64,000 nucleotides of DNA from Nanobdellota archaeon (GTDB taxonomy: Archaea > Aenigmatarchaeota > Aenigmatarchaeia > QMZP01). The stretch covers positions 34,055 through 98,054 of the forward strand of contig JBDRJQ010000028.1 of assembly GCA_043814765.1 (NCBI GenBank), in the 5' to 3' direction. This document shows positions 1 through 64,000 of this stretch, in pieces (positions within the stretch are counted from its first letter, which is position 1; each line of letters begins with the position of its first letter). Under the pieces are notes generated by a model. It searched no databases. It was not told where the DNA came from and saw only the letters and a program-made list of their open reading frames with translations. The position numbers and the translations under genes are program-made.

Positions 1-133
1 GACATGATCTCCTCTTTTTGTTAACAGATGATCCTTGCACTTCATAATAAGTGTTAGGTTTAAGTGATTCGTGTTTTCTGCCTTTTCTCTGCTTCTTGCC
101 CTTTCTTACAGCTTTTTTTTGTTTTTTACCCAT
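1..133 (-). CDS. rps27ae: 30S ribosomal protein S27ae (runs off the window edge)
   Basis: Manual translation MGKKQKKAVRKGKKQRKGRKHESLKPNTYYEVQGSSVNKKRRSC...; the YYEV..(R)RxC start of the S27ae zinc ribbon, downstream of rps24e as in the usual operon. Confidence 0.85.
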   Translation of the reverse strand, partial: MGKKQKKAVRKGKKQRKGRKHESLKPNTYYEVQGSSVNKKRRSC

Positions 134-227
134 ATATCTAATTACCTGTCCACTCTATTAACATCACAAAGGCGACCATATTCAAACAATATTAGCCGTC
201 AACTATTATAACGCGCTATTAGCATTA

Positions 228-560
228 TTAATGCTTTTTATCCTTCTTTTTTGTTTTTGGAGTACTTAAACTTTTCTCTCTCAGGCCTGCTTCCTTTACT
301 TTTTCAATTGAATAGCCTTTCTTTTCTTCACTTATTTTCATTGGTTTTTTGAAAAAATAGTAAATAATAGCTCCCAGCATCATAGCTGCATAGATTATTG
401 CCCATATCACTAGGAAGGCAAATATCAATGCTAGAATCCCTATTGCAAACAAGAGTATGATAGGCCAGAAGAGAAAAAATATTACACCTGTTATCGCTAA
501 AGCTATTATGCCAAACAAGAAAAGTCCTGTTAGTTTGAATATGTATTTTTTTTCTGGCAT
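228..560 (-). CDS. hypothetical membrane protein
   Basis: Long hydrophobic N-terminal stretch, basic tail, coupled to the upstream ORF. Confidence 0.7.
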   Translation of the reverse strand: MPEKKYIFKLTGLFLFGIIALAITGVIFFLFWPIILLFAIGILALIFAFLVIWAIIYAAMMLGAIIYYFFKKPMKISEEKKGYSIEKVKEAGLREKSLSTPKTKKKDKKH

Positions 561-1300
561 TATCTTCTGCCTCCCATCATTGAACCGATTATAGCGCCTG
601 CAGCGACTCCTCCGGCTGCACCGCCTGTTTTTGGCAAGTATTCTGCCAATTTACCTGCTAGCTCATTAACTGGCATGCTCTGAACCCATACGCGCCCAGG
701 ACCTGTTATAGTGGCAAGGAATAATCCTTCTCCTCCCCATATTATGTTTTTAACGCCTTTTACGCGCTCTACATCATAATCCATGCCTTCATCAAACATG
801 GCCAAATTGCCTGTGTCAACCCTTATTTTTTGTCCAGCTTTTAGCTTCATCTCTGTAACTTCTCCGCCAACATTAAAGAAGACTTGTCCAGGACCTTTTA
901 TTTTAACCAATATAAGCCCCTCTCCACCGAGTAACCCAGCTCCTATTCTCTTTGTGAATGTCGCATCAAAAGTAACGCTTTCCTCTGAACATAAGAAGGC
1001 ATCCTTTTGGGCTATTATGGTTTCACCATTCTTCATTTTCATTGGTATTATTTTACCAGGAAACTCAGTGCCAAATCCCATTGTGCCAGGACCTGCTTGC
1101 GGTGTGAAATGAACAAGAAAGAAAGACTCTCCTGCAAACTTTCTTTTCAGGCCTGCGAAAAGTCCGCCTTTGGCTTTGGTCTCCATTTTAACATTATCTG
1201 ACATATAGACGAGTCTTCCAGACTCAGAAACAATAGTTTCATTTTGTGCAAGTTCCACATTCAGCATCTGCATTGTGGTGCCCTGCAAATCGTATTTCAT
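560..1300 (-). CDS. AIM24 / TIGR00266 family protein
   Basis: GESFF, AQKDAFLC, GGEGL, VDTG and GPGRVWVQSMP motifs. Confidence 0.9.
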   Translation of the reverse strand: MKYDLQGTTMQMLNVELAQNETIVSESGRLVYMSDNVKMETKAKGGLFAGLKRKFAGESFFLVHFTPQAGPGTMGFGTEFPGKIIPMKMKNGETIIAQKDAFLCSEESVTFDATFTKRIGAGLLGGEGLILVKIKGPGQVFFNVGGEVTEMKLKAGQKIRVDTGNLAMFDEGMDYDVERVKGVKNIIWGGEGLFLATITGPGRVWVQSMPVNELAGKLAEYLPKTGGAAGGVAAGAIIGSMMGGRR

Positions 1301-1303
1301 TTG

Positions 1304-1810
1304 CTATCCACCTTCTTCTTTAGGAATTTCAGCTGGTTTTTCTTCTTTGGGTTGAACCTTTTCTAAAGGTTCATTTTCTAAATGCTGCTTTGGAGCAACT
1401 TCAGGTTTTGCCTTGCCCTTGCTTGTGCGTTTTTCTAGCTTATCAAGCTTGAATTTAGGTATGTCTTTTTTGTCTTTGTAAACAAGAACCCTAACCTTTG
1501 ATTCTGCTCTGCCACGATCAGAAAATATCTTCTCTATAAGAATTACATCTTCGTTTATTTTCAAAACCTTTACTATTTCTTTGGTTAAATTAACACGTGT
1601 AGGTGTGGACTGTGAATTATGAGCAACTTGAATGATAAATTCTGTCCTCTTCATTAAAGGATTTTTTCTTTCAGAGACTATATCAAGTTTGTAACCTAAT
1701 TTTGGTCTTGGTTTTTCTTTTTTTACTTCTGCCTTTTCTATCTTAGGAGCCTCTTCAGTAGGTTTTTCCTCTTCAGGTGCTTTCTCTACTTTGGGTTTAT
1801 CGTCTGGCAT
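1304..1810 (-). CDS. rps24e: 30S ribosomal protein S24e with charged N- and C-terminal extensions
   Basis: NPLMKRTE...H...TPTR core; position after rpoE genes. Confidence 0.85.
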   Translation of the reverse strand: MPDDKPKVEKAPEEEKPTEEAPKIEKAEVKKEKPRPKLGYKLDIVSERKNPLMKRTEFIIQVAHNSQSTPTRVNLTKEIVKVLKINEDVILIEKIFSDRGRAESKVRVLVYKDKKDIPKFKLDKLEKRTSKGKAKPEVAPKQHLENEPLEKVQPKEEKPAEIPKEEGG

Positions 1811-1852
1811 AACAAGAATATTGTATAGTGGGTTTTTAAAGGTTAAATTGAT

Positions 1853-2902
1853 CTATTTTCCCTTTACAATTTTTCTCACAGGCCATGATATTTCTATCTT
1901 TTCCTTATCGAAGCGTTTTTTCAGGGCCTTTATGAATTCGTGCGTAATTAGGTATTTCTTTGTGAATTCTTCTACTCGCAGAATTACAGAAAAATCTATA
2001 TTAGAATCTCCAAAATTATTGAATCTTACCATAGGTTCATGGTCTTTTACAGCTCCATCAACTGTTTTTTGCATTTCATTAGCAACTTCCAAAGTTACTT
2101 TCTCTACCTTGTAAAGATCTTCAGTATAAGCAACGCCACATTTTATTATTACAGATGTTGGTTTTGAAGGTAGTGTATTGTTTATTATTGTACTGTCTGC
2201 AAGCTTACCGTTCGGGACTATTATGGAAACATTGCCCATTGTTCTGATTCTGGTGGATCTCCATCCTATCTCTTCAACAAATCCCTTTGTGTTAGCATCA
2301 AGTTCAATGTAGTCTCCTACATTTATTGGCCTGTCAGACACTATGTGAATGCCTGCAAAGAAGTTTGACAACGTATCCTGGAGAGCCAAACCAATTGCTA
2401 TGCCACCAACACCAAGTGCTGCTATTGCTCCTGTGAGATCTGCTCCAAAACGGCCCATTATAACAAACAATGCAACTATGTAAATTATTAAAATAATCAC
2501 CTTGTTTAGGATGTTTGGGGTGTTCTGAACTCCTGTCTTTACATGAAGCCCTTTACCTACAAATATTCTTACTATCCTTGATACAACTAGAGCAATCAAA
2601 AGAATGTAAATTATGTAAAAACTATCAGATATTAATTGCTGGTATGATGAGAAAATACTCAAAATTCCAAGACCCATTTGAAAACCAAACAGTGTTATAG
2701 ATATTAATATTGGCTTTCTAACTGCAGCTATTATCTTGTCATCTATGTCTGTTTTGGTTTTTCCTGTGAGCTTGCTTAGTGTTCTAATAACAGCAAACTG
2801 AACTATCTTAGAACCGATAATTGCTGCTATTAAAATTATAATAAAAGTTAGATACTCTTGACCTATCATGGTTTGTAGGTCTCCTAAGAATTCAAACACC
2901 AT
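1853..2902 (-). CDS. mscS: MscS-family mechanosensitive channel
   Basis: GLALQDTLSNFFAG, GDYIEL, IGWRSTRIR, VPNGKL motifs. Confidence 0.95.
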   Translation of the reverse strand: MVFEFLGDLQTMIGQEYLTFIIILIAAIIGSKIVQFAVIRTLSKLTGKTKTDIDDKIIAAVRKPILISITLFGFQMGLGILSIFSSYQQLISDSFYIIYILLIALVVSRIVRIFVGKGLHVKTGVQNTPNILNKVIILIIYIVALFVIMGRFGADLTGAIAALGVGGIAIGLALQDTLSNFFAGIHIVSDRPINVGDYIELDANTKGFVEEIGWRSTRIRTMGNVSIIVPNGKLADSTIINNTLPSKPTSVIIKCGVAYTEDLYKVEKVTLEVANEMQKTVDGAVKDHEPMVRFNNFGDSNIDFSVILRVEEFTKKYLITHEFIKALKKRFDKEKIEISWPVRKIVKGK

Positions 2903-2906
2903 AATA

Positions 2907-3098
2907 TCACTTCACCCAAATGGAGTATTTTCCTTTATGGGTTATGCCAAGATATTGTGCAACTTCAGAGTTAGCAGGATCCTTTATGAAAATTATACCT
3001 TTCCAGCTTCTGGAAAAGTTTGCCTGATTGCATGTAGGGCATACAGTACCCTTAACAAATCTTTTGCAGTTTCTGCAAACCTTTTCTTTTGTGCTCAT
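2907..3098 (-). CDS. spt4: transcription elongation factor Spt4 (RpoE'')
   Basis: CRNC...CPTC zinc ribbon, WKGIIFI.DP..SEVA. Confidence 0.95.
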   Translation of the reverse strand: MSTKEKVCRNCKRFVKGTVCPTCNQANFSRSWKGIIFIKDPANSEVAQYLGITHKGKYSIWVK

Positions 3099-3099
3099 A

Positions 3100-3699
3100 T
3101 TATTTATCCCCTAACTTTCTTTCAGATTTTCGTCCGCTCTTCATTCTTACTGTTTTTTCTTCATGAACTGTTTTTCTGTCCTTCCAATCAATTCCTCCAA
3201 GTCCCTGTTGCCTTGTTGTTAAACCAATCTTGTATTCCTTTCCTGTACTGGAAACTGATATGATTCTGGCTGTTACAGAATCCCCTTCTTTTAGTATGTT
3301 GTGTGTGTCTCTTCCGATAAAAACAGCTTTTTTTGGATCATATGAAACAAAATCATCCATTAGTTGTGATACGTGTATCATGCCGTCAAGAGGTCCTATT
3401 CTGACAAAAACACCGAATTCTGTTACATCTATTACAAAACCCTTTACTATTTCATGCATGTCTGGTTCGTAAGACAGTAACCTGAAATCCACTGGATAGT
3501 GTATTGCTCCGTCTCCTGCTAGTATCTTTCCTTCACCAACCTCTTTTATTGATACTATGGATAATGCTACGCCAATATCCTTTTCTATTGTGCCTTCCCA
3601 CTTGTCTTCAAGGCTGCTCTTTACAGCGTTTTCTAAACCAAGGCTAAACTTTACAGGCGGTACCCTGACTTTGTCCTTTATAGTTAATATCTTGTACAT
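3100..3699 (-). CDS. rpoE1: RNA polymerase subunit E' (Rpo7)
   Basis: VRVPP, GDGAIH and S1 domain FGVFVRIGPLDGMIHVSQ; start moved to MYKIL, which follows a GAGGT SD. Confidence 0.95.
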   Translation of the reverse strand: MYKILTIKDKVRVPPVKFSLGLENAVKSSLEDKWEGTIEKDIGVALSIVSIKEVGEGKILAGDGAIHYPVDFRLLSYEPDMHEIVKGFVIDVTEFGVFVRIGPLDGMIHVSQLMDDFVSYDPKKAVFIGRDTHNILKEGDSVTARIISVSSTGKEYKIGLTTRQQGLGGIDWKDRKTVHEEKTVRMKSGRKSERKLGDK

Positions 3700-3829
3700 A
3701 CAATAAAACCTCATCTCTTTATTCTTATAGCTTCTATATAAAGCTATAAAAATTAATATATATAATTTGCTTTATGATACTTATAAAATCGCTGTATGAT
3801 GCTCATTATAAGGCTATGGGGGGGATACT

Positions 3830-4066
3830 ATGGAAGTAACTGTTTATTCAACACAAACCTGTCCGTACTGTCATATGGTCAAGGATTTCTTGAAAAAACA
3901 CAACATAAAATTTAATGACGTTGATGTTTCTCAGGATCAGGAAAAAGCAAAAGAAATGATAGAGAAATCTGGTCAAATGGGAGTACCTGTAACAGAAATT
4001 AATGGTAAGATAATAATAGGTTTTAACCAGGATGCACTTAAAGAGGCACTAGGGATCAAAGATTAA
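3830..4066 (+). CDS. glutaredoxin / NrdH-redoxin
   Basis: CPYC active site, SGQMGVPV cis-Pro motif. Confidence 0.93.
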   Translation: MEVTVYSTQTCPYCHMVKDFLKKHNIKFNDVDVSQDQEKAKEMIEKSGQMGVPVTEINGKIIIGFNQDALKEALGIKD

Positions 4067-4170
4067 CTTTATAAACTCTCTAATGCTAAATACAGAAATA
4101 ACATAGAGAAATAAACCATATTGATAATGAATTTCTTTATGTTGTTAATAAAATAGGAGATAAGAAAAAT

Positions 4171-4341
4171 ATGAGAGATGGAGACAGAGATAGACGTGGT
4201 GAACGAAATTTCGGTGGACCAAGAGAAATGCATAAAGCCACTTGTTCCGAATGCGGAAAGGAATGCGAAGTTCCTTTTAAGCCAGTAGAAGGAAGACCCG
4301 TTTTTTGCAGAGAATGTTTTGCTAAGAAAAGAGGACATTAA
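4171..4341 (+). CDS. CxxC-x17-CxxC domain small protein (56 aa, absent from ORF track)
   Basis: MRDGDRDRRGERNFGGPREMHKATCSECGKECEVPFKPVEGRPVFCRECFAKKRGH; AGGAG upstream. Confidence 0.9.
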   Translation: MRDGDRDRRGERNFGGPREMHKATCSECGKECEVPFKPVEGRPVFCRECFAKKRGH

Positions 4342-4506
4342 TTTTAAAGACTTACTTTGATTAGTAAATTTTTATTAAATATTTAGTCCTTAGAAGCATT
4401 GAGGCAATCTCTTGTAAGACTTCAATTATTTATTTTTTAAACAAAAACAGGCCTAGCGATAATGAAATATATAAAAATAAATAAGGGAACAAAAAATGGT
4501 TCCCAA

Positions 4507-4692
4507 TTATTTTTTCTTTGATTTTTTTTCACAGTATTTGCATTTTACACCAGTCCATGTTACAGCCAATATGACGATTGCAAGTATAGCCATAATCCAC
4601 TGAACTGCTGCCGCACCAACCAAATCTGGTAAGAACGTAAATACAAGAATCAATACTGCGATTATTGTTAATATCCAATTAGCGCATGTCAT
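4507..4692 (-). CDS. small two-TM membrane protein with C-terminal CxxC
   Basis: MTCANW...CKYCEKK; start trimmed because the longer ORF overlaps the tRNA. Confidence 0.6.
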   Translation of the reverse strand: MTCANWILTIIAVLILVFTFLPDLVGAAAVQWIMAILAIVILAVTWTGVKCKYCEKKSKKK

Positions 4693-4725
4693 AACAATTA
4701 CTGGTAAAGGATTAATAAAAAGAAA

Positions 4726-4919
4726 AGCCTCGGGAGGGATTGTCATAAACCCTTTTCATGCTCTGGAAGCGCGTGCGCTCCTTTTGGATTAAACCTTTTC
4801 TGAAAAAGGTTTATATTGAACCCCCAACCTTCTGATCTCATGAAGTCATAGCCTAAAAAGGCTCTTCAGATCAGTTGACTTTTACAAGTCAGATGCTCTA
4901 CCGATTGAGCTACCGAGGC
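4726..4919 (-). tRNA. trnT: tRNA-Thr(UGU) with two introns (37/38 and T-loop, best fit 59/60)
   Basis: Exons join to GCCTCGG TA GCTCAATCGGTAGAGC A TCTGA CTTGTAA TCAGA AGGTT GGGGG TTCAATT CCCTC CCGAGGC T; both junctions form relaxed bulge-helix-bulge motifs. Confidence 0.9.
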
Positions 4920-4970
4920 ATACACATTTGTTGTTAATTGGTATTTTAATTCTTTTCTATAATAATAAAC

Positions 4971-5354
4971 ATGGTTATTAGTGAAATAGTGGGTATGTTC
5001 ACTCAAATTGCACAGCTGAATATAGTACTGCTTTTAGCACTTCTTTTTATATTTGTTTTTGTAGCCTACAAGCTCCTGAAAGTTTTAATGAAAGCAATGA
5101 TTTTCGGTGTTTTAGGCGCTGTATTTCCGTTCTTTGCGACTTATGTTGGAATCAGCATTCCGTTAACAATCACAAACATTATATGGTTTGCATTGCTAGG
5201 AGTAATGGCATACATAATGTACGCTATTCTTATGGGCGGTGTAAAAACATTAAAGCTTGTTACCAGCCCTTTCAGGGGAATGTTCAAAACTAAGCATAAA
5301 GAGAAAATAATAATACGCGAGCAGGTTCCGGTTGAAAGGAAAAAGAGACGTTAA
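4971..5354 (+). CDS. hypothetical membrane protein
   Basis: Three hydrophobic segments, basic tail. Confidence 0.7.
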   Translation: MVISEIVGMFTQIAQLNIVLLLALLFIFVFVAYKLLKVLMKAMIFGVLGAVFPFFATYVGISIPLTITNIIWFALLGVMAYIMYAILMGGVKTLKLVTSPFRGMFKTKHKEKIIIREQVPVERKKRR

Positions 5355-5355
5355 T

Positions 5356-6003
5356 TTAAACTATAGGACCAAGACCAGAACCGCTGTTTGCTCCGGATTG
5401 GTTTGCTGGATACGGCTCAATAAGTTCTTCTTTCTTGAAATCTGTTCCTCTTTGCAGTTTTATCAGTGCATAGAGATTGAATTTGTTTAAAATCATGTTA
5501 GTCATGTTAGTGTCTGTTCCATCAAATATCAGAGTCATGTTGAATGTGAGTGGTGTTGTGCCGTTTGCTATTTCAAATTCTGCTGACTTGGTTTCATTAA
5601 ATGTAACATTAATATCTTGTGAAGTCTCGTTTGCTGTTACATTAACAGTGACATTATAGTCCAAAAAGTTGCCTATGCTAACATTCAAAGTGTATGTGGC
5701 CAGATTTTGATCAAAATCAACATTATCCGTAACAACCCATAGAGTTGAAAAATTTAGAAAATACAGCGATTCATCCAAATAACGGGTGAAATTGCTTAGC
5801 ACCTCAATAGGCCTGCTCTCATTTATTCCAAGATTAAGCGCATATGAGAGTTCGGTTTCTATGTTTTCATGTATATAGCCCAGATCCCCTGTCTCAGGAT
5901 AAATAAAAGGCTTCCCAAACTGCAGTCCGATATAAAACATAGTTATGATTATAAACGCTCCCAAAAGGAAGAACTGCCCTTTCATTTTTTTATTTCGCAT
6001 CAT
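5356..6003 (-). CDS. pilin-like protein (class III signal peptide)
   Basis: KKMKG/QFFLLGAFIII prepilin-like N-terminus, many N-x-S/T sequons. Confidence 0.6.
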   Translation of the reverse strand: MMRNKKMKGQFFLLGAFIIITMFYIGLQFGKPFIYPETGDLGYIHENIETELSYALNLGINESRPIEVLSNFTRYLDESLYFLNFSTLWVVTDNVDFDQNLATYTLNVSIGNFLDYNVTVNVTANETSQDINVTFNETKSAEFEIANGTTPLTFNMTLIFDGTDTNMTNMILNKFNLYALIKLQRGTDFKKEELIEPYPANQSGANSGSGLGPIV

Positions 6004-6005
6004 TT

Positions 6006-6374
6006 TTACCAAATAAACAATCTAACTGTATGCGGAGAATATGCTTTATAGCCGCTTATAACATAAGTGCCTACCCACACATTGCTTGCGTTTGGTGTTG
6101 AACCAACACAGGTGTTTTCATAGTCGCATATCTGAATGCTGTGATTATATCTGTAAAGGATAACATTGTTGTTAATAGCATTGTAATTGCTGTTGACAGC
6201 GTTCTCTCTTAGAAGCTCACGATTGTCCAAACTTCTCAAAAGATTGTAAGCTGTTTCATCTAAATCTTCTGGAGCAGTTGAAAGATCCTGCTGCTGAAAA
6301 CTTATTACTAAAAGAAACGTGATAATAGTAATTGCTGCTATAAAAACTTCAAGTGTGTAAAGATAACCCCGCAT
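6006..6374 (-). CDS. pilin-like protein (class III signal peptide)
   Basis: MRG/YLYTLEVFIAAITII N-terminus followed by a hydrophobic helix. Confidence 0.6.
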   Translation of the reverse strand: MRGYLYTLEVFIAAITIITFLLVISFQQQDLSTAPEDLDETAYNLLRSLDNRELLRENAVNSNYNAINNNVILYRYNHSIQICDYENTCVGSTPNASNVWVGTYVISGYKAYSPHTVRLFIW

Positions 6375-6438
6375 AAATTATATTTGGTTGGACCGGAATA
6401 AAAATCGAAAGTTATCCATCACTTAAGTGAGGATGTTT

Positions 6439-7455
6439 TTAAACTTTAAATCTGGTAAGTGCTGCAATACCGCCAATGTTCAATAACTTCTCTCCGCTTT
6501 CATGTCCTGACGATATTATCATTATTGTCCCCTTTTGCTGTTCTGCTCTTACCATGAAGTCTTCATACAGTTCCAGTTTTTCCTGAGAAACAAGCAGCAT
6601 ATCTACAGCTCCTATTACAATTGCTTTTTCAACCTCATTTCTTCCGTAGACTGCGTTGCCATCTGTAGCCATTCTCGTGAACAGGTCCTCAACTATCTCT
6701 GTTTCTGTTGCTATTCGCGTTTCACGGATTACATTGTTAGCAGAGCGCTGGATAACCTCCTGAACACCCCTCATGCCAGTTGTTGAACTGCTGTCTAAAT
6801 GAATCTTCTTTGCAATTTTAGGATTTTTCTCCTTTATGAAATTGAAAAGGTTTTCCCTCTCAAAACCAGGTCCTGCAACAATCACATACTCGTATCCTGA
6901 TTCTATGTACTTTTCCAGAGCATTCATAGTTTCCTTGTAGTAATCTTTGCGTTTTTCATCAGCAAGCCCTTTTTGGGCATGAACTGTTCCAAACCACTCT
7001 ATGCCAGACGACTTCAGAACAGCAAAATTTGCTTCTTCTCTGTCCAGCACGCATATGAGAATAGGTTCTTGCTCCTTCCGCGCTCTGTTTATTCTGTCAA
7101 CATGATGCGGTTTGAATCTGGTTTTTTCTAGATTAACTACCATGTCAGGCTCAAGTGTTATCGTGTGATAGGAATGAAGCTGTATGTCTTCAGGGCCTTT
7201 CTCAATCTGCCCTGAAACCCTGAGCAAATGAACACTTGCATCCCTTTCCATTTTTTCAACTTTTATGGTTAAAATAATTTTTCTTCTTTCTCCCTGGATT
7301 ATCTCTGATCCTCTTTTAATCACTGTTTTTCTAGTAGTCTGAGCAGTGAGCAAATCTCCAGGCTCTATTATTTGCTGCATATGCCAGAGATCATCTACGG
7401 TTTCAATACCAAGCTTAGCAAAATTCGTTTTCAGGTCAAGAGTGAATATTCGCAT
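6439..7455 (-). CDS. pelA: mRNA surveillance protein pelota
   Basis: DDLWH, LRVSG, YHT, AGPGF, GGIAALTRF motifs. Confidence 0.95.
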   Translation of the reverse strand: MRIFTLDLKTNFAKLGIETVDDLWHMQQIIEPGDLLTAQTTRKTVIKRGSEIIQGERRKIILTIKVEKMERDASVHLLRVSGQIEKGPEDIQLHSYHTITLEPDMVVNLEKTRFKPHHVDRINRARKEQEPILICVLDREEANFAVLKSSGIEWFGTVHAQKGLADEKRKDYYKETMNALEKYIESGYEYVIVAGPGFERENLFNFIKEKNPKIAKKIHLDSSSTTGMRGVQEVIQRSANNVIRETRIATETEIVEDLFTRMATDGNAVYGRNEVEKAIVIGAVDMLLVSQEKLELYEDFMVRAEQQKGTIMIISSGHESGEKLLNIGGIAALTRFKV

Positions 7456-7559
7456 AATGATATATTAGATATTTAAAATCTTAAAAGAAAAGATTGTTAT
7501 GGAAAGGTCTTTTGTTTTGAGATTCAGACCTTTTGCATAAATTATGGAGAAAGAGCTAA

Positions 7560-8702
7560 ATGGACGATTTTATGTGGGTTTTAGCAGCCGCATTCCTTAT
7601 TCTTATAGCAATGTTCTTTGTTTCCTTCATTCCTGGCATTGGTTTGACAGGAGGGGAAGATCTAATAGAAGTGGATACTTTTAGAGTAGGTGCTGTTGGC
7701 CGTGTCTCACAATTTCCTACAAGCACTATAGATCTGGGCTCCTTTACAGTTGGTGAAACCCAGACAGAGCTGCTGAAAGCTGTTCCTATGATGACTGTTT
7801 ATTCAGGTTTGGGCGGAGCAGAATCAAAGAAATATGAGATAAACATACCTGAAGGTTTTGGTGATTTAGCAAAAAGGGAAGCAGTTGCAATAAACTTTGA
7901 TGTTTCTGAGAGCAATCTTTATGGAGACCTTGTTGTTAAGTGGAATGGAAAGGAATTCATGAGAAAGAGAGCTTCACCAAGACAGTACACTATAGTTATT
8001 CCAAAGGAATTTGTAAAGGCCTCGAACAACATAGAAATCTATCCAGAGGGGCCTGGCTTGATTTTTTGGGCATCAACAACATACACAATAAAGAACTTTG
8101 ATATTGCATTGAATTATGGACCTTCGAAAATATTCTCATTCCAACTGAATCAGGATGAGATAGAGTCTTGGTTAAAGGGAAGGGTTGATTTCTTTGCAAC
8201 CAGCCAGAGCGGTGAAGCAGCAAGCAAACTGATAATAAAGGTTAACGGAGATGAAATATACTCTGTTAAACCAGATGGCAGCGGTCTTGTAGAGTTTGGA
8301 TACTCTGATGCTCCTATATTACTAGGCGACAACCTGTTAACATTCGCTGCACAGGATGATACCATAATAATGAACGGTGTAAAGCTAAAGATGTTCCTAA
8401 CAACATCAGAGCTTATAAAAACTTTTAACTTCAAAATGGATGATGCTCAAATAAATTTAATCAGTTCTGGAGTATACAAACCAAAAGTCAGGTTCTATAT
8501 AGAACAGATAGCATCAGGCGGAACGCTTGACATAAAAGTTAACGGCAATGCAAGACAGATAAGCGCAATGGTAACAGGGCCAAACAATTTCTATATCCCA
8601 GAATCCTATCTGAGCAATGGAGCCAACATAATAGAGTTCAGTGGCACAGGCAGCTGGTACATAGGCTCAGCAACAATAGAACTGGAAAAAGTTGAAGTGT
8701 GA
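7560..8702 (+). CDS. membrane-anchored beta-rich hypothetical protein
   Basis: N-terminal TM helix; repeated IKVNG-type beta-sandwich segments. Confidence 0.7.
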   Translation: MDDFMWVLAAAFLILIAMFFVSFIPGIGLTGGEDLIEVDTFRVGAVGRVSQFPTSTIDLGSFTVGETQTELLKAVPMMTVYSGLGGAESKKYEINIPEGFGDLAKREAVAINFDVSESNLYGDLVVKWNGKEFMRKRASPRQYTIVIPKEFVKASNNIEIYPEGPGLIFWASTTYTIKNFDIALNYGPSKIFSFQLNQDEIESWLKGRVDFFATSQSGEAASKLIIKVNGDEIYSVKPDGSGLVEFGYSDAPILLGDNLLTFAAQDDTIIMNGVKLKMFLTTSELIKTFNFKMDDAQINLISSGVYKPKVRFYIEQIASGGTLDIKVNGNARQISAMVTGPNNFYIPESYLSNGANIIEFSGTGSWYIGSATIELEKVEV

Positions 8703-8749
8703 TTTGCAACAATTTATACGCTGAGAACTAATTATTAATTAAGAATTTT

Positions 8750-10861
8750 ATGGTACCAAAAGAATACAAGGTCTCTGGCAGAGGTAGGAAACTATCAGAA
8801 TTTGGAAAAATTGGAAGCAATGAAAGAAAAGATTTAATGAGAATTCTTAAATCTGACATTAATGCATATATTATTTTTAGGGAAGAATTTTATGGCGGTA
8901 TACCACAAAGAGACTGGATGAGATTATCAAAGACAGAAAGAATAAAAAAATTAAGAGAAATGAAAAAATACATTAATGATTTTGATGCACATTTAGAAAA
9001 AGGAGAAGAATTGGCTCACAATATTAATAAAGCTCTTGCAGCAGCAGGCTACACTATAACAGATGCTCTGCAAGGAGTTGAGTATTTTATTACACAGTTC
9101 AGTGTAAGAAAAGAGGGTGAATTGGGAGGAAAATTAAAAGAGAGTAAAGTCAAAAAGTTTAAATCAGAATCCAGACCAACTGAAAAATATGATTTATGGG
9201 TTTATGTTGACCATCCAAATTTTGGTGAAGTTTCTGTTGAAGCCCCTGATCCAAAACCATCCACAAAAACAAAACAAATCTATAAGGATATACCAAACAG
9301 AACAGGAATAAGATTAGAAGCCACTCCGATGAAAGGGTATGAATTTGATAGGTGGTTTTCAGATTATATTAAAATATCAGACTCAACCAATTCTTTACTA
9401 AAATTCACTATAAATTCTCATGCAAAAATTAGTGCAATTTTTAAAAAGGGAGAGAATCCTTCATCACCACCTACGCCTCCTTCTTCAAAAAAAGGCAAGA
9501 TAAAAATCACGGTCTCTGGTAAGACGACAATAAGGCCTCTAAAATCAGTAAGGCTAAGGGTTAATGTGATGTCTATTGATTATCCTTACGATGAAGAAAT
9601 ATGGGTCGTAATAAAAGCCATTAGCCCGCATCTTCGTGCATATATTGTTGGTCCTGACGGCAGAACTCTAGGGGATTATATATCAGGCAAACCACCGCTT
9701 CATTTGGATTTACTTGTTGTTGCAGGAGAAGACCTACCTAAAGGTGAACATGAAGTAGTTATTGAAGCAACCGACAAGTATGCTAAATTGCATTTAGCAG
9801 AATCCAGAACTATGCTAGATTTTGAGGGTGGCGGAAGCACTGTTTCAGGTCCTGGTCCAGGTCCAGGCATGGTTGGTCCAGACGAAAATAAAGAATACTA
9901 CTTAACAGTTGTTTTCAAAAATACCAGTTCTAAAGATAGGAGTGGCGATAAAAATAGTCGAAGGGTGCTTTACAGTGCTGAAGGACATAGCACAAAAATT
10001 GGTGGCTGGCCACCAATTAAGAGACTGGGACCATATCCGGAAGGTACAATAGTGGGGCTCACTGCCAGACCAGAAGATGAGTTTGATCATTGGAGCGGAG
10101 CTGATGCGCACACTGACGCTCATGCGTCTATTGAATTGAACAAGAACAGAAAAATTACTGCAATTTTTAATGGAAAGGATAAAGACGACAATGATAATAA
10201 AGCAAAAAAAATAACAGACAAGGTTATTGACAACACATGGATAGAGGGGTGGCGCGGATCAGGTAACCCGATAACCAGAATTGTGGGCTTGATAATTTTC
10301 TTTGTTGTAGGCGCCACACTATCTGCTATAATGAGCAGTGCATGGTTCTTTGCCGCATTTTCACTCTGGGCGTTTTATCTGATGATACCAAGCGGTGTAG
10401 ACGAACTGGATCATGAAATAAATAAAATAGACAGACGTTATGAAAAACGCAGACTGGATTATAAAAAGAAGATAGTATTTTTAAGAAGAAGGAGAGGCAG
10501 ACTTGAAGAAAGACTTTCTAGAGCACAAGTTGGACATCAAGCATATCTTTTATCACGAATAAGAGATATTAATCAAGACATAGACAATCTGCAGAGAGAC
10601 ATACATAATTTAACACTAAAGAGAAACGCATCTACGCAACAAACCGTTTTAAGCAGAGGCAGAACAGAAGGATCATATGGAGCACGCAGTGCTGGAATAA
10701 GAAGCAGACTTTGGATATCCAGCATTTTGAAGATGGGTGCATTTATATCCACTGTTATGGGATTTTTATCAAGCACTATTCCATTAGCCCAACCTATAGG
10801 TTTGATAATAGGATTTTTCTTGTATATGAGTTTAGGAGGAACCAGGGACATGCCTGAGTAG
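8750..10861 (+). CDS. multidomain membrane protein with two InlB-B/Flg_new-like repeats and a coiled coil
   Basis: LEATP..GYEFDRW and LTARP..EFDHWSG repeats; C-terminal TM helices flank an Arg-rich coiled coil. Confidence 0.65.
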   Translation: MVPKEYKVSGRGRKLSEFGKIGSNERKDLMRILKSDINAYIIFREEFYGGIPQRDWMRLSKTERIKKLREMKKYINDFDAHLEKGEELAHNINKALAAAGYTITDALQGVEYFITQFSVRKEGELGGKLKESKVKKFKSESRPTEKYDLWVYVDHPNFGEVSVEAPDPKPSTKTKQIYKDIPNRTGIRLEATPMKGYEFDRWFSDYIKISDSTNSLLKFTINSHAKISAIFKKGENPSSPPTPPSSKKGKIKITVSGKTTIRPLKSVRLRVNVMSIDYPYDEEIWVVIKAISPHLRAYIVGPDGRTLGDYISGKPPLHLDLLVVAGEDLPKGEHEVVIEATDKYAKLHLAESRTMLDFEGGGSTVSGPGPGPGMVGPDENKEYYLTVVFKNTSSKDRSGDKNSRRVLYSAEGHSTKIGGWPPIKRLGPYPEGTIVGLTARPEDEFDHWSGADAHTDAHASIELNKNRKITAIFNGKDKDDNDNKAKKITDKVIDNTWIEGWRGSGNPITRIVGLIIFFVVGATLSAIMSSAWFFAAFSLWAFYLMIPSGVDELDHEINKIDRRYEKRRLDYKKKIVFLRRRRGRLEERLSRAQVGHQAYLLSRIRDINQDIDNLQRDIHNLTLKRNASTQQTVLSRGRTEGSYGARSAGIRSRLWISSILKMGAFISTVMGFLSSTIPLAQPIGLIIGFFLYMSLGGTRDMPE

Positions 10862-10864
10862 AAT

Positions 10865-13075
10865 ATGGCCAGATATAGTTCACAAGAGCTTTGGAAACAG
10901 TGGCAAAAAGCAGTTGGTGGAGCATTATTAGCCCTTGCAGTGATGATTGTTTTCAATCACTTTTTGATGGCGTTAATAGTGTTTACCTTCCTGTTCTTTA
11001 TACCTGACCAGGATGAGGGCGCAGAGTTCATGAAGAACACTGTTATTTTTGTAATTTTAATGGTAATTATATGGTTCTTTGCGTTCTTTGTGGGCGCACA
11101 ATACGGAGGATTCCAGCTGGATATAGCAGAAGCAGGCGAGTCTGCTAATCCTTTGCTTCCGTGGACATGGACTGACACGTCTGCAATAATGTTCTTTGTA
11201 TTCTGGTTATTTGCAGGCATTGTGGGAGCATTCGGTGATCCGGAATCCAGACAGATAGTAGGCATATTCTTCATAATGATGAGTTTCTTTGTGTTTGCCA
11301 GCAGTGTGGGCGCAGAGAATGTCGGTTCAGCGTTCTTTGGTCAGTGGTGGCCACAGGTTCATGGTGTAATAATGGATGTATCCGGACCTCTGGAAGAATC
11401 GTTCAGCACATTATTTGGTACAATGCAGCAGATGTTTAAGCTAGTTTCAGATCCTGCCGGGTTCGCGCGTGATATGATAGAAGGTAACTATGCCGGCAAT
11501 GATTATGGTCAGACCGGTTCTTACGGTGTTGAAATAAGCTTTGGAGCTCTCGATAAGCTTTTCCTTGGCCAGCCAGCATTCCTGGATATAACATTAAAAA
11601 ATGAAGGCTCCTTCATAGCTGAAAACGTTGGCATAGGAATATCAATACCCAAAGAATATACGAATCAAATAACAAGCTCTCCATCTCTTGGTGAAATTGA
11701 TAGAGACTACTTCAATCTTGTAGACTATTATGGATTCACTGAAAGTAATAATCCAGGAACAGAAAAATTAGAAATTGCAGAAGGTTCAGGTGTTTTTGAT
11801 TGGAATGGCTTGTGGTGGTACAACCCAGGAGAAGTGATACTTTACAGGAATATTGGAGAAATGAAACACCAGGATGTTGTCAACCAGCCATTTAACGGAG
11901 AAATCAACTGTAATCCTATAGATAAATTCAACCTCAGAGAGAAATCGACGCCAATAAAGGCAACAGTTGCATATGATTACAAGGTTTTCTCAAACCTTAA
12001 CATTGAATTTATTAGCGTGGATGAGTGGGACAGAAGAGTGAGAGACAATGTTCTTGTACAGACCAAGATACCTTCAACTATTACAAGTGCTCCTATAAAA
12101 CTTTCAATAAACACAAACAGCCAGCCTGTAAGACCTGATCAGATTTTCTATGTGGGTCTTGAGCTAAAGACAGAAGAGACCAACTCTGTCATTGATGATG
12201 CTGTAATAAAAATGACTTTCCCAGATGAATTCGGAGCCTCTACTGCCAGGTGCACTGGTGTAGGCGATTACGAGTTTAACAGCAATGAACTTATTTGGAT
12301 GCCAACAAACATAGGAGCTGCACAATCTAAACCAATAGGAAAAGAGCCTGTAACGATAATCTGTACATTTTACGATGCTGATGAGAACGCAATACTAGGA
12401 ACTTCACCAACAAACACATATAACCTAAAGGCAGAAGGAACATACAGATTCTATAAATGGATAACAAGAGTGCCAAAACTTACAATGGGGGACTTCTGCT
12501 GCAAAAATGAGGACTGCTCTTCTGACGGTACAGAAATTTGCAGTAATAGTGCTAGTTATCCTCAACCAGGCTTCTGCGTGCCAGGAGATCCAAATAGTGC
12601 TAATGTTGATAATCCAATACCAGGAGCATGCGGTAACGGCATTATAAATTCTGGTGAAGACTGCGAAAGCGGACAAAACTTTCAAAATGTTTGTCCGAAT
12701 GCAGGAGGATGGTTTGATAAAAGCGACCCAACAGGTGCTACAGGACATCCGATAGATACAGATATCATAAAGTTTAAATGCAATCTTAACGGACCTATAG
12801 GCGATATTAAAGCATGTGGATGTTATCACGAACCTTCTGATATTCCTGTTGCAACTGACACTAATGTATGCGGAAATGGGATTGTTGATGCAGGAGAAGA
12901 ATGTGACGGCGGTCCATTAGCTGATTTTACTTCTAATGATAATTGGGTATGGAATGGTTGGGATACAGTAAAAGCAGATAATGGTTGTGGTATTCTACAA
13001 TACTGTAAAATACCAATTGCAGGTGATTACAGTATTGGTAATGATAATTCTGGTTGTAAATGTATTGATTTTTAA
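10865..13075 (+). CDS. membrane protein with extracellular Ig-like and Cys-rich (DUF4215-like) repeats
   Basis: N-terminal TM helices; CGNGIINSGEDCE and CGNGIVDAGEECDG repeats. Confidence 0.7.
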   Translation: MARYSSQELWKQWQKAVGGALLALAVMIVFNHFLMALIVFTFLFFIPDQDEGAEFMKNTVIFVILMVIIWFFAFFVGAQYGGFQLDIAEAGESANPLLPWTWTDTSAIMFFVFWLFAGIVGAFGDPESRQIVGIFFIMMSFFVFASSVGAENVGSAFFGQWWPQVHGVIMDVSGPLEESFSTLFGTMQQMFKLVSDPAGFARDMIEGNYAGNDYGQTGSYGVEISFGALDKLFLGQPAFLDITLKNEGSFIAENVGIGISIPKEYTNQITSSPSLGEIDRDYFNLVDYYGFTESNNPGTEKLEIAEGSGVFDWNGLWWYNPGEVILYRNIGEMKHQDVVNQPFNGEINCNPIDKFNLREKSTPIKATVAYDYKVFSNLNIEFISVDEWDRRVRDNVLVQTKIPSTITSAPIKLSINTNSQPVRPDQIFYVGLELKTEETNSVIDDAVIKMTFPDEFGASTARCTGVGDYEFNSNELIWMPTNIGAAQSKPIGKEPVTIICTFYDADENAILGTSPTNTYNLKAEGTYRFYKWITRVPKLTMGDFCCKNEDCSSDGTEICSNSASYPQPGFCVPGDPNSANVDNPIPGACGNGIINSGEDCESGQNFQNVCPNAGGWFDKSDPTGATGHPIDTDIIKFKCNLNGPIGDIKACGCYHEPSDIPVATDTNVCGNGIVDAGEECDGGPLADFTSNDNWVWNGWDTVKADNGCGILQYCKIPIAGDYSIGNDNSGCKCIDF

Positions 13076-13947
13076 ACCATTACTAGAAGTCTCAAAGCAT
13101 CTCTCATTCCAGGCGCTAAGCCAAGTATTAGCACCACTATCTTTAGGAAGTTCTTGAAGTCTCCGTCTTCTGCATAGCGGTCAATTATGTAAAGAACTGG
13201 TATAACCACAACCAGTTTCAATAAGAACATAGAAGCTGGTCCCATAAAGTTTATAAGCAGTCTTGGTACGACATGCTGTTCTAAATAGCCAAACATTGAC
13301 AGGGCAACAAATGTTGCGCTTGCATCAAGCATATGGGCAGACATTATTCCGGCATTCTGCTTGTTCCAAAACTTCTTGATTTTATCTGGTTTTAGCTTGC
13401 TGAAATTCCTTTCAAAAAAGCCTGTTCTATAGAATCTATACTTGCCAAAAAACAGCAAAGTCCATAAAAGAGTCAAACTTATGACTATAGGAAAGCCTTC
13501 AAGGGCCATAATAGGCAAAAGATACACATTAAGCGCGCAGAGGACGACGCCTGCACCAAACATGGCTTTCCAGTAGGGTAACTTTGCATGAGAGAGCTTC
13601 TGCACGAGCAGAGAGAGCAACAAAACCAACAGAGCCAGCGCAAAGGTTATTATATAGCTTCCTGGAGTCACGAAGAAAGGTGCTCCGTATATAGCGTTTA
13701 ATTCTGGCGTCATCAGAGCTCCTGCAGTGGCAGCATCCTTTAGAACCCGGGTGCTGGAACCCCAGAATATGAAAGGCAATATCGCAATGAAGAAGTGCTT
13801 GTCTATGTGTATGTTCATTTTCTTGAGCATCTTATAGACTAGGAAAACAGCTACAATCAGTATTAATGAATATGTTATTGTGTTGATTGGATTGTACCAA
13901 CCATTTTGCAGCATTGGCTCGACAAACCAATCATAAAAACCAGCCAT
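13072..13947 (-). CDS. DUF63 family membrane protein
   Basis: YNPINTITY, RVLKDA, AHMLDASATF, Y.EQHVVP, LGLAPG.RD motifs. Confidence 0.88.
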   Translation of the reverse strand: MAGFYDWFVEPMLQNGWYNPINTITYSLILIVAVFLVYKMLKKMNIHIDKHFFIAILPFIFWGSSTRVLKDAATAGALMTPELNAIYGAPFFVTPGSYIITFALALLVLLLSLLVQKLSHAKLPYWKAMFGAGVVLCALNVYLLPIMALEGFPIVISLTLLWTLLFFGKYRFYRTGFFERNFSKLKPDKIKKFWNKQNAGIMSAHMLDASATFVALSMFGYLEQHVVPRLLINFMGPASMFLLKLVVVIPVLYIIDRYAEDGDFKNFLKIVVLILGLAPGMRDALRLLVMV

Positions 13948-14058
13948 AGCAACCTTTTCCTTAAAACCTACCTAAAAGTCTGCACTCAAAAACGCAAACT
14001 TTCTATAAAATAACATAGAATAAAGCTATTAATAAATAAACTATGTGAAAAGTATATC

Positions 14059-14598
14059 ATGTCCTTAGATATCATAAACGAAAAAGAGCTTCAAAGATCT
14101 CTTTTCGAGTACGGCCCCAAGAGATATTACTTGCGAGACGAAATTCCTATGCCAAAAATTAGCGATTCTGCTAAAGGTAATGAAAGCATAGTCTACAAAG
14201 CTTGGAGCAACATACTTGATTTTTGCCAAAGAAACATAGGCTACATACCAGATGGCATAGAAGATGTTGAAATAACATTCGAACCGCTAAAAAAATACTA
14301 CACAGAAATGGTTTGGGAACCGCTGATTAGAGGGTATGACAAATGGATTCGCGTACCTGCCATGAGAGTTTTAGGTTTATTCAATATTGAGAATGAAGAT
14401 GTTCACGTGGACCCAAACGCTCCAAACCCAGAAGCAACACTGTTTCACGAGTTCTACCACTGGCTACAGAAGAAAACAGGAGAAATGGGTTATTTGATGG
14501 ATAAACTAGGAGATTATGCAAGAGTTCCTATAGAGATGAAAACTGAACTGGCTACGCAGATCTATTATCCCAATCGAAAGGGATTTTACTTGGATTAA
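14059..14598 (+). CDS. putative zinc metallopeptidase (HExxH)
   Basis: TLFHEFYH with a downstream Glu (IEMKTE). Confidence 0.55.
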   Translation: MSLDIINEKELQRSLFEYGPKRYYLRDEIPMPKISDSAKGNESIVYKAWSNILDFCQRNIGYIPDGIEDVEITFEPLKKYYTEMVWEPLIRGYDKWIRVPAMRVLGLFNIENEDVHVDPNAPNPEATLFHEFYHWLQKKTGEMGYLMDKLGDYARVPIEMKTELATQIYYPNRKGFYLD

Positions 14599-14709
14599 CC
14601 ATATGCCTAATGCTAAACACTATTTTCAACAACAAGCGCGCCTCTAAAAGCTTTTAGGTAAGCTACACCTATATATTGTATATAGATTTGACCCCATAAA
14701 AGGTGTTAT

Positions 14710-15591
14710 ATGTACGATATGCTTGTTCGTAAGAAGCTTTTGAAGATACAGGAAAGATTAGGCATGCGTATAGGAATTATGCATGGCACAAACAAGACGC
14801 CTTCTGTCAGAACAATAAATGAGACGCTAAATGCACTGAATGAGATGTATAAAGTGGGTCTGAAAGCTTTTGTTTTGCCGAGAGAGATGTTTGGTAACAT
14901 AACAGACGCATCAGATATTTACAAAGTTCATTATGGAAACCTTCTAAAGATTAAGGATCTTGCAAAAAAATACAATATAGAACTTTCATTGCACCATCCT
15001 GCTCTTACTGATCAGCCTGATGAAAATCTGAAGATATTTTGCAACCTGTCATCTATAATGGACTGTCGAACTTTCATAATAAACCCCAATTTTTATTCTC
15101 AAATGCCTCATAATCAGGCATTGAAACTCGTTGTTTACAAAATAAACGAAACAATTATTGACCAGCGATCTGACATTAAGATTGGAATTGAGAATACAGG
15201 AAAATCCCGTGAATTGGGAAATTTTGAAGATTCATTGGACATAGTAAAAAGAACGCAAGGCACAGAACCTGTTATAAACTGGGGCAATATTCATGCCCGA
15301 GGCGCAGGAGCGCTAAGAACACAAGAGGATTTTCGTAGAATTTTAGAAAAGACCAGACAGGAAATAGGACCCCGCTACTTCAGTGATGCTTACTTCATAT
15401 TCTCTGGCGTATCATACGGTCCTTCAGGAAAGATAAAGAACATCCCTCTAAGAGAGTCAGATATAAAATTAGAGCAATTGATAAAGGAAATCATGTCCTT
15501 TAACATAAAAGGAACTATCATATTTGATGATCCTCAGAAAGAAAAATTCATTATAAAAATGATGGAAAGCCTTGCTGACATGGTTAGATAA
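14710..15591 (+). CDS. endonuclease IV-like TIM-barrel protein, degenerate metal site
   Basis: IELSLH, IGIENTGK..ELG, IHAR, FSG, GTII layout of archaeal EndoIV; true start may be 14764. Confidence 0.7.
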   Translation: MYDMLVRKKLLKIQERLGMRIGIMHGTNKTPSVRTINETLNALNEMYKVGLKAFVLPREMFGNITDASDIYKVHYGNLLKIKDLAKKYNIELSLHHPALTDQPDENLKIFCNLSSIMDCRTFIINPNFYSQMPHNQALKLVVYKINETIIDQRSDIKIGIENTGKSRELGNFEDSLDIVKRTQGTEPVINWGNIHARGAGALRTQEDFRRILEKTRQEIGPRYFSDAYFIFSGVSYGPSGKIKNIPLRESDIKLEQLIKEIMSFNIKGTIIFDDPQKEKFIIKMMESLADMVR

Positions 15592-16192
15592 AGATAAATT
15601 CTACTTTAAACAATCTATAAGCATGCCTAAAACATTCATAAAGTTTTTAGAGCCTTACGAAAATGGTTTAGTAAAGAAAGGACCGATAATAGCAGTGTCT
15701 GGTTTTATAGGCGTTGGCAAGACTACAGCAGCTAAGATGCTTAAGGATATCTTGGGATACAGATACTACTATCCTCCAACATTCAGAGGAAAAGCCATGC
15801 GAAAAAGACAACTGTTAACAGAAACTATAGAAGAAGCAAACACGGAAGAGTTTTATGAAATTGATATAAAGGCTCTGAAAAATTCCATGAAAGGCAAGAT
15901 TGTGGTAGATTCCAGACTCAGCGCATGGGCACTGGGCAAGTGGGCTGACATAAGAATCTTTGTAAATTCTGAACCGGACATAAGAATCCATAGATTCGCA
16001 AAAGGAAACAATTTAACTGTAGAACAGGCTGCAGACGAACTCAGGGAAAGAGAAAAATTTGAATTGTCTGAGTGGAGAAAACTGTATAACATAGATTTCA
16101 TGGATAAAAGAGTCTATACGCATGTTATTGACAACAACGATTCCAAAAATGATTTGAAGAATAAGCTAAGAAAAATAGTTAAGAAGCTTTAG
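15572..16192 (+). CDS. cmk: cytidylate kinase (archaeal type)
   Basis: GFIGVGKTT P-loop, DSRLSAW, LYNID; start uncertain. Confidence 0.8.
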   Translation: MLTWLDKDKFYFKQSISMPKTFIKFLEPYENGLVKKGPIIAVSGFIGVGKTTAAKMLKDILGYRYYYPPTFRGKAMRKRQLLTETIEEANTEEFYEIDIKALKNSMKGKIVVDSRLSAWALGKWADIRIFVNSEPDIRIHRFAKGNNLTVEQAADELREREKFELSEWRKLYNIDFMDKRVYTHVIDNNDSKNDLKNKLRKIVKKL

Positions 16193-16449
16193 CCTGCAGC
16201 TTTCAAAAGAGCCCTTCTTCTTTCCACATCTATTGCTAAGAAGCTCCTGATCTCAGCATCAACCGTATCATCCATGTCAATGGCTAGTTTGCTAACATCA
16301 TCTTCATCATATTTCATAACATTGCCCAGAAGTCTTGAGAGTTCAACACTAGAGTATTCATCCATCGAATCTCTTATTGATGATAAATAAGCTATTCTAC
16401 CATCTTTTGGTAATTCTGAAAAACAACTATAACACATAACTTTTGTCAT
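16189..16449 (-). CDS. hypothetical protein
   Basis: 86-aa ORF with a CxxC, directly behind the nucleotidyltransferase gene. Confidence 0.55.
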   Translation of the reverse strand: MTKVMCYSCFSELPKDGRIAYLSSIRDSMDEYSSVELSRLLGNVMKYDEDDVSKLAIDMDDTVDAEIRSFLAIDVERRRALLKAAG

Positions 16450-16458
16450 AAAACCACC

Positions 16459-17757
16459 TTATTGCGTGTCCAAAAATTTGTCTTCAGTCTTTATTTTCTT
16501 TCTCATTATGCGTCCTGCGTCTTGTATGAATTTTCTTACATACTCCCTGTTCATCATTATTTGCGACTTTGGCAGTTCAAGAACTTTGCCATCCTTAACC
16601 AAATCCTTCATTCTTGTTAGATCATTAAAAACATCAAAGTATTTTTCAGAAATAAGTCCTGTTTTTATGAGATGTTTTTCAAAGGCCTTTGGAATCATCT
16701 CATCTTTTGCAGGCAGTTTATTCATGGCTTTCAAAAGAGTGATAACAGTTTCTGACATAACAAGCTGTGATTTGTTTATCATGTTTTCTCTTTTAAGCAC
16801 TTCAATCTTGACTATGAGTTTTTGCATGCAACTAACGAATTTTTTGGCCTTTTCAATCCACTCGTCAAGAACTACACCTTCTATCGTGGTTTTTTCACGG
16901 TGCTCTATCTCTTTTCTGACGTCCAGTATGTCTTCAAGCATTTTCACATACTCTTCGTCTAGAAGCTTCATTTTAACAAGTGTTTTGCGCAGAACACTAG
17001 GCGCTTCGCTTGGTCTTGGCGGAGTCTTACCTAAGAACATCAGAACAGCCTGTGCTGATTCAAGCATGGCATAATAGCAGTCTTCAACAACCATGTAAAT
17101 TTTAGCATTCTCAACGCGCTTGATTCTTTTTGGTCCCCGTTCAATATACTTCTCAACAGCCTCCCTGGATGGTTTTATTTCACCCATCTGAAGAAGCCGT
17201 TTAATAGGCATGAAAATGTCCTTATCGTACACAGGAACGCCTTCCCGTATGAAATTGAAAACAATGGGATGACCTATTCTAACCATGTTCCAGAACTCAG
17301 TTAGCATGTAAGGCTGCTGCACGGAGAGGTTTGGTGATAATTTCTTTGCTGTAGCAACCATCTCATCCTCAAGCTTTGCACGCTCTCCTGGCGATATTCG
17401 ATGGCGCGTATCATCAATTATAACAAAAACATCAATATCAGACTCCTCTTTAAACTCTTCGCGGGCAGTTGAACCGAACAGAACAATGGAGCGGATAATA
17501 GGTCCGTGCTTTTTTATAAGCTCTTTTGTAAAACTTTTTAGAATTTTAATTCTTTCTTTCTTGCCAATTTTTTCAGGTTTTTTCGGTTTTTTTTCCTCTG
17601 CAGGTTCCTTATCAAAAACCTCAGCCAGCTCAAGAAGCCTTTTTTCAGGTTTTTTTGCTGTGTGTTTTTGACGAGTTTTATGTAAGGTTTTTGGTTTAGA
17701 AGATTTTTTAACGGTGGCTCTCTTCTTCTTTGTTTTCAGAGTTTTTTTCTTAGCCAT
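16459..17757 (-). CDS. nucleotidyltransferase (MNT) fused to HEPN-like helical domain(s), Lys-rich N-terminus
   Basis: LFGSTAR...SDIDV polbeta-family motif; YYAMLESAQAVL and RKEIEH HEPN-like segments. Confidence 0.8.
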   Translation of the reverse strand: MAKKKTLKTKKKRATVKKSSKPKTLHKTRQKHTAKKPEKRLLELAEVFDKEPAEEKKPKKPEKIGKKERIKILKSFTKELIKKHGPIIRSIVLFGSTAREEFKEESDIDVFVIIDDTRHRISPGERAKLEDEMVATAKKLSPNLSVQQPYMLTEFWNMVRIGHPIVFNFIREGVPVYDKDIFMPIKRLLQMGEIKPSREAVEKYIERGPKRIKRVENAKIYMVVEDCYYAMLESAQAVLMFLGKTPPRPSEAPSVLRKTLVKMKLLDEEYVKMLEDILDVRKEIEHREKTTIEGVVLDEWIEKAKKFVSCMQKLIVKIEVLKRENMINKSQLVMSETVITLLKAMNKLPAKDEMIPKAFEKHLIKTGLISEKYFDVFNDLTRMKDLVKDGKVLELPKSQIMMNREYVRKFIQDAGRIMRKKIKTEDKFLDTQ

Positions 17758-17825
17758 AATAAATCAATAGCAAGCCTGTTTAAAAAGGTTATTTTATTAT
17801 TATTTTGCCTGTTTAAAAAAAGATT

Positions 17826-19628
17826 TTATCTCATCTCAGCTTTCTTCCAAACTTCTGCACGGCCCTTCTTTCTGGCTTCTGCAGACAGCAATCCCCATTC
17901 CTCTTCAGGCATTTCCAGCAAGTCTTTCATAGGTTCGTATGCATGATCGCGTATTATCTGCATCTGCCTCTGTACCATGCCTGATATCGGACCTTTCAAG
18001 CCAAAGAACTCCAGTGGCAGTTTTTCTGGTTCAACATCTTCTTCTAAATATTTTGCCATCATTCTTAAGGCCTCAACAGAGCGCTTGAACGGATCTTCTC
18101 CGCCACCGCGCTCAAACATTAGGAAAGCTGTTCCCTTTTTACCCAAGCCTGTTTTTCTCCAATGCCACAACAGTTCGTAAAGTTTTACATCACCCAACTC
18201 CACTGGCTCGTGCGGGTGCAAAGGATTTGGATGATTTGAATGCACTGATATGATGTATTCGCCAAAATCCGGTATTTCCTCTGCTGTTTCTTTTACTTCC
18301 AGCCATGCATCAAGTCCCTGTGAAGCTATATGTTCATGGTCTACAATTATAGCCACTTTATCGGTTTTTAGTGTTTTTCTTATAACTTTAACAGCAGCAT
18401 AGATTTGCCTCAATCTCCAAAGAATAAACATTCCTGCATGAGAAGGATCCCTGGCATCAGGATTTTCTATTGCTATTACAAGGTTTTTTGCTATATCCTG
18501 CAGTTCTTTGCCATCATCATGTTTTGCAAGCTCGTTTTTAAAATCACCACTCATCCAGTCAAAAAGTTTTTTAATATGGCCCTCAAGATATTTTGCACCG
18601 ACAACTGCATAGAAAAACTCTTTAAACTCCTTGTCGTTTTCTGTCTCTGCGCTTCTCCAAGCCCTTTCCAGCCATTCATTGTCGTTATAATCCAAACCAT
18701 ACCTGTTAAGAACATTCTTGTATAATTTAGCCATTTCTATCCACATAGGATCTTTATTGAAGAATAAATAATGAGCCATTATATGGAAACCTTCCATTGT
18801 TTCTGTTCCCCTGAAATCTTCTGAATCCCATGCTTCGCCTTTTATTAGTTTATCTCTTACTTCGTTGTCAAGAAGTGTTGATATTTCATCTGCTATTCTT
18901 TGAGCTTCAATTGACTGTATATTATTCTCTTTTTCTTTCAAATTATTAAACAGCTCTTCAAGCTGAAATCTAGCTTCTCCTGGTGTAATTTTGTCCTCCA
19001 TTTGCAGCTGGTTTATTCTTGCCTTTTCGGTTTCTTCTTCCCGGCGAAGATCCCGCTTCATTTGTTCAAGTTCTCTTTCAAGCAGATTTTGTTTCAAGTT
19101 AAGATTCTGTATGTCATCTGAAGACAGTATATTGCGTGTAAACCCGCCTTGTCTGAGTTTGAATTTTATAAACCACTCTCTAAGAGGTTCAGATTCACTT
19201 AATATATTGGAAATGAATTTGCCTTCGTGGTCTACAAAAGATGATGTCAACTTGCGTCCGGCGTAAGTCATCAGCTCCATCCATATGTTCAAACAAGCAT
19301 GGAAGTCTATGTATCCTGCGCCTGCATGAACAGCAGAACGAACTGATTTCTGCATTCTGTCTTGAGCATCTCTCCACTCTGTTCTTTCTGGTATGCAGAG
19401 AGGAACCATGAGATCTCCGTGAAGATTTAAATCCACTTTTTGTTTTTTTGCCATGTGGCGCATTTCTCTTCCATGGGTGTAAGGAATCTCATAGGCAACA
19501 TCTGCAGCTATCTCCATTGCAGACACTCCGCGGGTGATAACATAGCCAAGTTTTTTTATAGGTGTGGCTAGCTCTTCAGACCTTGCTGCAGTATAAATTC
19601 CCGAAGTTACGCCAACCCTTAATGGCAT
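17826..19628 (-). CDS. xylose-isomerase/AP-endonuclease-2-like TIM barrel with a large helical insertion
   Basis: LHGD, DFH, IAIEN, VDHEH, SVHSNH, FERGG candidate metal ligands. Confidence 0.7.
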   Translation of the reverse strand: MPLRVGVTSGIYTAARSEELATPIKKLGYVITRGVSAMEIAADVAYEIPYTHGREMRHMAKKQKVDLNLHGDLMVPLCIPERTEWRDAQDRMQKSVRSAVHAGAGYIDFHACLNIWMELMTYAGRKLTSSFVDHEGKFISNILSESEPLREWFIKFKLRQGGFTRNILSSDDIQNLNLKQNLLERELEQMKRDLRREEETEKARINQLQMEDKITPGEARFQLEELFNNLKEKENNIQSIEAQRIADEISTLLDNEVRDKLIKGEAWDSEDFRGTETMEGFHIMAHYLFFNKDPMWIEMAKLYKNVLNRYGLDYNDNEWLERAWRSAETENDKEFKEFFYAVVGAKYLEGHIKKLFDWMSGDFKNELAKHDDGKELQDIAKNLVIAIENPDARDPSHAGMFILWRLRQIYAAVKVIRKTLKTDKVAIIVDHEHIASQGLDAWLEVKETAEEIPDFGEYIISVHSNHPNPLHPHEPVELGDVKLYELLWHWRKTGLGKKGTAFLMFERGGGEDPFKRSVEALRMMAKYLEEDVEPEKLPLEFFGLKGPISGMVQRQMQIIRDHAYEPMKDLLEMPEEEWGLLSAEARKKGRAEVWKKAEMR

Positions 19629-19636
19629 ACAAACAC

Positions 19637-21181
19637 CTAAGTTGCTCCCATCAGACTTTTTATATGACCTAGCATTTCGCCAAAAGCGGATCCTGAATTG
19701 ACAAGATACACTTTTGTTATCCTTTCAGCGAAATTGCTTTCATACGGTCCTTTTTTAACAAAAAGGCCGCCGAATTTTTTCATGCCGCTTCCTGCTCCAG
19801 AAAATGGTTTCTTTTTTTCGGTTTTTTTTATTTTTTCCTTGCCTTCATACTCGCTTTCTAATCTTTCCCTTATCTCATCTTCAAGATTTTTTGATCCAAC
19901 AAGCTCTTCAACATATCTCTTGAAATGTTCATTGCGTGCATGAAGTTCTATAAGATGGCAAAGCAGAACATTCTGGGAAATCACCCAAGTTTCAAGTGGC
20001 CAGAACATTATGTTTTCCAGTTCGCCTCCTTCTGGCGGAGGAGTTTTTATTATGGTTCTTGCAATCTTCATGTCAAACATCTGGTAATAAAGATACCTCG
20101 GATCCATTCTTGTTTGAGACATCTCATATTGTTTTTTATCATGAAGACCTTCTGTTATAGCGTTATTCTTTATGTCTTCTACATCCTTATCAGTGATAGG
20201 CACTTTGTATTTTTCCGCTATTTTCTTTTTCCAGTATCTGACAAAATCATCATACGGATCTATCAACCACTTGCCCTTTTTCGGTACAAATTCTGGTTTG
20301 CCGGTTTCTTTGAGTTCAAACGGTTTCCATACCCACAAACGGACACCTGTAAAAGCAACAGCCTGAGAAAATCCTGGCGTCATTAGATAATCCTGACTAA
20401 ACACTTCTGGACGTGCTTCTGTGGCTTCCCTCATCATCCTGTATCTCGCAACATAAGGCTTCAGCCAGTTTTTGTATTCCTCAACCGATTTCTCGCGAGA
20501 TTTAACCATGTTTTCTATTCTGGCAAGCCTTTCCTTGACTGTTGGAAAGAACAGCTCTTTCCACTCAAGGTAAAGTTCATTTTTTGTCTTCAGCACAGTA
20601 GCCTCTGCCTGGCTCACATCAATCTCTTTTCTTATTTCATCTACAGTCTCTAGCTCCTTTCCTCCAAGCCGTATGAAGTCTGTTATTATCGTGGGCCATC
20701 TCTTTGTCATGGTAACCAATGAAAATCCTTCACCGGTATAAGCGTCAACCCTGTCAATGAAAAGAGAGCGAAGCACATGATCATCTTTCTTGCCTTTTTT
20801 GAAGTAATCCCAGATTTCTCTGTATCTTCTATGATCATGCTTTAAAAGTTCAAAATCTGCAACAGCCTGAGCAGCTGATGCTAAACCAGTTTTAATAGCT
20901 CCTTCCAGCTTCTGCTTCTGGGCAATTGTGAGATTGTAAGTATCCACATGAGTTGGCGATACTTCCATATACTCATCAACCTTTACAACATTGTAATCTT
21001 GCTTGGGCAACCAGAAAACCAACCCATAGTAAAGGTTTGATGCGCCACCCATTTTAGTTGTGTAGTCTATTGTTATTCCCTGATTCTCAGGCCTTATTGA
21101 CATGGCAGTACCTAGAAGGTCAAAGGGTTTAGTTCTAGTTTTATCATGAAGTTCATCCATCACTGTTTTTTCCCAAACCAT
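19637..21181 (-). CDS. hypothetical protein with coiled-coil segments
   Basis: 514-aa ORF co-oriented in a tight operon. Confidence 0.75.
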   Translation of the reverse strand: MVWEKTVMDELHDKTRTKPFDLLGTAMSIRPENQGITIDYTTKMGGASNLYYGLVFWLPKQDYNVVKVDEYMEVSPTHVDTYNLTIAQKQKLEGAIKTGLASAAQAVADFELLKHDHRRYREIWDYFKKGKKDDHVLRSLFIDRVDAYTGEGFSLVTMTKRWPTIITDFIRLGGKELETVDEIRKEIDVSQAEATVLKTKNELYLEWKELFFPTVKERLARIENMVKSREKSVEEYKNWLKPYVARYRMMREATEARPEVFSQDYLMTPGFSQAVAFTGVRLWVWKPFELKETGKPEFVPKKGKWLIDPYDDFVRYWKKKIAEKYKVPITDKDVEDIKNNAITEGLHDKKQYEMSQTRMDPRYLYYQMFDMKIARTIIKTPPPEGGELENIMFWPLETWVISQNVLLCHLIELHARNEHFKRYVEELVGSKNLEDEIRERLESEYEGKEKIKKTEKKKPFSGAGSGMKKFGGLFVKKGPYESNFAERITKVYLVNSGSAFGEMLGHIKSLMGAT

Positions 21182-21185
21182 GCTA

Positions 21186-21359
21186 TCATCCTATGAATAT
21201 TAAAATTGCACCCAATATTGCGAATATAAATCCTAAAACAACTCCTACTGTAGCCATTTCCTTTGTTTGGTAATCTAATGCACCAGGAAAAAAGAAAATC
21301 ATGTATCCTCCCAAAACCAGTAATATTGCACCTATTAACAAACCAAGCCAACCAAACAT
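21186..21359 (-). CDS. small two-TM protein (57 aa, absent from ORF track)
   Basis: MFGWLGLLIGAILLVLGGYMIFFFPGALDYQTKEMATVGVVLGFIFAILGAILIFIG; stop 4 nt before the next start. Confidence 0.7.
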   Translation of the reverse strand: MFGWLGLLIGAILLVLGGYMIFFFPGALDYQTKEMATVGVVLGFIFAILGAILIFIG

Positions 21360-21417
21360 ATTAATTAATATTATGTCTGCTTAATTATATAATATATTGA
21401 TTTAGGAGAATGTTATC

Positions 21418-21933
21418 ATGGTCTTTGCAAGAACCAAACTAATGCTACAAGATAATTGCTTCGATAAGGAGCCTGGAGAACTAGAGTTAAATTATGTCGG
21501 ACCCAATCCGCAAAAACTCTACAAAACTATGTTCGACGTAGCAAAAACCGTTTTTATGGTTCCAGACAGCGATTTGCAAGAAGAAAGATTCACATGGGGT
21601 AAAAAAGAAACAGAAAAATTCAAGTCAAGATTATGGGTTAACAAGGATGTGGATAAATTTACTCATATGTTTGTTAGACTAGATTTTTCTGGGCAGGGAA
21701 CAGAAAAAACCGGTAATGCAACAATAAGGATAAAACCTGTCATTAGAACAGAGTATCCGCAAGATACTGTCTGGCAGAGATCTATTTTTTATGAACTCAT
21801 TAGAACGCTTTGGCACAACGTGTTTTATCATCAGAAAAGAGCAGATTACACAGAAGAGTGCAGACACTATACCTTTTTATTTCAGAAAAAAATGCAGCAG
21901 GCGTTCAAGAAATTAAAAGAGCAGTATGGATAA
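21418..21933 (+). CDS. hypothetical protein (paralogue of 21945..22451)
   Basis: DNCF...YVGPNP...RTEY...LW..FY...R..Y...CR pattern shared with the next gene. Confidence 0.75.
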   Translation: MVFARTKLMLQDNCFDKEPGELELNYVGPNPQKLYKTMFDVAKTVFMVPDSDLQEERFTWGKKETEKFKSRLWVNKDVDKFTHMFVRLDFSGQGTEKTGNATIRIKPVIRTEYPQDTVWQRSIFYELIRTLWHNVFYHQKRADYTEECRHYTFLFQKKMQQAFKKLKEQYG

Positions 21934-21944
21934 TTGGTGATGTA

Positions 21945-22451
21945 ATGGGAAAGATTGAGATTGTTGATGATTGCCTAGCTCCTTCCAGATATATCTATAT
22001 GCAGTACACTGGTACTGATCCATACGGTGTTGCTAAAAAAATAGCTGACTCTTTAACAGAGTTTTATCAAATAAGCGGAGCAGGCATGTGCCAAACATAT
22101 TTTATGTGGGATGACTCTTCTGATCCTAGGGGATTTTATTTCAGATGGTGGGTCAAAAAATCTATTGGTGGAAGATTTTCAACAATGTGGAATTATATCT
22201 GGGTTAGGGGTGAAGTATCAAAAGAAGACAACCAGGGTCATTTCACTTTGAGAATCCATGGTGATCTGAGAACTACCTTTGAAGGGCATGGACCAATTTT
22301 AAATACGTTGTGGCATCTTTATAGTTTTTTCTTCTACAATAAAGTGCGCAGGAAATACATAGATTTTTGCAGAAAAACTGCATTGGATTTTAGAAATGAG
22401 ATGAGAGAGCACTATAACCTTGAAATAGCTATTGAGCATGGTGAGCGTTAA
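21945..22451 (+). CDS. hypothetical protein (paralogue of 21418..21933)
   Basis: Start MGKIEIVDDC after a GGTGA SD; DDCL...YTGTDP...RTTF...LW...FY...RRKY...CR. Confidence 0.75.
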   Translation: MGKIEIVDDCLAPSRYIYMQYTGTDPYGVAKKIADSLTEFYQISGAGMCQTYFMWDDSSDPRGFYFRWWVKKSIGGRFSTMWNYIWVRGEVSKEDNQGHFTLRIHGDLRTTFEGHGPILNTLWHLYSFFFYNKVRRKYIDFCRKTALDFRNEMREHYNLEIAIEHGER

Positions 22452-24242
22452 TTAGCCGACATAAAAGTATTGGCCATTTCTTTTTTGTTCGGTATCTTTT
22501 TGTGAATCAGGTTTATTGGCTCGAGGCCTACCGGTTACTGGATCACGCCTATAAGTGATACCAAGATCTTTGAGTAATTGGTTCATGCCTGAAGCTAGTT
22601 TGCATGGTTCATTGCCTGTTCCTTTAACACCTCTATTGCCTTCAAAAACCATTAACCTGTCTGAAACAGCATCAATGAATTGCAAATCATGATCGACAAT
22701 AAAACATGATATTTCTTTATTTTCAGCGTAACTGCGTAGTATTTTTGCTACATTCAATCTCTGTTCTACATCAAGGAAAGCAGAAGGTTCGTCCAAAAGC
22801 AATAGGTCTGCGTCTCGTGAAAGAGCGCATGCTACAAAAACGCTCTGAAGCTCTCCACCAGAAAGCGAGTTTATATTGCGCTCCATTAGCTTCTCAACAC
22901 CCAAATCAAAAAGAATTTTTTTGTTTTCCTGTGATAATTTGACTTCTTCGTGTCTTACAAACTCTAAAACAGACATTGTTTTTTCTTCCTTGGATAAAAT
23001 TATTCGCTGTGGTTTGTAGGATATTTTTAGTTTTTTAGGAGCTTCACCAATATCAGGTTTAAGTTCTCCAGCCAGCATTTTAATGAACGTGGTTTTTCCT
23101 ATGCCGTTTGGACCAACAATGCCTATTATTTCACCAGAATAAAGGTTTCCTTTCCTTGTCTCTAAAGAGAAGCCTGTGAACTTTTTCTCAAAAGCAGGAT
23201 ATTCTAAAAATATTTTATTCTTATCCATGCTTTTTGCTCTTTTAGCAAAAACAATCGGCTCTTTTCTGAAGCGCATGTTCTCTTCTCTGATATACCCTTC
23301 AAGATACGTGTTTATGCCAACACGCACACCGTAAGGGTTTGAAACAACGCCGAAAACACCGGGGTTACCATACAGTATGTGAGTGTAATCTGCCAGATAA
23401 TCAGCAACAGCAAGATCATGCTCTACAACCATAACAAAGGCTTTTTCTGATAAGGAACGAATCTCTTTTGCTACTAGAAGTCTTTCGTATGCATCTAGAT
23501 AGCTTGATGGCTCATCAAAAAAATAAAAATCTGCATCCTTGGATATTGTTGCTATTATAGATAGCAGCTGCAGTTCACCGCCAGACAACTTGTCTATGTT
23601 CTTGTTTATGATGTTTTCTGCGTTTAATCTCTTTAAAATACCAGCCAGTTTTTTCTTATTGTCAATTTTTTCCAATAACTGCTTTACAGAACCTTTCCAC
23701 ATATTTGGAATCAAATCTATTTTCTGCGGCTTGTAAGCTGCTTTGATTTTTTTCTGCGAGAGTCTTTCCAAGTAATCATGTAATTCTGTTCCCTTGAATT
23801 TATTTATTATATCTTGCCATGGAACTTCTCCCTTGAAAACACCTGTATTGGGCTTGAAGTTTCCAGACAGTATATTCATGACAGTGGACTTGCCAACACC
23901 ATTTGGTCCGACAAGACCAACCACTGCGTTGAGTTTCGGAACAGGTAATCGATAGAGTGTGAACATGTTTTTTCCGTACCTATGTATTGGCGTCTCTTTT
24001 AGCTGTTCTGGCAAGTTGACAATAACAATTGCGTTTTTAGGGCACTTTTTTGTACATATCTGGCAGGCAATGCAAAGATTCTCGTCAATAAGTGGCTTTT
24101 TGTCAGCATCCAAAACAGTTATGCAATCTTCTCCAGACCGGTTTATAGGGCAGACCTTTTGGCACAAGTAGAATCCACAAGCCTTGGGGCTGCATAAATC
24201 TCTGTCCAGAACTGCAATTCTTTTTACTCTTTTATTCACCAT
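22452..24242 (-). CDS. rli1: ABCE1/Rli1 ribosome recycling ATPase
   Basis: N-terminal Fe-S cysteines, two ABC domains (GPNGVGKS, GPNGIGKT, LSGGELQ), RRDP.TGRPRANK. Confidence 0.97.
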   Translation of the reverse strand: MVNKRVKRIAVLDRDLCSPKACGFYLCQKVCPINRSGEDCITVLDADKKPLIDENLCIACQICTKKCPKNAIVIVNLPEQLKETPIHRYGKNMFTLYRLPVPKLNAVVGLVGPNGVGKSTVMNILSGNFKPNTGVFKGEVPWQDIINKFKGTELHDYLERLSQKKIKAAYKPQKIDLIPNMWKGSVKQLLEKIDNKKKLAGILKRLNAENIINKNIDKLSGGELQLLSIIATISKDADFYFFDEPSSYLDAYERLLVAKEIRSLSEKAFVMVVEHDLAVADYLADYTHILYGNPGVFGVVSNPYGVRVGINTYLEGYIREENMRFRKEPIVFAKRAKSMDKNKIFLEYPAFEKKFTGFSLETRKGNLYSGEIIGIVGPNGIGKTTFIKMLAGELKPDIGEAPKKLKISYKPQRIILSKEEKTMSVLEFVRHEEVKLSQENKKILFDLGVEKLMERNINSLSGGELQSVFVACALSRDADLLLLDEPSAFLDVEQRLNVAKILRSYAENKEISCFIVDHDLQFIDAVSDRLMVFEGNRGVKGTGNEPCKLASGMNQLLKDLGITYRRDPVTGRPRANKPDSQKDTEQKRNGQYFYVG

Positions 24243-24563
24243 AATAAAGTTATTGTATTGTTTGTTTTTAAGCTCTATATATCCCTATAGATTGACATAA
24301 ACAAAAACAATGTGTCAGGAGTTTTTTCTGGTGTCGGTTCAGAAGTAGTTGTTTTGGATTCTGTTTCTGTCATTTTCGTTTTTTCCTTTATTTTCTAATG
24401 AAATGATATTGTGTTCTAATCCACTAACAATGTTACGCTATATTAAGCATAAAACGCAACTCATTGTAATATTCTATCAGTATGAAACTATTCGTTAATA
24501 CCTGTTATGCTAATGTTTAAAAGCTTATCTTTATAAGGAAATTGAGACAAATATCTAAGTAGT

Positions 24564-25367
24564 ATGAAAACAGATCACGGCAAGTTACTAAAGGATTCAT
24601 TAAAATTTGCAGTAAAACCAGAGAGATGGCTACCTTTTTTTATAACAGATTTCTTGGCTTGCACAGTAGCTCTATTTTACATCCTGTTCAATGCTCCTGC
24701 AATCGTAAGCTTGATGAATTCAACAAATGGAATGGCAGTGCTTGGAGGACTAGTGCAGTCTGGTTTGGTTTTATTCACGGTTTTCATTGTATGGATTTTA
24801 ATAAGATTATGGTTGCAAACATCAGTAGTTCATCAAAGCTACAAAGAAAAACAATATAATCAAAGCTTCAAAATTGGTTACAAAAAACTGCCTTCTGTGT
24901 TGGCAGCAGTAATAATTATAGGGTTTATAGGAACACTGGTCAGCGTTATACCTTTCTTTGGCGTCATACTGGCTATATTGGTAGGGATAATGTTTTTCTT
25001 TGCAATGCAAGCAATTGTTGTTGGAAACTATGGATTTTATGACGCAATGATGAAGTCATATAAAATATTCAGAAAGAAGCCGTTTGAAGTTATAGTTGCA
25101 TGGTTTATAATAAGTCTGGTAAGCTTCTTTATTACAACAGCATTTGCTATACCAATTTCAACACTTTTCATCAATGTGCTTATTTCAATGGTTTCCCAGT
25201 CAGGCTCTATGGTATCCGGTGCTCTATTGTCTTCATATGTAGTTAATCTGGTACAGGCGTACCTTCCTGTTGTAATAATAACAGGCATAGTAGCTCTAAT
25301 AGGTTTTGCCATAGCAAACGTTTTCTCATTAAAAGCCCAAACAGAGTATTATCTTAAAATGAAATAA
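24564..25367 (+). CDS. polytopic membrane protein
   Basis: About six TM segments. Confidence 0.75.
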   Translation: MKTDHGKLLKDSLKFAVKPERWLPFFITDFLACTVALFYILFNAPAIVSLMNSTNGMAVLGGLVQSGLVLFTVFIVWILIRLWLQTSVVHQSYKEKQYNQSFKIGYKKLPSVLAAVIIIGFIGTLVSVIPFFGVILAILVGIMFFFAMQAIVVGNYGFYDAMMKSYKIFRKKPFEVIVAWFIISLVSFFITTAFAIPISTLFINVLISMVSQSGSMVSGALLSSYVVNLVQAYLPVVIITGIVALIGFAIANVFSLKAQTEYYLKMK

Positions 25368-25424
25368 AATCTCGGCCAGGATGCTGAACATTAATTATAT
25401 TAACCTGTTTTACAAGTTTTAACC

Positions 25425-26612
25425 ATGTTAATCGGTATAGTCGGTAAGTCAAACACAGGAAAAACGACTTTCTTTAGCGCTGCTACGCTAGTTGATGCAG
25501 AAATAAGCAACAGGATATTCACAACTATAAAGCCAAACAGGGGTGTTAGCTATGCAAGAATCGATTGCGTGTGCAAGAATTTGGGAGTTACTTGCGATGC
25601 AAAAAACTCTAAGTGCATAGATAATGTGCGCTTCATACCAATAAAAATGGTTGACATTGCTGGTCTTGTACCAGGTGCTCATGAAGGAAAGGGTCTTGGA
25701 AACCAGTTTTTATCTGACATAATGGAAGCAGACGCTTTAATACATGTTGTAGACATATCAGGCAGCACAGACAAAGAAGGCAATCCAATAGAACCTGGAA
25801 GCTTTGATCCTTTGGATGACATTAGATTTTTACCGAAAGAAATATGTTACTGGATTCTTGGCATACTAAAAAAGAACTGGGACACCATATGCAAAAGAGT
25901 CAAGGCAACAAAAGAGAATTTACATGAAGCTATATACAACCAGTTTTCAGGATTAAAAATTAATCCAGAAGATGTAAAGAATATTGTTAAAAAAACCGGT
26001 TTAAGTGCAATATCGTCTGATGAAAAAATAATAGAGTTTATTACTGAGTTATTAGATAAAAGCAAACCCATAGCGATAGCAGCCAACAAGATAGATATTG
26101 AAACGGCTGAAAAAAACATAGAAAGAGCCAAGAGTGAGGGATTTGATGTTATTCCATGCTCAGCAGAAACTGAATTAACACTCAGACGAGCAGAAAAAAA
26201 AGGGTTAATAAAATACAAACCCGGCGCAAATTATTTTGATATAATTTCTGATGACATGGATGAAAAACAAAAGGAAGCTTTGGATTTCCTGCGCAACAGA
26301 GTTATTAGAAAGTATGGTTCAACTGGCGTGCAGAAAACAATAAACAAAACAGTTTTTGATGTTCTGAATTACATAGTAGTTTATCCAGTAAGCAATATTA
26401 ACAGCTTAACTGACAAATCTGGTAATGTTTTGCCTGATGTGCATCTAGTTCCCAAAGGAACAAAGCTAAAGGATTTTGCTGGCATGATACATACTGACAT
26501 AAAAGAAAAATTCATAGGCGGATTAAAACATGACGGCGATAAAACGCCACGCATAGGTGCTGACTATGAACTGCAAAACAATGATATTGTTGAAATTCTA
26601 ACTGGTAAATAA
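25425..26612 (+). CDS. ychF: Obg-family YchF-related GTPase/ATPase with TGS domain
   Basis: GKSNTGKTT, FTTI.PN, DIAGLVPGAHEGKGLGNQFL, ANKID, IHTD. Confidence 0.92.
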   Translation: MLIGIVGKSNTGKTTFFSAATLVDAEISNRIFTTIKPNRGVSYARIDCVCKNLGVTCDAKNSKCIDNVRFIPIKMVDIAGLVPGAHEGKGLGNQFLSDIMEADALIHVVDISGSTDKEGNPIEPGSFDPLDDIRFLPKEICYWILGILKKNWDTICKRVKATKENLHEAIYNQFSGLKINPEDVKNIVKKTGLSAISSDEKIIEFITELLDKSKPIAIAANKIDIETAEKNIERAKSEGFDVIPCSAETELTLRRAEKKGLIKYKPGANYFDIISDDMDEKQKEALDFLRNRVIRKYGSTGVQKTINKTVFDVLNYIVVYPVSNINSLTDKSGNVLPDVHLVPKGTKLKDFAGMIHTDIKEKFIGGLKHDGDKTPRIGADYELQNNDIVEILTGK

Positions 26613-26644
26613 ATGCTTATAAGTTAGTTCTTCAAAGGTAATGT

Positions 26645-27376
26645 ATGCTCTACTTAATAGGTATTGGGCTTTGGAACGAGAAAGATATCTCATTGAGGGG
26701 TGTTGATGCTTGCAAAAAATGCGAGTATGTTTATGCAGAGCTATACACTGCAAAATGGGGCGGAAACATTGAAATACTAGGGAAGATTGTAGGGAAAAAT
26801 ATCACAATTATTAACAGACGAGATTTGGAAGAAAAATCTAAGGACATAATAGAAAAGGCCAGGGAAAGGGATATTGCTGTCCTTATGCCTGGTGATCCGC
26901 TTTTTGCAACAACTCATATAAAATTATTACAAGAAGCAAAAGAAAAAAATATAAAAACGGAAGTTATTCACTCTTCATCAATTTATACTGCTGTAGCAGA
27001 ATCGGGTTTGAATGTATACAATTTTGGAAAAACGGTTAGCATTCCTTCTCCTGAAGAAAATTTCCAACCGATTTCTTATTATGAAGAAATTGCTAAAAAC
27101 AAAGCTGCAGGACTGCACACTCTTATACTTCTTGACATAGAAATGACTGTACAAGACGCTATGAAGATTCTTTTTGAGATAGAGGATGAGAAAAAGAAAA
27201 AGGTTATCAAAGAAGACAATAAAATAGTTGTTGTTTCGAGACTTGGTTCAAAAAACAGAATAATAAAATACGATACGGCTAGTGCCATATCAAAAGAGAG
27301 CATACCAGCTCCTGCTGCCATAATAATACCAAGCAAATTGCATTTTATAGAAGAAGAGTTCCTGGAAAAGCTTTAG
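26645..27376 (+). CDS. dph5: diphthine synthase
   Basis: LYLIGIGL, ELYT, GDPLFATTH, YNFGKTVSIP, GLHTLILLDI. Confidence 0.96.
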   Translation: MLYLIGIGLWNEKDISLRGVDACKKCEYVYAELYTAKWGGNIEILGKIVGKNITIINRRDLEEKSKDIIEKARERDIAVLMPGDPLFATTHIKLLQEAKEKNIKTEVIHSSSIYTAVAESGLNVYNFGKTVSIPSPEENFQPISYYEEIAKNKAAGLHTLILLDIEMTVQDAMKILFEIEDEKKKKVIKEDNKIVVVSRLGSKNRIIKYDTASAISKESIPAPAAIIIPSKLHFIEEEFLEKL

Positions 27377-27387
27377 CTTTGTTTTAA

Positions 27388-27573
27388 CTATTCTTTGCTT
27401 CTTCCGGTTTCCTTTCTGTATGTTTCTGTCCATTTTATGTGTTTGCCTTGTCTGCCTTTAGTCCAGTTTTTTTCGCATTTTGATCCGCAAAAATAGAAAA
27501 TCTTGCCATCGTTCTTTACGAACATTTTTCCTTTACCTTCAGGAGTTTGTTCTCCACAAAAATTACATTTCAT
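27388..27573 (-). CDS. rpl24e: 50S ribosomal protein L24e
   Basis: CNFCG...GKGKMFVKNDG...FC.SKCEKN. Confidence 0.96.
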   Translation of the reverse strand: MKCNFCGEQTPEGKGKMFVKNDGKIFYFCGSKCEKNWTKGRQGKHIKWTETYRKETGRSKE

Positions 27574-27582
27574 AAAATACCT

Positions 27583-27783
27583 TTACCTGTTCTGGAATCT
27601 GCCCTCAGCATCCATCGTGGTGTCCTTTAACAGCAGTATGTCGCCGACTCTTATAGGGCCCATAACATTTCTTGTCACTATCTTGCCTTTATCATAACCG
27701 TCAAGAACGCGACACCTAACTCTGCTAACTCCTTTAACACCCATTCTTCCCATGATTTCTGTGACCTCTGCTGATGTAGTCAT
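27583..27783 (-). CDS. rps28e: 30S ribosomal protein S28e
   Basis: [13 protein letters not shown]. Confidence 0.96.
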
Positions 27784-27789
27784 ATTATA

Positions 27790-28152
27790 TCACTTCTTCA
27801 GTGCCTTTATTTTTGAAGCAATGTCAGCAACGATTTTTTTTGCGTCACCTTCTTCAACAACTGCTATTGAAGATGTTGGCACGTCAATACCAGCGGATTT
27901 TCCCAGTTCAATTTTTGAAGGCACAAATGCGTATGGAACTTGCTTCTCTTCACAAAGTACAGGAATGTGCATCAAAACCTCTTCAGGCGTGACATCCTCT
28001 GCCATTACAACTAGTTTAGCTGTTCCTCTTTCTATTGCTTTTGTAGCCTCGTTTACTCCCTTTCTTATTTTGCCGCTAGCCTTTGCTACGCTTATTGCTT
28101 CATAAACCTTACTAACAAGGTCCTTTGGCATCTCGAATTTTGCTATCGCCAT
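27790..28152 (-). CDS. rpl7ae: 50S ribosomal protein L7Ae
   Basis: KGVNEATKAIERG...AEDVTPEEV...LCEEK.VPY. Confidence 0.97.
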   Translation of the reverse strand: MAIAKFEMPKDLVSKVYEAISVAKASGKIRKGVNEATKAIERGTAKLVVMAEDVTPEEVLMHIPVLCEEKQVPYAFVPSKIELGKSAGIDVPTSSIAVVEEGDAKKIVADIASKIKALKK

Positions 28153-28171
28153 ATCATCCCTCCGTTAACAT

Positions 28172-28498
28172 TTAGATTGATTTTTTATTTATTGAGTTCT
28201 TATTTAAATGCTTGACTAGGTTTTTATAGAAATCTATAGCCTCACTAAGCATTTTTTCACCCTTTTCAGTAATATGGTATATTTTCTTTCTGCCATATTC
28301 TTCTTTTCTAACAAGACCTGATTTCCCTAAAAGATACAAAACTTTATAGGCAGTCATAGTACCTGGCTTGAATCCGAATCTTTTTTCTATTTCTTTGCGC
28401 AGAGTGTATGCGTGTGACGGTTCATCTTTAAGTATATGCAATATATATATCCACAAACATTCCCTAGTATTCAGTAACTTAAGACGTCTAAGAGGCAT
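28172..28498 (-). CDS. PadR-family transcriptional regulator
   Basis: IL.IL..EP.HAY.L, Y.VL..L...GLV, KKIY.ITEKG winged helix. Confidence 0.88.
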   Translation of the reverse strand: MPLRRLKLLNTRECLWIYILHILKDEPSHAYTLRKEIEKRFGFKPGTMTAYKVLYLLGKSGLVRKEEYGRKKIYHITEKGEKMLSEAIDFYKNLVKHLNKNSINKKSI

Positions 28499-28538
28499 AT
28501 TATCTAATTCCTTGATTATCTTTGTCTATTAGTTCAAA

Positions 28539-28554
28539 GACGACTAAAGTCGTC
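28539..28554. promoter_or_regulatory. palindrome GACGACT-AA-AGTCGTC, candidate PadR operator
   Basis: Perfect inverted repeat upstream of padR; near-copy in front of ino1. Confidence 0.55.
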
Positions 28555-28602
28555 AAACTATATAATATTTTACATTTGTATAATATAACCTTTACAAAAC
28601 AA

Positions 28603-28686
28603 TGTCTTTCGTAGTGTCTTGCGTTCGGTTTTGAACGCAGAAAAACAAAACCTTTATATATACATTGTTACTAGGTAATAGTAACA
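28603..28686 (+). promoter_or_regulatory. promoter: TGTCTT(T/G)CGT boxes + TATA (28653) + TGTTACTA-N5-TAGTAACA palindrome
   Basis: Same elements and same TATA-to-palindrome spacing as at 32864..32979. Confidence 0.65.
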
Positions 28687-28866
28687 TAGCTCTTTTGAAC
28701 GGTAAAAGGTTCGCTGAGTTATCTTACACACGGAAAAAAAACTAGTTATTGGGTCTTAATGATCTGATAGCTTTCAACCATAATTGGTACACTGGAACTA
28801 TTTTTCAGCCTTAGGGCTCAATAATGAACGTGTGAATAAAACAAAAAAAATAAGGAGAAAACAGAA

Positions 28867-29619
28867 ATGAAGCTGTTAAAAACTACTGCCGTTCTTCTGT
28901 CGATTTTCTTTGTTCTCTGCATGGCCACTGTTTGCTATGCTGGCCCAGAAAACGGCAACGGCGCAGTTGACATTCTGACAAAGTCAGATTTGACTGATCT
29001 TCATAACACCATAATTATTGGAATTGTGGTGTTCGCATTAATCATGGTTGCGGTTATTCTTATTTTAATGTTTAGACCGCGACAAACACTTCCAGCAGTT
29101 GTTGAACTGGAACCGGAACCTGATAATCCTGAACCCAGCCCTGATTGGATGAGGTCCGGAGCAAAAAGAATAGCCAAAGAAGCGGTAGCTGGCATCGAAG
29201 AGGATCTCTCGATTGATATTGCCGGTGAATTGACAGATTTGGTAATAGGAGCAAGAACTGCTTCTGAAAACGCACGAAGAGAATTCATGCGTGTTTTCCG
29301 TCAAAGATTGAACGGTGGCAGCGATATCGATGCTCTTATAGATGAAGCCATCCGGCTAAGAGTGCGAGAACGGGGAGCTGAGCTTCCTCCGGAAGTTCTG
29401 GAACATGCAACAGATCCAACAGTTACTCAGGAAGAAGTGGATGCTCTTAACGCTGCTGTTAACACTGAAATGGCTCCGGACCCGATTCTGACATTACTTG
29501 AGCGATTAGTGGATGGTCAGGCTGCTGCAACAGAAGCTATTCGAAATTTGACAGCTGCTGTAACACCTCCCCCTGACGAAACATCGCATGCTCCAGACAG
29601 TAGCGGCGATGCAGGTTAA
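28867..29619 (+). CDS. secreted/membrane-anchored hypothetical protein
   Basis: Signal peptide, TM helix, EP-rich linker, acidic helical tail; AAGGAG SD. Confidence 0.75.
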   Translation: MKLLKTTAVLLSIFFVLCMATVCYAGPENGNGAVDILTKSDLTDLHNTIIIGIVVFALIMVAVILILMFRPRQTLPAVVELEPEPDNPEPSPDWMRSGAKRIAKEAVAGIEEDLSIDIAGELTDLVIGARTASENARREFMRVFRQRLNGGSDIDALIDEAIRLRVRERGAELPPEVLEHATDPTVTQEEVDALNAAVNTEMAPDPILTLLERLVDGQAAATEAIRNLTAAVTPPPDETSHAPDSSGDAG

Positions 29620-29640
29620 CCCCCAACTGCCCAATAAACA

Positions 29641-29675
29641 TGGGAGGAGAGTCTGTTCAATCAGGCCTCCTCCCA
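29641..29675 (+). other. GC-rich intergenic stem-loop
   Basis: TGGGAGGAG/CTCCTCCCA outer stem, GTCTG/CAGGC inner stem. Confidence 0.6.
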
Positions 29676-29705
29676 AAAATCTCTGAACATTAAACAAGGA
29701 GGATT

Positions 29706-30185
29706 ATGATGAGAATCCTAAACATAATCTCATCTTTTTTTATTGCTTTCTGGGGACTGGTTAAGGGATTCTTCACCATTCTCCTGAAGTGCATTTGGAT
29801 AGCAATCAAGTGGTTTTTCATAGCCCTTTGGAAACTGCTTAATTGGATCTGGAATAAAATCATTCTTGTCCAGAATTGGTTCAAAAGGACCAAACTTGGA
29901 CGGGATTTGCGAAGAGGAAAGCGATGGCCGCGCATCACAGTGATGAGCCTAATGCTTTTCATTCTTTTTTCCGTCTTATGTTTTTCACTTCTTTTCTCCG
30001 GTCATAAAATGACTGGATTAATAATATCATTGTTTATTCTTTTTGGTCTTGTGCCTTTCTTTGGCACATGGGCCAGAAATATGTATCAAGCAGAGAATGC
30101 CGAACCAAAAAAGCGGCACTCAATGATTGACCATATTCCCTGGCCGTGGCTGAAAAATCATCCCTGGCGCAGAATTACAGCATAG
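29706..30185 (+). CDS. membrane protein with Trp/Lys-rich amphipathic N-terminus
   Basis: IW.AIKWFF.ALWKLLNWIW periodicity, two TM helices; AAGGAGG SD. Confidence 0.7.
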   Translation: MMRILNIISSFFIAFWGLVKGFFTILLKCIWIAIKWFFIALWKLLNWIWNKIILVQNWFKRTKLGRDLRRGKRWPRITVMSLMLFILFSVLCFSLLFSGHKMTGLIISLFILFGLVPFFGTWARNMYQAENAEPKKRHSMIDHIPWPWLKNHPWRRITA

Positions 30186-30239
30186 ATATCCTGATGAGGA
30201 TGATTCCTGGGTGGAAAAAAAGGAAGAGAGGAGATCATC

Positions 30240-30575
30240 ATGGATGCAATTACCATCTCGGTTGGGCATCTGACATGCCTGCTATATCTCGCTTATATGG
30301 TGGGTTGGGTGCTAACCGAATTTGTCGCATATGCGACAAAAAACTTGAAGAGAAGAGGGGTAATCGTTCTGTTCTTGATTATCCTGCTGTGCACCGCTGT
30401 TCTGTTGCATAATTTCAACAAATGGGATGCATATGGATCGTTTTTCATGGCGACTCTGTTTGTCTTCCCTCCGGCCGCTTTGGTGTTGCTTTCTCGAGAG
30501 GTAAGAGGAGGCAACAAATCAATTAGGGAGAGGATGAGAATCTTTGGTGGTGGCACTAAAGGAGATTCATCATGA
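30240..30575 (+). CDS. small three-TM membrane protein
   Basis: Hydrophobic segments; AGGAG SD. Confidence 0.65.
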   Translation: MDAITISVGHLTCLLYLAYMVGWVLTEFVAYATKNLKRRGVIVLFLIILLCTAVLLHNFNKWDAYGSFFMATLFVFPPAALVLLSREVRGGNKSIRERMRIFGGGTKGDSS

Positions 30576-30871
30576 ACAATTTTAATTTTATTATCGGAAT
30601 CCTGGTAATCTCGACGCTTCTTTGTCTGGTTTTTGCTGTATGGAATTATCTGAAGCTCAAACGTTATCAGAACACTTATGTTTGGGCAAGTGGCAAAACT
30701 CAGAAAGGTGAGGACTTTCTCATTCTTTCAATTGAGGGTAAAGATGAGGATGCCACTCAGTATGAGTGCCATCGAGATGAAGAGGGCAAGATAACAATTA
30801 TCGGACCTGCTGGTGAAAACCTTAAAGGCATTCAACACACGTTCGGTAACGGATATCGTCCTCGGATTTAG
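30572..30871 (+). CDS. single-TM hypothetical protein
   Basis: ATGA overlap with previous gene; AAAGGAG SD. Confidence 0.65.
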   Translation: MNNFNFIIGILVISTLLCLVFAVWNYLKLKRYQNTYVWASGKTQKGEDFLILSIEGKDEDATQYECHRDEEGKITIIGPAGENLKGIQHTFGNGYRPRI

Positions 30872-30956
30872 TTCAGGTAGAGGATGAGACCTCGTGGAAC
30901 TTTAGGGTTTGATGGTGAGATACGATCAAAAATCCAAAGACCTAAGGAGGTCAACA

Positions 30957-31544
30957 ATGCAGATCGATTTGAATTACGTAGTAAACGCCATTCTGACCAA
31001 CCTGGCATATGCAGTTGCGCTTGGGCTGGTTATGTGGGGAATTTGCAGGCTTCTGATAAAAGAACCTGAGGGCAATTACTGGGCACCAAGGGTCATGATG
31101 GTAATATTCCTGATCTCTGCGCTTGTCTTCACATTTTCTGTTGGAAGAATAACATTCCCAGCAGTTGACAATGCTGTAGAAAACATTTTCTCAGGTGTTT
31201 CAACATCGATAGCAAGTGCAACACCACATCCTGTGGTAAACATTCAGGTTGACACACCTCCTCCTACTGTAGTAATACAGAAGGAGACGAGTCAGCCAGT
31301 GGTCCGCGAAAGCGAACCGGTTCCAGAAACAACAGAAGGGGATACCTCAAATGAGAAATTTTCTGTAGACGGTCAGTTTGAAGATGGTACACCATACCAT
31401 CTTTACACGATTGTCAGGGGCAATACCATATACAGCTTGTCCCGCAGATTTGGTGTCACCCAGGATGAACTTATGAGGCGGAACGATCTTAGGATTGGAA
31501 CGCCTCTCCGTATCGGGAGGGATCTCAGGATTCCTATCAAATGA
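30957..31544 (+). CDS. membrane-anchored LysM-domain protein
   Basis: C-terminal YTIVRGNTIYSLSRRFGVTQDELMRRNDL....LRIGRDLRIP; two TM helices and a P/T/E linker; TAAGGAGGT SD fixes the start at 30957. Confidence 0.85.
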   Translation: MQIDLNYVVNAILTNLAYAVALGLVMWGICRLLIKEPEGNYWAPRVMMVIFLISALVFTFSVGRITFPAVDNAVENIFSGVSTSIASATPHPVVNIQVDTPPPTVVIQKETSQPVVRESEPVPETTEGDTSNEKFSVDGQFEDGTPYHLYTIVRGNTIYSLSRRFGVTQDELMRRNDLRIGTPLRIGRDLRIPIK

Positions 31545-31570
31545 AGCACAAACAATTGAATAGGTAACTT

Positions 31571-31602
31571 GGGAGGGGAGAAAAATCCTCCCTTTCCCTT
31601 TT
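31571..31602 (+). terminator. hairpin + U-tract terminator after the LysM operon
   Basis: GGGAGGGGAG...CTCCCTTTCCC followed by TTTT. Confidence 0.6.
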
Positions 31603-31695
31603 CATATGTCTATCTATAGGGATATATAAATATATTTTACACTAGTAAAGTATTTAAATTTGCAAATACAATTATTTTACAGGTATAAAATAGTT

Positions 31696-31712
31696 GACGA
31701 CTTTATGTCGTC
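31696..31712. promoter_or_regulatory. palindrome GACGAC-TTTAT-GTCGTC, candidate PadR operator of ino1
   Basis: TAGTTGACGACTTTATGTCGTCTTT vs reverse complement of 28536..28560, TAGTTTGACGACTTTAGTCGTCTTT. Confidence 0.55.
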
Positions 31713-31724
31713 TTTAGATATCAG

Positions 31725-32834
31725 GTGATGTTTTTGAAGGAAATTAAAGTTGCTATCGCAGGAATTGGGAACTGTTGCAGTTCTCTTATACAGGGAATTC
31801 ATTATTATAAGAATGTTGACTCAAATGGAGAAAGCATTCCTGGGCTGATGAACAATGTTATTGGGGGTTATAAGATAAGCGACATAAAACCTGTAGCTGC
31901 TTTTGATATTGATATTAGAAAGGTTGGCAGAGATCTGTCTGAAGCTATATTCGCTGAACCAAACTGTACTATAATATTCCATAAGGATGTTCCTCATCAG
32001 GATGTTGAAGTAAAGATGGCTCCTGTTCTTGATGGTGTAGCTCCTCATATGAAGGAGTTTCCAGACCATCAAACATTCAAGATTTCTAATGAAAAACCAG
32101 TAGATGTAACAAAGGTTCTTAAAGAAAGCGGAGCAGAGATGCTCATCAACTACCTTCCTGTAGGTTCTGAGGACGCTGTAAGGTATTATGCTCAGGCTGC
32201 TTTAGATGCAGGATGTGCTTTTGTTAATTGTATGCCTGTTTTCATTGCGTCCACTGATGAGTGGGCAAAGAAGTTCGAGGATAAAGGGCTTCCTATAGTC
32301 GGTGATGACATCAAGGCACAGATAGGTGCAACTATAACTCATAGAACACTCGTAAAGTTATTTTCTGATAGAGGTGTAAAGATAGAAAGAACATATCAGC
32401 TTAATACCGGTGGAAACACCGACTTCCTTAACATGATAGAGCGCTCAAGACTCAAAAGCAAGAAGATAAGCAAAACTTCTTCTGTGCAATCACAGCTACC
32501 AACTCCTTTGCATCCTGATAACATACACATAGGACCAAGTGATTATATCCCATGGCAGAAAGACAACAAGATATGTTTCTTGAGGATAGAAGGAAGGAAG
32601 TTTGGAAACGTTCCTACCCATATAGAAGCTCGTCTTTCAGTAGAAGATTCACCCAACAGCGCAGGATGCGTAATAGACGCAGTGCGCTGCGCAAAGCTAG
32701 CATTGGATCGTGGCGTAGGAGGAAGGCTGCTGTCAATTTCAGCATACACAATGAAGCATCCGCCAACACAATATCCTGATACTTTGGCAAAGCAGATGGT
32801 TGAAGAGTTCATCAAAGGGGAAAGGGAACGTTAA
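31725..32834 (+). CDS. ino1: myo-inositol-1-phosphate synthase
   Basis: GIGNCCSSLIQG, NYLPVGS, GDDIKAQIGAT, QLNTGGNTDFLNM, EDSPNSAG. Confidence 0.97.
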   Translation: MMFLKEIKVAIAGIGNCCSSLIQGIHYYKNVDSNGESIPGLMNNVIGGYKISDIKPVAAFDIDIRKVGRDLSEAIFAEPNCTIIFHKDVPHQDVEVKMAPVLDGVAPHMKEFPDHQTFKISNEKPVDVTKVLKESGAEMLINYLPVGSEDAVRYYAQAALDAGCAFVNCMPVFIASTDEWAKKFEDKGLPIVGDDIKAQIGATITHRTLVKLFSDRGVKIERTYQLNTGGNTDFLNMIERSRLKSKKISKTSSVQSQLPTPLHPDNIHIGPSDYIPWQKDNKICFLRIEGRKFGNVPTHIEARLSVEDSPNSAGCVIDAVRCAKLALDRGVGGRLLSISAYTMKHPPTQYPDTLAKQMVEEFIKGERER

Positions 32835-32863
32835 AATTTATATAGTATCTTGTTATTTCTTTA

Positions 32864-32979
32864 TTGTCTTGCGCAAGACAAGATTTGTCTTTCGTAATGA
32901 AAACAGCACAAATCGAGCTCAAAAAGTGTCTTGCGTACCGATAGCTTTATAAAGCCTTTGTCACTATTTAATAGTAACA
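32864..32979 (+). promoter_or_regulatory. promoter: TGTCTT(T/G)CG boxes (one as palindrome TTGTCTTGCGCAAGACAA) + TATA (32946) + TGTCACTA-N5-TAGTAACA
   Basis: Matches the architecture at 28603..28686. Confidence 0.65.
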
Positions 32980-33015
32980 ATATGATAAAAACATCGAATA
33001 GGTGTGGAGGTCAAT

Positions 33016-33690
33016 ATGAGTAATATATATGTTTCGGAAAATGTTGCAAAACATTTTATACAAGGTGTGACTGATCACGCCATGGAAGGACAATTGTTAG
33101 ACATAGAAGGAGAAAAAGAGTTTGTTGTAACATACAGACATGAAGGAAATTTAATTCAAAACACTTTAGTTTTTCCTGTAAGTGGAAGTATTGAAATTTC
33201 AGTAGATTCTTTAAGAAAAAAATATCCAAACATTTACAAAACATTAACAAAAAATAATGATATTGGAGATGCAGATAATGTTCTTTTATACGAAACAGAT
33301 TTTACAAAACACAGAGAATTAGTTATTAGCAAAAACGCTAATAATGAAAATTTAGCAAAATATATTGATTTTAATGATAATCGTATCCCGTCATATGCAA
33401 ATAGTGAGTTTGAGCCTGTAGAGGATAATTCTTTAGATAACTTGAAAGAGTCTGCAAATTCAGACTTAGAGTATAAAAGAGTAAATGGAGTTGTAAGAAA
33501 CTCACTAACATTCAACTATGGTGAAGAAGAAGCCCAGAGAATGCTAGAAAACTACGGAGAACTTTGGTTTGCTGAAAATGGTCAATTCGCAGGAGCTAGA
33601 GAATGGAATCAATTAGGTGAAGAAAAAGGTTGGGATTTCATGAAAAGGTACACTGAAGATGCAAAAAGGTTTGCACCTACAAAAGTTTAG
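33016..33690 (+). CDS. hypothetical protein (paralogue of 33711..34265)
   Basis: GGAGGT SD before MSNIYVSENVA; NTLVF motif shared with the next gene. Confidence 0.7.
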   Translation: MSNIYVSENVAKHFIQGVTDHAMEGQLLDIEGEKEFVVTYRHEGNLIQNTLVFPVSGSIEISVDSLRKKYPNIYKTLTKNNDIGDADNVLLYETDFTKHRELVISKNANNENLAKYIDFNDNRIPSYANSEFEPVEDNSLDNLKESANSDLEYKRVNGVVRNSLTFNYGEEEAQRMLENYGELWFAENGQFAGAREWNQLGEEKGWDFMKRYTEDAKRFAPTKV

Positions 33691-33691
33691 A

Positions 33692-34278
33692 ATTAGATTA
33701 GAGGTAAAATATGGACAATAAATATGTTTCAGAGAATATAGCATTGCTTAAGGATGTTTTGGTTAGCTATTGTATTCTAGAAGGGACATTGATAGAAGGA
33801 TTGAATGAAAATGAAAGCGGTATCCCAATGTCACCAATGTTCATCAATTCGTATGATGATGAAGATGGAGAATATGTACATTTACTTAAATCTGGTTGCG
33901 ATGTTAAATCTAGAAATACACTTGTATTTGATGTTGTTGATTATGTTGAAATCGATAAAGAAACTTTCGATATAATAAGTGATACTATGGGCAGAAACAG
34001 GCACGTATATACTTCTTCTGAAAAAATAGAAGAAATGAAAAGTATTTACGATCAAGGTAAAAAAGTGCTTTTCCCATTGCTTCCGGGAAGAACCGATAAT
34101 TGGATTTACAAAAAATATAGATCAATTGTGGCTAAAGAAAGAATGAAAATATTTAAAGATGTTCCTATAGTTGAAGCCATTAGATCTGATTCCGGTAGCA
34201 GAAAACATAACAGTTATCCAGCAGGAACAGATTCTGAAAAATTGTTTGAGGGGATATTAGATTAGAGGTAAAATATGG
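33692..34278 (+). repeat. 23-bp direct repeat ATTAGATTAGAGGTAAAATATGG (33692-33714 and 34256-34278)
   Basis: Exact copies, each containing RBS and start codon, bracketing gene 33711..34265. Confidence 0.85.
33711..34265 (+). CDS. hypothetical protein (paralogue of 33016..33690)
   Basis: MDNKYVSENIA and NTLVFDV motifs. Confidence 0.7.
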   Translation: MDNKYVSENIALLKDVLVSYCILEGTLIEGLNENESGIPMSPMFINSYDDEDGEYVHLLKSGCDVKSRNTLVFDVVDYVEIDKETFDIISDTMGRNRHVYTSSEKIEEMKSIYDQGKKVLFPLLPGRTDNWIYKKYRSIVAKERMKIFKDVPIVEAIRSDSGSRKHNSYPAGTDSEKLFEGILD

Positions 34279-34880
34279 CTGAAAAGAAAGGAAGAAAATA
34301 TTTCGATGCAGAAGAACTAGAGGACATCTATTCATCTGGCATAGGTGAGGAACGCAGACATGAATTCTTAGACACACCTACATCTTGGGATGACATAGAC
34401 AAAGAGCCACGTGAAAGAGTGGAAAAGGTTCGCATCAAGACAGTTCAGACAATGCCTCGTCTTGAAGAAGAAGAGATGGACAAACTTAAGATAATCAGCC
34501 CAAAAATAATTGGCAGTCTTTTTGATAGAGTAAAATTTTTGAAAGAAAGAATAGAAGAAACACAAAACACAATGAAAATGCGTACTGATATTCATAATGA
34601 CATGTTAGCAGAGATAACTGAGGATATTAAGGAAAGACAGGGAATGTTGGGAAAGGCCATGAGCCTTGACGAGCAAAGAAGCATAAAACTTGACATGTCT
34701 GTTCTTAGAAAGGAAAAAAGAAAGGAAATAATTCAGTTATGGAGAGATATGTTTGATCTAAGAACTGAACTAAAGGAATTACTAGAACAGTTCCAAAATG
34801 AACAAAAGCTTGCAGATCTTTTCTCTGAAATAAAACCTGAGAATAATAAGAAGGGAGGCATCGGAGAATCCGATATCTAG
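34275..34880 (+). CDS. coiled-coil protein
   Basis: Long charged helical heptad region, directly upstream of the ATPase. Confidence 0.75.
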   Translation: MAEKKGRKYFDAEELEDIYSSGIGEERRHEFLDTPTSWDDIDKEPRERVEKVRIKTVQTMPRLEEEEMDKLKIISPKIIGSLFDRVKFLKERIEETQNTMKMRTDIHNDMLAEITEDIKERQGMLGKAMSLDEQRSIKLDMSVLRKEKRKEIIQLWRDMFDLRTELKELLEQFQNEQKLADLFSEIKPENNKKGGIGESDI

Positions 34881-34893
34881 GCAGGTTATAATT

Positions 34894-37131
34894 ATGATAG
34901 ACATAAAAGAAAGATTATTCACTAGCGAAGTTAAGAAACTTATTCCAATCCTAGGCAGGGTTAATGTTGAAAGACTTAGCAAGGCATACTTGCTTGGTGA
35001 TGAAGATACCAGATTAAGAATCTTCGAATTAATAGACGTAGCTAAGGCTGCTGTTTTCAGCGAAAACGAGCTTGGCGAAAGCATATTAATGGAGCCGCCT
35101 GAAAAAGAAGCTGTAGCTAAAGGAGAATTGACTCTTGGCAGTGTTCTTTATGGAAAGAAAAAAATGTATCCATTGAGATTCGAAAAGCAAAGGCTTTTGA
35201 TGCACATGGGTATATTCGGTTCGTCTGGTTATGGTAAAACAAACCTTGCTCACAAAATGATACTAGAAATGGCAAACGAGGAATTGCCTATATTGATATT
35301 TGATTTCTCAAAGAGAAATTACAGAAAGCTATTAAGAACACCACTAAAGGACAGAATAGATATTTACACCGTGGGCAGAAACACATCACCATTCAAATTC
35401 AATCCGCTTGTTCCTCCTGAAGGCATTCAAATGTCTCAGTGGATGAAGGAGTTCTCATCTGTATTCGATCATGCTTATTTCCTTATGGGCGGTGGTAGGC
35501 ACATAATTATGAAGGCTTTTGACGGAGCTTTCGATGAGTCTGAAAAAACACCAAGATTGAGGGACCTTAAGGATTGGATAAACGAATACGCAGAACTCAA
35601 ACTGCCAATGAGAGAGAAGAACTGGATAGCAACAGCTGCAAGGCCGTTGGATTCTCTAGTCTTCAGGGAAATTGGAGAGATATTTGATTGTGATGTTGGT
35701 GTAAGGCCGTCTGATTTTTTCAAGAAAGGCAAGATAACTATTCTTGAACTGGATGCTCTTGACACTAATGACAAGACATTTTTCATAGAAATACTGTTAC
35801 AGTGGATAAGAGATTGGCTTTTGGTAAACGATAAAAGAGAAGAGCTTATAGGAGCCATTATTTTAGAGGAAGCGCACCATGTTCTGAACCGTGAAAAATC
35901 TATAAGAACTGGTTCAGAAACTGTTATGGATCTTTTGTTCAGAGAGATTAGAGAGCTAGGTCTAGGCATTATTTACTTGGATCAGCACCCATCTTTAGTT
36001 TCTTATCCGGCTCTGGGTAATACATCTACTCATATTTATATGAATCTGGGACTTGATACAAAGCAGTCTTCAGATATACTAGATGCAACTCACATGCTTG
36101 GATTAGATTATGAAGAGGAAGGCAGCTATCTCAGAAGGCTTCCTGTAGGACAAGGCTTTATGCTTTGCAGAAACTTCGAATTCCCAAGACCATTCCTTGT
36201 AAACTTCGATGAAGTGAAATTCACTGAAAAGGTAATAAAGGATGAAGAAGTAGCAGAACTGATGAAAACATACGACAAGATTGTATCCAAACCAGTAGAA
36301 CATAAAGTTGCAGAAAACATACCCAAAGAAGTAGTTAAGAAAACAAATGAAATAACAAGCGATATACAAAAAGCTGCTAATGATCTTTTACGGGAAATAA
36401 AGCTGCTTACAGAAGAGTCTAGGGAATATGCTAAAGAAGAGTATATGGAAGACGCTAAAGAAGATGTAGTTGAGGAACCTGAAGAAAGAACAGAAATTAT
36501 AGAACCTAAAATAGAAACACCAAAATTAGAAGACGTTAGCACAGTGGATATGCCCTTAGATAAGATAGACAAACAGGCATGGAAAATAATTGATGTTGTT
36601 GGTAACGGTCATGGTGCATTTGCATCACAGATATACAAAAACGCCAGAGTATCTGGCACTGTTTTCAATGAAAAAATAGAGACACTTTTAGACCTGGGCT
36701 TAATTAAGCGTGTTGGTGGCAAAAGTGGCAAGAACAAGCTTCATTTTTATTACTTGACTGAAAAGGGAGAAAGGACATTTGATAGCAACTTCAGAAGATA
36801 TGAAGGTGCTGTGGATGCTGACCTTTCAGGATTGCTAGAGCTGTTCTCTTTAGTCGGATGGAAAGCTACTCGTAAAGTAGACATTCTGGAAATAACCAAA
36901 GAGGATGAGATACTTCCAGTTGCAATTATAGATTACACAGACAAAAATAAAATGTACGAAAGACTAAAGATAAACAAACATTTTGTATGCGCAAACGAGA
37001 CGCTAAAAAACATATTGGTGCAACAGGCAGCCAAGCGTTCATTAAAGAAACCAGGATTAACAATATTCGTTTCTACATTCAAGGATTTTGAAGATAACAC
37101 AAAATTCGACAAAATAGAGTTCGATATTTGA
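34894..37131 (+). CDS. HerA/VirB4/FtsK-superfamily (DUF87-like) ATPase with C-terminal winged helix
   Basis: H.GIFGSSGYGKT Walker A, IFD, FNPL, ILEEAHH Walker B, REIRELG, DQHPS; C-terminal LLDLGLI...YYLTEKG. Confidence 0.85.
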   Translation: MIDIKERLFTSEVKKLIPILGRVNVERLSKAYLLGDEDTRLRIFELIDVAKAAVFSENELGESILMEPPEKEAVAKGELTLGSVLYGKKKMYPLRFEKQRLLMHMGIFGSSGYGKTNLAHKMILEMANEELPILIFDFSKRNYRKLLRTPLKDRIDIYTVGRNTSPFKFNPLVPPEGIQMSQWMKEFSSVFDHAYFLMGGGRHIIMKAFDGAFDESEKTPRLRDLKDWINEYAELKLPMREKNWIATAARPLDSLVFREIGEIFDCDVGVRPSDFFKKGKITILELDALDTNDKTFFIEILLQWIRDWLLVNDKREELIGAIILEEAHHVLNREKSIRTGSETVMDLLFREIRELGLGIIYLDQHPSLVSYPALGNTSTHIYMNLGLDTKQSSDILDATHMLGLDYEEEGSYLRRLPVGQGFMLCRNFEFPRPFLVNFDEVKFTEKVIKDEEVAELMKTYDKIVSKPVEHKVAENIPKEVVKKTNEITSDIQKAANDLLREIKLLTEESREYAKEEYMEDAKEDVVEEPEERTEIIEPKIETPKLEDVSTVDMPLDKIDKQAWKIIDVVGNGHGAFASQIYKNARVSGTVFNEKIETLLDLGLIKRVGGKSGKNKLHFYYLTEKGERTFDSNFRRYEGAVDADLSGLLELFSLVGWKATRKVDILEITKEDEILPVAIIDYTDKNKMYERLKINKHFVCANETLKNILVQQAAKRSLKKPGLTIFVSTFKDFEDNTKFDKIEFDI

Positions 37132-37189
37132 GCTCAAACACAACATGTTGTGGATTAATTTTAAATAAGTTAGTGGATAAAGTATAACT

Positions 37190-38630
37190 ATCACAATAAG
37201 TATCATAATCTCAATTCACTAATTTGACTTGCAAAGTCCTTCGCATTAGCTCAACACTAACGCGTCGAATTTAAAAAGAATGTTTTCCCATTAGCATCTC
37301 GCTAGTGGATAGGATATGCAACATTTCATAAGTGTTGGGTATCCTTTTTCTTGACGACTTCTCAGCGTTAAGCTGATCAGCAGCTAGAAATAGCTGCTAT
37401 TTTTTTGACGACTACCGATTTCTAGAAGACCGTCCAACATGAATTCTACGCACAGCACTCTACAAATTCAGGGTGCAGGTGTATGAGAGACAGTCTATAT
37501 GACTAGGCTTGAAATAGGTCTCTCGCTGAATGCAACTCTTTGATGGTAATTCTAGATAACCTGATAGGAGGAGAGACCTGTTTTTGAAAGTAAGCGTCAG
37601 TTTCTGTAACGGATTCTGACGATGGTTATAAAAACAGGGCTTTCACTTCGGTGTTAGCCCTACGAAAACAATCAGCAGCTTGTCTGCGCTTTCATTTAGC
37701 GGTTTCAAGTTCGGAAATCAACATCCGAACCGTTAAGATGTCACAGGTGCGCTTACATATTAGCGCGCCTGTTTTTTGAGAATACGGAACTTGGGGAAAC
37801 CCTGGATCCTTTTCTACCAAGAGGAAGAGAGCCACAATTGAAGATTCGGCCTTACTAAAAGCTGGGCCAACCCCTTCATAAAGGATTGAACCTCTTGGTT
37901 TTTTGAAAACAATGCAAAGCCGGATCATAAAAACTGTCCAATGATCCGGCAGCTTAAATAATGGACAGGCAAGATCCACAATACATTCGAATCGCGGTTC
38001 AAACCACAATTTCGGTTTCGGGCGCTTGTAATCACAGCACGACAGAAGAGTTCTTATTTAATGAACTCACATCGTTTCTCCACTCATCTGCAAGTAATTC
38101 TTCGTCCTGCAGCAGTCTCCTTCCACCTTTCCTTCCGTAACGCCTCCACCGATTCTAGTTTACGGCACAATATCTTCTGGCACAGTATCTTCTGGGATTG
38201 TATAAAACGAAGTAACAATTTCCCAGATTGATACAAATTTAAACGCGTCTCTCTTCCCCCCGTAAAAAGGGAAAGTGCCCGACTCCTTCCGCGACTCGGG
38301 CACTTTTTTTTGTCCAGCTCATGACTACCGAAAGCAAGGATCGATGATTTAAACATTTACCTGAAACAGCGTGTAATCGGCACGCATACTCCAGGAATCA
38401 ACAGATAGATGAGGAGGCCCGAAAAACAAATTAATAATCGCACGAAAGTTGTATTGGTTTTTCAAAAACCTATTCGGTAAAATCATTGCACAGCCAACAA
38501 GCGGTGCAAAATTAACTCAAAAAAGAGAACGGCACTTTGAGGTAAATGAGACATTATTGAATTTAAGCGACACCGAAAAGAGCCAATCTTAAACGCAGAA
38601 GCGATGATCAAACCATCCTTCTGCTTCTTT
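37190..38630 (+). ncRNA. putative large structured non-coding RNA or tandem sRNA array (boundaries approximate)
   Basis: No credible ORF; more than 20 stems, mostly with plus-strand G-U pairs, cUUCGg and GAAA tetraloops, a pseudoknot; TTTAAATA near 37160. Confidence 0.65.
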
Positions 38631-38690
38631 ACATATATCTACTAAAAGGGATATAAGCAATAATCTGCAAACATGCTTCAAACAAAAAAA

Positions 38691-38996
38691 TTACTTCTTT
38701 TTGATGTACTTCTTGAACCATTTAAGAATTGTCCAGCGAGAAACCTTGATCCCGTGCCTGTGTTTCATCTCCTGCTGCACCTCGGACAGAGAGAGGCCTT
38801 TACTGTAGAGAGCTACAGCTTTCATTATTGTATCTTTTTTGAACCTCATCCGCAGGAAATTGTCGTTTGGGGTATACTTGCGTCCGCACTTTTTACAGAG
38901 CCGAAGGTGCTTTTTAGTTGACTCGTTATACCTAAAACCTCTCCACACAGTGTTTGTGCTCTGGCAATGCGCACATCTCTCAATTTTATCTTTCAT
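38691..38996 (-). CDS. InsA/IS1- or IS6-N-terminus-like zinc ribbon + HTH protein, no transposase domain
   Basis: CAHC...G....CKKCGRKYT, then LYSKGLSLSEV...HGIKVSRWTILKW; TATA about 25 nt upstream. Confidence 0.75.
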   Translation of the reverse strand: MKDKIERCAHCQSTNTVWRGFRYNESTKKHLRLCKKCGRKYTPNDNFLRMRFKKDTIMKAVALYSKGLSLSEVQQEMKHRHGIKVSRWTILKWFKKYIKKK

Positions 38997-39034
38997 ACTT
39001 AATTAAACTTATAGGGATATATAAAGCTTTCTCT

Positions 39035-40741
39035 CTACATCTTCTCAGGTGCCTCTATACCCAACAGAAATAAAGCGTTCTTAATGGTAATTTTTGCTGC
39101 TTTGACCAGAGCCAAACGCACTTCAGCAGTATTTTTGTCAGCTTTCAGTACGGGAAGCGCCTGATAAAACTCGTTAAAGGCTGATGCCAGCTCATAGACA
39201 TAGTTCACTATGTAATGGGGTCTGTAGTCCCTTGCAGAATTCTCAATTGTCTGGGAAAAGTTAGAAATTATTTTTATAAGCCTTTTTTCCTTGTCGTCAA
39301 CTAATAGGGATGCATCAAATTCTATTGGTTTTGTTTTTGCCTTTCTCAAAATAGAAGATGCCCTGGCATAAGTGTACTGCACATAAGGCGCACTGTTGCC
39401 CTGAAAATCCAGTGCCTGATCCCAGTCAAATATTATAACCTTTTCAGGTGACTGCATTATCATGCTGTACTTTATTGCGCCCATTGCAACCTGCTCAGCT
39501 ATTTTCTTGTGTTCTGCTGCAGAAAGAGCTGGGTTCTTTTCTTTAGTTGCTTGCAGCGCTATAGCGTACAGCTTTGACTTAAGCTCATGGTAAAGTATAA
39601 CTTTTCCTTCTCTGGACTTCATCTTGCCTGTAGGAAGGTTAACCAGTTCGTAGGATAAATGGCATTCTTTTTTAGCAATCGGATCGCTAATAATCTCCAG
39701 TGTTTTAAAAAACTGCTGAAAGTAAAGTTTTTGCTCAGAACCGACGACATGAATTATCAAATCTGGATTGTATTCTTTGTTTTGAAGCCTTGCCAGAGCA
39801 AATTCTTTTGTTGAATAAAGGGCTATTCCATCCTTTCTCAGCACTAAGAATATGCCCAGACCGTATTCTTTAAGATCTATTATCAAAGCACCATCGCTTA
39901 TTTTGAATACCCCCTTTTTATGCAAATCCTCTACTATTTTTCTTCCTGGTGCTTCAACTTCTGATTCCATGTAAAGCCTGTCAAACTTTGCTCCAAAATC
40001 CTTGTAAATATCATCAAAATAATCAAGGCTCCATTTCCTTCCTGTTTTCCATATAGAAACCAGTTCTTTATCGCCAGCGTACAGTTTTTTATTTATCTCA
40101 TCAATCTCTTCAGTGACTTTTTGATTTAGGCTTGCCTTTTCACTGGATTCTTTGTAAACATCGCCAAGCCACAAACCTTTATGAACATTTTTTGGTGGTT
40201 TCTTTTTATAGATATTTATCAAACCCCACAGAGCTTTTGCTACATGCGGGCCTATATCACCTTGATAATTTGCCCTCACTGTTTTATGGCCTGAAAACTC
40301 CAGGACACGCGACAGGGATTCACCAAGGGCTATGTTTCTAACATGACCTATATGAAATCCTTTGAATGGGTTTGGATGGGCATACTCCACCATTATTGTC
40401 TTTCCTTTACCGTCAACAGAACTTCCATATTCTTTTCCTTCCCTTAACACATCTTTCAGAACCATATCGCTGAATTTTTCTGAGTCAGCATAGAAGTTTA
40501 TGTAAGGGCCAACAGCTCTTACCTCGCGCAACAGACCTTTTGGTTTTACTTTGGATGCGATCTGTCTTGCTATGTCTGCTGGACTTTTCTTGAATTTTTT
40601 TGCAAAAGCAAAACATGGTAACGCAAAGTCTGCACCGATGTTTTCAGGTGGCTTTTCTAAAAATTCTTCTATCTGTTTTTTTGGAAGATGTTTTTTCAAA
40701 AGCATTGTAACTTCGTCACGGATTTTTTTGTTAACATCCAT
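39035..40741 (-). CDS. argS: arginine--tRNA ligase
   Basis: PNPFKGFHIGH (HIGH), KMKSREG, GNSAPYVQYTYARA, LGIEAPEKM. Confidence 0.97.
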   Translation of the reverse strand: MDVNKKIRDEVTMLLKKHLPKKQIEEFLEKPPENIGADFALPCFAFAKKFKKSPADIARQIASKVKPKGLLREVRAVGPYINFYADSEKFSDMVLKDVLREGKEYGSSVDGKGKTIMVEYAHPNPFKGFHIGHVRNIALGESLSRVLEFSGHKTVRANYQGDIGPHVAKALWGLINIYKKKPPKNVHKGLWLGDVYKESSEKASLNQKVTEEIDEINKKLYAGDKELVSIWKTGRKWSLDYFDDIYKDFGAKFDRLYMESEVEAPGRKIVEDLHKKGVFKISDGALIIDLKEYGLGIFLVLRKDGIALYSTKEFALARLQNKEYNPDLIIHVVGSEQKLYFQQFFKTLEIISDPIAKKECHLSYELVNLPTGKMKSREGKVILYHELKSKLYAIALQATKEKNPALSAAEHKKIAEQVAMGAIKYSMIMQSPEKVIIFDWDQALDFQGNSAPYVQYTYARASSILRKAKTKPIEFDASLLVDDKEKRLIKIISNFSQTIENSARDYRPHYIVNYVYELASAFNEFYQALPVLKADKNTAEVRLALVKAAKITIKNALFLLGIEAPEKM

Positions 40742-40771
40742 AATATTATTTTGTTTGTATATCTATAAGTT

Positions 40772-40960
40772 TCAACTCCCTTGCTTGTGCACGGCATACA
40801 ATTCTGCGAGAACATCTGGAAACTCCCCTGTCTTACTCCAGGAATCGACGAACTTCATGTTGACAGGATTGTGCATGATTTCCCCAGGCTCCGTTTCGCC
40901 ACTCAACACGAATATTTCATTTATGTTCTTTTAGAATCCCCTTGAAATAGATTCAATCAT
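40772..40960 (-). pseudogene. gene remnant at the edge of the secreted-enzyme block
   Basis: MIESISRGF*KNINEIFVLSGETEPGEIMHNPVNMKFVDSWSKTGEFPDVLAELYAVHKQGS, protein-like with an in-frame stop. Confidence 0.35.
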
Positions 40961-40977
40961 ATTAATCCAGAAGATTC

Positions 40978-43900
40978 TCACAACCCCGACAGGTCCGCCT
41001 TCCAGACGCCGTATTCTGTGAGACCGAAAATTAAATATTTATTGTCTGGGGTGAGTGCCAGGTTGTCTGCGACATTGTCCCTTACCTGGTTGTCTACTAT
41101 CAGCTCTTTGCCTGGCAGGCCACTGTTTATGATTTTCCAGCTGGCTCCGGCGTCCCTGCTTATGTAAACACCCACGTTGGTGCTTAAAAACAGTATGTTA
41201 TGGTTTGGCGGATAAATCAGAAGCGTGTAGAATTCGCTTCCGCTATAAAGGCCGTTCATAATCCTGAACCAGTTCTCTCCGCCGTCTATTGTTTTCATCA
41301 CAATACCGCAAAAAGTGTCTTTGTTTCTCTCACAGAAGCCCATGTTCTGCCCGTTCTTAGTTGAGGTATACATTATGCTTGGATTGTCGCTGTCGATTGC
41401 GATTGTGTAAGGCCACTGCTCAGGAGGCATGCCATTGCTTATCATCTCCCACGTTCTTCCTTTATTCAGTGATTTCACAACCCCGTTGTATGTTCCTGCA
41501 AATAATATGCTGTGATTATGGGGGTGCATGCTCAAAGAAAACATGCCATCATTTCCCAGTTTCAGGCTTGAATCCTCCCATGTATGCCCATTGTCCTCGC
41601 TTATGAAAAACCCGCTTGGGAAATGACCATAATAAATCTTTCCAGGGACATCAGGGTCAAACAGTATTGAGCTGAACTGATACATCCTTCTTTCCCACGG
41701 GCTCCACCATCCGCCGCCAAATATGCCCTTTCCAAGACTCTGCCAGCTTTTGCTTGCAGAATTGAATTTATATATCCCGTATCCAGCAGTTCCTGCGTAA
41801 ATATCAGCACCTGTTAAGCCTATTGTTATGACAATATCATCCACATGAATCTCCCCTTCTAGTGATTCAAAAGCAATCCCTCCGTTCAATAGCGACTCGG
41901 TATCAGTATAATCTATCTTCAAATCATCATCAACATAAACCTTAACGTTGTTTCCATTGCCGACAATTTTAATGTCATACCACCTGTCTCTGCTAAATGC
42001 CATGTCTTTATTTATCAGGTTCGTATGAACGCTATTATAAGTTCGCATCAGGTATAAGCTCCCACTGTTTAGACCTATAGCATACCTATCACTACCACTA
42101 ACGCGGTAATTAATATGAACCGAGCCTTTGATTAACTTTACCCTACTCTCGAAAGTGTAATCAGTCCAGCTCTCTGAACCACCACTAATCCAGTTATGGT
42201 CAATGCCCTGCAAGACATAGTTGCCGCCTTCCTGGATGACAGACCATCCAGTGTCTGACTTCCATCCGTCTGCGTTCCCGTCCTCAAAATCATCTCCAAG
42301 GGGCGGTCCTTCTATGTTTACAACCTTTAGCGATCTTATATCAAGGGTTTTTAGTCCGTCATTCATTTCAGTCCAACTTTCTCCATCATCACGGGTCACG
42401 AACACGCCTTCTTGAGTTCCTACATAAACTGTTTCCGAGTCTTTAGGATCAACAACAACAGCAGTTATAGGTTTCCTGAGCAACTCATTCTCATTTCCGT
42501 TGGCAAACATGCTCACACTCATATACTCGTGAGATCTGTACATTCCCTTTCCGTATGCGCCCATCCAAACGTCTGCCGGATTGTTTGGGTCTATAGCAAA
42601 ACTGTAGTATCCCTGTGTAATTGGATCATCCACAATAATGCTCGGCTGAGCGGTGTTTCTCTCATACCAAGTTTCTCCTCTATCATCACTTCGGAACATC
42701 CCTCCTGGATAAGCAGTTGCATAAATTCGATTAGAATTTGTTGGATCAATTTCAACCTGAATTCTGGAAATGTATGTTTTTGGTTTGTTGCTTCTGGAAT
42801 TGTCCCAAGTAATTGAATAATCGTCATTGACAATCCCTGCATAAACCCCGCTTGCCCCTACAGCTGCGTAAACATAACCATCTTCAGCTATAAGCGCAGC
42901 TGTGCCCAAACTTGGCAAACCCTCATTCTCCTGTTTCCAAGTTTCGCCACCATCACTGCTAACAAAAATACCCTGAGTGCTTGAGGCTACATACAAAAGA
43001 TTCGGGTTCTGCGGATCAATCTCAACTGCCATAGTCGCGTGTTCGGTTTCGAGCATACGGGTCCAGGTTTCTCCGCCGTCTGTTGATTTGTAGGCTCCGC
43101 ATGCATCCTGCTCTATGTTTTTAGGCAGTCCGGTAGGTTCAATTATATACTCAGGCAGCAATTCGCACAACCCTGCAGCATACAGGGTGTTGCTATTGGA
43201 ATAATCCACATCAATATCGTAGTACCCAAGCCTTGGAAGGCCTCCTTCCTTGTCATCCAGTCTCTCCCAGGTTTCTCCGCCATCAACACTCTTGAAAACT
43301 CCATATCCGTGCTTTGAAACATAAATTGTATTTGGATTGTTTGGATCAACCTCCATTTCAACCGTAGATTCAGCTACGCCTTCATCATTACCTGGCAGGT
43401 TTTCGTTCAGATCTGCTACCATCTCACCATTTATAATCTTTAGTAGTGAACCAGCCGCAACACAGAACGGACGCCCGAAAGTAGCTGCATAAATCGTATC
43501 TGGGTTGTTTGGATCAATTGCTACAGCGCTTGTCAGGACATTAGTTCTATCAAATTCATAATATTCTTCCCAAGTAAGCCCGCTGTCTTCGGATTTGTGT
43601 ATAACTGGTTTAAGTCTGTCACATGCGTAAATAATGTCTGGATTTTTTTCAGAAATCGCCAAGCATGTCGGAGACTCAGGTGCGTTATCAAGCTTCACCC
43701 AATTACTTCCTCCGTCAATAGTCTTATAAGTCCCTCCGCCCCAGGTGCCTGCATAAACTATGTCTTTATCCCTTGGATCAATCTGAAGCTGTGAATGACG
43801 CATAATGGTTGCAAATGTTAGCTCATCGTTAAGTTTACTCCAGGTTTCTCCTTTATTATTGCTCACATAGATGGTTCCTTCCTCTCCGATTACTCCTGCG

Positions 43901-45750
43901 TACATTCTGTCCGGGTTTAGCGGGTCAAACCTGAGCGATGTTATTCCTCTGGAATTCTCAACCCTGAATATCTCGCTCCAGACGTTTTGGTTTTTGGAAT
44001 ATCTCCAAATAGATGAATGGTTCTCAAATATCTTTGGCGAATACGTGGCATAGATAAAATTGCTGTTCTCTGGATCGATCTCAATATCATAAGTATAATC
44101 AGGGGAATATGTGAGATACCGCCAGCCCCCTTGCGAAGAGGCCTCTGAAATGCCGACACCTATATTGGACGCGTAGATTGTGCCGGAGTCTTTTGCTATC
44201 TCAAAATCAAAAATCTTTGCAGATGAAAAATCCTGAGCGATTTGTGTGAAAGTTCTCCCTCCATCATATGATTCGTATAAGTCGGTCAGTTCATCAGCCA
44301 GCAGGATGTGGTCTGAGTTGTGCGGGTCAATCTTTACATCGTCTCCGGCAGCGACTGGCGTGAATGGTTCCCAAGTATTTCCAAAATCCCTTGTGACATA
44401 TGATTCCTGAATAACATTTCCTGAGGTGAACACAACATTCGGGTCTGTTGGGTGGGTCATGACAATGGTGGGGGATGTCCCTATAATATCACTGTCCATC
44501 TTTTTCCATGTTTTCATGCCATCCTCTGACTTAACCATTCCCAGAGCCCATATAGAGCCGGTCTTGCCGTAAGCTATGTTTGGGTTTTCATAATCAATCA
44601 AGAGTGCATCCAAGTTAAAGCCCACTTTTTCAAATACCTTGAGTCTTGGTTCATTGATTCGTTCATAACTAGAGCCATCTATCTTAAGTATTGGAATGCC
44701 ACCATAAGGATTCAGAAGATAATAAGCTGAGCCTGAAATAACAACATCTTCTACTCCATTGGATTCTAAAGTCAGATCTGTCACAGGGTTCCATGTTTTT
44801 CCTCCGTCATAGGATTCTCTTAAGAGCTCAGATATCGGGGAAAACCCCTCATGCACGATGTTGTATCTGAATGGTATCACTATGTGTTGAGGATTGTCTG
44901 GGTTCTGAACAATCTTTGAAATAATAACACCGTCAGGTGTGTCAAAATCAATCGTGGACCATGTCCCACCAAGGTCTTCTGAAACGTACAAATAATTTTT
45001 TGAGAGTTCCCCTCTGCCACCTTTCATTACATTGATAGCTACCAAGATTCTATTTCCAAGCGCAATAATATTTCGAATTCCTATATCCTTATCATTTGTC
45101 GACAGTACTAAATCTTTCCAGTCAAAATTTCCCGAGGCCTCCCAAGAAGCTAGGTCAGCATACGATATTTCACCACCACCCATCTTTCCGTCACCAGAAA
45201 TTATGAAAAGTTTATTGTCACTAACAAAGGGCTTTCCAAAATACCTGTCTGATATTTTTACAGGGTTTCTATTATTGTCATAGTAATAAAGACCATCATC
45301 ACAAATAAAAAATAATTTATCCTTGAAAAGTGCCATTGAATGAACACTGCCTATGATATCCTGTCCCTGCATTAGCTGCCAGCTTTCGCCTTTATCTACA
45401 GACTTCCGTATACCTTCAATAGTTATTACATACAATTCATGCGGCGGGAGGGGATTTTGTATCAATTGTTTTATACGCCCTCCTGGCGGGCCATTCATGG
45501 ATACCCATGAAATGCTTGAATCAGCTTCCGGGTGGTACTGGACTTCTTCTCCCCCAAGTTTTTCCTGGACGCATGCATTATTTTTGCACGCATAACCAAC
45601 AGGGCAGATTTTAGTTTGATACTGTTTATCATCAACACAGCATTCGTATGGGCAGTATCCATCCACAAGTGGACTTTCTTCTGTAACGCATCCGCTGATA
45701 AGAACAATTCCTATAATCAATAATCCAATCAAAATTTTTGATTTCATCAT
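40978..45750 (-). CDS. large lipoprotein with Asp-box (BNR/VPS10-like) beta-propellers and a DUF1080/ConA-like domain
   Basis: LISGC lipobox; many S.D.G.TW repeats; DDFEDGNADGW...WTDYTFE...HVDDIVI. Confidence 0.85.
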   Translation of the reverse strand: MMKSKILIGLLIIGIVLISGCVTEESPLVDGYCPYECCVDDKQYQTKICPVGYACKNNACVQEKLGGEEVQYHPEADSSISWVSMNGPPGGRIKQLIQNPLPPHELYVITIEGIRKSVDKGESWQLMQGQDIIGSVHSMALFKDKLFFICDDGLYYYDNNRNPVKISDRYFGKPFVSDNKLFIISGDGKMGGGEISYADLASWEASGNFDWKDLVLSTNDKDIGIRNIIALGNRILVAINVMKGGRGELSKNYLYVSEDLGGTWSTIDFDTPDGVIISKIVQNPDNPQHIVIPFRYNIVHEGFSPISELLRESYDGGKTWNPVTDLTLESNGVEDVVISGSAYYLLNPYGGIPILKIDGSSYERINEPRLKVFEKVGFNLDALLIDYENPNIAYGKTGSIWALGMVKSEDGMKTWKKMDSDIIGTSPTIVMTHPTDPNVVFTSGNVIQESYVTRDFGNTWEPFTPVAAGDDVKIDPHNSDHILLADELTDLYESYDGGRTFTQIAQDFSSAKIFDFEIAKDSGTIYASNIGVGISEASSQGGWRYLTYSPDYTYDIEIDPENSNFIYATYSPKIFENHSSIWRYSKNQNVWSEIFRVENSRGITSLRFDPLNPDRMYAGVIGEEGTIYVSNNKGETWSKLNDELTFATIMRHSQLQIDPRDKDIVYAGTWGGGTYKTIDGGSNWVKLDNAPESPTCLAISEKNPDIIYACDRLKPVIHKSEDSGLTWEEYYEFDRTNVLTSAVAIDPNNPDTIYAATFGRPFCVAAGSLLKIINGEMVADLNENLPGNDEGVAESTVEMEVDPNNPNTIYVSKHGYGVFKSVDGGETWERLDDKEGGLPRLGYYDIDVDYSNSNTLYAAGLCELLPEYIIEPTGLPKNIEQDACGAYKSTDGGETWTRMLETEHATMAVEIDPQNPNLLYVASSTQGIFVSSDGGETWKQENEGLPSLGTAALIAEDGYVYAAVGASGVYAGIVNDDYSITWDNSRSNKPKTYISRIQVEIDPTNSNRIYATAYPGGMFRSDDRGETWYERNTAQPSIIVDDPITQGYYSFAIDPNNPADVWMGAYGKGMYRSHEYMSVSMFANGNENELLRKPITAVVVDPKDSETVYVGTQEGVFVTRDDGESWTEMNDGLKTLDIRSLKVVNIEGPPLGDDFEDGNADGWKSDTGWSVIQEGGNYVLQGIDHNWISGGSESWTDYTFESRVKLIKGSVHINYRVSGSDRYAIGLNSGSLYLMRTYNSVHTNLINKDMAFSRDRWYDIKIVGNGNNVKVYVDDDLKIDYTDTESLLNGGIAFESLEGEIHVDDIVITIGLTGADIYAGTAGYGIYKFNSASKSWQSLGKGIFGGGWWSPWERRMYQFSSILFDPDVPGKIYYGHFPSGFFISEDNGHTWEDSSLKLGNDGMFSLSMHPHNHSILFAGTYNGVVKSLNKGRTWEMISNGMPPEQWPYTIAIDSDNPSIMYTSTKNGQNMGFCERNKDTFCGIVMKTIDGGENWFRIMNGLYSGSEFYTLLIYPPNHNILFLSTNVGVYISRDAGASWKIINSGLPGKELIVDNQVRDNVADNLALTPDNKYLIFGLTEYGVWKADLSGL

Positions 45751-45771
45751 AATTCATCCACAAATATAAGA

Positions 45772-47694
45772 TTATTCTTCCAAATGCATTTCACCCTGAA
45801 TTATTATGTAGTCGCCTTCCTTTCGTATATCCAGTGTTTGGTCAAAAGATATCCTCAAGTAAGACGGACAGATTTCATAGTAACCGTCGCTTTTTGGTTC
45901 AAATATTGTCTCTCCTTTTTCATTTACGAATTTAATGTATTTGAAATCCTCTTGAGCTTGAGCCGTTTCAAATTCAAAAACTACCCCGTTTATTTCTTCA
46001 AAACCGCCTATAAGCGGCTTATACTTGTATCCTTCCTCGGTTATAGTCCCTACAGCCATAATAAGAGTATTATAATCAACAGCAGGCAGTGAAAAATCCG
46101 TTTCAGGTAATTCGCCTTCTTCAATACTTTTAAAGGTTTCTACAAACTGAGCCAACACGCTACTTAAATCACTGTCTTGTTTAAAATCATCATAAGTTTT
46201 AGACAATTGGATTATATCTTTAGAATCGAATAGTACGGCTTCACTAAAATCATCTTTAATTACTATAAAGTCGATTTTTTTGTTTTCATTTAATTCCAAC
46301 AATTGTCTGAAGAAACTTGCGGTACTTTTCATTTTATTATGGCCTTCTAATCCAACAATCGCTATTTCGTTTTCAGGGAACAAATTAGCTTTGTTTTGCT
46401 CATTAACGGATGTTACTCCAAAAGGAAGATCCACATCAAGCCAAGCATAAACCGCTTTCTCCTCTCCCAATATGGCTGCAACAGAATTTTCAAAAGCCAT
46501 TCTCCCAAATTCTTCTCTTTCTCCCCACTCCTTTGATGCCTTCCACCTTGAAACGTAATCCAATGCAGTGTCTTTGAATTCGTTCTCTTCAGCCAAAGCC
46601 AACAAGGCTTCACTAAACTCATCGGTATATTTGTAGTCAATAAAGGTTCTGGGCACCATTGCAAGGGCAACGCAATCAAGAAACTTTGTTTTGCTCAAAT
46701 CAAAGGCAATTACAGTATCCAATGCAGGGTATTCCTGCAAATCAATTATCCTGTCATCATCACTGTCCAATACCCCAGTTGATGGAATGGGAATCCATTG
46801 CCCATCATGGTAAATTTCAATCCAGTCGTGAGGCTTTATGCCTACTAGGCGTGACTCAATTATTCTTGCTGGAATTCCAGCAGCCCTCAATAAAGCCGTT
46901 ATCAAATAAGTGTGTTCCGCACACATCCCTGTTTTATGCTGCCAAATTAGTTCAACATCGTCATATAGGGACTTGGGCCAACTATATTTAGTGATTCTTT
47001 CCCTTCCTGTGATATACTCCTTTACAAAATCATAAATATTCCCTGCAGTGGTTAAATCATCCTCTCCCTCTAAACTCAATGCCTTTTCCCGCAATGTAGT
47101 GGAAAAAAAGTTAAAGTCGTAATAAGTGTCGGTTCCAGAGTTCCAGGACGCGAAAAAATACAGCACCTCTTTTGGGTAATCCTGCAGGTTTTGCTTCTCT
47201 TTATAGATTTCCAAGAACAGTTTCATAAATTCTATTTCTTCTTCAGAAAAAAACCCTTTCCGGCATTCTGAATAGTCGAATCCTACCATTGGCGCGTATT
47301 TGTACGGCACATACAGATCAATGAAAACCTCCTCGAGCTCAGGATAGTCTTTTATCTCAGGGATATTTTCTTCTAGCACAACTTTTGGTGTTTTTGGACA
47401 ATCCTGCGGACAGGTTAAATATGTCTCTACAATTATATACGTTTCTTCAGTTTCACATATGCCATCTCCACAGCAGGGAATTGTTTGAAAATAATAACAA
47501 CTATTAGCAATACAATTCTTAGCAAAACAGGTCCTATCCGGACAATCTTCTTTAACTTCACATTCCTTTTCTTCTGCAGGCAGAGCCCCCTCTTGGACAG
47601 TTCCTGAATTAGTAAAAATAACTTCCATCGTCGACAATCCGATTAAAATTCCTATTATCAACAATCCGAATAAAATAATGTATCCGGGGTTCAT
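45772..47694 (-). CDS. membrane-anchored transglutaminase-like protein
   Basis: GMCAEH...LLRAAGIPAR, HDWIEIY...W; Cys-rich N-terminal module. Confidence 0.85.
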   Translation of the reverse strand: MNPGYIILFGLLIIGILIGLSTMEVIFTNSGTVQEGALPAEEKECEVKEDCPDRTCFAKNCIANSCYYFQTIPCCGDGICETEETYIIVETYLTCPQDCPKTPKVVLEENIPEIKDYPELEEVFIDLYVPYKYAPMVGFDYSECRKGFFSEEEIEFMKLFLEIYKEKQNLQDYPKEVLYFFASWNSGTDTYYDFNFFSTTLREKALSLEGEDDLTTAGNIYDFVKEYITGRERITKYSWPKSLYDDVELIWQHKTGMCAEHTYLITALLRAAGIPARIIESRLVGIKPHDWIEIYHDGQWIPIPSTGVLDSDDDRIIDLQEYPALDTVIAFDLSKTKFLDCVALAMVPRTFIDYKYTDEFSEALLALAEENEFKDTALDYVSRWKASKEWGEREEFGRMAFENSVAAILGEEKAVYAWLDVDLPFGVTSVNEQNKANLFPENEIAIVGLEGHNKMKSTASFFRQLLELNENKKIDFIVIKDDFSEAVLFDSKDIIQLSKTYDDFKQDSDLSSVLAQFVETFKSIEEGELPETDFSLPAVDYNTLIMAVGTITEEGYKYKPLIGGFEEINGVVFEFETAQAQEDFKYIKFVNEKGETIFEPKSDGYYEICPSYLRISFDQTLDIRKEGDYIIIQGEMHLEE

Positions 47695-47716
47695 GTTTTA
47701 TATTGGGTTTGGGGTA

Positions 47717-48748
47717 CTATAAAAGCTCTGTAAACCATCTCCTGATCACTTCTTCTGTTTTTGAGGACTCTTCAGGACCATGCAATCCTGGTATATCTTC
47801 TCCAAGAAAACTTAATTCAAGAAAATCTAAAACAAAAAACCCAGCAACCGTGTCCTTTCCTTTTTCAAGGACTATTTCATGGGCTCTTGCATCTAATTCT
47901 TCACTCCATCCCAATTCCCTCAGCGATGTACCATAAAATTCAGTAATAATGACTCCTTTACAATTGTCTCTTTCTGCAAAACCGAGAAATGTGCTCAATG
48001 TATAGTCAATAAATGGAGAAAACTCTTCTAGCGTCGTACCAAGACCTCGGCTGATAGTAACTCCAATGTAATCGTATCCCGAATAGTTCGTCGGGGCGGG
48101 TTCCGTCATAGGATAGGGTTGTATACCGCCGATAGACCCCCCTTTCCAAATAACCTCACCATGATAAACCTCTTTTATTCTGGGGAGGATCTCTTGCCCC
48201 CAAGTTGCAGATGCAGACGGGCCAAACAACACTTCTGGTTCATTCATGGGGGCGAAGAATTCAACATCATATTCTTCTGCTAATCTGGCATATTCAATAA
48301 CCTTGGAATTCCAAGCCTCTAAATCTATCCAATCCTCTAAACCCATCCCACCTGAGCACTTTGCCATGGTTAATGCAACTCTCAAACCATTTCTGTGAGC
48401 AGCTTGGATGTTGGCAATCATAAGCTCTTCTTGAATCGGAATAATTTTTTTCATTTTTTTAACCAATTCAGAATCGGAAGGAAGCCCTTCAAGGCAGTGC
48501 TCAACCTGAGGGGGAGCACCCTGAAAGAAAACCGTATTCATCCCAATATCCTTCAACTTCTGCATATCAGAAGCCAGCTTATACGGATCATCACTTAATA
48601 GCGTGGGCGTCCAAGTGCCTTTGTAAACATCAACCTCAGCGGGTATTTTTATCTGCGAGTCCTGAACGCAACCACTGATAAAAACAATTCCCACTACCAG
48701 CAATAAAATCCCCAAAATTAGTTTTTTATTTTTCATCATATTCATCAC
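47717..48748 (-). CDS. lipoprotein glycoside hydrolase, clan GH-A (GH5/GH113-like)
   Basis: FISGC lipobox; NEP acid/base, DYIG, ITEF nucleophile. Confidence 0.7.
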   Translation of the reverse strand: MMNMMKNKKLILGILLLVVGIVFISGCVQDSQIKIPAEVDVYKGTWTPTLLSDDPYKLASDMQKLKDIGMNTVFFQGAPPQVEHCLEGLPSDSELVKKMKKIIPIQEELMIANIQAAHRNGLRVALTMAKCSGGMGLEDWIDLEAWNSKVIEYARLAEEYDVEFFAPMNEPEVLFGPSASATWGQEILPRIKEVYHGEVIWKGGSIGGIQPYPMTEPAPTNYSGYDYIGVTISRGLGTTLEEFSPFIDYTLSTFLGFAERDNCKGVIITEFYGTSLRELGWSEELDARAHEIVLEKGKDTVAGFFVLDFLELSFLGEDIPGLHGPEESSKTEEVIRRWFTELL

Positions 48749-48759
48749 ATTTGGGGGTC

Positions 48760-50859
48760 TTACTCCACAACGATTTGTTCAGTAGTCATATCACCTTTAA
48801 TAACCACTATATCATCTTCTCTGTAGATCTCCAGCGTTTGATCTGGGGTAATAAAACCATATGGAGCATCATCTAAGTTGTATGGGGGTCCTATAACAAC
48901 TGTTGGATCCGGCCGCGGGTTTCTATATATTTCCGGGTCTGCGTAAACTTCGCCTTCTTCATTTATGAGTTTAAGATTATCAAAGTGGCTCCAGTTCATA
49001 TACTTGAGCGCATCAGGGTCATAAACATCAATATTTATCATTATTGTTGTTTGGTCTGCACTAAATATAATCATAATATCTTTAACTATAACCATGCTTT
49101 GTATGTCAAATTTTATGTTGAATGCTGTGTTTTCCCTATCGAAACCACCACCAATGACAATTGAATACTCTGCTCCCTCTTGAATATATTCAGGCAAATG
49201 GAAGGTTGTGTAATTTTTTTCTTTGCTTACCACGCTAACGATTTCAATTACAAAATCCTTTATGAGTTCAGGCGTTCCCGTAACCAAGTCTTGGTATGCC
49301 GTTTCAAGGGCACCTACGTCTTCCGGGTCAAATAAATTAATAGCAACTGCATCACTCAGGGAACCGCAACCAGCTTCATAATGAGCGAAAAAGGAGTATA
49401 TTTCCCCCTGGAAAAGTTGTTTAATCTCTGGTATAAGCGTGCTGATCTTTTCAAGTGGGAACTCTCCTGCACCAGACGACATGTATTGGATTCCGCCGTG
49501 TGATGTAATGTCATAAATTGAAATTGCTTTTGCTTTATCGAGTTCGCTAAGAAAAGCTTCCTCTGTTTTTAACTTATTCCAATCCCATAAATCCAATACT
49601 TTGATGTCTTTTGATTCATACCCTTCCTGTTTCGCTATAATTTCACTAATGCATGTCTCCATGATATCCTGCGCATAGGCATATTTGTTAACAAGGTCAC
49701 TCTCTTTTTTGTATTGGGCAAAAAGCTCTTCTGCTTGTCCAGTAGCACTGGTTTCACCGACCGCTTCTTTTGTGTGCTCTATAATCAAATCTAATATATC
49801 CGTGTTGTAAGACAGGGAAACATCCATCAATGTATCACTAAGCGGGTCATAAGCGTATACGGAATACAACCACTGTTTTTCTTCAGGGTATAATTCCATC
49901 ACTCCGGTTGAATCCACCATGATCCATTCCCCATTTACATAAGCTTCTGTCCAGGCATGTCCTTCTGGTGGCGAAGCAAAACGACCTTCCACCTCTCTTG
50001 CCGGTATCCCAGATGCCCTACAGAAAGCAGTAATTAAAGTAGCCCAATAGTCACAATGTGCCCAAACTTCTCTGTTTTCTAATATTGCTTTTGGTGTGTC
50101 ACCTTCTAGTTCGTAAGCAGCAGTCCAAGTGACATTGATATTTCCCCTAACCCATGAAACAATTTTCTCAATCGATTCCATCTCCCCGGAACTTCCCTCT
50201 GTTATATCATTAGCCAGAGGGATAAGCTCTTCTACAAAGTACTCCATATCCATGGCACGACTCTTGCCGAAAAATATATCTGGTTCGATTATATTGGTCA
50301 CCAGATAAGCTAAAACTTCTTCATCAGCCTGATGCAGACTGGTTTTCAATTTGAAAATATCAAAAAGTGATTTCATATATTTCATTTCCGAATCACTAAA
50401 TTCAACATCAGCATACAAATCGATGAAAACCTGCTCAAGTTTTGGGTATTCTTTTATCTCAGGAATATTTTCCTCTAATGCGTCTTTGGGGTTTGGACAA
50501 TCCTGCGAACAGGTTAAATGTGTTTCTCCGATAAATTCAATAGCTGTAGTACCGTTAATAAGCACTATTATAGTATCGTTAAAAATAAATACATGAGTAT
50601 CGGTTTCGCATTCTTCAGTTCGACAGCTTAAGTATCTTTCTTCGGTTTCGCATTCTCCATTTCCGCAGCAGGGAATTTTTTCACAGCAGGGAATCATTTG
50701 AGAATAAGAACAACTATTATCAATACAATCCTTCATAAAACAAGTCCTATCCGGGCAATCTTCTTTGAATCTGCATGCATCCTTTTGAGCATCCCAAACA
50801 AAGAAACTAATCAAAACAAGAATAATTAATCCGAACAAAATGAAGTATTTAACCTTCAT
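48760..50859 (-). CDS. membrane-anchored transglutaminase-like protein
   Basis: HCDYWA...CRASGIPAR, HAWTE, W.MVDST (complete Cys-His-Asp triad). Confidence 0.88.
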   Translation of the reverse strand: MKVKYFILFGLIILVLISFFVWDAQKDACRFKEDCPDRTCFMKDCIDNSCSYSQMIPCCEKIPCCGNGECETEERYLSCRTEECETDTHVFIFNDTIIVLINGTTAIEFIGETHLTCSQDCPNPKDALEENIPEIKEYPKLEQVFIDLYADVEFSDSEMKYMKSLFDIFKLKTSLHQADEEVLAYLVTNIIEPDIFFGKSRAMDMEYFVEELIPLANDITEGSSGEMESIEKIVSWVRGNINVTWTAAYELEGDTPKAILENREVWAHCDYWATLITAFCRASGIPAREVEGRFASPPEGHAWTEAYVNGEWIMVDSTGVMELYPEEKQWLYSVYAYDPLSDTLMDVSLSYNTDILDLIIEHTKEAVGETSATGQAEELFAQYKKESDLVNKYAYAQDIMETCISEIIAKQEGYESKDIKVLDLWDWNKLKTEEAFLSELDKAKAISIYDITSHGGIQYMSSGAGEFPLEKISTLIPEIKQLFQGEIYSFFAHYEAGCGSLSDAVAINLFDPEDVGALETAYQDLVTGTPELIKDFVIEIVSVVSKEKNYTTFHLPEYIQEGAEYSIVIGGGFDRENTAFNIKFDIQSMVIVKDIMIIFSADQTTIMINIDVYDPDALKYMNWSHFDNLKLINEEGEVYADPEIYRNPRPDPTVVIGPPYNLDDAPYGFITPDQTLEIYREDDIVVIKGDMTTEQIVVE

Positions 50860-50958
50860 GTTTTATATTAGGAGTGGGGGGGTTATTAAAATTCTTGTTG
50901 AGATGGGTAAGAATTTTCAGTTTGATGGGTTTAATGAAATAAGATTGATGGAAGGATA

Positions 50959-51750
50959 TTATTTTGTTGCCTTATCTATAAGTTTGAACCTATTTTTGCG
51001 CTTTCCGTTTTTAGACTTTTTCTTTCTGAACATTCTTGCGATTTTCGGTCCCTCTATCACTATCCCTGACAAAATGAATCCCGTAATGAATATTCCAATG
51101 GATAGATAGCTGATGACTGCGCTGTCTTCTTCCCCTTTAACCTCGAACAGGCTTTCAGACTCTGCTTCCTTGTTTTCGCCGTAGGATATCTTAGCGCGTA
51201 CAGTATAGACGCCTGCCTCTATGCCATCAGGCAGGTCAAACTCCTTTATTATGTTGGTCTGGGTTTCCACTGCGACAGTCTCCCTATCTGTCAGTATAAT
51301 CCTGTCATTCACGTCGGTTATTCTGTACTGCATCAGGACGTCAATCCTGCCAGGCTCTCCGAAGTTTACAAGACTTACAGACAATAAAAAATTATCTCCC
51401 ATTTTTATCTCATTGTAACCTTCAGGTATGCTCAGCAGGACGTCAAAAAGCGGCCCGGTTGATTCTGGTTGCTCAGGCTCTTCAGGAACAGGTGATATGT
51501 ATTCGCATTCCTGGGTCTCAGAAGGCTTGAACTTCTCCTCACTGCATGTTCCGCTGTATGTGCATTCTATGGCCTGCATGCCGTCAGGCTGGCATTCGCC
51601 CCACTTCGTGCAGCTCCATGCGTGATAGCAGTCCTCTTCCTGAGCAGAAGCGCTGTGGAAGAGAAGCGGAAGGGTTAAAATTCCTGCGATGATTATTACT
51701 GCTGGCACAGCAGCAAGATTCATTCCAAAAACGAAACTCCGGTTTGCCAT
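50959..51750 (-). CDS. secreted, C-terminally anchored protein with Cys-rich and Ig-like domains
   Basis: Signal peptide, WSCTKWGEC module, GVYTV Ig strand, C-terminal TM and basic tail. Confidence 0.7.
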   Translation of the reverse strand: MANRSFVFGMNLAAVPAVIIIAGILTLPLLFHSASAQEEDCYHAWSCTKWGECQPDGMQAIECTYSGTCSEEKFKPSETQECEYISPVPEEPEQPESTGPLFDVLLSIPEGYNEIKMGDNFLLSVSLVNFGEPGRIDVLMQYRITDVNDRIILTDRETVAVETQTNIIKEFDLPDGIEAGVYTVRAKISYGENKEAESESLFEVKGEEDSAVISYLSIGIFITGFILSGIVIEGPKIARMFRKKKSKNGKRKNRFKLIDKATK

Positions 51751-51859
51751 TGATTAATTATTCGTTGAGCTGTTATAATAATTAAGAGCTGCTTCCTTAT
51801 CTGATAAGACGCCATTAAGCAAGAGTAATAAATATCTCCGACACTATAATAATTTATAT

Positions 51860-54184
51860 ATGGGTTTTACTATCGCGAATAAGAAAATCACAATAAGTAT
51901 TTCAGTAACATTTGTCTTGTTCTTTTTAACAGTGACGCTGGTCCAATCAGCGGACAGCAGGTGGACCTCAGAGCTGCTTACTGTGTGGGATGAAAGCAAC
52001 AATGCATTCAATGTTACAGATATACGTGACAGTTCAAACCTGCCTCCTGATTTTTCCGGAGGAACCGCGACAAAATTCTCTGTGAAAATCGATGTGACAG
52101 CTAGCAATAAAGTCGATCCAGGGGATGGGATACAATGCAGTCATTGTGAAGCTTATGACTGTGCTGATATGGTTATTATTGGCACGCTCGATAATCCCGT
52201 AATTGGTTTGTACTACCTGAACTCCACTGACCCGGCTCTTCTGGCGCGGATAGAAGGTGATGGTGTTGACATTGAGTGGCTTAACTGCTCAAAAGTTGGG
52301 GATATACCTGTTAACGAACAACTAATAGCCAATATCTATGTTGATTTCAATTACTCGGCAGCAGTAGACGAAACAGATCCCTACTGGAACTGGGCGTACG
52401 ACAACATAACAGGCAGCACAATTTTGAGCGGCAACTCGTTTGTGGCCGGCACTGAATGGGCTGATGCGGGCGATGGTTTGGATGTTGCATGGTTCAGGAC
52501 CAATGCCACAGGAAGCTGGCTAAACACGACATACCAGGAAATGGGATCAGCAGCCACTTACATATTCAACACTACACTGACTACAAACGGAAACGACTAT
52601 GGGGGAGACACTATATGCTGGACACAGATAGCGAATGACACCGCGGCTGCGAACAACTGGAATGATACAATGCTTGAAACCGAAAACTGCATAGATGTTT
52701 TGTACAATTTTGTGCCGTCCATAAGCATCAATGATTCAACAATCAATACCGGTGATGCTGCCATTGTTACAGCTACCTGTGGCAATCCTGGAGAAGATAT
52801 ATTATTAGAAACCTATATTACAATATTAGACAACCAGACTGGTTCTGATATAGTTACTCCAGTCACAAAGGGCTCTAACAAAATCTATGCAAACGATAGC
52901 ACTTATTATTTGGGTACATGGTCATCAGCTTCAGTTATAAGAGACTTTAAAATAATGGCTGTGAATAAGGGCTCATATAATATAACAATCCGCTGCAACT
53001 CCAGTGAGGTCACTGAGAGCGTTTCCACCAAACTGGAGATAGCAGACACTGACGCACCGACTGTAACCAACGCGCGCTACAATGATTTAGATTCTCTGAT
53101 AGAAGTCTTTAGTGAAATAAAGGTAAATGCTACTGTCATAGAGGTTGGAGGAGGAACTATAAGCACGGTTCTCATACAAATGACAAAGCCCGACGGAAGC
53201 ATACAAAATTATACAACATCTTCAAGCGGTTCAGAATATTTTAATACCAGCATAAACTTGACCGTAATAGGAAATTATTCCTTCTTGTTTTATGCCAACG
53301 ATACCGCAAACAACATAAATTTCACTGTGAACGCCAGCAAGGAAGGAGGCGGCGCAACAACATCGCTTACCTCCAGAGATACTACAGACCCTACTGGAGA
53401 CCTAGGTAGTTGGGACGATACAGATACGACTACAGGTTCTACTGTTTGCATAAATGTCACTGGCGTTGCAGACAATTACGCCATAGATACTGTTAATGTG
53501 ACTATCATGTATCCGAATGAGACTGTGGTGGCTGTTTATCTGGATGATGACACATCAAGTTGCAGCGGCAGCGCTGGTGATGGAGATTGGGGCATCGACG
53601 TGAATGTTGGTTCTACTGTTGGAACTTTATGGGCAAATGTTAGTGCTGTTAATGACACATCAGGCAACGTGTTTACTTCAATTCCCACACCTGGTGAAGA
53701 GCCTAAAGTGACAGTTGTTACAGGTGCTGTGGATACGAGCTTCAGGATAACAATGCCTGGTTCCAATGTCAAGCACATCAATTCGACAGATCCCATGCTG
53801 CCAAACGCTACACTCAGCATGAACTTTACAATGAGCTCAACAGGCACAGCCGGCACCCAGGCAAACGTTGCGCCATGTGTTGGCGCGACAAGCGATTGCC
53901 AATCAGATGGAACAGCGTTCTTCGTATTCGAAAATGTTGGCGGCGTAACCATTAACATAACAATGCAATTAAACGTAACTATGCCATCTAATATCGCACT
54001 GGTTTGCGACAAGGACAATAGCCCGGCCGGAGCTACAGCAATTACTACAGAGAATTATAACGTATCGAATGACCTTGAAACCAGCTCTGCAATAAGCATC
54101 TGGTGCTGGGCATCGTTCACAAACACGCGAACTACTGACATAACAGAAAGGAAGTTAATACACAACGCAACAGAATCAGCCTAA
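51860..54184 (+). CDS. large secreted glycoprotein with Ig-like repeats
   Basis: Signal peptide; very dense N-x-S/T sequons; YANDT..N, DTDAPT linkers. Confidence 0.8.
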   Translation: MGFTIANKKITISISVTFVLFFLTVTLVQSADSRWTSELLTVWDESNNAFNVTDIRDSSNLPPDFSGGTATKFSVKIDVTASNKVDPGDGIQCSHCEAYDCADMVIIGTLDNPVIGLYYLNSTDPALLARIEGDGVDIEWLNCSKVGDIPVNEQLIANIYVDFNYSAAVDETDPYWNWAYDNITGSTILSGNSFVAGTEWADAGDGLDVAWFRTNATGSWLNTTYQEMGSAATYIFNTTLTTNGNDYGGDTICWTQIANDTAAANNWNDTMLETENCIDVLYNFVPSISINDSTINTGDAAIVTATCGNPGEDILLETYITILDNQTGSDIVTPVTKGSNKIYANDSTYYLGTWSSASVIRDFKIMAVNKGSYNITIRCNSSEVTESVSTKLEIADTDAPTVTNARYNDLDSLIEVFSEIKVNATVIEVGGGTISTVLIQMTKPDGSIQNYTTSSSGSEYFNTSINLTVIGNYSFLFYANDTANNINFTVNASKEGGGATTSLTSRDTTDPTGDLGSWDDTDTTTGSTVCINVTGVADNYAIDTVNVTIMYPNETVVAVYLDDDTSSCSGSAGDGDWGIDVNVGSTVGTLWANVSAVNDTSGNVFTSIPTPGEEPKVTVVTGAVDTSFRITMPGSNVKHINSTDPMLPNATLSMNFTMSSTGTAGTQANVAPCVGATSDCQSDGTAFFVFENVGGVTINITMQLNVTMPSNIALVCDKDNSPAGATAITTENYNVSNDLETSSAISIWCWASFTNTRTTDITERKLIHNATESA

Positions 54185-54249
54185 TTATGAAAATTTCTAA
54201 ATAGATAACTTTTATAAGTGTGCTTAACGATATTATAATACAGAGTAAA

Positions 54250-54867
54250 ATGTCTGATAGAAAAATTTTAATAATGTGTTTAACTTTTGCGTTATTTTCA
54301 AGCTTTTTGATATCGCAGACTGCACAGGCAGCTAATTATGGTTATACCACCGCATACTTTTATATTCCAACTGACACCAGCTTTAGCGTAACTATTTTAG
54401 GTCAGAGTGATACTAACATAACATCTGAACAATCAGGTACCCCGAATCAGACGAGTTCTTGGATAGCGTTCAACGCCACCACTTTAACTCAAGACGATGT
54501 TAATGCACAAGCAAAACCAGGAGATGACAGCAACCTGCAAACAGGTCTTGGCAAGCCTATATTTGTCTTCGCCAACACAGGAACTATAGGCATCAACATA
54601 AGCCTGTCTTGGTCAGGATCTGGAAATGCAGGTCCCGATAGCTGTGTAACTGTCAGGATGAATTCGACATGTTTCCCTTCTGGCGGCTGCGTAGGAGCTT
54701 ATGAGCTTGAGCAAGAAGAACAAATCAGTACAACAGCAAAAGTTATGGTAGCCAATCTGAGTGTAGGAAGTAAACTGAACGCGACTTTAATAGCAAACCT
54801 TAGTAGCTGTGAATTAGGAACATTTGACAGTATTGCTGACCTAAGCTATGAGTCTGGTCAAGAATAG
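54250..54867 (+). CDS. secreted glycoprotein, homologous to the C-terminal domain of 51860..54184
   Basis: DTSFSVT...FVFANTG.IGINISL vs DTSFRIT...FVFENVG..TINITM; ATG start taken at 54250. Confidence 0.7.
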   Translation: MSDRKILIMCLTFALFSSFLISQTAQAANYGYTTAYFYIPTDTSFSVTILGQSDTNITSEQSGTPNQTSSWIAFNATTLTQDDVNAQAKPGDDSNLQTGLGKPIFVFANTGTIGINISLSWSGSGNAGPDSCVTVRMNSTCFPSGGCVGAYELEQEEQISTTAKVMVANLSVGSKLNATLIANLSSCELGTFDSIADLSYESGQE

Positions 54868-54926
54868 AATAAAAATATACAACAAATCTTTTTAAGATAT
54901 TGATACAACTATAATAAAGTGTTCAT

Positions 54927-55838
54927 ATGGAAAGAAAAAATAAAAGAAAACAAAATTTCAGCGAGAAAATTGAAAAAAAACATGTTTATGCCGGCGTTTT
55001 GATTCTGATTGTTGCGGCCGCTTTTGTGGTATTCGGCTCCTCCACGGGTTTCATGATCCTTGGCTTTCAGCCAAGCACTTCCGTATATATTTCACAGGAA
55101 CAGGAACAGCTCTATAGGACATACTTTGATACAGACAGGCCCCTGCACTGTCAGGAAGGAAGGTGCATAAACCCGCTAGTGTATGAAGATCTGCCTGAAT
55201 GGCCAGATGATGCAGAGTTCGAAGCAATAACAATCCTGGTAAAGGACAGTAAAATAAACCCAGCGGATATAGAAGAAGAATTTTACAAACAGCCTGAGTT
55301 TTTCCCTTCCCATATAAAAGGCATATCTTATGAAGCGTACCTGTATCCTGGAGGCAGGCCGTCAATATGCTGCGAAGGCGCCTACCCAGGAAAAGTTATT
55401 ATATCGCATGCAAGCCGTGGTGACTCGTTTGAATCAGTTACTTTCTTCTTATCACCGCCAGGAAGCCCATACTTTAGGGGGGCGCAATTCATTCCTGTCT
55501 TTCCTCAAACATTTGGCGCCCAAGGAAAATTCTACACGCAGAACGCAGAAGAGGTCAAGAAATATTTTGATATAGAAATAACACCGAACATCTTCAAGTT
55601 CGAACCAACCTATCCAAAATATCGGTATGACTGGAATGCAAGAGTGAAAGTAAATGTTAAAATAGACGAAAATACACCGCAAGGGTATTATGCAATCGGC
55701 ATAACAACTATAGCACCGCCGGAAGAGATTAACTATAAATGGCAATTAGAACATAAAATGGCTTACACCCCAACACTCACAGGTGGCATGTTTAGCACAG
55801 GAAATCCTCCTTACACAATAGTGCTGAATGTTGTTTAA
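54927..55838 (+). CDS. membrane-anchored hypothetical protein
   Basis: N-terminal TM followed by STGF motif; Pro/Tyr-rich ectodomain. Confidence 0.75.
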   Translation: MERKNKRKQNFSEKIEKKHVYAGVLILIVAAAFVVFGSSTGFMILGFQPSTSVYISQEQEQLYRTYFDTDRPLHCQEGRCINPLVYEDLPEWPDDAEFEAITILVKDSKINPADIEEEFYKQPEFFPSHIKGISYEAYLYPGGRPSICCEGAYPGKVIISHASRGDSFESVTFFLSPPGSPYFRGAQFIPVFPQTFGAQGKFYTQNAEEVKKYFDIEITPNIFKFEPTYPKYRYDWNARVKVNVKIDENTPQGYYAIGITTIAPPEEINYKWQLEHKMAYTPTLTGGMFSTGNPPYTIVLNVV

Positions 55839-55878
55839 TTTCGAATAATTCTTATAGCAGAAAACTAATAATAAATAT

Positions 55879-57828
55879 ATGAGAATTAACATAGCACTTT
55901 TATTCGCATTTTTTATGTTATATCTATTATTTTTGGCTGTTCCTGCTGCCAATTCAAGTGGATATGGCGGAAGTGAATTATATTTTGAACTTGACACGTA
56001 CGGAATCAGGAGTTTTATTCTGCAGGCGCCGGAAGTTTATATAAACACAAGCTTCTGGGCAAAGGCAACTGCCGTATCCAATGACACGTATAATGCCGGT
56101 ACATTCAATATGACAGTGGACAGGCCGTCAACATTCAGCATAATTGAAAATGATGCTTCGCAGCCAAATCCTGCGCTCGCAGGAGACGGCAGTCAGTGGA
56201 TAGCAAACTGGACATTTAATGCAACTGCTGTTGCGGCAGCCTACACAATAAACGTCTCCCTGCCGTTTTTCGATTCCAATAAAACTGCAAATGTAACACT
56301 GGTAAATAAACCCACCAATTGGAGCAATGGGACCGTTGTGATAAGTGCCGGAGGTCCGTACAATAATTCAGAAACTGGGATAATATATGCAGCTGTAAAG
56401 GACAGTAATGATAATTATGTCAACATCATAGGAGAATGCAACATAGCAATCTATTGGCCCAATGGGACAGAATGGAAGAGCAACAAAACCATGAGTTATC
56501 TCAACGGAACAAACGGCCAGTACTATTACAATTTTGTGGCGCATGCATCGGTTAACGGAACATATGATGCCCATGCAAACTGCACCATATCAATAGCAAA
56601 CAACGTGTCCAGCTTCAACGTTACAGGCACGAACGAAGACTCTGGTGGCGGAGGAAGCGGAACAGGAGGCGGAGCACCTGTTAGTGGAGGTGGCGGAGGA
56701 AGCTATAACAAAGAAAAAAAGGCTGAGGAGGCAACATACATGTGGAAAATTATACCCGCAGGCGGAACAGGTATTGTAAAAATAAATAAACCAGAAATTG
56801 ATTTAAAATACATAATTATTTACGCAAAAGAAGAACTAATTGCGTCCAAAATAACTATTAGGCAATTTTTTGAAAAGCCACCTGAACTGCCTGACATAGA
56901 CGAGAACGTTTACAGATACCTTGAGTTTAAACCCGCAAACATGGAAGAAGATTATATACATGGAGCAAAAATAAGCTTCAAGGTGAGCAGGGAGTGGCTC
57001 ACTGCCAACAACATTGATGAGGACAGCATAATGCTCAACCGATTAAAAGATGGCATATGGGTCAAGCTGCCCACAAAAAAGCTTGAATCAAACGATTCTA
57101 ATGCTGACGGGGTGAATGCATTTGAAGAAAGATGCGACATTCCATGCATGCTGTCTGACGGGTCCGGGTCTCTTATTGGTTTTTCACCTGACCCTAGCTA
57201 CATCTACTATGAAGCCGTTACTCCAGGATTCAGCTACTTCATCATAGCAGGAAAGGCTTTACCAGTGGTGAGTGAGTGGATAGATATCATGGAGTATCCA
57301 ATATCTATCAGAATTGAGCAGGGTGCAGTGGAATACAAACATGTAAAGATCAAAAACATTGGAGACGAGAGATTAACCAATGTTTATTTAACTCTGGAAG
57401 GAATTGATGAACGTTGGTACACAATAGACCCTGCAAAGACTGAAATAAGTCCGGATAAAGAAGAGATTTTCATAGTAAAGTTCATGATACCCGAGTATGC
57501 AGAAAAGAAGGCTTATAGTGCATTCATTCATGTTGTTTCTGACCAGGCAGAAACAATAGATGAAATTGAATTGGAAGTTATAGAACCAAGTGAATTGTAT
57601 GCATATGTACATCTGACACAGTTATTAGGAGTAATTGTTTTGGTAGTAATAATTGTTATGGCAACATTAATTGTTATTTTATACCACATGCAAAGGAGTA
57701 TGAACAGAATCGCAATGGAAAGGAGAATGATAGTGTACAAGGAAATCAAGGATATTAAAGAAAAGTTATTAAAAAAACGCAGGAGCCGCAAAAAAACTTA
57801 CAAATATAAACAAAAGAAAGCATCATAA
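55879..57828 (+). CDS. PGF-pre-PGF domain surface protein with Ig-like domains and a C-terminal TM
   Basis: Gly-rich linker, VYRYL...I.FKV...W, YYEAVTPGFSYF.I. Confidence 0.85.
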   Translation: MRINIALLFAFFMLYLLFLAVPAANSSGYGGSELYFELDTYGIRSFILQAPEVYINTSFWAKATAVSNDTYNAGTFNMTVDRPSTFSIIENDASQPNPALAGDGSQWIANWTFNATAVAAAYTINVSLPFFDSNKTANVTLVNKPTNWSNGTVVISAGGPYNNSETGIIYAAVKDSNDNYVNIIGECNIAIYWPNGTEWKSNKTMSYLNGTNGQYYYNFVAHASVNGTYDAHANCTISIANNVSSFNVTGTNEDSGGGGSGTGGGAPVSGGGGGSYNKEKKAEEATYMWKIIPAGGTGIVKINKPEIDLKYIIIYAKEELIASKITIRQFFEKPPELPDIDENVYRYLEFKPANMEEDYIHGAKISFKVSREWLTANNIDEDSIMLNRLKDGIWVKLPTKKLESNDSNADGVNAFEERCDIPCMLSDGSGSLIGFSPDPSYIYYEAVTPGFSYFIIAGKALPVVSEWIDIMEYPISIRIEQGAVEYKHVKIKNIGDERLTNVYLTLEGIDERWYTIDPAKTEISPDKEEIFIVKFMIPEYAEKKAYSAFIHVVSDQAETIDEIELEVIEPSELYAYVHLTQLLGVIVLVVIIVMATLIVILYHMQRSMNRIAMERRMIVYKEIKDIKEKLLKKRRSRKKTYKYKQKKAS

Positions 57829-57867
57829 ATAATCATTTCAAATAATTTCTTATTTGTTAATTGATTA

Positions 57868-57917
57868 ATTGCCACTTAGGTAACTAAATTTTATTGCCAC
57901 TTAGGTAACTAAATTTT
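57868..57917. repeat. tandem 25-bp repeat ATTGCCACTTAGGTAACTAAATTTT x2
   Basis: Two exact adjacent copies running into the TATA region of the giant adhesin gene. Confidence 0.9.
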
Positions 57918-57943
57918 TATACTATATAACTATATAATATTAT

Positions 57944-60900
57944 ATGAATTTTAAGCCATTTTTAGTTGTTTCAATATTGATGTCCTTGCTACTGATTCCT
58001 GCAATTTCTGCATTTCCGGCTTACATAACTCAGCAAGGAAGGCTTGTAAACTCTACCACTGGCAATTCTGTAAATGGAACATATAACATGACTTTTAGAT
58101 TTTACACGGCAGAAACTGGCGGTACTGATGTATGGGATGAGGGACAAGAAAACGTTTCTGTAACAAACGGCATCTGGCATCTTACTCTCGGAACAAACAC
58201 CACACTGGACTTGAACTTTACCCAGGATTATTGGATGAGCATACAAATTAACGGCAATTCTGAAATGAGCCCTAGAAGAAGAATCACATCGTCTGCTTAT
58301 ACATTTTATGCAAACAACACAGATTTGCTGGATGGAAAGGATTCCACTGAATTCTTATCAATTAACGGAAGCAACATAACTGTTCTTGATGCTAATGAAA
58401 CATACTGGATAGGTTCTGATTCCAACTGGTGGGGTAAAATTTTAAGCAATACTTTCCGCGGTGTTGCAGGAATATTTGATTCTATAAACGTTCTTGGCAG
58501 TTTCTTTGTTTACAGCAACAACACGATAAACATGGATGCAAACGTTTCTGTATCCAGCGGTGCTGTTGTTATCTGGTCCAACGGCACAGTTGAAGCAACA
58601 GACAGCGATACAATCTACACAGGTGTAGATGATGTTTGGGTCAACGTTACCGGTGACACAATGACTGGTGAGTTAAACGTGTCTAATAAAATATACCTAT
58701 ACCCTAACGGTACAATTTTTTTAGACGGTAATTTAAAGGTTCCAACAACTGTTGTTATTTGGTCTAACGGTACAGTTGAGGTAGCAGATAGTGATACAAT
58801 CTATACTGGTGTAGCAGACAATTGGGTAAACGCTACTGGCGATTACATGACTGGTGAGTTGAATATCTCTGGTAAGATATTCCTTTATCCAAACGGAACC
58901 GTGGAAGTTAATGGTAATTACAGAGTACCTAGCGGTGTTATTATATGGAGTAACGGTACTGTTGAAATTGGCTCTCAAGCAACATACGATGGTGTAGCTG
59001 ATAACTGGGTAAATGAAACAGGCGACACTATGACTGGTAATCTATCCATGAGCAGTAAGTGGTTACTAGATTTCAGAGCAAGACTAGGTTGGGGAAACAT
59101 AACAGAGTTCCCTGCTAACTGCACAGCCGGTTACTATGTTCATGGTATCAGCGAACTTGGTTTAACCTGCGTTCCTGATGATGATAACGATACAATATAT
59201 GCTGGGGTAGCAGATGACTGGGTTAATGTTACTGGGGATGTAATGACTGGTGATCTAAACATCACAGATGGTACTAATGAAGTTAACATCAGTGCAGGTG
59301 GTGTAATCAGTATTAACACAAGTGGTGATAGTCCTTTTGTTATTTACAACAGGACTGAGTTGTTATTTGAATTAAATGGCACTGGTGGTTTGGATCTTAA
59401 CTGGTTTAGAAGCTGTACACTGAAAACAGACGCTAACGGTAACATGGTTTGCGGTACGGACAACAATGATAATACTGTTTATGTCGGTGTAGCAGACAAT
59501 TGGGTCAATGAATCGGGTGATTTAATGACTGGTGACTTGAACATGACAGACGGAGCATCATGGACTAACATAAGCTCGACGGGATTCATACGAATGAATA
59601 CCAGTGGTGAGAGTCCGTTCATTGTTTATAACAGAACAGAATTGTTGTTCGAGTTTAACAACACAGGCGGTTTGGATCTTAATTGGTTCAGAAGCTGTAA
59701 TTTGAAAACAGATGCTAACGGTAATGTTATCTGCGGTGTTGATGATGATACTAACACTCATTATGCTGGGGTAGCTGATAACTGGGTTAATGAGACAGGT
59801 GATACAATGACCGGTAACCTTTCAATGAGCAGTAAGTGGATACTAGACTTCAGAGCTAGATTAGGCTGGGGTAACATAACAGAGTTCCCTGCTAACTGCA
59901 CAGCTGGTTATTATGTTCATGGCATCAGCGAACTCGGTTTAACATGCGTTCCAGATGATGATAACGATACAATCTACGCAGGTGTAGCTGATAACTGGGT
60001 TAATGTTACTGGTGATGTAATGACTGGTGATTTGAATATTACAGGTGCACTAAACGTAACAGAGGGGTTTTATGTTAGCGGTGATGCAAAATCAGGAAAG
60101 GGAGAAGTTTGGCTTTGGTCTAACGGCACGTTAGAAGTTGGAGCTAGTGGTTCTGGCTATAGTGGTGTAAACGATGATTGGGTCAACGAGTCAGGTGACA
60201 TAATGACTGGTGATTTAAACATAACAAACGGTACTTCTTATGTTAACATGTCAGCTGAAGGTAATATCAATTTAACAGGAAACATTTTTGTTGGCGACAG
60301 TATAGGAATCGGAACGACCCCATTACATGATTTAGATATTGTCGGTGATATGTTACTGACTCATGTCGCAACTGCTTCTGATGAACATGGATTAGAATTA
60401 AAAATTGATGCCAATGGTATTGGTGATGTGAAGGGTATTGATTTATTCTATGATACAGGAGCAATAACTACCGGACAAGAAGAAGGGGCTATTTTAATAA
60501 ATTTTGATACATCTGATTCAACTGGTGGAGAAGTTGCTGGCTTAGAAATCCTAAGAACAGGGAATACAGCAAATGTATATGGATTACTCACAGGAATTGA
60601 GATAAATCCTATACTACAATTATCAGGGGTATTTGGAAACATGGATAGTGTTAATAACAGCGATACTGATAATTTAGCAGAATTTACTACAAAAGGATTG
60701 GATATAGTAATGTTTTCAAACGATAATGATTATGTTATAATAGGAGATGCAGTGCATTTTGAAGAGATTGAGTTTATTTTAAACACTTCTGCAAGTAAAA
60801 ATATACTTCCAACTTTTGAATTCTCAACTGGTATTGATGCTTGGACAACATTCACTCCAACAGATGGAACAAACGGATTAGAGAACTCAGGTGTGATTTT

Positions 60901-63886
60901 GTGGCTTTTAGACGATGTACCAGCATGGACAACTGGTTATGGGGGAGAATATTTAATCAAAATAACAAGAACAAGAAACGGACTTCCAGTAAAACCAATA
61001 GAAAGTTTAGTACAGATTTCAGATGTTACTGAATATAAATGGGATAAAAATGGAGATTTGTTGATAAGAAAGATAAATGCTACAACAGAAATTAAAGTAG
61101 GAAATACAGTGTACATATATTCTAACGGTACGTTTAATACAAATACTAATTACTCTATAACAACTGGAGAAGTTGTTATCTGGTCTAACGGAACTGTGGA
61201 AACTGGTACATCTGCTTCTGGCTACGCAGGCGTCGCAGATGATTGGGTAAATGAATCCGGTGACACAATGACTGGTAACTTGTCCATGAGCAGTAAGTGG
61301 ATACTAGACTTTAGAGCAAGACTAGGCTGGGGCAACATAACAGAGTTCCCAGCTAACTGTACAGCTGGTTACTATGTTCATGGTATTAGCGAACTTGGTT
61401 TAACATGCGTTCCTGATGATGATAACGATACAATCTACGCTGGAGTAGCTGATAACTGGGTTAATGTTACTGGTGATACAATGACAGGGGATTTGAATAT
61501 CACTGGTGCATTGAATGTATCTAAAGGTTTTTATGTTGGTGGTGATGCAAAGTCAGGAAAGGGAGAAGTTTGGTTATGGGCTAACGGTACATTGGAGGTA
61601 GGAGCTACAGGCGGTGGAAGTTATGCTGGGGTAGCTGATGATTGGGTCAATGAGACTGGGGATGTAATGACTGGTGATCTAAACATCACAGATGGTACTA
61701 ATGAAGTTAACATCAGTGCAGGTGGATACATAAACATCAACACGACATCAGAACCACCTATAACAATAAACAACAGAACAGAATTATTATTCCAAATTAA
61801 CAACACAGGTGGATTCGATCTTAACTGGTTTAGATCATGCACAATAAAAACAGATGCTAATGGTAACATGATCTGCGGAACGGATAACAATGATAACACT
61901 GTTTATGTTGGTGTAGCTGATGATTGGGTCAATGAAACCGGTGATGTAATAACTGGTGATTTAAACCTAACAGATGGTGCTGCATGGACTAACATAAGCT
62001 CAACAGGATCTATAAGAATGAACACTAGTGGTGACAGTCCTTTTGTTGTCTACAACAGAACAGAGCTGTTATTCGAGTTTAACAGCACAGGCGGTTTGGA
62101 TCTTAACTGGTTCAGAAGTTGTAACATAGAGACTGATGCTAATGGCAATGTTATTTGTGGTGTTGATGATACTAGTGGTGCTGGTTACGCTGGTGTATCT
62201 GATGATTGGGTAAATGTTACGGGTGACCTAATGAGTGGTGATTTGAACATCACCGATGGTACAGACTGGTTCAATGTAACAGCTGACGGTAATGTAAACA
62301 TGACAGGGGATATATACCTGGGCGGTGGAGATATATTCTTTGACTTGGGTAATAGATACATATCATGGGATGGATCATTCCTTGTTATAAGAGGAAGCAC
62401 TGTTAAAATAATGTCTTCAGACAGAACACCGCTCCTAATTGGTTACAACGAACTTGTAATAAACGACGCTGGCATAGATTACGATACTCGTATAGAAACA
62501 GACAACGACGATTATGCTCTTTTTGTGGATGGCGAAACAGATAATGTTGGCATAGGCACGCCAGGCGCTACACACAAACTCACTGTTGAAGGCAGTGTAA
62601 ACATAACAGGTAACATAAGCATGGAATATAATGAAACTGGCTGGATTGGCGCTCCAGCTGAATGGTTGGGCAAGATATTGACAAACACAATCCGTTCCAT
62701 AACCGGTTTCTTCGACACACTGAATGTTAACACGCTAAAACATTCCAGTGGAGCCACTGTTTTGTGGGCAAACGGAACATTAGAGACAGGAGCTGTTAGC
62801 GGCGGTAGTTATGCAGGCGTTGCAGACGATTGGGTCAACGAGACTGGTGACACAATGACTGGAACACTTTCGTTGAATATAATTTCAAACACGACCGCCT
62901 TTAATATAACAAGACAAGTTCCAAACACAGGCAGAAACGGTGTAAACGTATTCACAGAACCGCTAATGAAATTGTACAACATAATGAATGCCACATTATA
63001 TGGTGTAACAACGCATAATGTCAGCACATTGGATATAGTTAACAAGGTATCAATTAATGGAAGTGGTGGAATAAATTCATACATAACTACAGACTCTGTA
63101 ATGAAGTTAACTGATTACGCTGAAAATTGGGCACCGATGTTTGCGGAAACTCTTTTACTACAGCATACTTTATTGAACATAACAATGGATGATGCATTAG
63201 CTCCTAATGGAGCATTAGTTGTAGACCAAAGAAAAGGAGTTGAGATAACAAGTTCTTCAAGTAGTAATGGAAACATGTTTAGTCTTTATCAAAACAATGC
63301 AGGAACAGCAATTTATACAAACATGTCGGCTTCAACAGCAAGTTATGCATATGTTTTAGACAATAGGTCAACAGATCTTGTATTCTATATAGGAGCAGAC
63401 GGTGATATCTTTTCTGCAGGCAAGCTTAGTGTTAGTTACATAACAGATAGTGTCACTGTAGAGGATGACATAATTGTCGGTGGTGAAATAATGGGTTCAC
63501 GTGTTGCATACACTTGTGGAATAGGAGCTCCAATAACAACTGCTCAATATCTGAGAGGTGGACATAACGGACAAGTCATGACTGCTGACCGTGGTTGGGT
63601 AATGCCAAGACCAGGTAGTGTTGTTTCAATAAGTGGTTCTGGTAATGCTGATGTAGGTGGTGCAGGAGATTCAATAATATGGCATGTTTATAAAAATGGT
63701 GCATCTGTATTTGAAACTGATTCAATAGATACTTCCAGTGTAGGTTCTGTAAAAGGTTATAAAACACAGGCAAGAGGTATAGATACTTTTGTTGCAGGAG
63801 ATGTAATGGCTTGTTATTATGCGCCTACAAGTACATCGTCAGTGGACGATCATTTTGTAATGTTTGAGGTAGTGTTTGATACTTAG
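57944..63886 (+). CDS. giant secreted tail-fibre-like repeat protein (putative adhesin)
   Basis: Signal peptide; QGRL...GTYNMTFRFY....GGT.VW.E N-domain; 14 copies of Y.GV.D.WVN.(T/S)GD.MTG.L. Confidence 0.85.
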   Translation: MNFKPFLVVSILMSLLLIPAISAFPAYITQQGRLVNSTTGNSVNGTYNMTFRFYTAETGGTDVWDEGQENVSVTNGIWHLTLGTNTTLDLNFTQDYWMSIQINGNSEMSPRRRITSSAYTFYANNTDLLDGKDSTEFLSINGSNITVLDANETYWIGSDSNWWGKILSNTFRGVAGIFDSINVLGSFFVYSNNTINMDANVSVSSGAVVIWSNGTVEATDSDTIYTGVDDVWVNVTGDTMTGELNVSNKIYLYPNGTIFLDGNLKVPTTVVIWSNGTVEVADSDTIYTGVADNWVNATGDYMTGELNISGKIFLYPNGTVEVNGNYRVPSGVIIWSNGTVEIGSQATYDGVADNWVNETGDTMTGNLSMSSKWLLDFRARLGWGNITEFPANCTAGYYVHGISELGLTCVPDDDNDTIYAGVADDWVNVTGDVMTGDLNITDGTNEVNISAGGVISINTSGDSPFVIYNRTELLFELNGTGGLDLNWFRSCTLKTDANGNMVCGTDNNDNTVYVGVADNWVNESGDLMTGDLNMTDGASWTNISSTGFIRMNTSGESPFIVYNRTELLFEFNNTGGLDLNWFRSCNLKTDANGNVICGVDDDTNTHYAGVADNWVNETGDTMTGNLSMSSKWILDFRARLGWGNITEFPANCTAGYYVHGISELGLTCVPDDDNDTIYAGVADNWVNVTGDVMTGDLNITGALNVTEGFYVSGDAKSGKGEVWLWSNGTLEVGASGSGYSGVNDDWVNESGDIMTGDLNITNGTSYVNMSAEGNINLTGNIFVGDSIGIGTTPLHDLDIVGDMLLTHVATASDEHGLELKIDANGIGDVKGIDLFYDTGAITTGQEEGAILINFDTSDSTGGEVAGLEILRTGNTANVYGLLTGIEINPILQLSGVFGNMDSVNNSDTDNLAEFTTKGLDIVMFSNDNDYVIIGDAVHFEEIEFILNTSASKNILPTFEFSTGIDAWTTFTPTDGTNGLENSGVILWLLDDVPAWTTGYGGEYLIKITRTRNGLPVKPIESLVQISDVTEYKWDKNGDLLIRKINATTEIKVGNTVYIYSNGTFNTNTNYSITTGEVVIWSNGTVETGTSASGYAGVADDWVNESGDTMTGNLSMSSKWILDFRARLGWGNITEFPANCTAGYYVHGISELGLTCVPDDDNDTIYAGVADNWVNVTGDTMTGDLNITGALNVSKGFYVGGDAKSGKGEVWLWANGTLEVGATGGGSYAGVADDWVNETGDVMTGDLNITDGTNEVNISAGGYININTTSEPPITINNRTELLFQINNTGGFDLNWFRSCTIKTDANGNMICGTDNNDNTVYVGVADDWVNETGDVITGDLNLTDGAAWTNISSTGSIRMNTSGDSPFVVYNRTELLFEFNSTGGLDLNWFRSCNIETDANGNVICGVDDTSGAGYAGVSDDWVNVTGDLMSGDLNITDGTDWFNVTADGNVNMTGDIYLGGGDIFFDLGNRYISWDGSFLVIRGSTVKIMSSDRTPLLIGYNELVINDAGIDYDTRIETDNDDYALFVDGETDNVGIGTPGATHKLTVEGSVNITGNISMEYNETGWIGAPAEWLGKILTNTIRSITGFFDTLNVNTLKHSSGATVLWANGTLETGAVSGGSYAGVADDWVNETGDTMTGTLSLNIISNTTAFNITRQVPNTGRNGVNVFTEPLMKLYNIMNATLYGVTTHNVSTLDIVNKVSINGSGGINSYITTDSVMKLTDYAENWAPMFAETLLLQHTLLNITMDDALAPNGALVVDQRKGVEITSSSSSNGNMFSLYQNNAGTAIYTNMSASTASYAYVLDNRSTDLVFYIGADGDIFSAGKLSVSYITDSVTVEDDIIVGGEIMGSRVAYTCGIGAPITTAQYLRGGHNGQVMTADRGWVMPRPGSVVSISGSGNADVGGAGDSIIWHVYKNGASVFETDSIDTSSVGSVKGYKTQARGIDTFVAGDVMACYYAPTSTSSVDDHFVMFEVVFDT

Positions 63887-63894
63887 GGGGTTAA

Positions 63895-64000
63895 ATGAAG
63901 CTTGCTTCCCTTTTTTTGGTTCTGATATTTTTTTTCTCGCTAGTCCTTGCACTCAGCGCAGTAAATGCGCAGCAGATGTCTGATGATGATTTCATAATAT
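63895..64000 (+). CDS. secreted protein, partial
   Basis: MKLASLFLVLIFFFSLVLALSAVNAQQ signal peptide, open to the window end. Confidence 0.6.
   Translation, partial: MKLASLFLVLIFFFSLVLALSAVNAQQMSDDDFII

Follow-up and report, generated by a model that had tools for sequence, protein, structure and literature searches.

The window analysed here, a stretch of 64,000 nucleotides, corresponds to G000:C28:34055-98054 in an assembly (G000) of 859 kb in 39 contigs that is 88% complete; its rRNA is archaeal, and the small genome together with the archaeal informational genes fits a DPANN archaeon. Unless a contig is named, positions are those of the window. A gap at 37132-38690 separates convergent genes, namely that of a HerA/FtsK-like ATPase on the plus strand from those of a Zn-ribbon/HTH protein and arginyl-tRNA synthetase (ArgRS) on the minus strand (Table 1). 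In its sequence the Zn-ribbon/HTH protein is similar to the DNA-binding N-terminus of IS6/IS1 transposases (NF033587, E 3.5e-10; NF033558, E 1.4e-5), and the family profile search found no catalytic domain in it. The gap is single-copy, matching only itself in the G000 genome, and its region has a higher G+C content than its flanks. In compact DPANN genomes 1.5 kb without a gene are costly.

Table 1. Genes and sequence elements in and around the gap, listed along the plus strand. Energies are in kcal/mol.
Feature	Position	Strand	Evidence or remark
HerA/FtsK-like ATPase with winged helix, 745 aa	ends at 37131	plus	5′ neighbour of the gap
TATA-box-like element TTTTAAATAA	37159-37168	plus	27 nt after the HerA-like stop; putative transcription start ~37190-37195
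Hairpin H1, CCATTAGC / GCTAGTGG	37288-37308	plus	-10.0 (plus) vs -6.1 (minus)
Module 1: 15-pair hairpin, then T5 (37345)	37311-37349	plus	-16.8 (plus) vs -9.1 (minus); hairpin+T-run detector
Module 2: 8-bp hairpin with GAAA loop, then A+T7 (37400)	37379-37406	plus	-11.6; detector
Hairpin H4	37455-37476	plus	-8.2 (plus) vs -5.4 (minus)
Module 3: long hairpin 37512-37580, then T5 (37581-37585)	37484-37585	plus	-26.2 (plus) vs -17.1 (minus)
Hairpin H6	37595-37621	plus	isolated-hairpin folding
Hairpin H7, cUUCGg loop	37636-37661	plus	on the minus strand a T5 comes after it (A-run 37630)
Hairpin H8, 7 bp	37709-37730	plus	-8.4 (plus), -9.3 (minus)
Module 4: 11-bp perfect hairpin, 7 G-C pairs, then T6 (37772)	37743-37777	plus	-19.8; detector
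Weak GAAA hairpin	37791-37805	plus	-4.7
Module 5: 84-nt branched hairpin 37816-37899, then T6 (37899)	to 37904	plus	-26.7 (plus), -31.5 (minus)
Hairpin H12, 10 bp, perfect; last element of the dense block	37919-37950	no strand preference	-15.3 vs -16.0
Spacer, not structured on the plus strand	37961-38271	no strand	z+ about 0; better fold on minus
Module 6: bidirectional terminator-like hairpin 38272-38306, T8 (38304) on plus, T5 on minus	38264-38311	both	detector on both strands; -18.3 (plus), -22.0 (minus)
Hairpin 38595-38624, then promoter/operator-like motif ACTAAAAGGGATATAAGCAATAAT	38595-38662	plus	outside the structured block
T7 directly after the Zn-ribbon/HTH stop codon (A-run 38684, length 7)	38684-38690	minus	putative terminator of the convergent ArgRS/Zn-ribbon unit
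Zn-ribbon/HTH protein, 101 aa	38691-38996	minus	3′ neighbour of the gap
Arginyl-tRNA synthetase (ArgRS)	39035-40741	minus	beyond the Zn-ribbon/HTH gene

A first-pass annotation had described most of this gap as a region without a credible ORF, which is borne out. The longest ORF with an ATG, GTG or TTG start comprises 105 aa (37692-38009, minus), a second one on the same strand 90 aa, and the longest stop-to-stop frame 121 aa. All ten gap frames are without a match in NCBIfam, Pfam yields nothing better than E 0.048, and the 121-aa frame has no homologue in a large protein collection. A six-frame comparison of the gap with the corresponding gap of the same-genus genome G001, with the downstream regions of 13 relatives and with its own genome returned self matches only, apart from one match of E 0.007 that lies in another non-coding gap. 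That the region is a decayed protein-coding gene, of which the minus-strand ORFs of 105 aa (121 aa from stop to stop) and 90 aa would be the remains, is barely conceivable in view of these searches, all of which were negative for a protein family or homologue.

The same annotation could not match the region to rRNA, RNase P, SRP, group I/II introns or CRISPR, and here too the searches agree. With the 4227 covariance models of Rfam 15, which include rRNA, RNase P, SRP, group I/II introns, riboswitches and GOLLD/ROOL/OLE/HEARO, the 64-kb window gives no match at the gathering threshold, and a permissive scan of 36900-39100 gives seven weak matches, all with E of at least 0.17 (best 22.8 bits vs a threshold of 50). 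The gap is thus non-coding and belongs to no known RNA family, as is supported by both sets of searches. The housekeeping RNAs of G000 are located elsewhere, the LSU rRNA at C29, a partial SSU rRNA at C37, the RNase P RNA at C29:6798-7150 (57.8 bits, E 5e-16; below the cut-off) and the SRP RNA at C32:5910-6184 (133.8 bits). Since the latter two RNAs are found there, a divergent RNase P RNA or SRP RNA in the gap is ruled out.

Several further classes were considered and rejected. ARAGORN at default settings finds no tRNA in the window and RF00005 none at E<=10; five relaxed-threshold ARAGORN calls have mismatched stems and lack the T-loop consensus, which excludes a hidden tRNA, intron-bearing ones included. 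A CRISPR array, taken as at least three near-identical direct repeats of 24-48 nt with regular spacing, is not present, the largest direct-repeat family being two copies of 20 nt with 75% identity. For a box C/D sRNA, in which C (RUGAUGA) and D (CUGA) boxes adjoin a terminal stem and guides measure ~12 nt, there are only chance-level snoRNA matches (E 8-9) outside the structured block; a UGAUG/CUGA pair inside the 37512-37580 hairpin does not, by eye, stand beside a terminal stem in the required register. A replication origin is likewise not indicated. There is no Orc1/Cdc6 match among the 47 scanned window genes (20 of them without any family match), no repeated ORB-like boxes are found and the G+C content of the region exceeds that of its flanks. 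As to an integron attC array, characterised by imperfect R''/L''-L'/R' hairpins with RYYYAAC / GTTRRRY cores and a nearby integrase, two GTTAAG(C/A) words were seen by eye, and the same 47 genes, 20 of which match no family, contain no match to an integrase family.

The comparison with shuffles on both strands, which had been suggested together with the first annotation, separates a part of the gap sharply from its surroundings. Segment 37186-37960 (775 nt) folds at -259.1 kcal/mol on the plus strand (z -13.96) and at -237.7 kcal/mol on the minus strand (z -6.70), and on either strand none of 20 shuffles is as good. Along 37240-37960, 120-nt windows have plus-strand z-scores from -1.5 to -5.9, those in the flanking coding regions from -2.4 to +1.5. 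Among the 22 longest ORF-free gaps of G000 the present one has a mean z+ of -1.84 with 47% of its windows below -2, which only the 23S rRNA stretch equals (-1.87, 40%), the 20 others being weaker. Furthermore, the plus strand of 37280-37960 folds better than the minus strand (-231.1 vs -197.3 kcal/mol), with 21 vs 13 G-U pairs and 0 vs 3 single A·C mismatches. This block is genuinely structured and non-coding, is biased towards the plus strand and stands out as exceptional in the statistics.

Its extent is smaller than had been proposed. Downstream of 37960 the plus-strand windows up to 38560 have z-scores mostly between -0.8 and +1.2, the hairpin 38272-38306 excepted, and the minus strand folds better in both 37961-38320 (-96.5 vs -74.1 kcal/mol) and 38321-38690 (-79.2 vs -70.8 kcal/mol); therefore the structured block measures ~0.7 kb (37240-37960), about half of the ~1.45 kb that had been described as densely structured throughout. 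The description applies to this first half and fails for 37960-38560, where the plus strand, that hairpin apart, folds no better than shuffles, and the plus-strand preference is likewise confined to 37280-37960. The individual stems named in the first-pass annotation fared better, as 14 of the 16 fold at -8 kcal/mol or below as isolated hairpins; the weak ones are 37791-37805 and 38048-38068 (-5.7 kcal/mol).

The mutually exclusive pairings noted earlier, GAGAGAC (37485)/GTCTCTC (37518)/GAGAGACC (37571) and CCTGTTTTT/AAAAACAGG, are indeed present as inverted repeats (I6 and I12), and two conformers of ~37484-37640 are only 4.6 kcal/mol apart (-62.1 vs -57.5). In module 3, GAGAGAC at 37485-37491 is the competitor upstream of the long hairpin, and the module also has an internal loop of symmetric UGAU/UGAU type. 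In the minimum-energy fold most hairpins are nested within long-range helices, such as that of UGUUUUC at ~37281 with GAAAACA at ~37905. The word TTGACGACT stands 3′ of both module 1 and module 2.

A second property of the region is the placement of its T-runs. Segment 37186-38311 contains six plus-strand runs of at least five T, which are the T5 to T8 runs of modules 1 to 6 (Table 1), and all six start directly 3′ of a stable stem. This amounts to 5.3 such runs per kb; for runs of at least six T (n = 4) the density is 3.6 per kb, compared with 0.50 per kb on the sense strand of 312 long genes, where T-runs are no rarer than base composition predicts. The 23S rRNA of G000 has no run of T>=5 in 3153 nt. 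A detector for hairpins with T-runs (at least 8 pairs, at least 4 of them G-C, loop of 3-9 nt, T-run within 2 nt) scores 64 sites among the 6725 T>=5 runs on both strands of the whole 859 kb, i.e. at most 0.95%, and it accepts four of the six runs here (binomial P about 1e-7), while the remaining two stand behind hairpins that are longer and branched and lie outside its scoring. The genome-wide list contains no second cluster of this kind. A separate terminator scan of 36500-39500 gave seven terminator-like sites vs 2.2 +/- 1.6 in shuffles.

The four modules accepted by the detector have the sequence features of a bacterial-type intrinsic terminator, a G+C-rich stem-loop followed within 0-2 nt by at least five U. 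The resemblance to bacterial intrinsic (Rho-independent) and tandem terminators extends to the stems of 8-15 pairs, many of them capped by a GAAA or UUCG loop, to the U5-U8 tracts and to the arrangement of the modules in series with a bidirectional one between convergent genes. Unlike in bacterial tandem terminators, six modules are packed into 1.1 kb free of intervening genes, and such sites are otherwise rare in G000 (64 per 859 kb, both strands). A further difference lies in the archaeal host, whose polymerase needs a U-tract only, the termination signal being U4-U7 tracts with no need for a hairpin (PMC8716108). More than 50% of the transcription units of Methanococcus maripaludis have several termination sites in succession (PMC8716108).

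Polymerase could reach the array in two ways. The TATA-box-like element fits the upstream consensus of G000, TTTAAATA, which is centred about -32 from start codons and by this spacing implies mostly leaderless mRNAs; no ATG follows the element within ~90 nt. An identical 10-mer is found 26 nt after the HerA stop in G001 (vs 27 nt in G000). The proposal of a functional plus-strand RNA from a TATA box near 37160 is consistent with this match and its retention in G001, but a single RNA of ~1.45 kb fits poorly with the six plus-strand T-runs. The other entry would be read-through of the HerA-like gene, a gene that lacks its own T-run in G000. In both G000 and G001 none occurs for ~200 nt after the HerA stop, whereas in G009 and G016 plain T6 or T7 runs come at once after it; the array probably also ends the transcripts of the HerA operon.

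Together these features lead to a tentative reading of 37159 to ~38311 (plus), to which we would give somewhat less than an even chance: a lineage-specific non-coding transcription unit with a ladder of ends at the hairpin+U-tract modules, which would also insulate the convergent ArgRS unit. Polymerase would meet the six modules in turn, each a stable hairpin and then U5-U8, and termination of graded efficiency, as tracts of such length give in archaea, would yield transcripts with a common 5′ end and lengths of ~160, 215, 395, 585, 715 and 1120 nt, the terminal hairpin of each shielding its 3′ end. The battery of modules would halt plus-strand transcription before it could run antisense into the ArgRS / Zn-ribbon-HTH unit, and module 6 (38272-38311) could act in both directions. 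We infer the transcription of the region, the positions of the transcript ends and any trans-acting role of the hairpin RNAs from sequence, and the terminating power of the U-tracts in G000 is assumed from other archaea. The ladder relies on leaky termination because only two of the six modules have, by eye, a TATA-like box ~30 nt upstream. The presence of the hairpins is the feature it explains least well, since archaeal termination does not require them; stabilisation of 3′ ends would be a candidate role.

Archaeal precedents for a ladder are reportedly given by consecutive U-tract termination sites which Dar et al. are said to have found in 2016 to produce 3′-UTR isoforms. The present locus is similar in that U-tracts stand in a row downstream of a gene without a closer T-run, so that a ladder would be expected. 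It differs in its span of ~1.1 kb, far beyond the 3′-UTRs generally known from archaea, in the strong hairpin before each tract and in the conserved TATA box between gene and array.

Six plus-strand T-runs behind stems, the role of U-tracts as the archaeal termination signal and a 23S rRNA free of them make a single ~1.45-kb RNA appear unlikely. A more compact version, one large structured lineage-specific ncRNA of ~0.7-1.1 kb (37190 to 37910 or 38311) in which the U-tracts are paired internally to A-rich segments, would account for the folding energy of the 775-nt segment, for the location of most hairpins inside predicted long-range helices, for the stable GAAA and UUCG loops and for the bistable pairings around 37484-37640. 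Indeed, the predicted long-range helices and near-isoenergetic folds count against the ladder, as does a strand asymmetry that is only moderate and is reversed beyond 37960. A possible analogue in G009 (1.85 kb, few T-runs, strong strand bias) points in the same direction. Nevertheless such an RNA seems quite unlikely: six U5-U8 tracts directly behind stems would be foreign to it, the 23S rRNA having none, and the long-range helices are short, AU-rich and without comparative support. The large structured bacterial and archaeal ncRNAs in Rfam (GOLLD, ROOL, OLE, HEARO, raiA) share with the locus a long ORF-free stretch and a folding energy far beyond that of shuffles, but the locus has neither an Rfam match nor homologues, and internal U-tracts and a string-of-hairpins architecture set it apart; its sequence is not conserved even within the genus, unlike that of known large structured RNAs.

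This lack of conservation was seen in all comparisons. In a nucleotide search of 41 relatives the structured block has no match, and in 371 genomes of the phylum eight short matches have per-genome E-values of 1e-4 to 1e-2, no better than chance given the number of genomes. The downstream regions of 13 relatives give only short chance-level matches with blastn at word size 7 (best E 0.019) and none with nhmmer. A metagenome scan with the HerA-like protein retrieved five loci, of which two are identical to G001 (100% and 99.94% over 1800 nt) and three are too distant or truncated, so that none of them provides an intermediate relative for covariation.

In G001 the same gene is followed by a gap of 1.29 kb whose sequence cannot be aligned to that of G000. 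By eye it contains ~5 units of a hairpin and T5-T8 on the same strand, of which the strict detector scores one; window z-scores reach -4.9 on that strand in the array, -7.45 at a later hairpin and -5.8 on the opposite strand. A hairpin TCCATTAGCAT...GCTATGGA occurs at an offset similar to that of H1, a shared 10-mer of this kind being about what chance predicts, and the word CCATTAGCAT, present in both gaps, is likewise near chance for two stretches of ~1.4 kb and is weak evidence of homology. As judged from sequence, position and kind of array are conserved within the genus despite the unalignable sequence.

Shuffle tests were extended to ten genomes of the family. An extended structured, ORF-poor stretch follows the HerA-like gene in G000, in G009 (mean z+ -1.61), in G019 at L075, ~850-3130 (mean z+ -1.74), and over parts of the gap in G001. 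Intermediate values were obtained for G002 and G008, whereas G043, G017, G044 and G016 lack such structure. A GC-regression survey of 27 loci serves as a screen only, as coding strands show an asymmetry of +/-3 from composition alone; locus L028, structured in that survey, is only moderate with shuffles. The stretch in G009 (1.85 kb, 48-53% G+C, ORF-poor) occupies L025:5992-7852 on the minus strand of its locus. Runs of T>=5 are confined to the middle and the end of this stretch, and the two strands of its final 800 nt differ strongly (-353 vs -270 kcal/mol; 37 vs 11 G-U pairs). It has no Rfam match at either gathering or permissive thresholds and no relative among 47 genomes of the family. 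Two other genera thus have, in the corresponding position, ORF-poor stretches that are unrelated but equally structured, and the locus may therefore encode an RNA that is invisible to sequence-based searches.

Among the relatives the distance from the HerA-like gene to the next gene varies from 0.27 to >4 kb, and the content is unrelated between genera. Rfam at the gathering threshold finds only tRNAs in the loci of 20 relatives, and only in some of them; in different genera the same gap holds differing tRNA genes (Cys, Arg-TCT and one odd), which suggests that the space after the HerA-like gene tends to harbour RNA genes, non-homologous ones. The same variability would suit functionless or selfish DNA, an intergenic hotspot of fast turnover with insertion remnants or DNA-level palindromes whose hairpins are not selected as RNA. 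The neighbouring gene, with its similarity to the N-terminus of IS6/IS1 transposases and its opposite orientations in the two species of the genus, would be in line with this, and the many perfect stems would suit young palindromes. Palindromes, however, predict neither a strand bias nor a link to T-runs, and here the coupling on one strand has a P of about 1e-7 and the plus-strand fold of 37280-37960 combines its 21 G-U pairs with no A·C mismatch. Moreover, the gap is single-copy, has no match in phage and plasmid collections and has a similar array at the same place in G001. This explanation is consequently regarded as rather unlikely. REP/BIME arrays, extragenic palindromes whose REP units are repeated throughout a genome, also form hairpin clusters in the 3′ space between convergent genes, but every hairpin in the present array is unique.

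A more speculative extension, which we consider a long shot, concerns the HerA/FtsK-like ATPase-wHTH gene itself. In several genera it might be followed by a large plus-strand 'string-of-hairpins' RNA (~0.7-1.1 kb in G000 and G001, 1.85 kb in G009, ~2.3 kb in G019) whose place and architecture are kept while the sequence turns over. Such an RNA could evolve fast and serve the DNA motor as a structured partner or as a regulator, a parallel in concept being the packaging RNA of phage phi29 and its ATPase, or it could be a protein or RNA sponge. A DPANN genome with a unique cluster of bacterial-style hairpins and U-tracts would offer a natural test of what hairpins contribute in archaea to 3′-end stability, termination efficiency and insulation.

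The last 0.7 kb of the gap is best read as combining a spacer, a terminator that works in both directions and what is left of a promoter. The spacer 37961-38271 holds a tandem 15-nt repeat (38164-38193) and the hairpin 38191-38227, and downstream of module 6 a single stretch, 38627-38662, is the only one in the gap with a nucleotide match in relatives (36 nt, among 41 relatives); it carries ACTAAAAGGGATATAA. In G000 a partner copy of the motif is located in the 38-nt spacer before the Zn-ribbon/HTH gene. In G001 the hairpin and the motif, with an inverted partner, are situated directly upstream of that gene, whose orientation there is opposite to that in G000. Probably 38595-38662 is what remains of the region that once lay upstream of the Zn-ribbon/HTH gene; in evolution this gene and its proximal promoter would have been inverted, leaving a half-site at 38646-38661. 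The RNase P RNA match in G000 is likewise preceded, at a distance of ~110 nt, by a 16-mer of the 38627-38662 motif.

Downstream of the HerA-like ATPase gene in another genus of the same family (genome G009) lies a stretch of ORF-poor DNA that is a stronger candidate large non-coding RNA than the structured block of the window itself (37240-37960). It is built of long, mostly perfect hairpins strung near-continuously, the final 800 nt fold with an energy of -368.6 kcal/mol (z -8.6), and runs of at least five T are confined to its middle and end. Neither Rfam nor a search of 47 genomes of the family returned a match to this stretch. In a further genus (G019) the ORF-poor DNA following the HerA-like gene folds with a mean z of -1.74, the lowest single windows reaching -8.4. 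It harbors a tRNA-like gene (34.1 bits, Rfam) with a 4-nt anticodon in the ARAGORN reading, as well as three ORFs of 93-127 aa, none of which matched Pfam.

Positions of the ORF-poor stretches and short sequence elements
Feature	Position	Strand	Remarks
ORF-poor stretch, G009	L025:5992-7852 = G009:C24:113001-114851	minus strand of locus	1.85 kb, 48-53% G+C
ORF-poor stretch, G019	L075:850-3130 (G019:C4)		~2.3 kb, 3' of HerA-like gene
TTGACGACT	window 37351-37359 and 37405-37413		direct repeat, 54-nt spacing
GGCACA(A/G)TATCTTCT x2	window 38164-38193		15-nt tandem direct repeat, unstructured spacer
AAGGGATAWAA / TTTATATCCCT	window 38646-38661 and 39008-39028		copies of split palindrome flanking Zn-ribbon/HTH gene
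16-mer ACTAAAAGGGATATAA	G000:C29:6689-6704, outside window		same 16-mer as window 38646-38661

ARAGORN, run with introns allowed on the whole source assembly (G000), called only 27 tRNA genes, several of them dubious; Leu, Lys, Asp, Gln and Pro have no tRNA gene among these calls. Many of the tRNAs in G000 probably either depart from the canonical form or are missing from the assembly.

Within the structured block, TTGACGACT follows each of the first two T-runs. The same word builds palindromes of the form GACGAC...GTCGTC close to the genes for PadR and inositol-phosphate synthase (window 28548 and 31694) and another palindrome adjoining tRNA genes at C35:10942. Its genome count of 11 is in only slight excess over the 6 or so expected from a rough estimate by hand.

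The protein of the convergent Zn-ribbon/HTH gene resembles the N-terminal part of IS6/IS1 transposases, and the orientation of the gene in G000 is opposite to that in the sister species G001. The promoter-operator-like palindrome is split in G000 into two direct copies, one on either side of this gene. Elsewhere in the genome, ACTAAAAGGGATATAA is located ~110 nt upstream of an RNase P RNA match (57.8 bits, under the Rfam cut-off of 84 bits), and in G001 a near-copy lies ahead of a protein-coding gene on contig C81; these sites probably have a promoter type in common. The tandem repeat in the spacer could be a protein-binding site.
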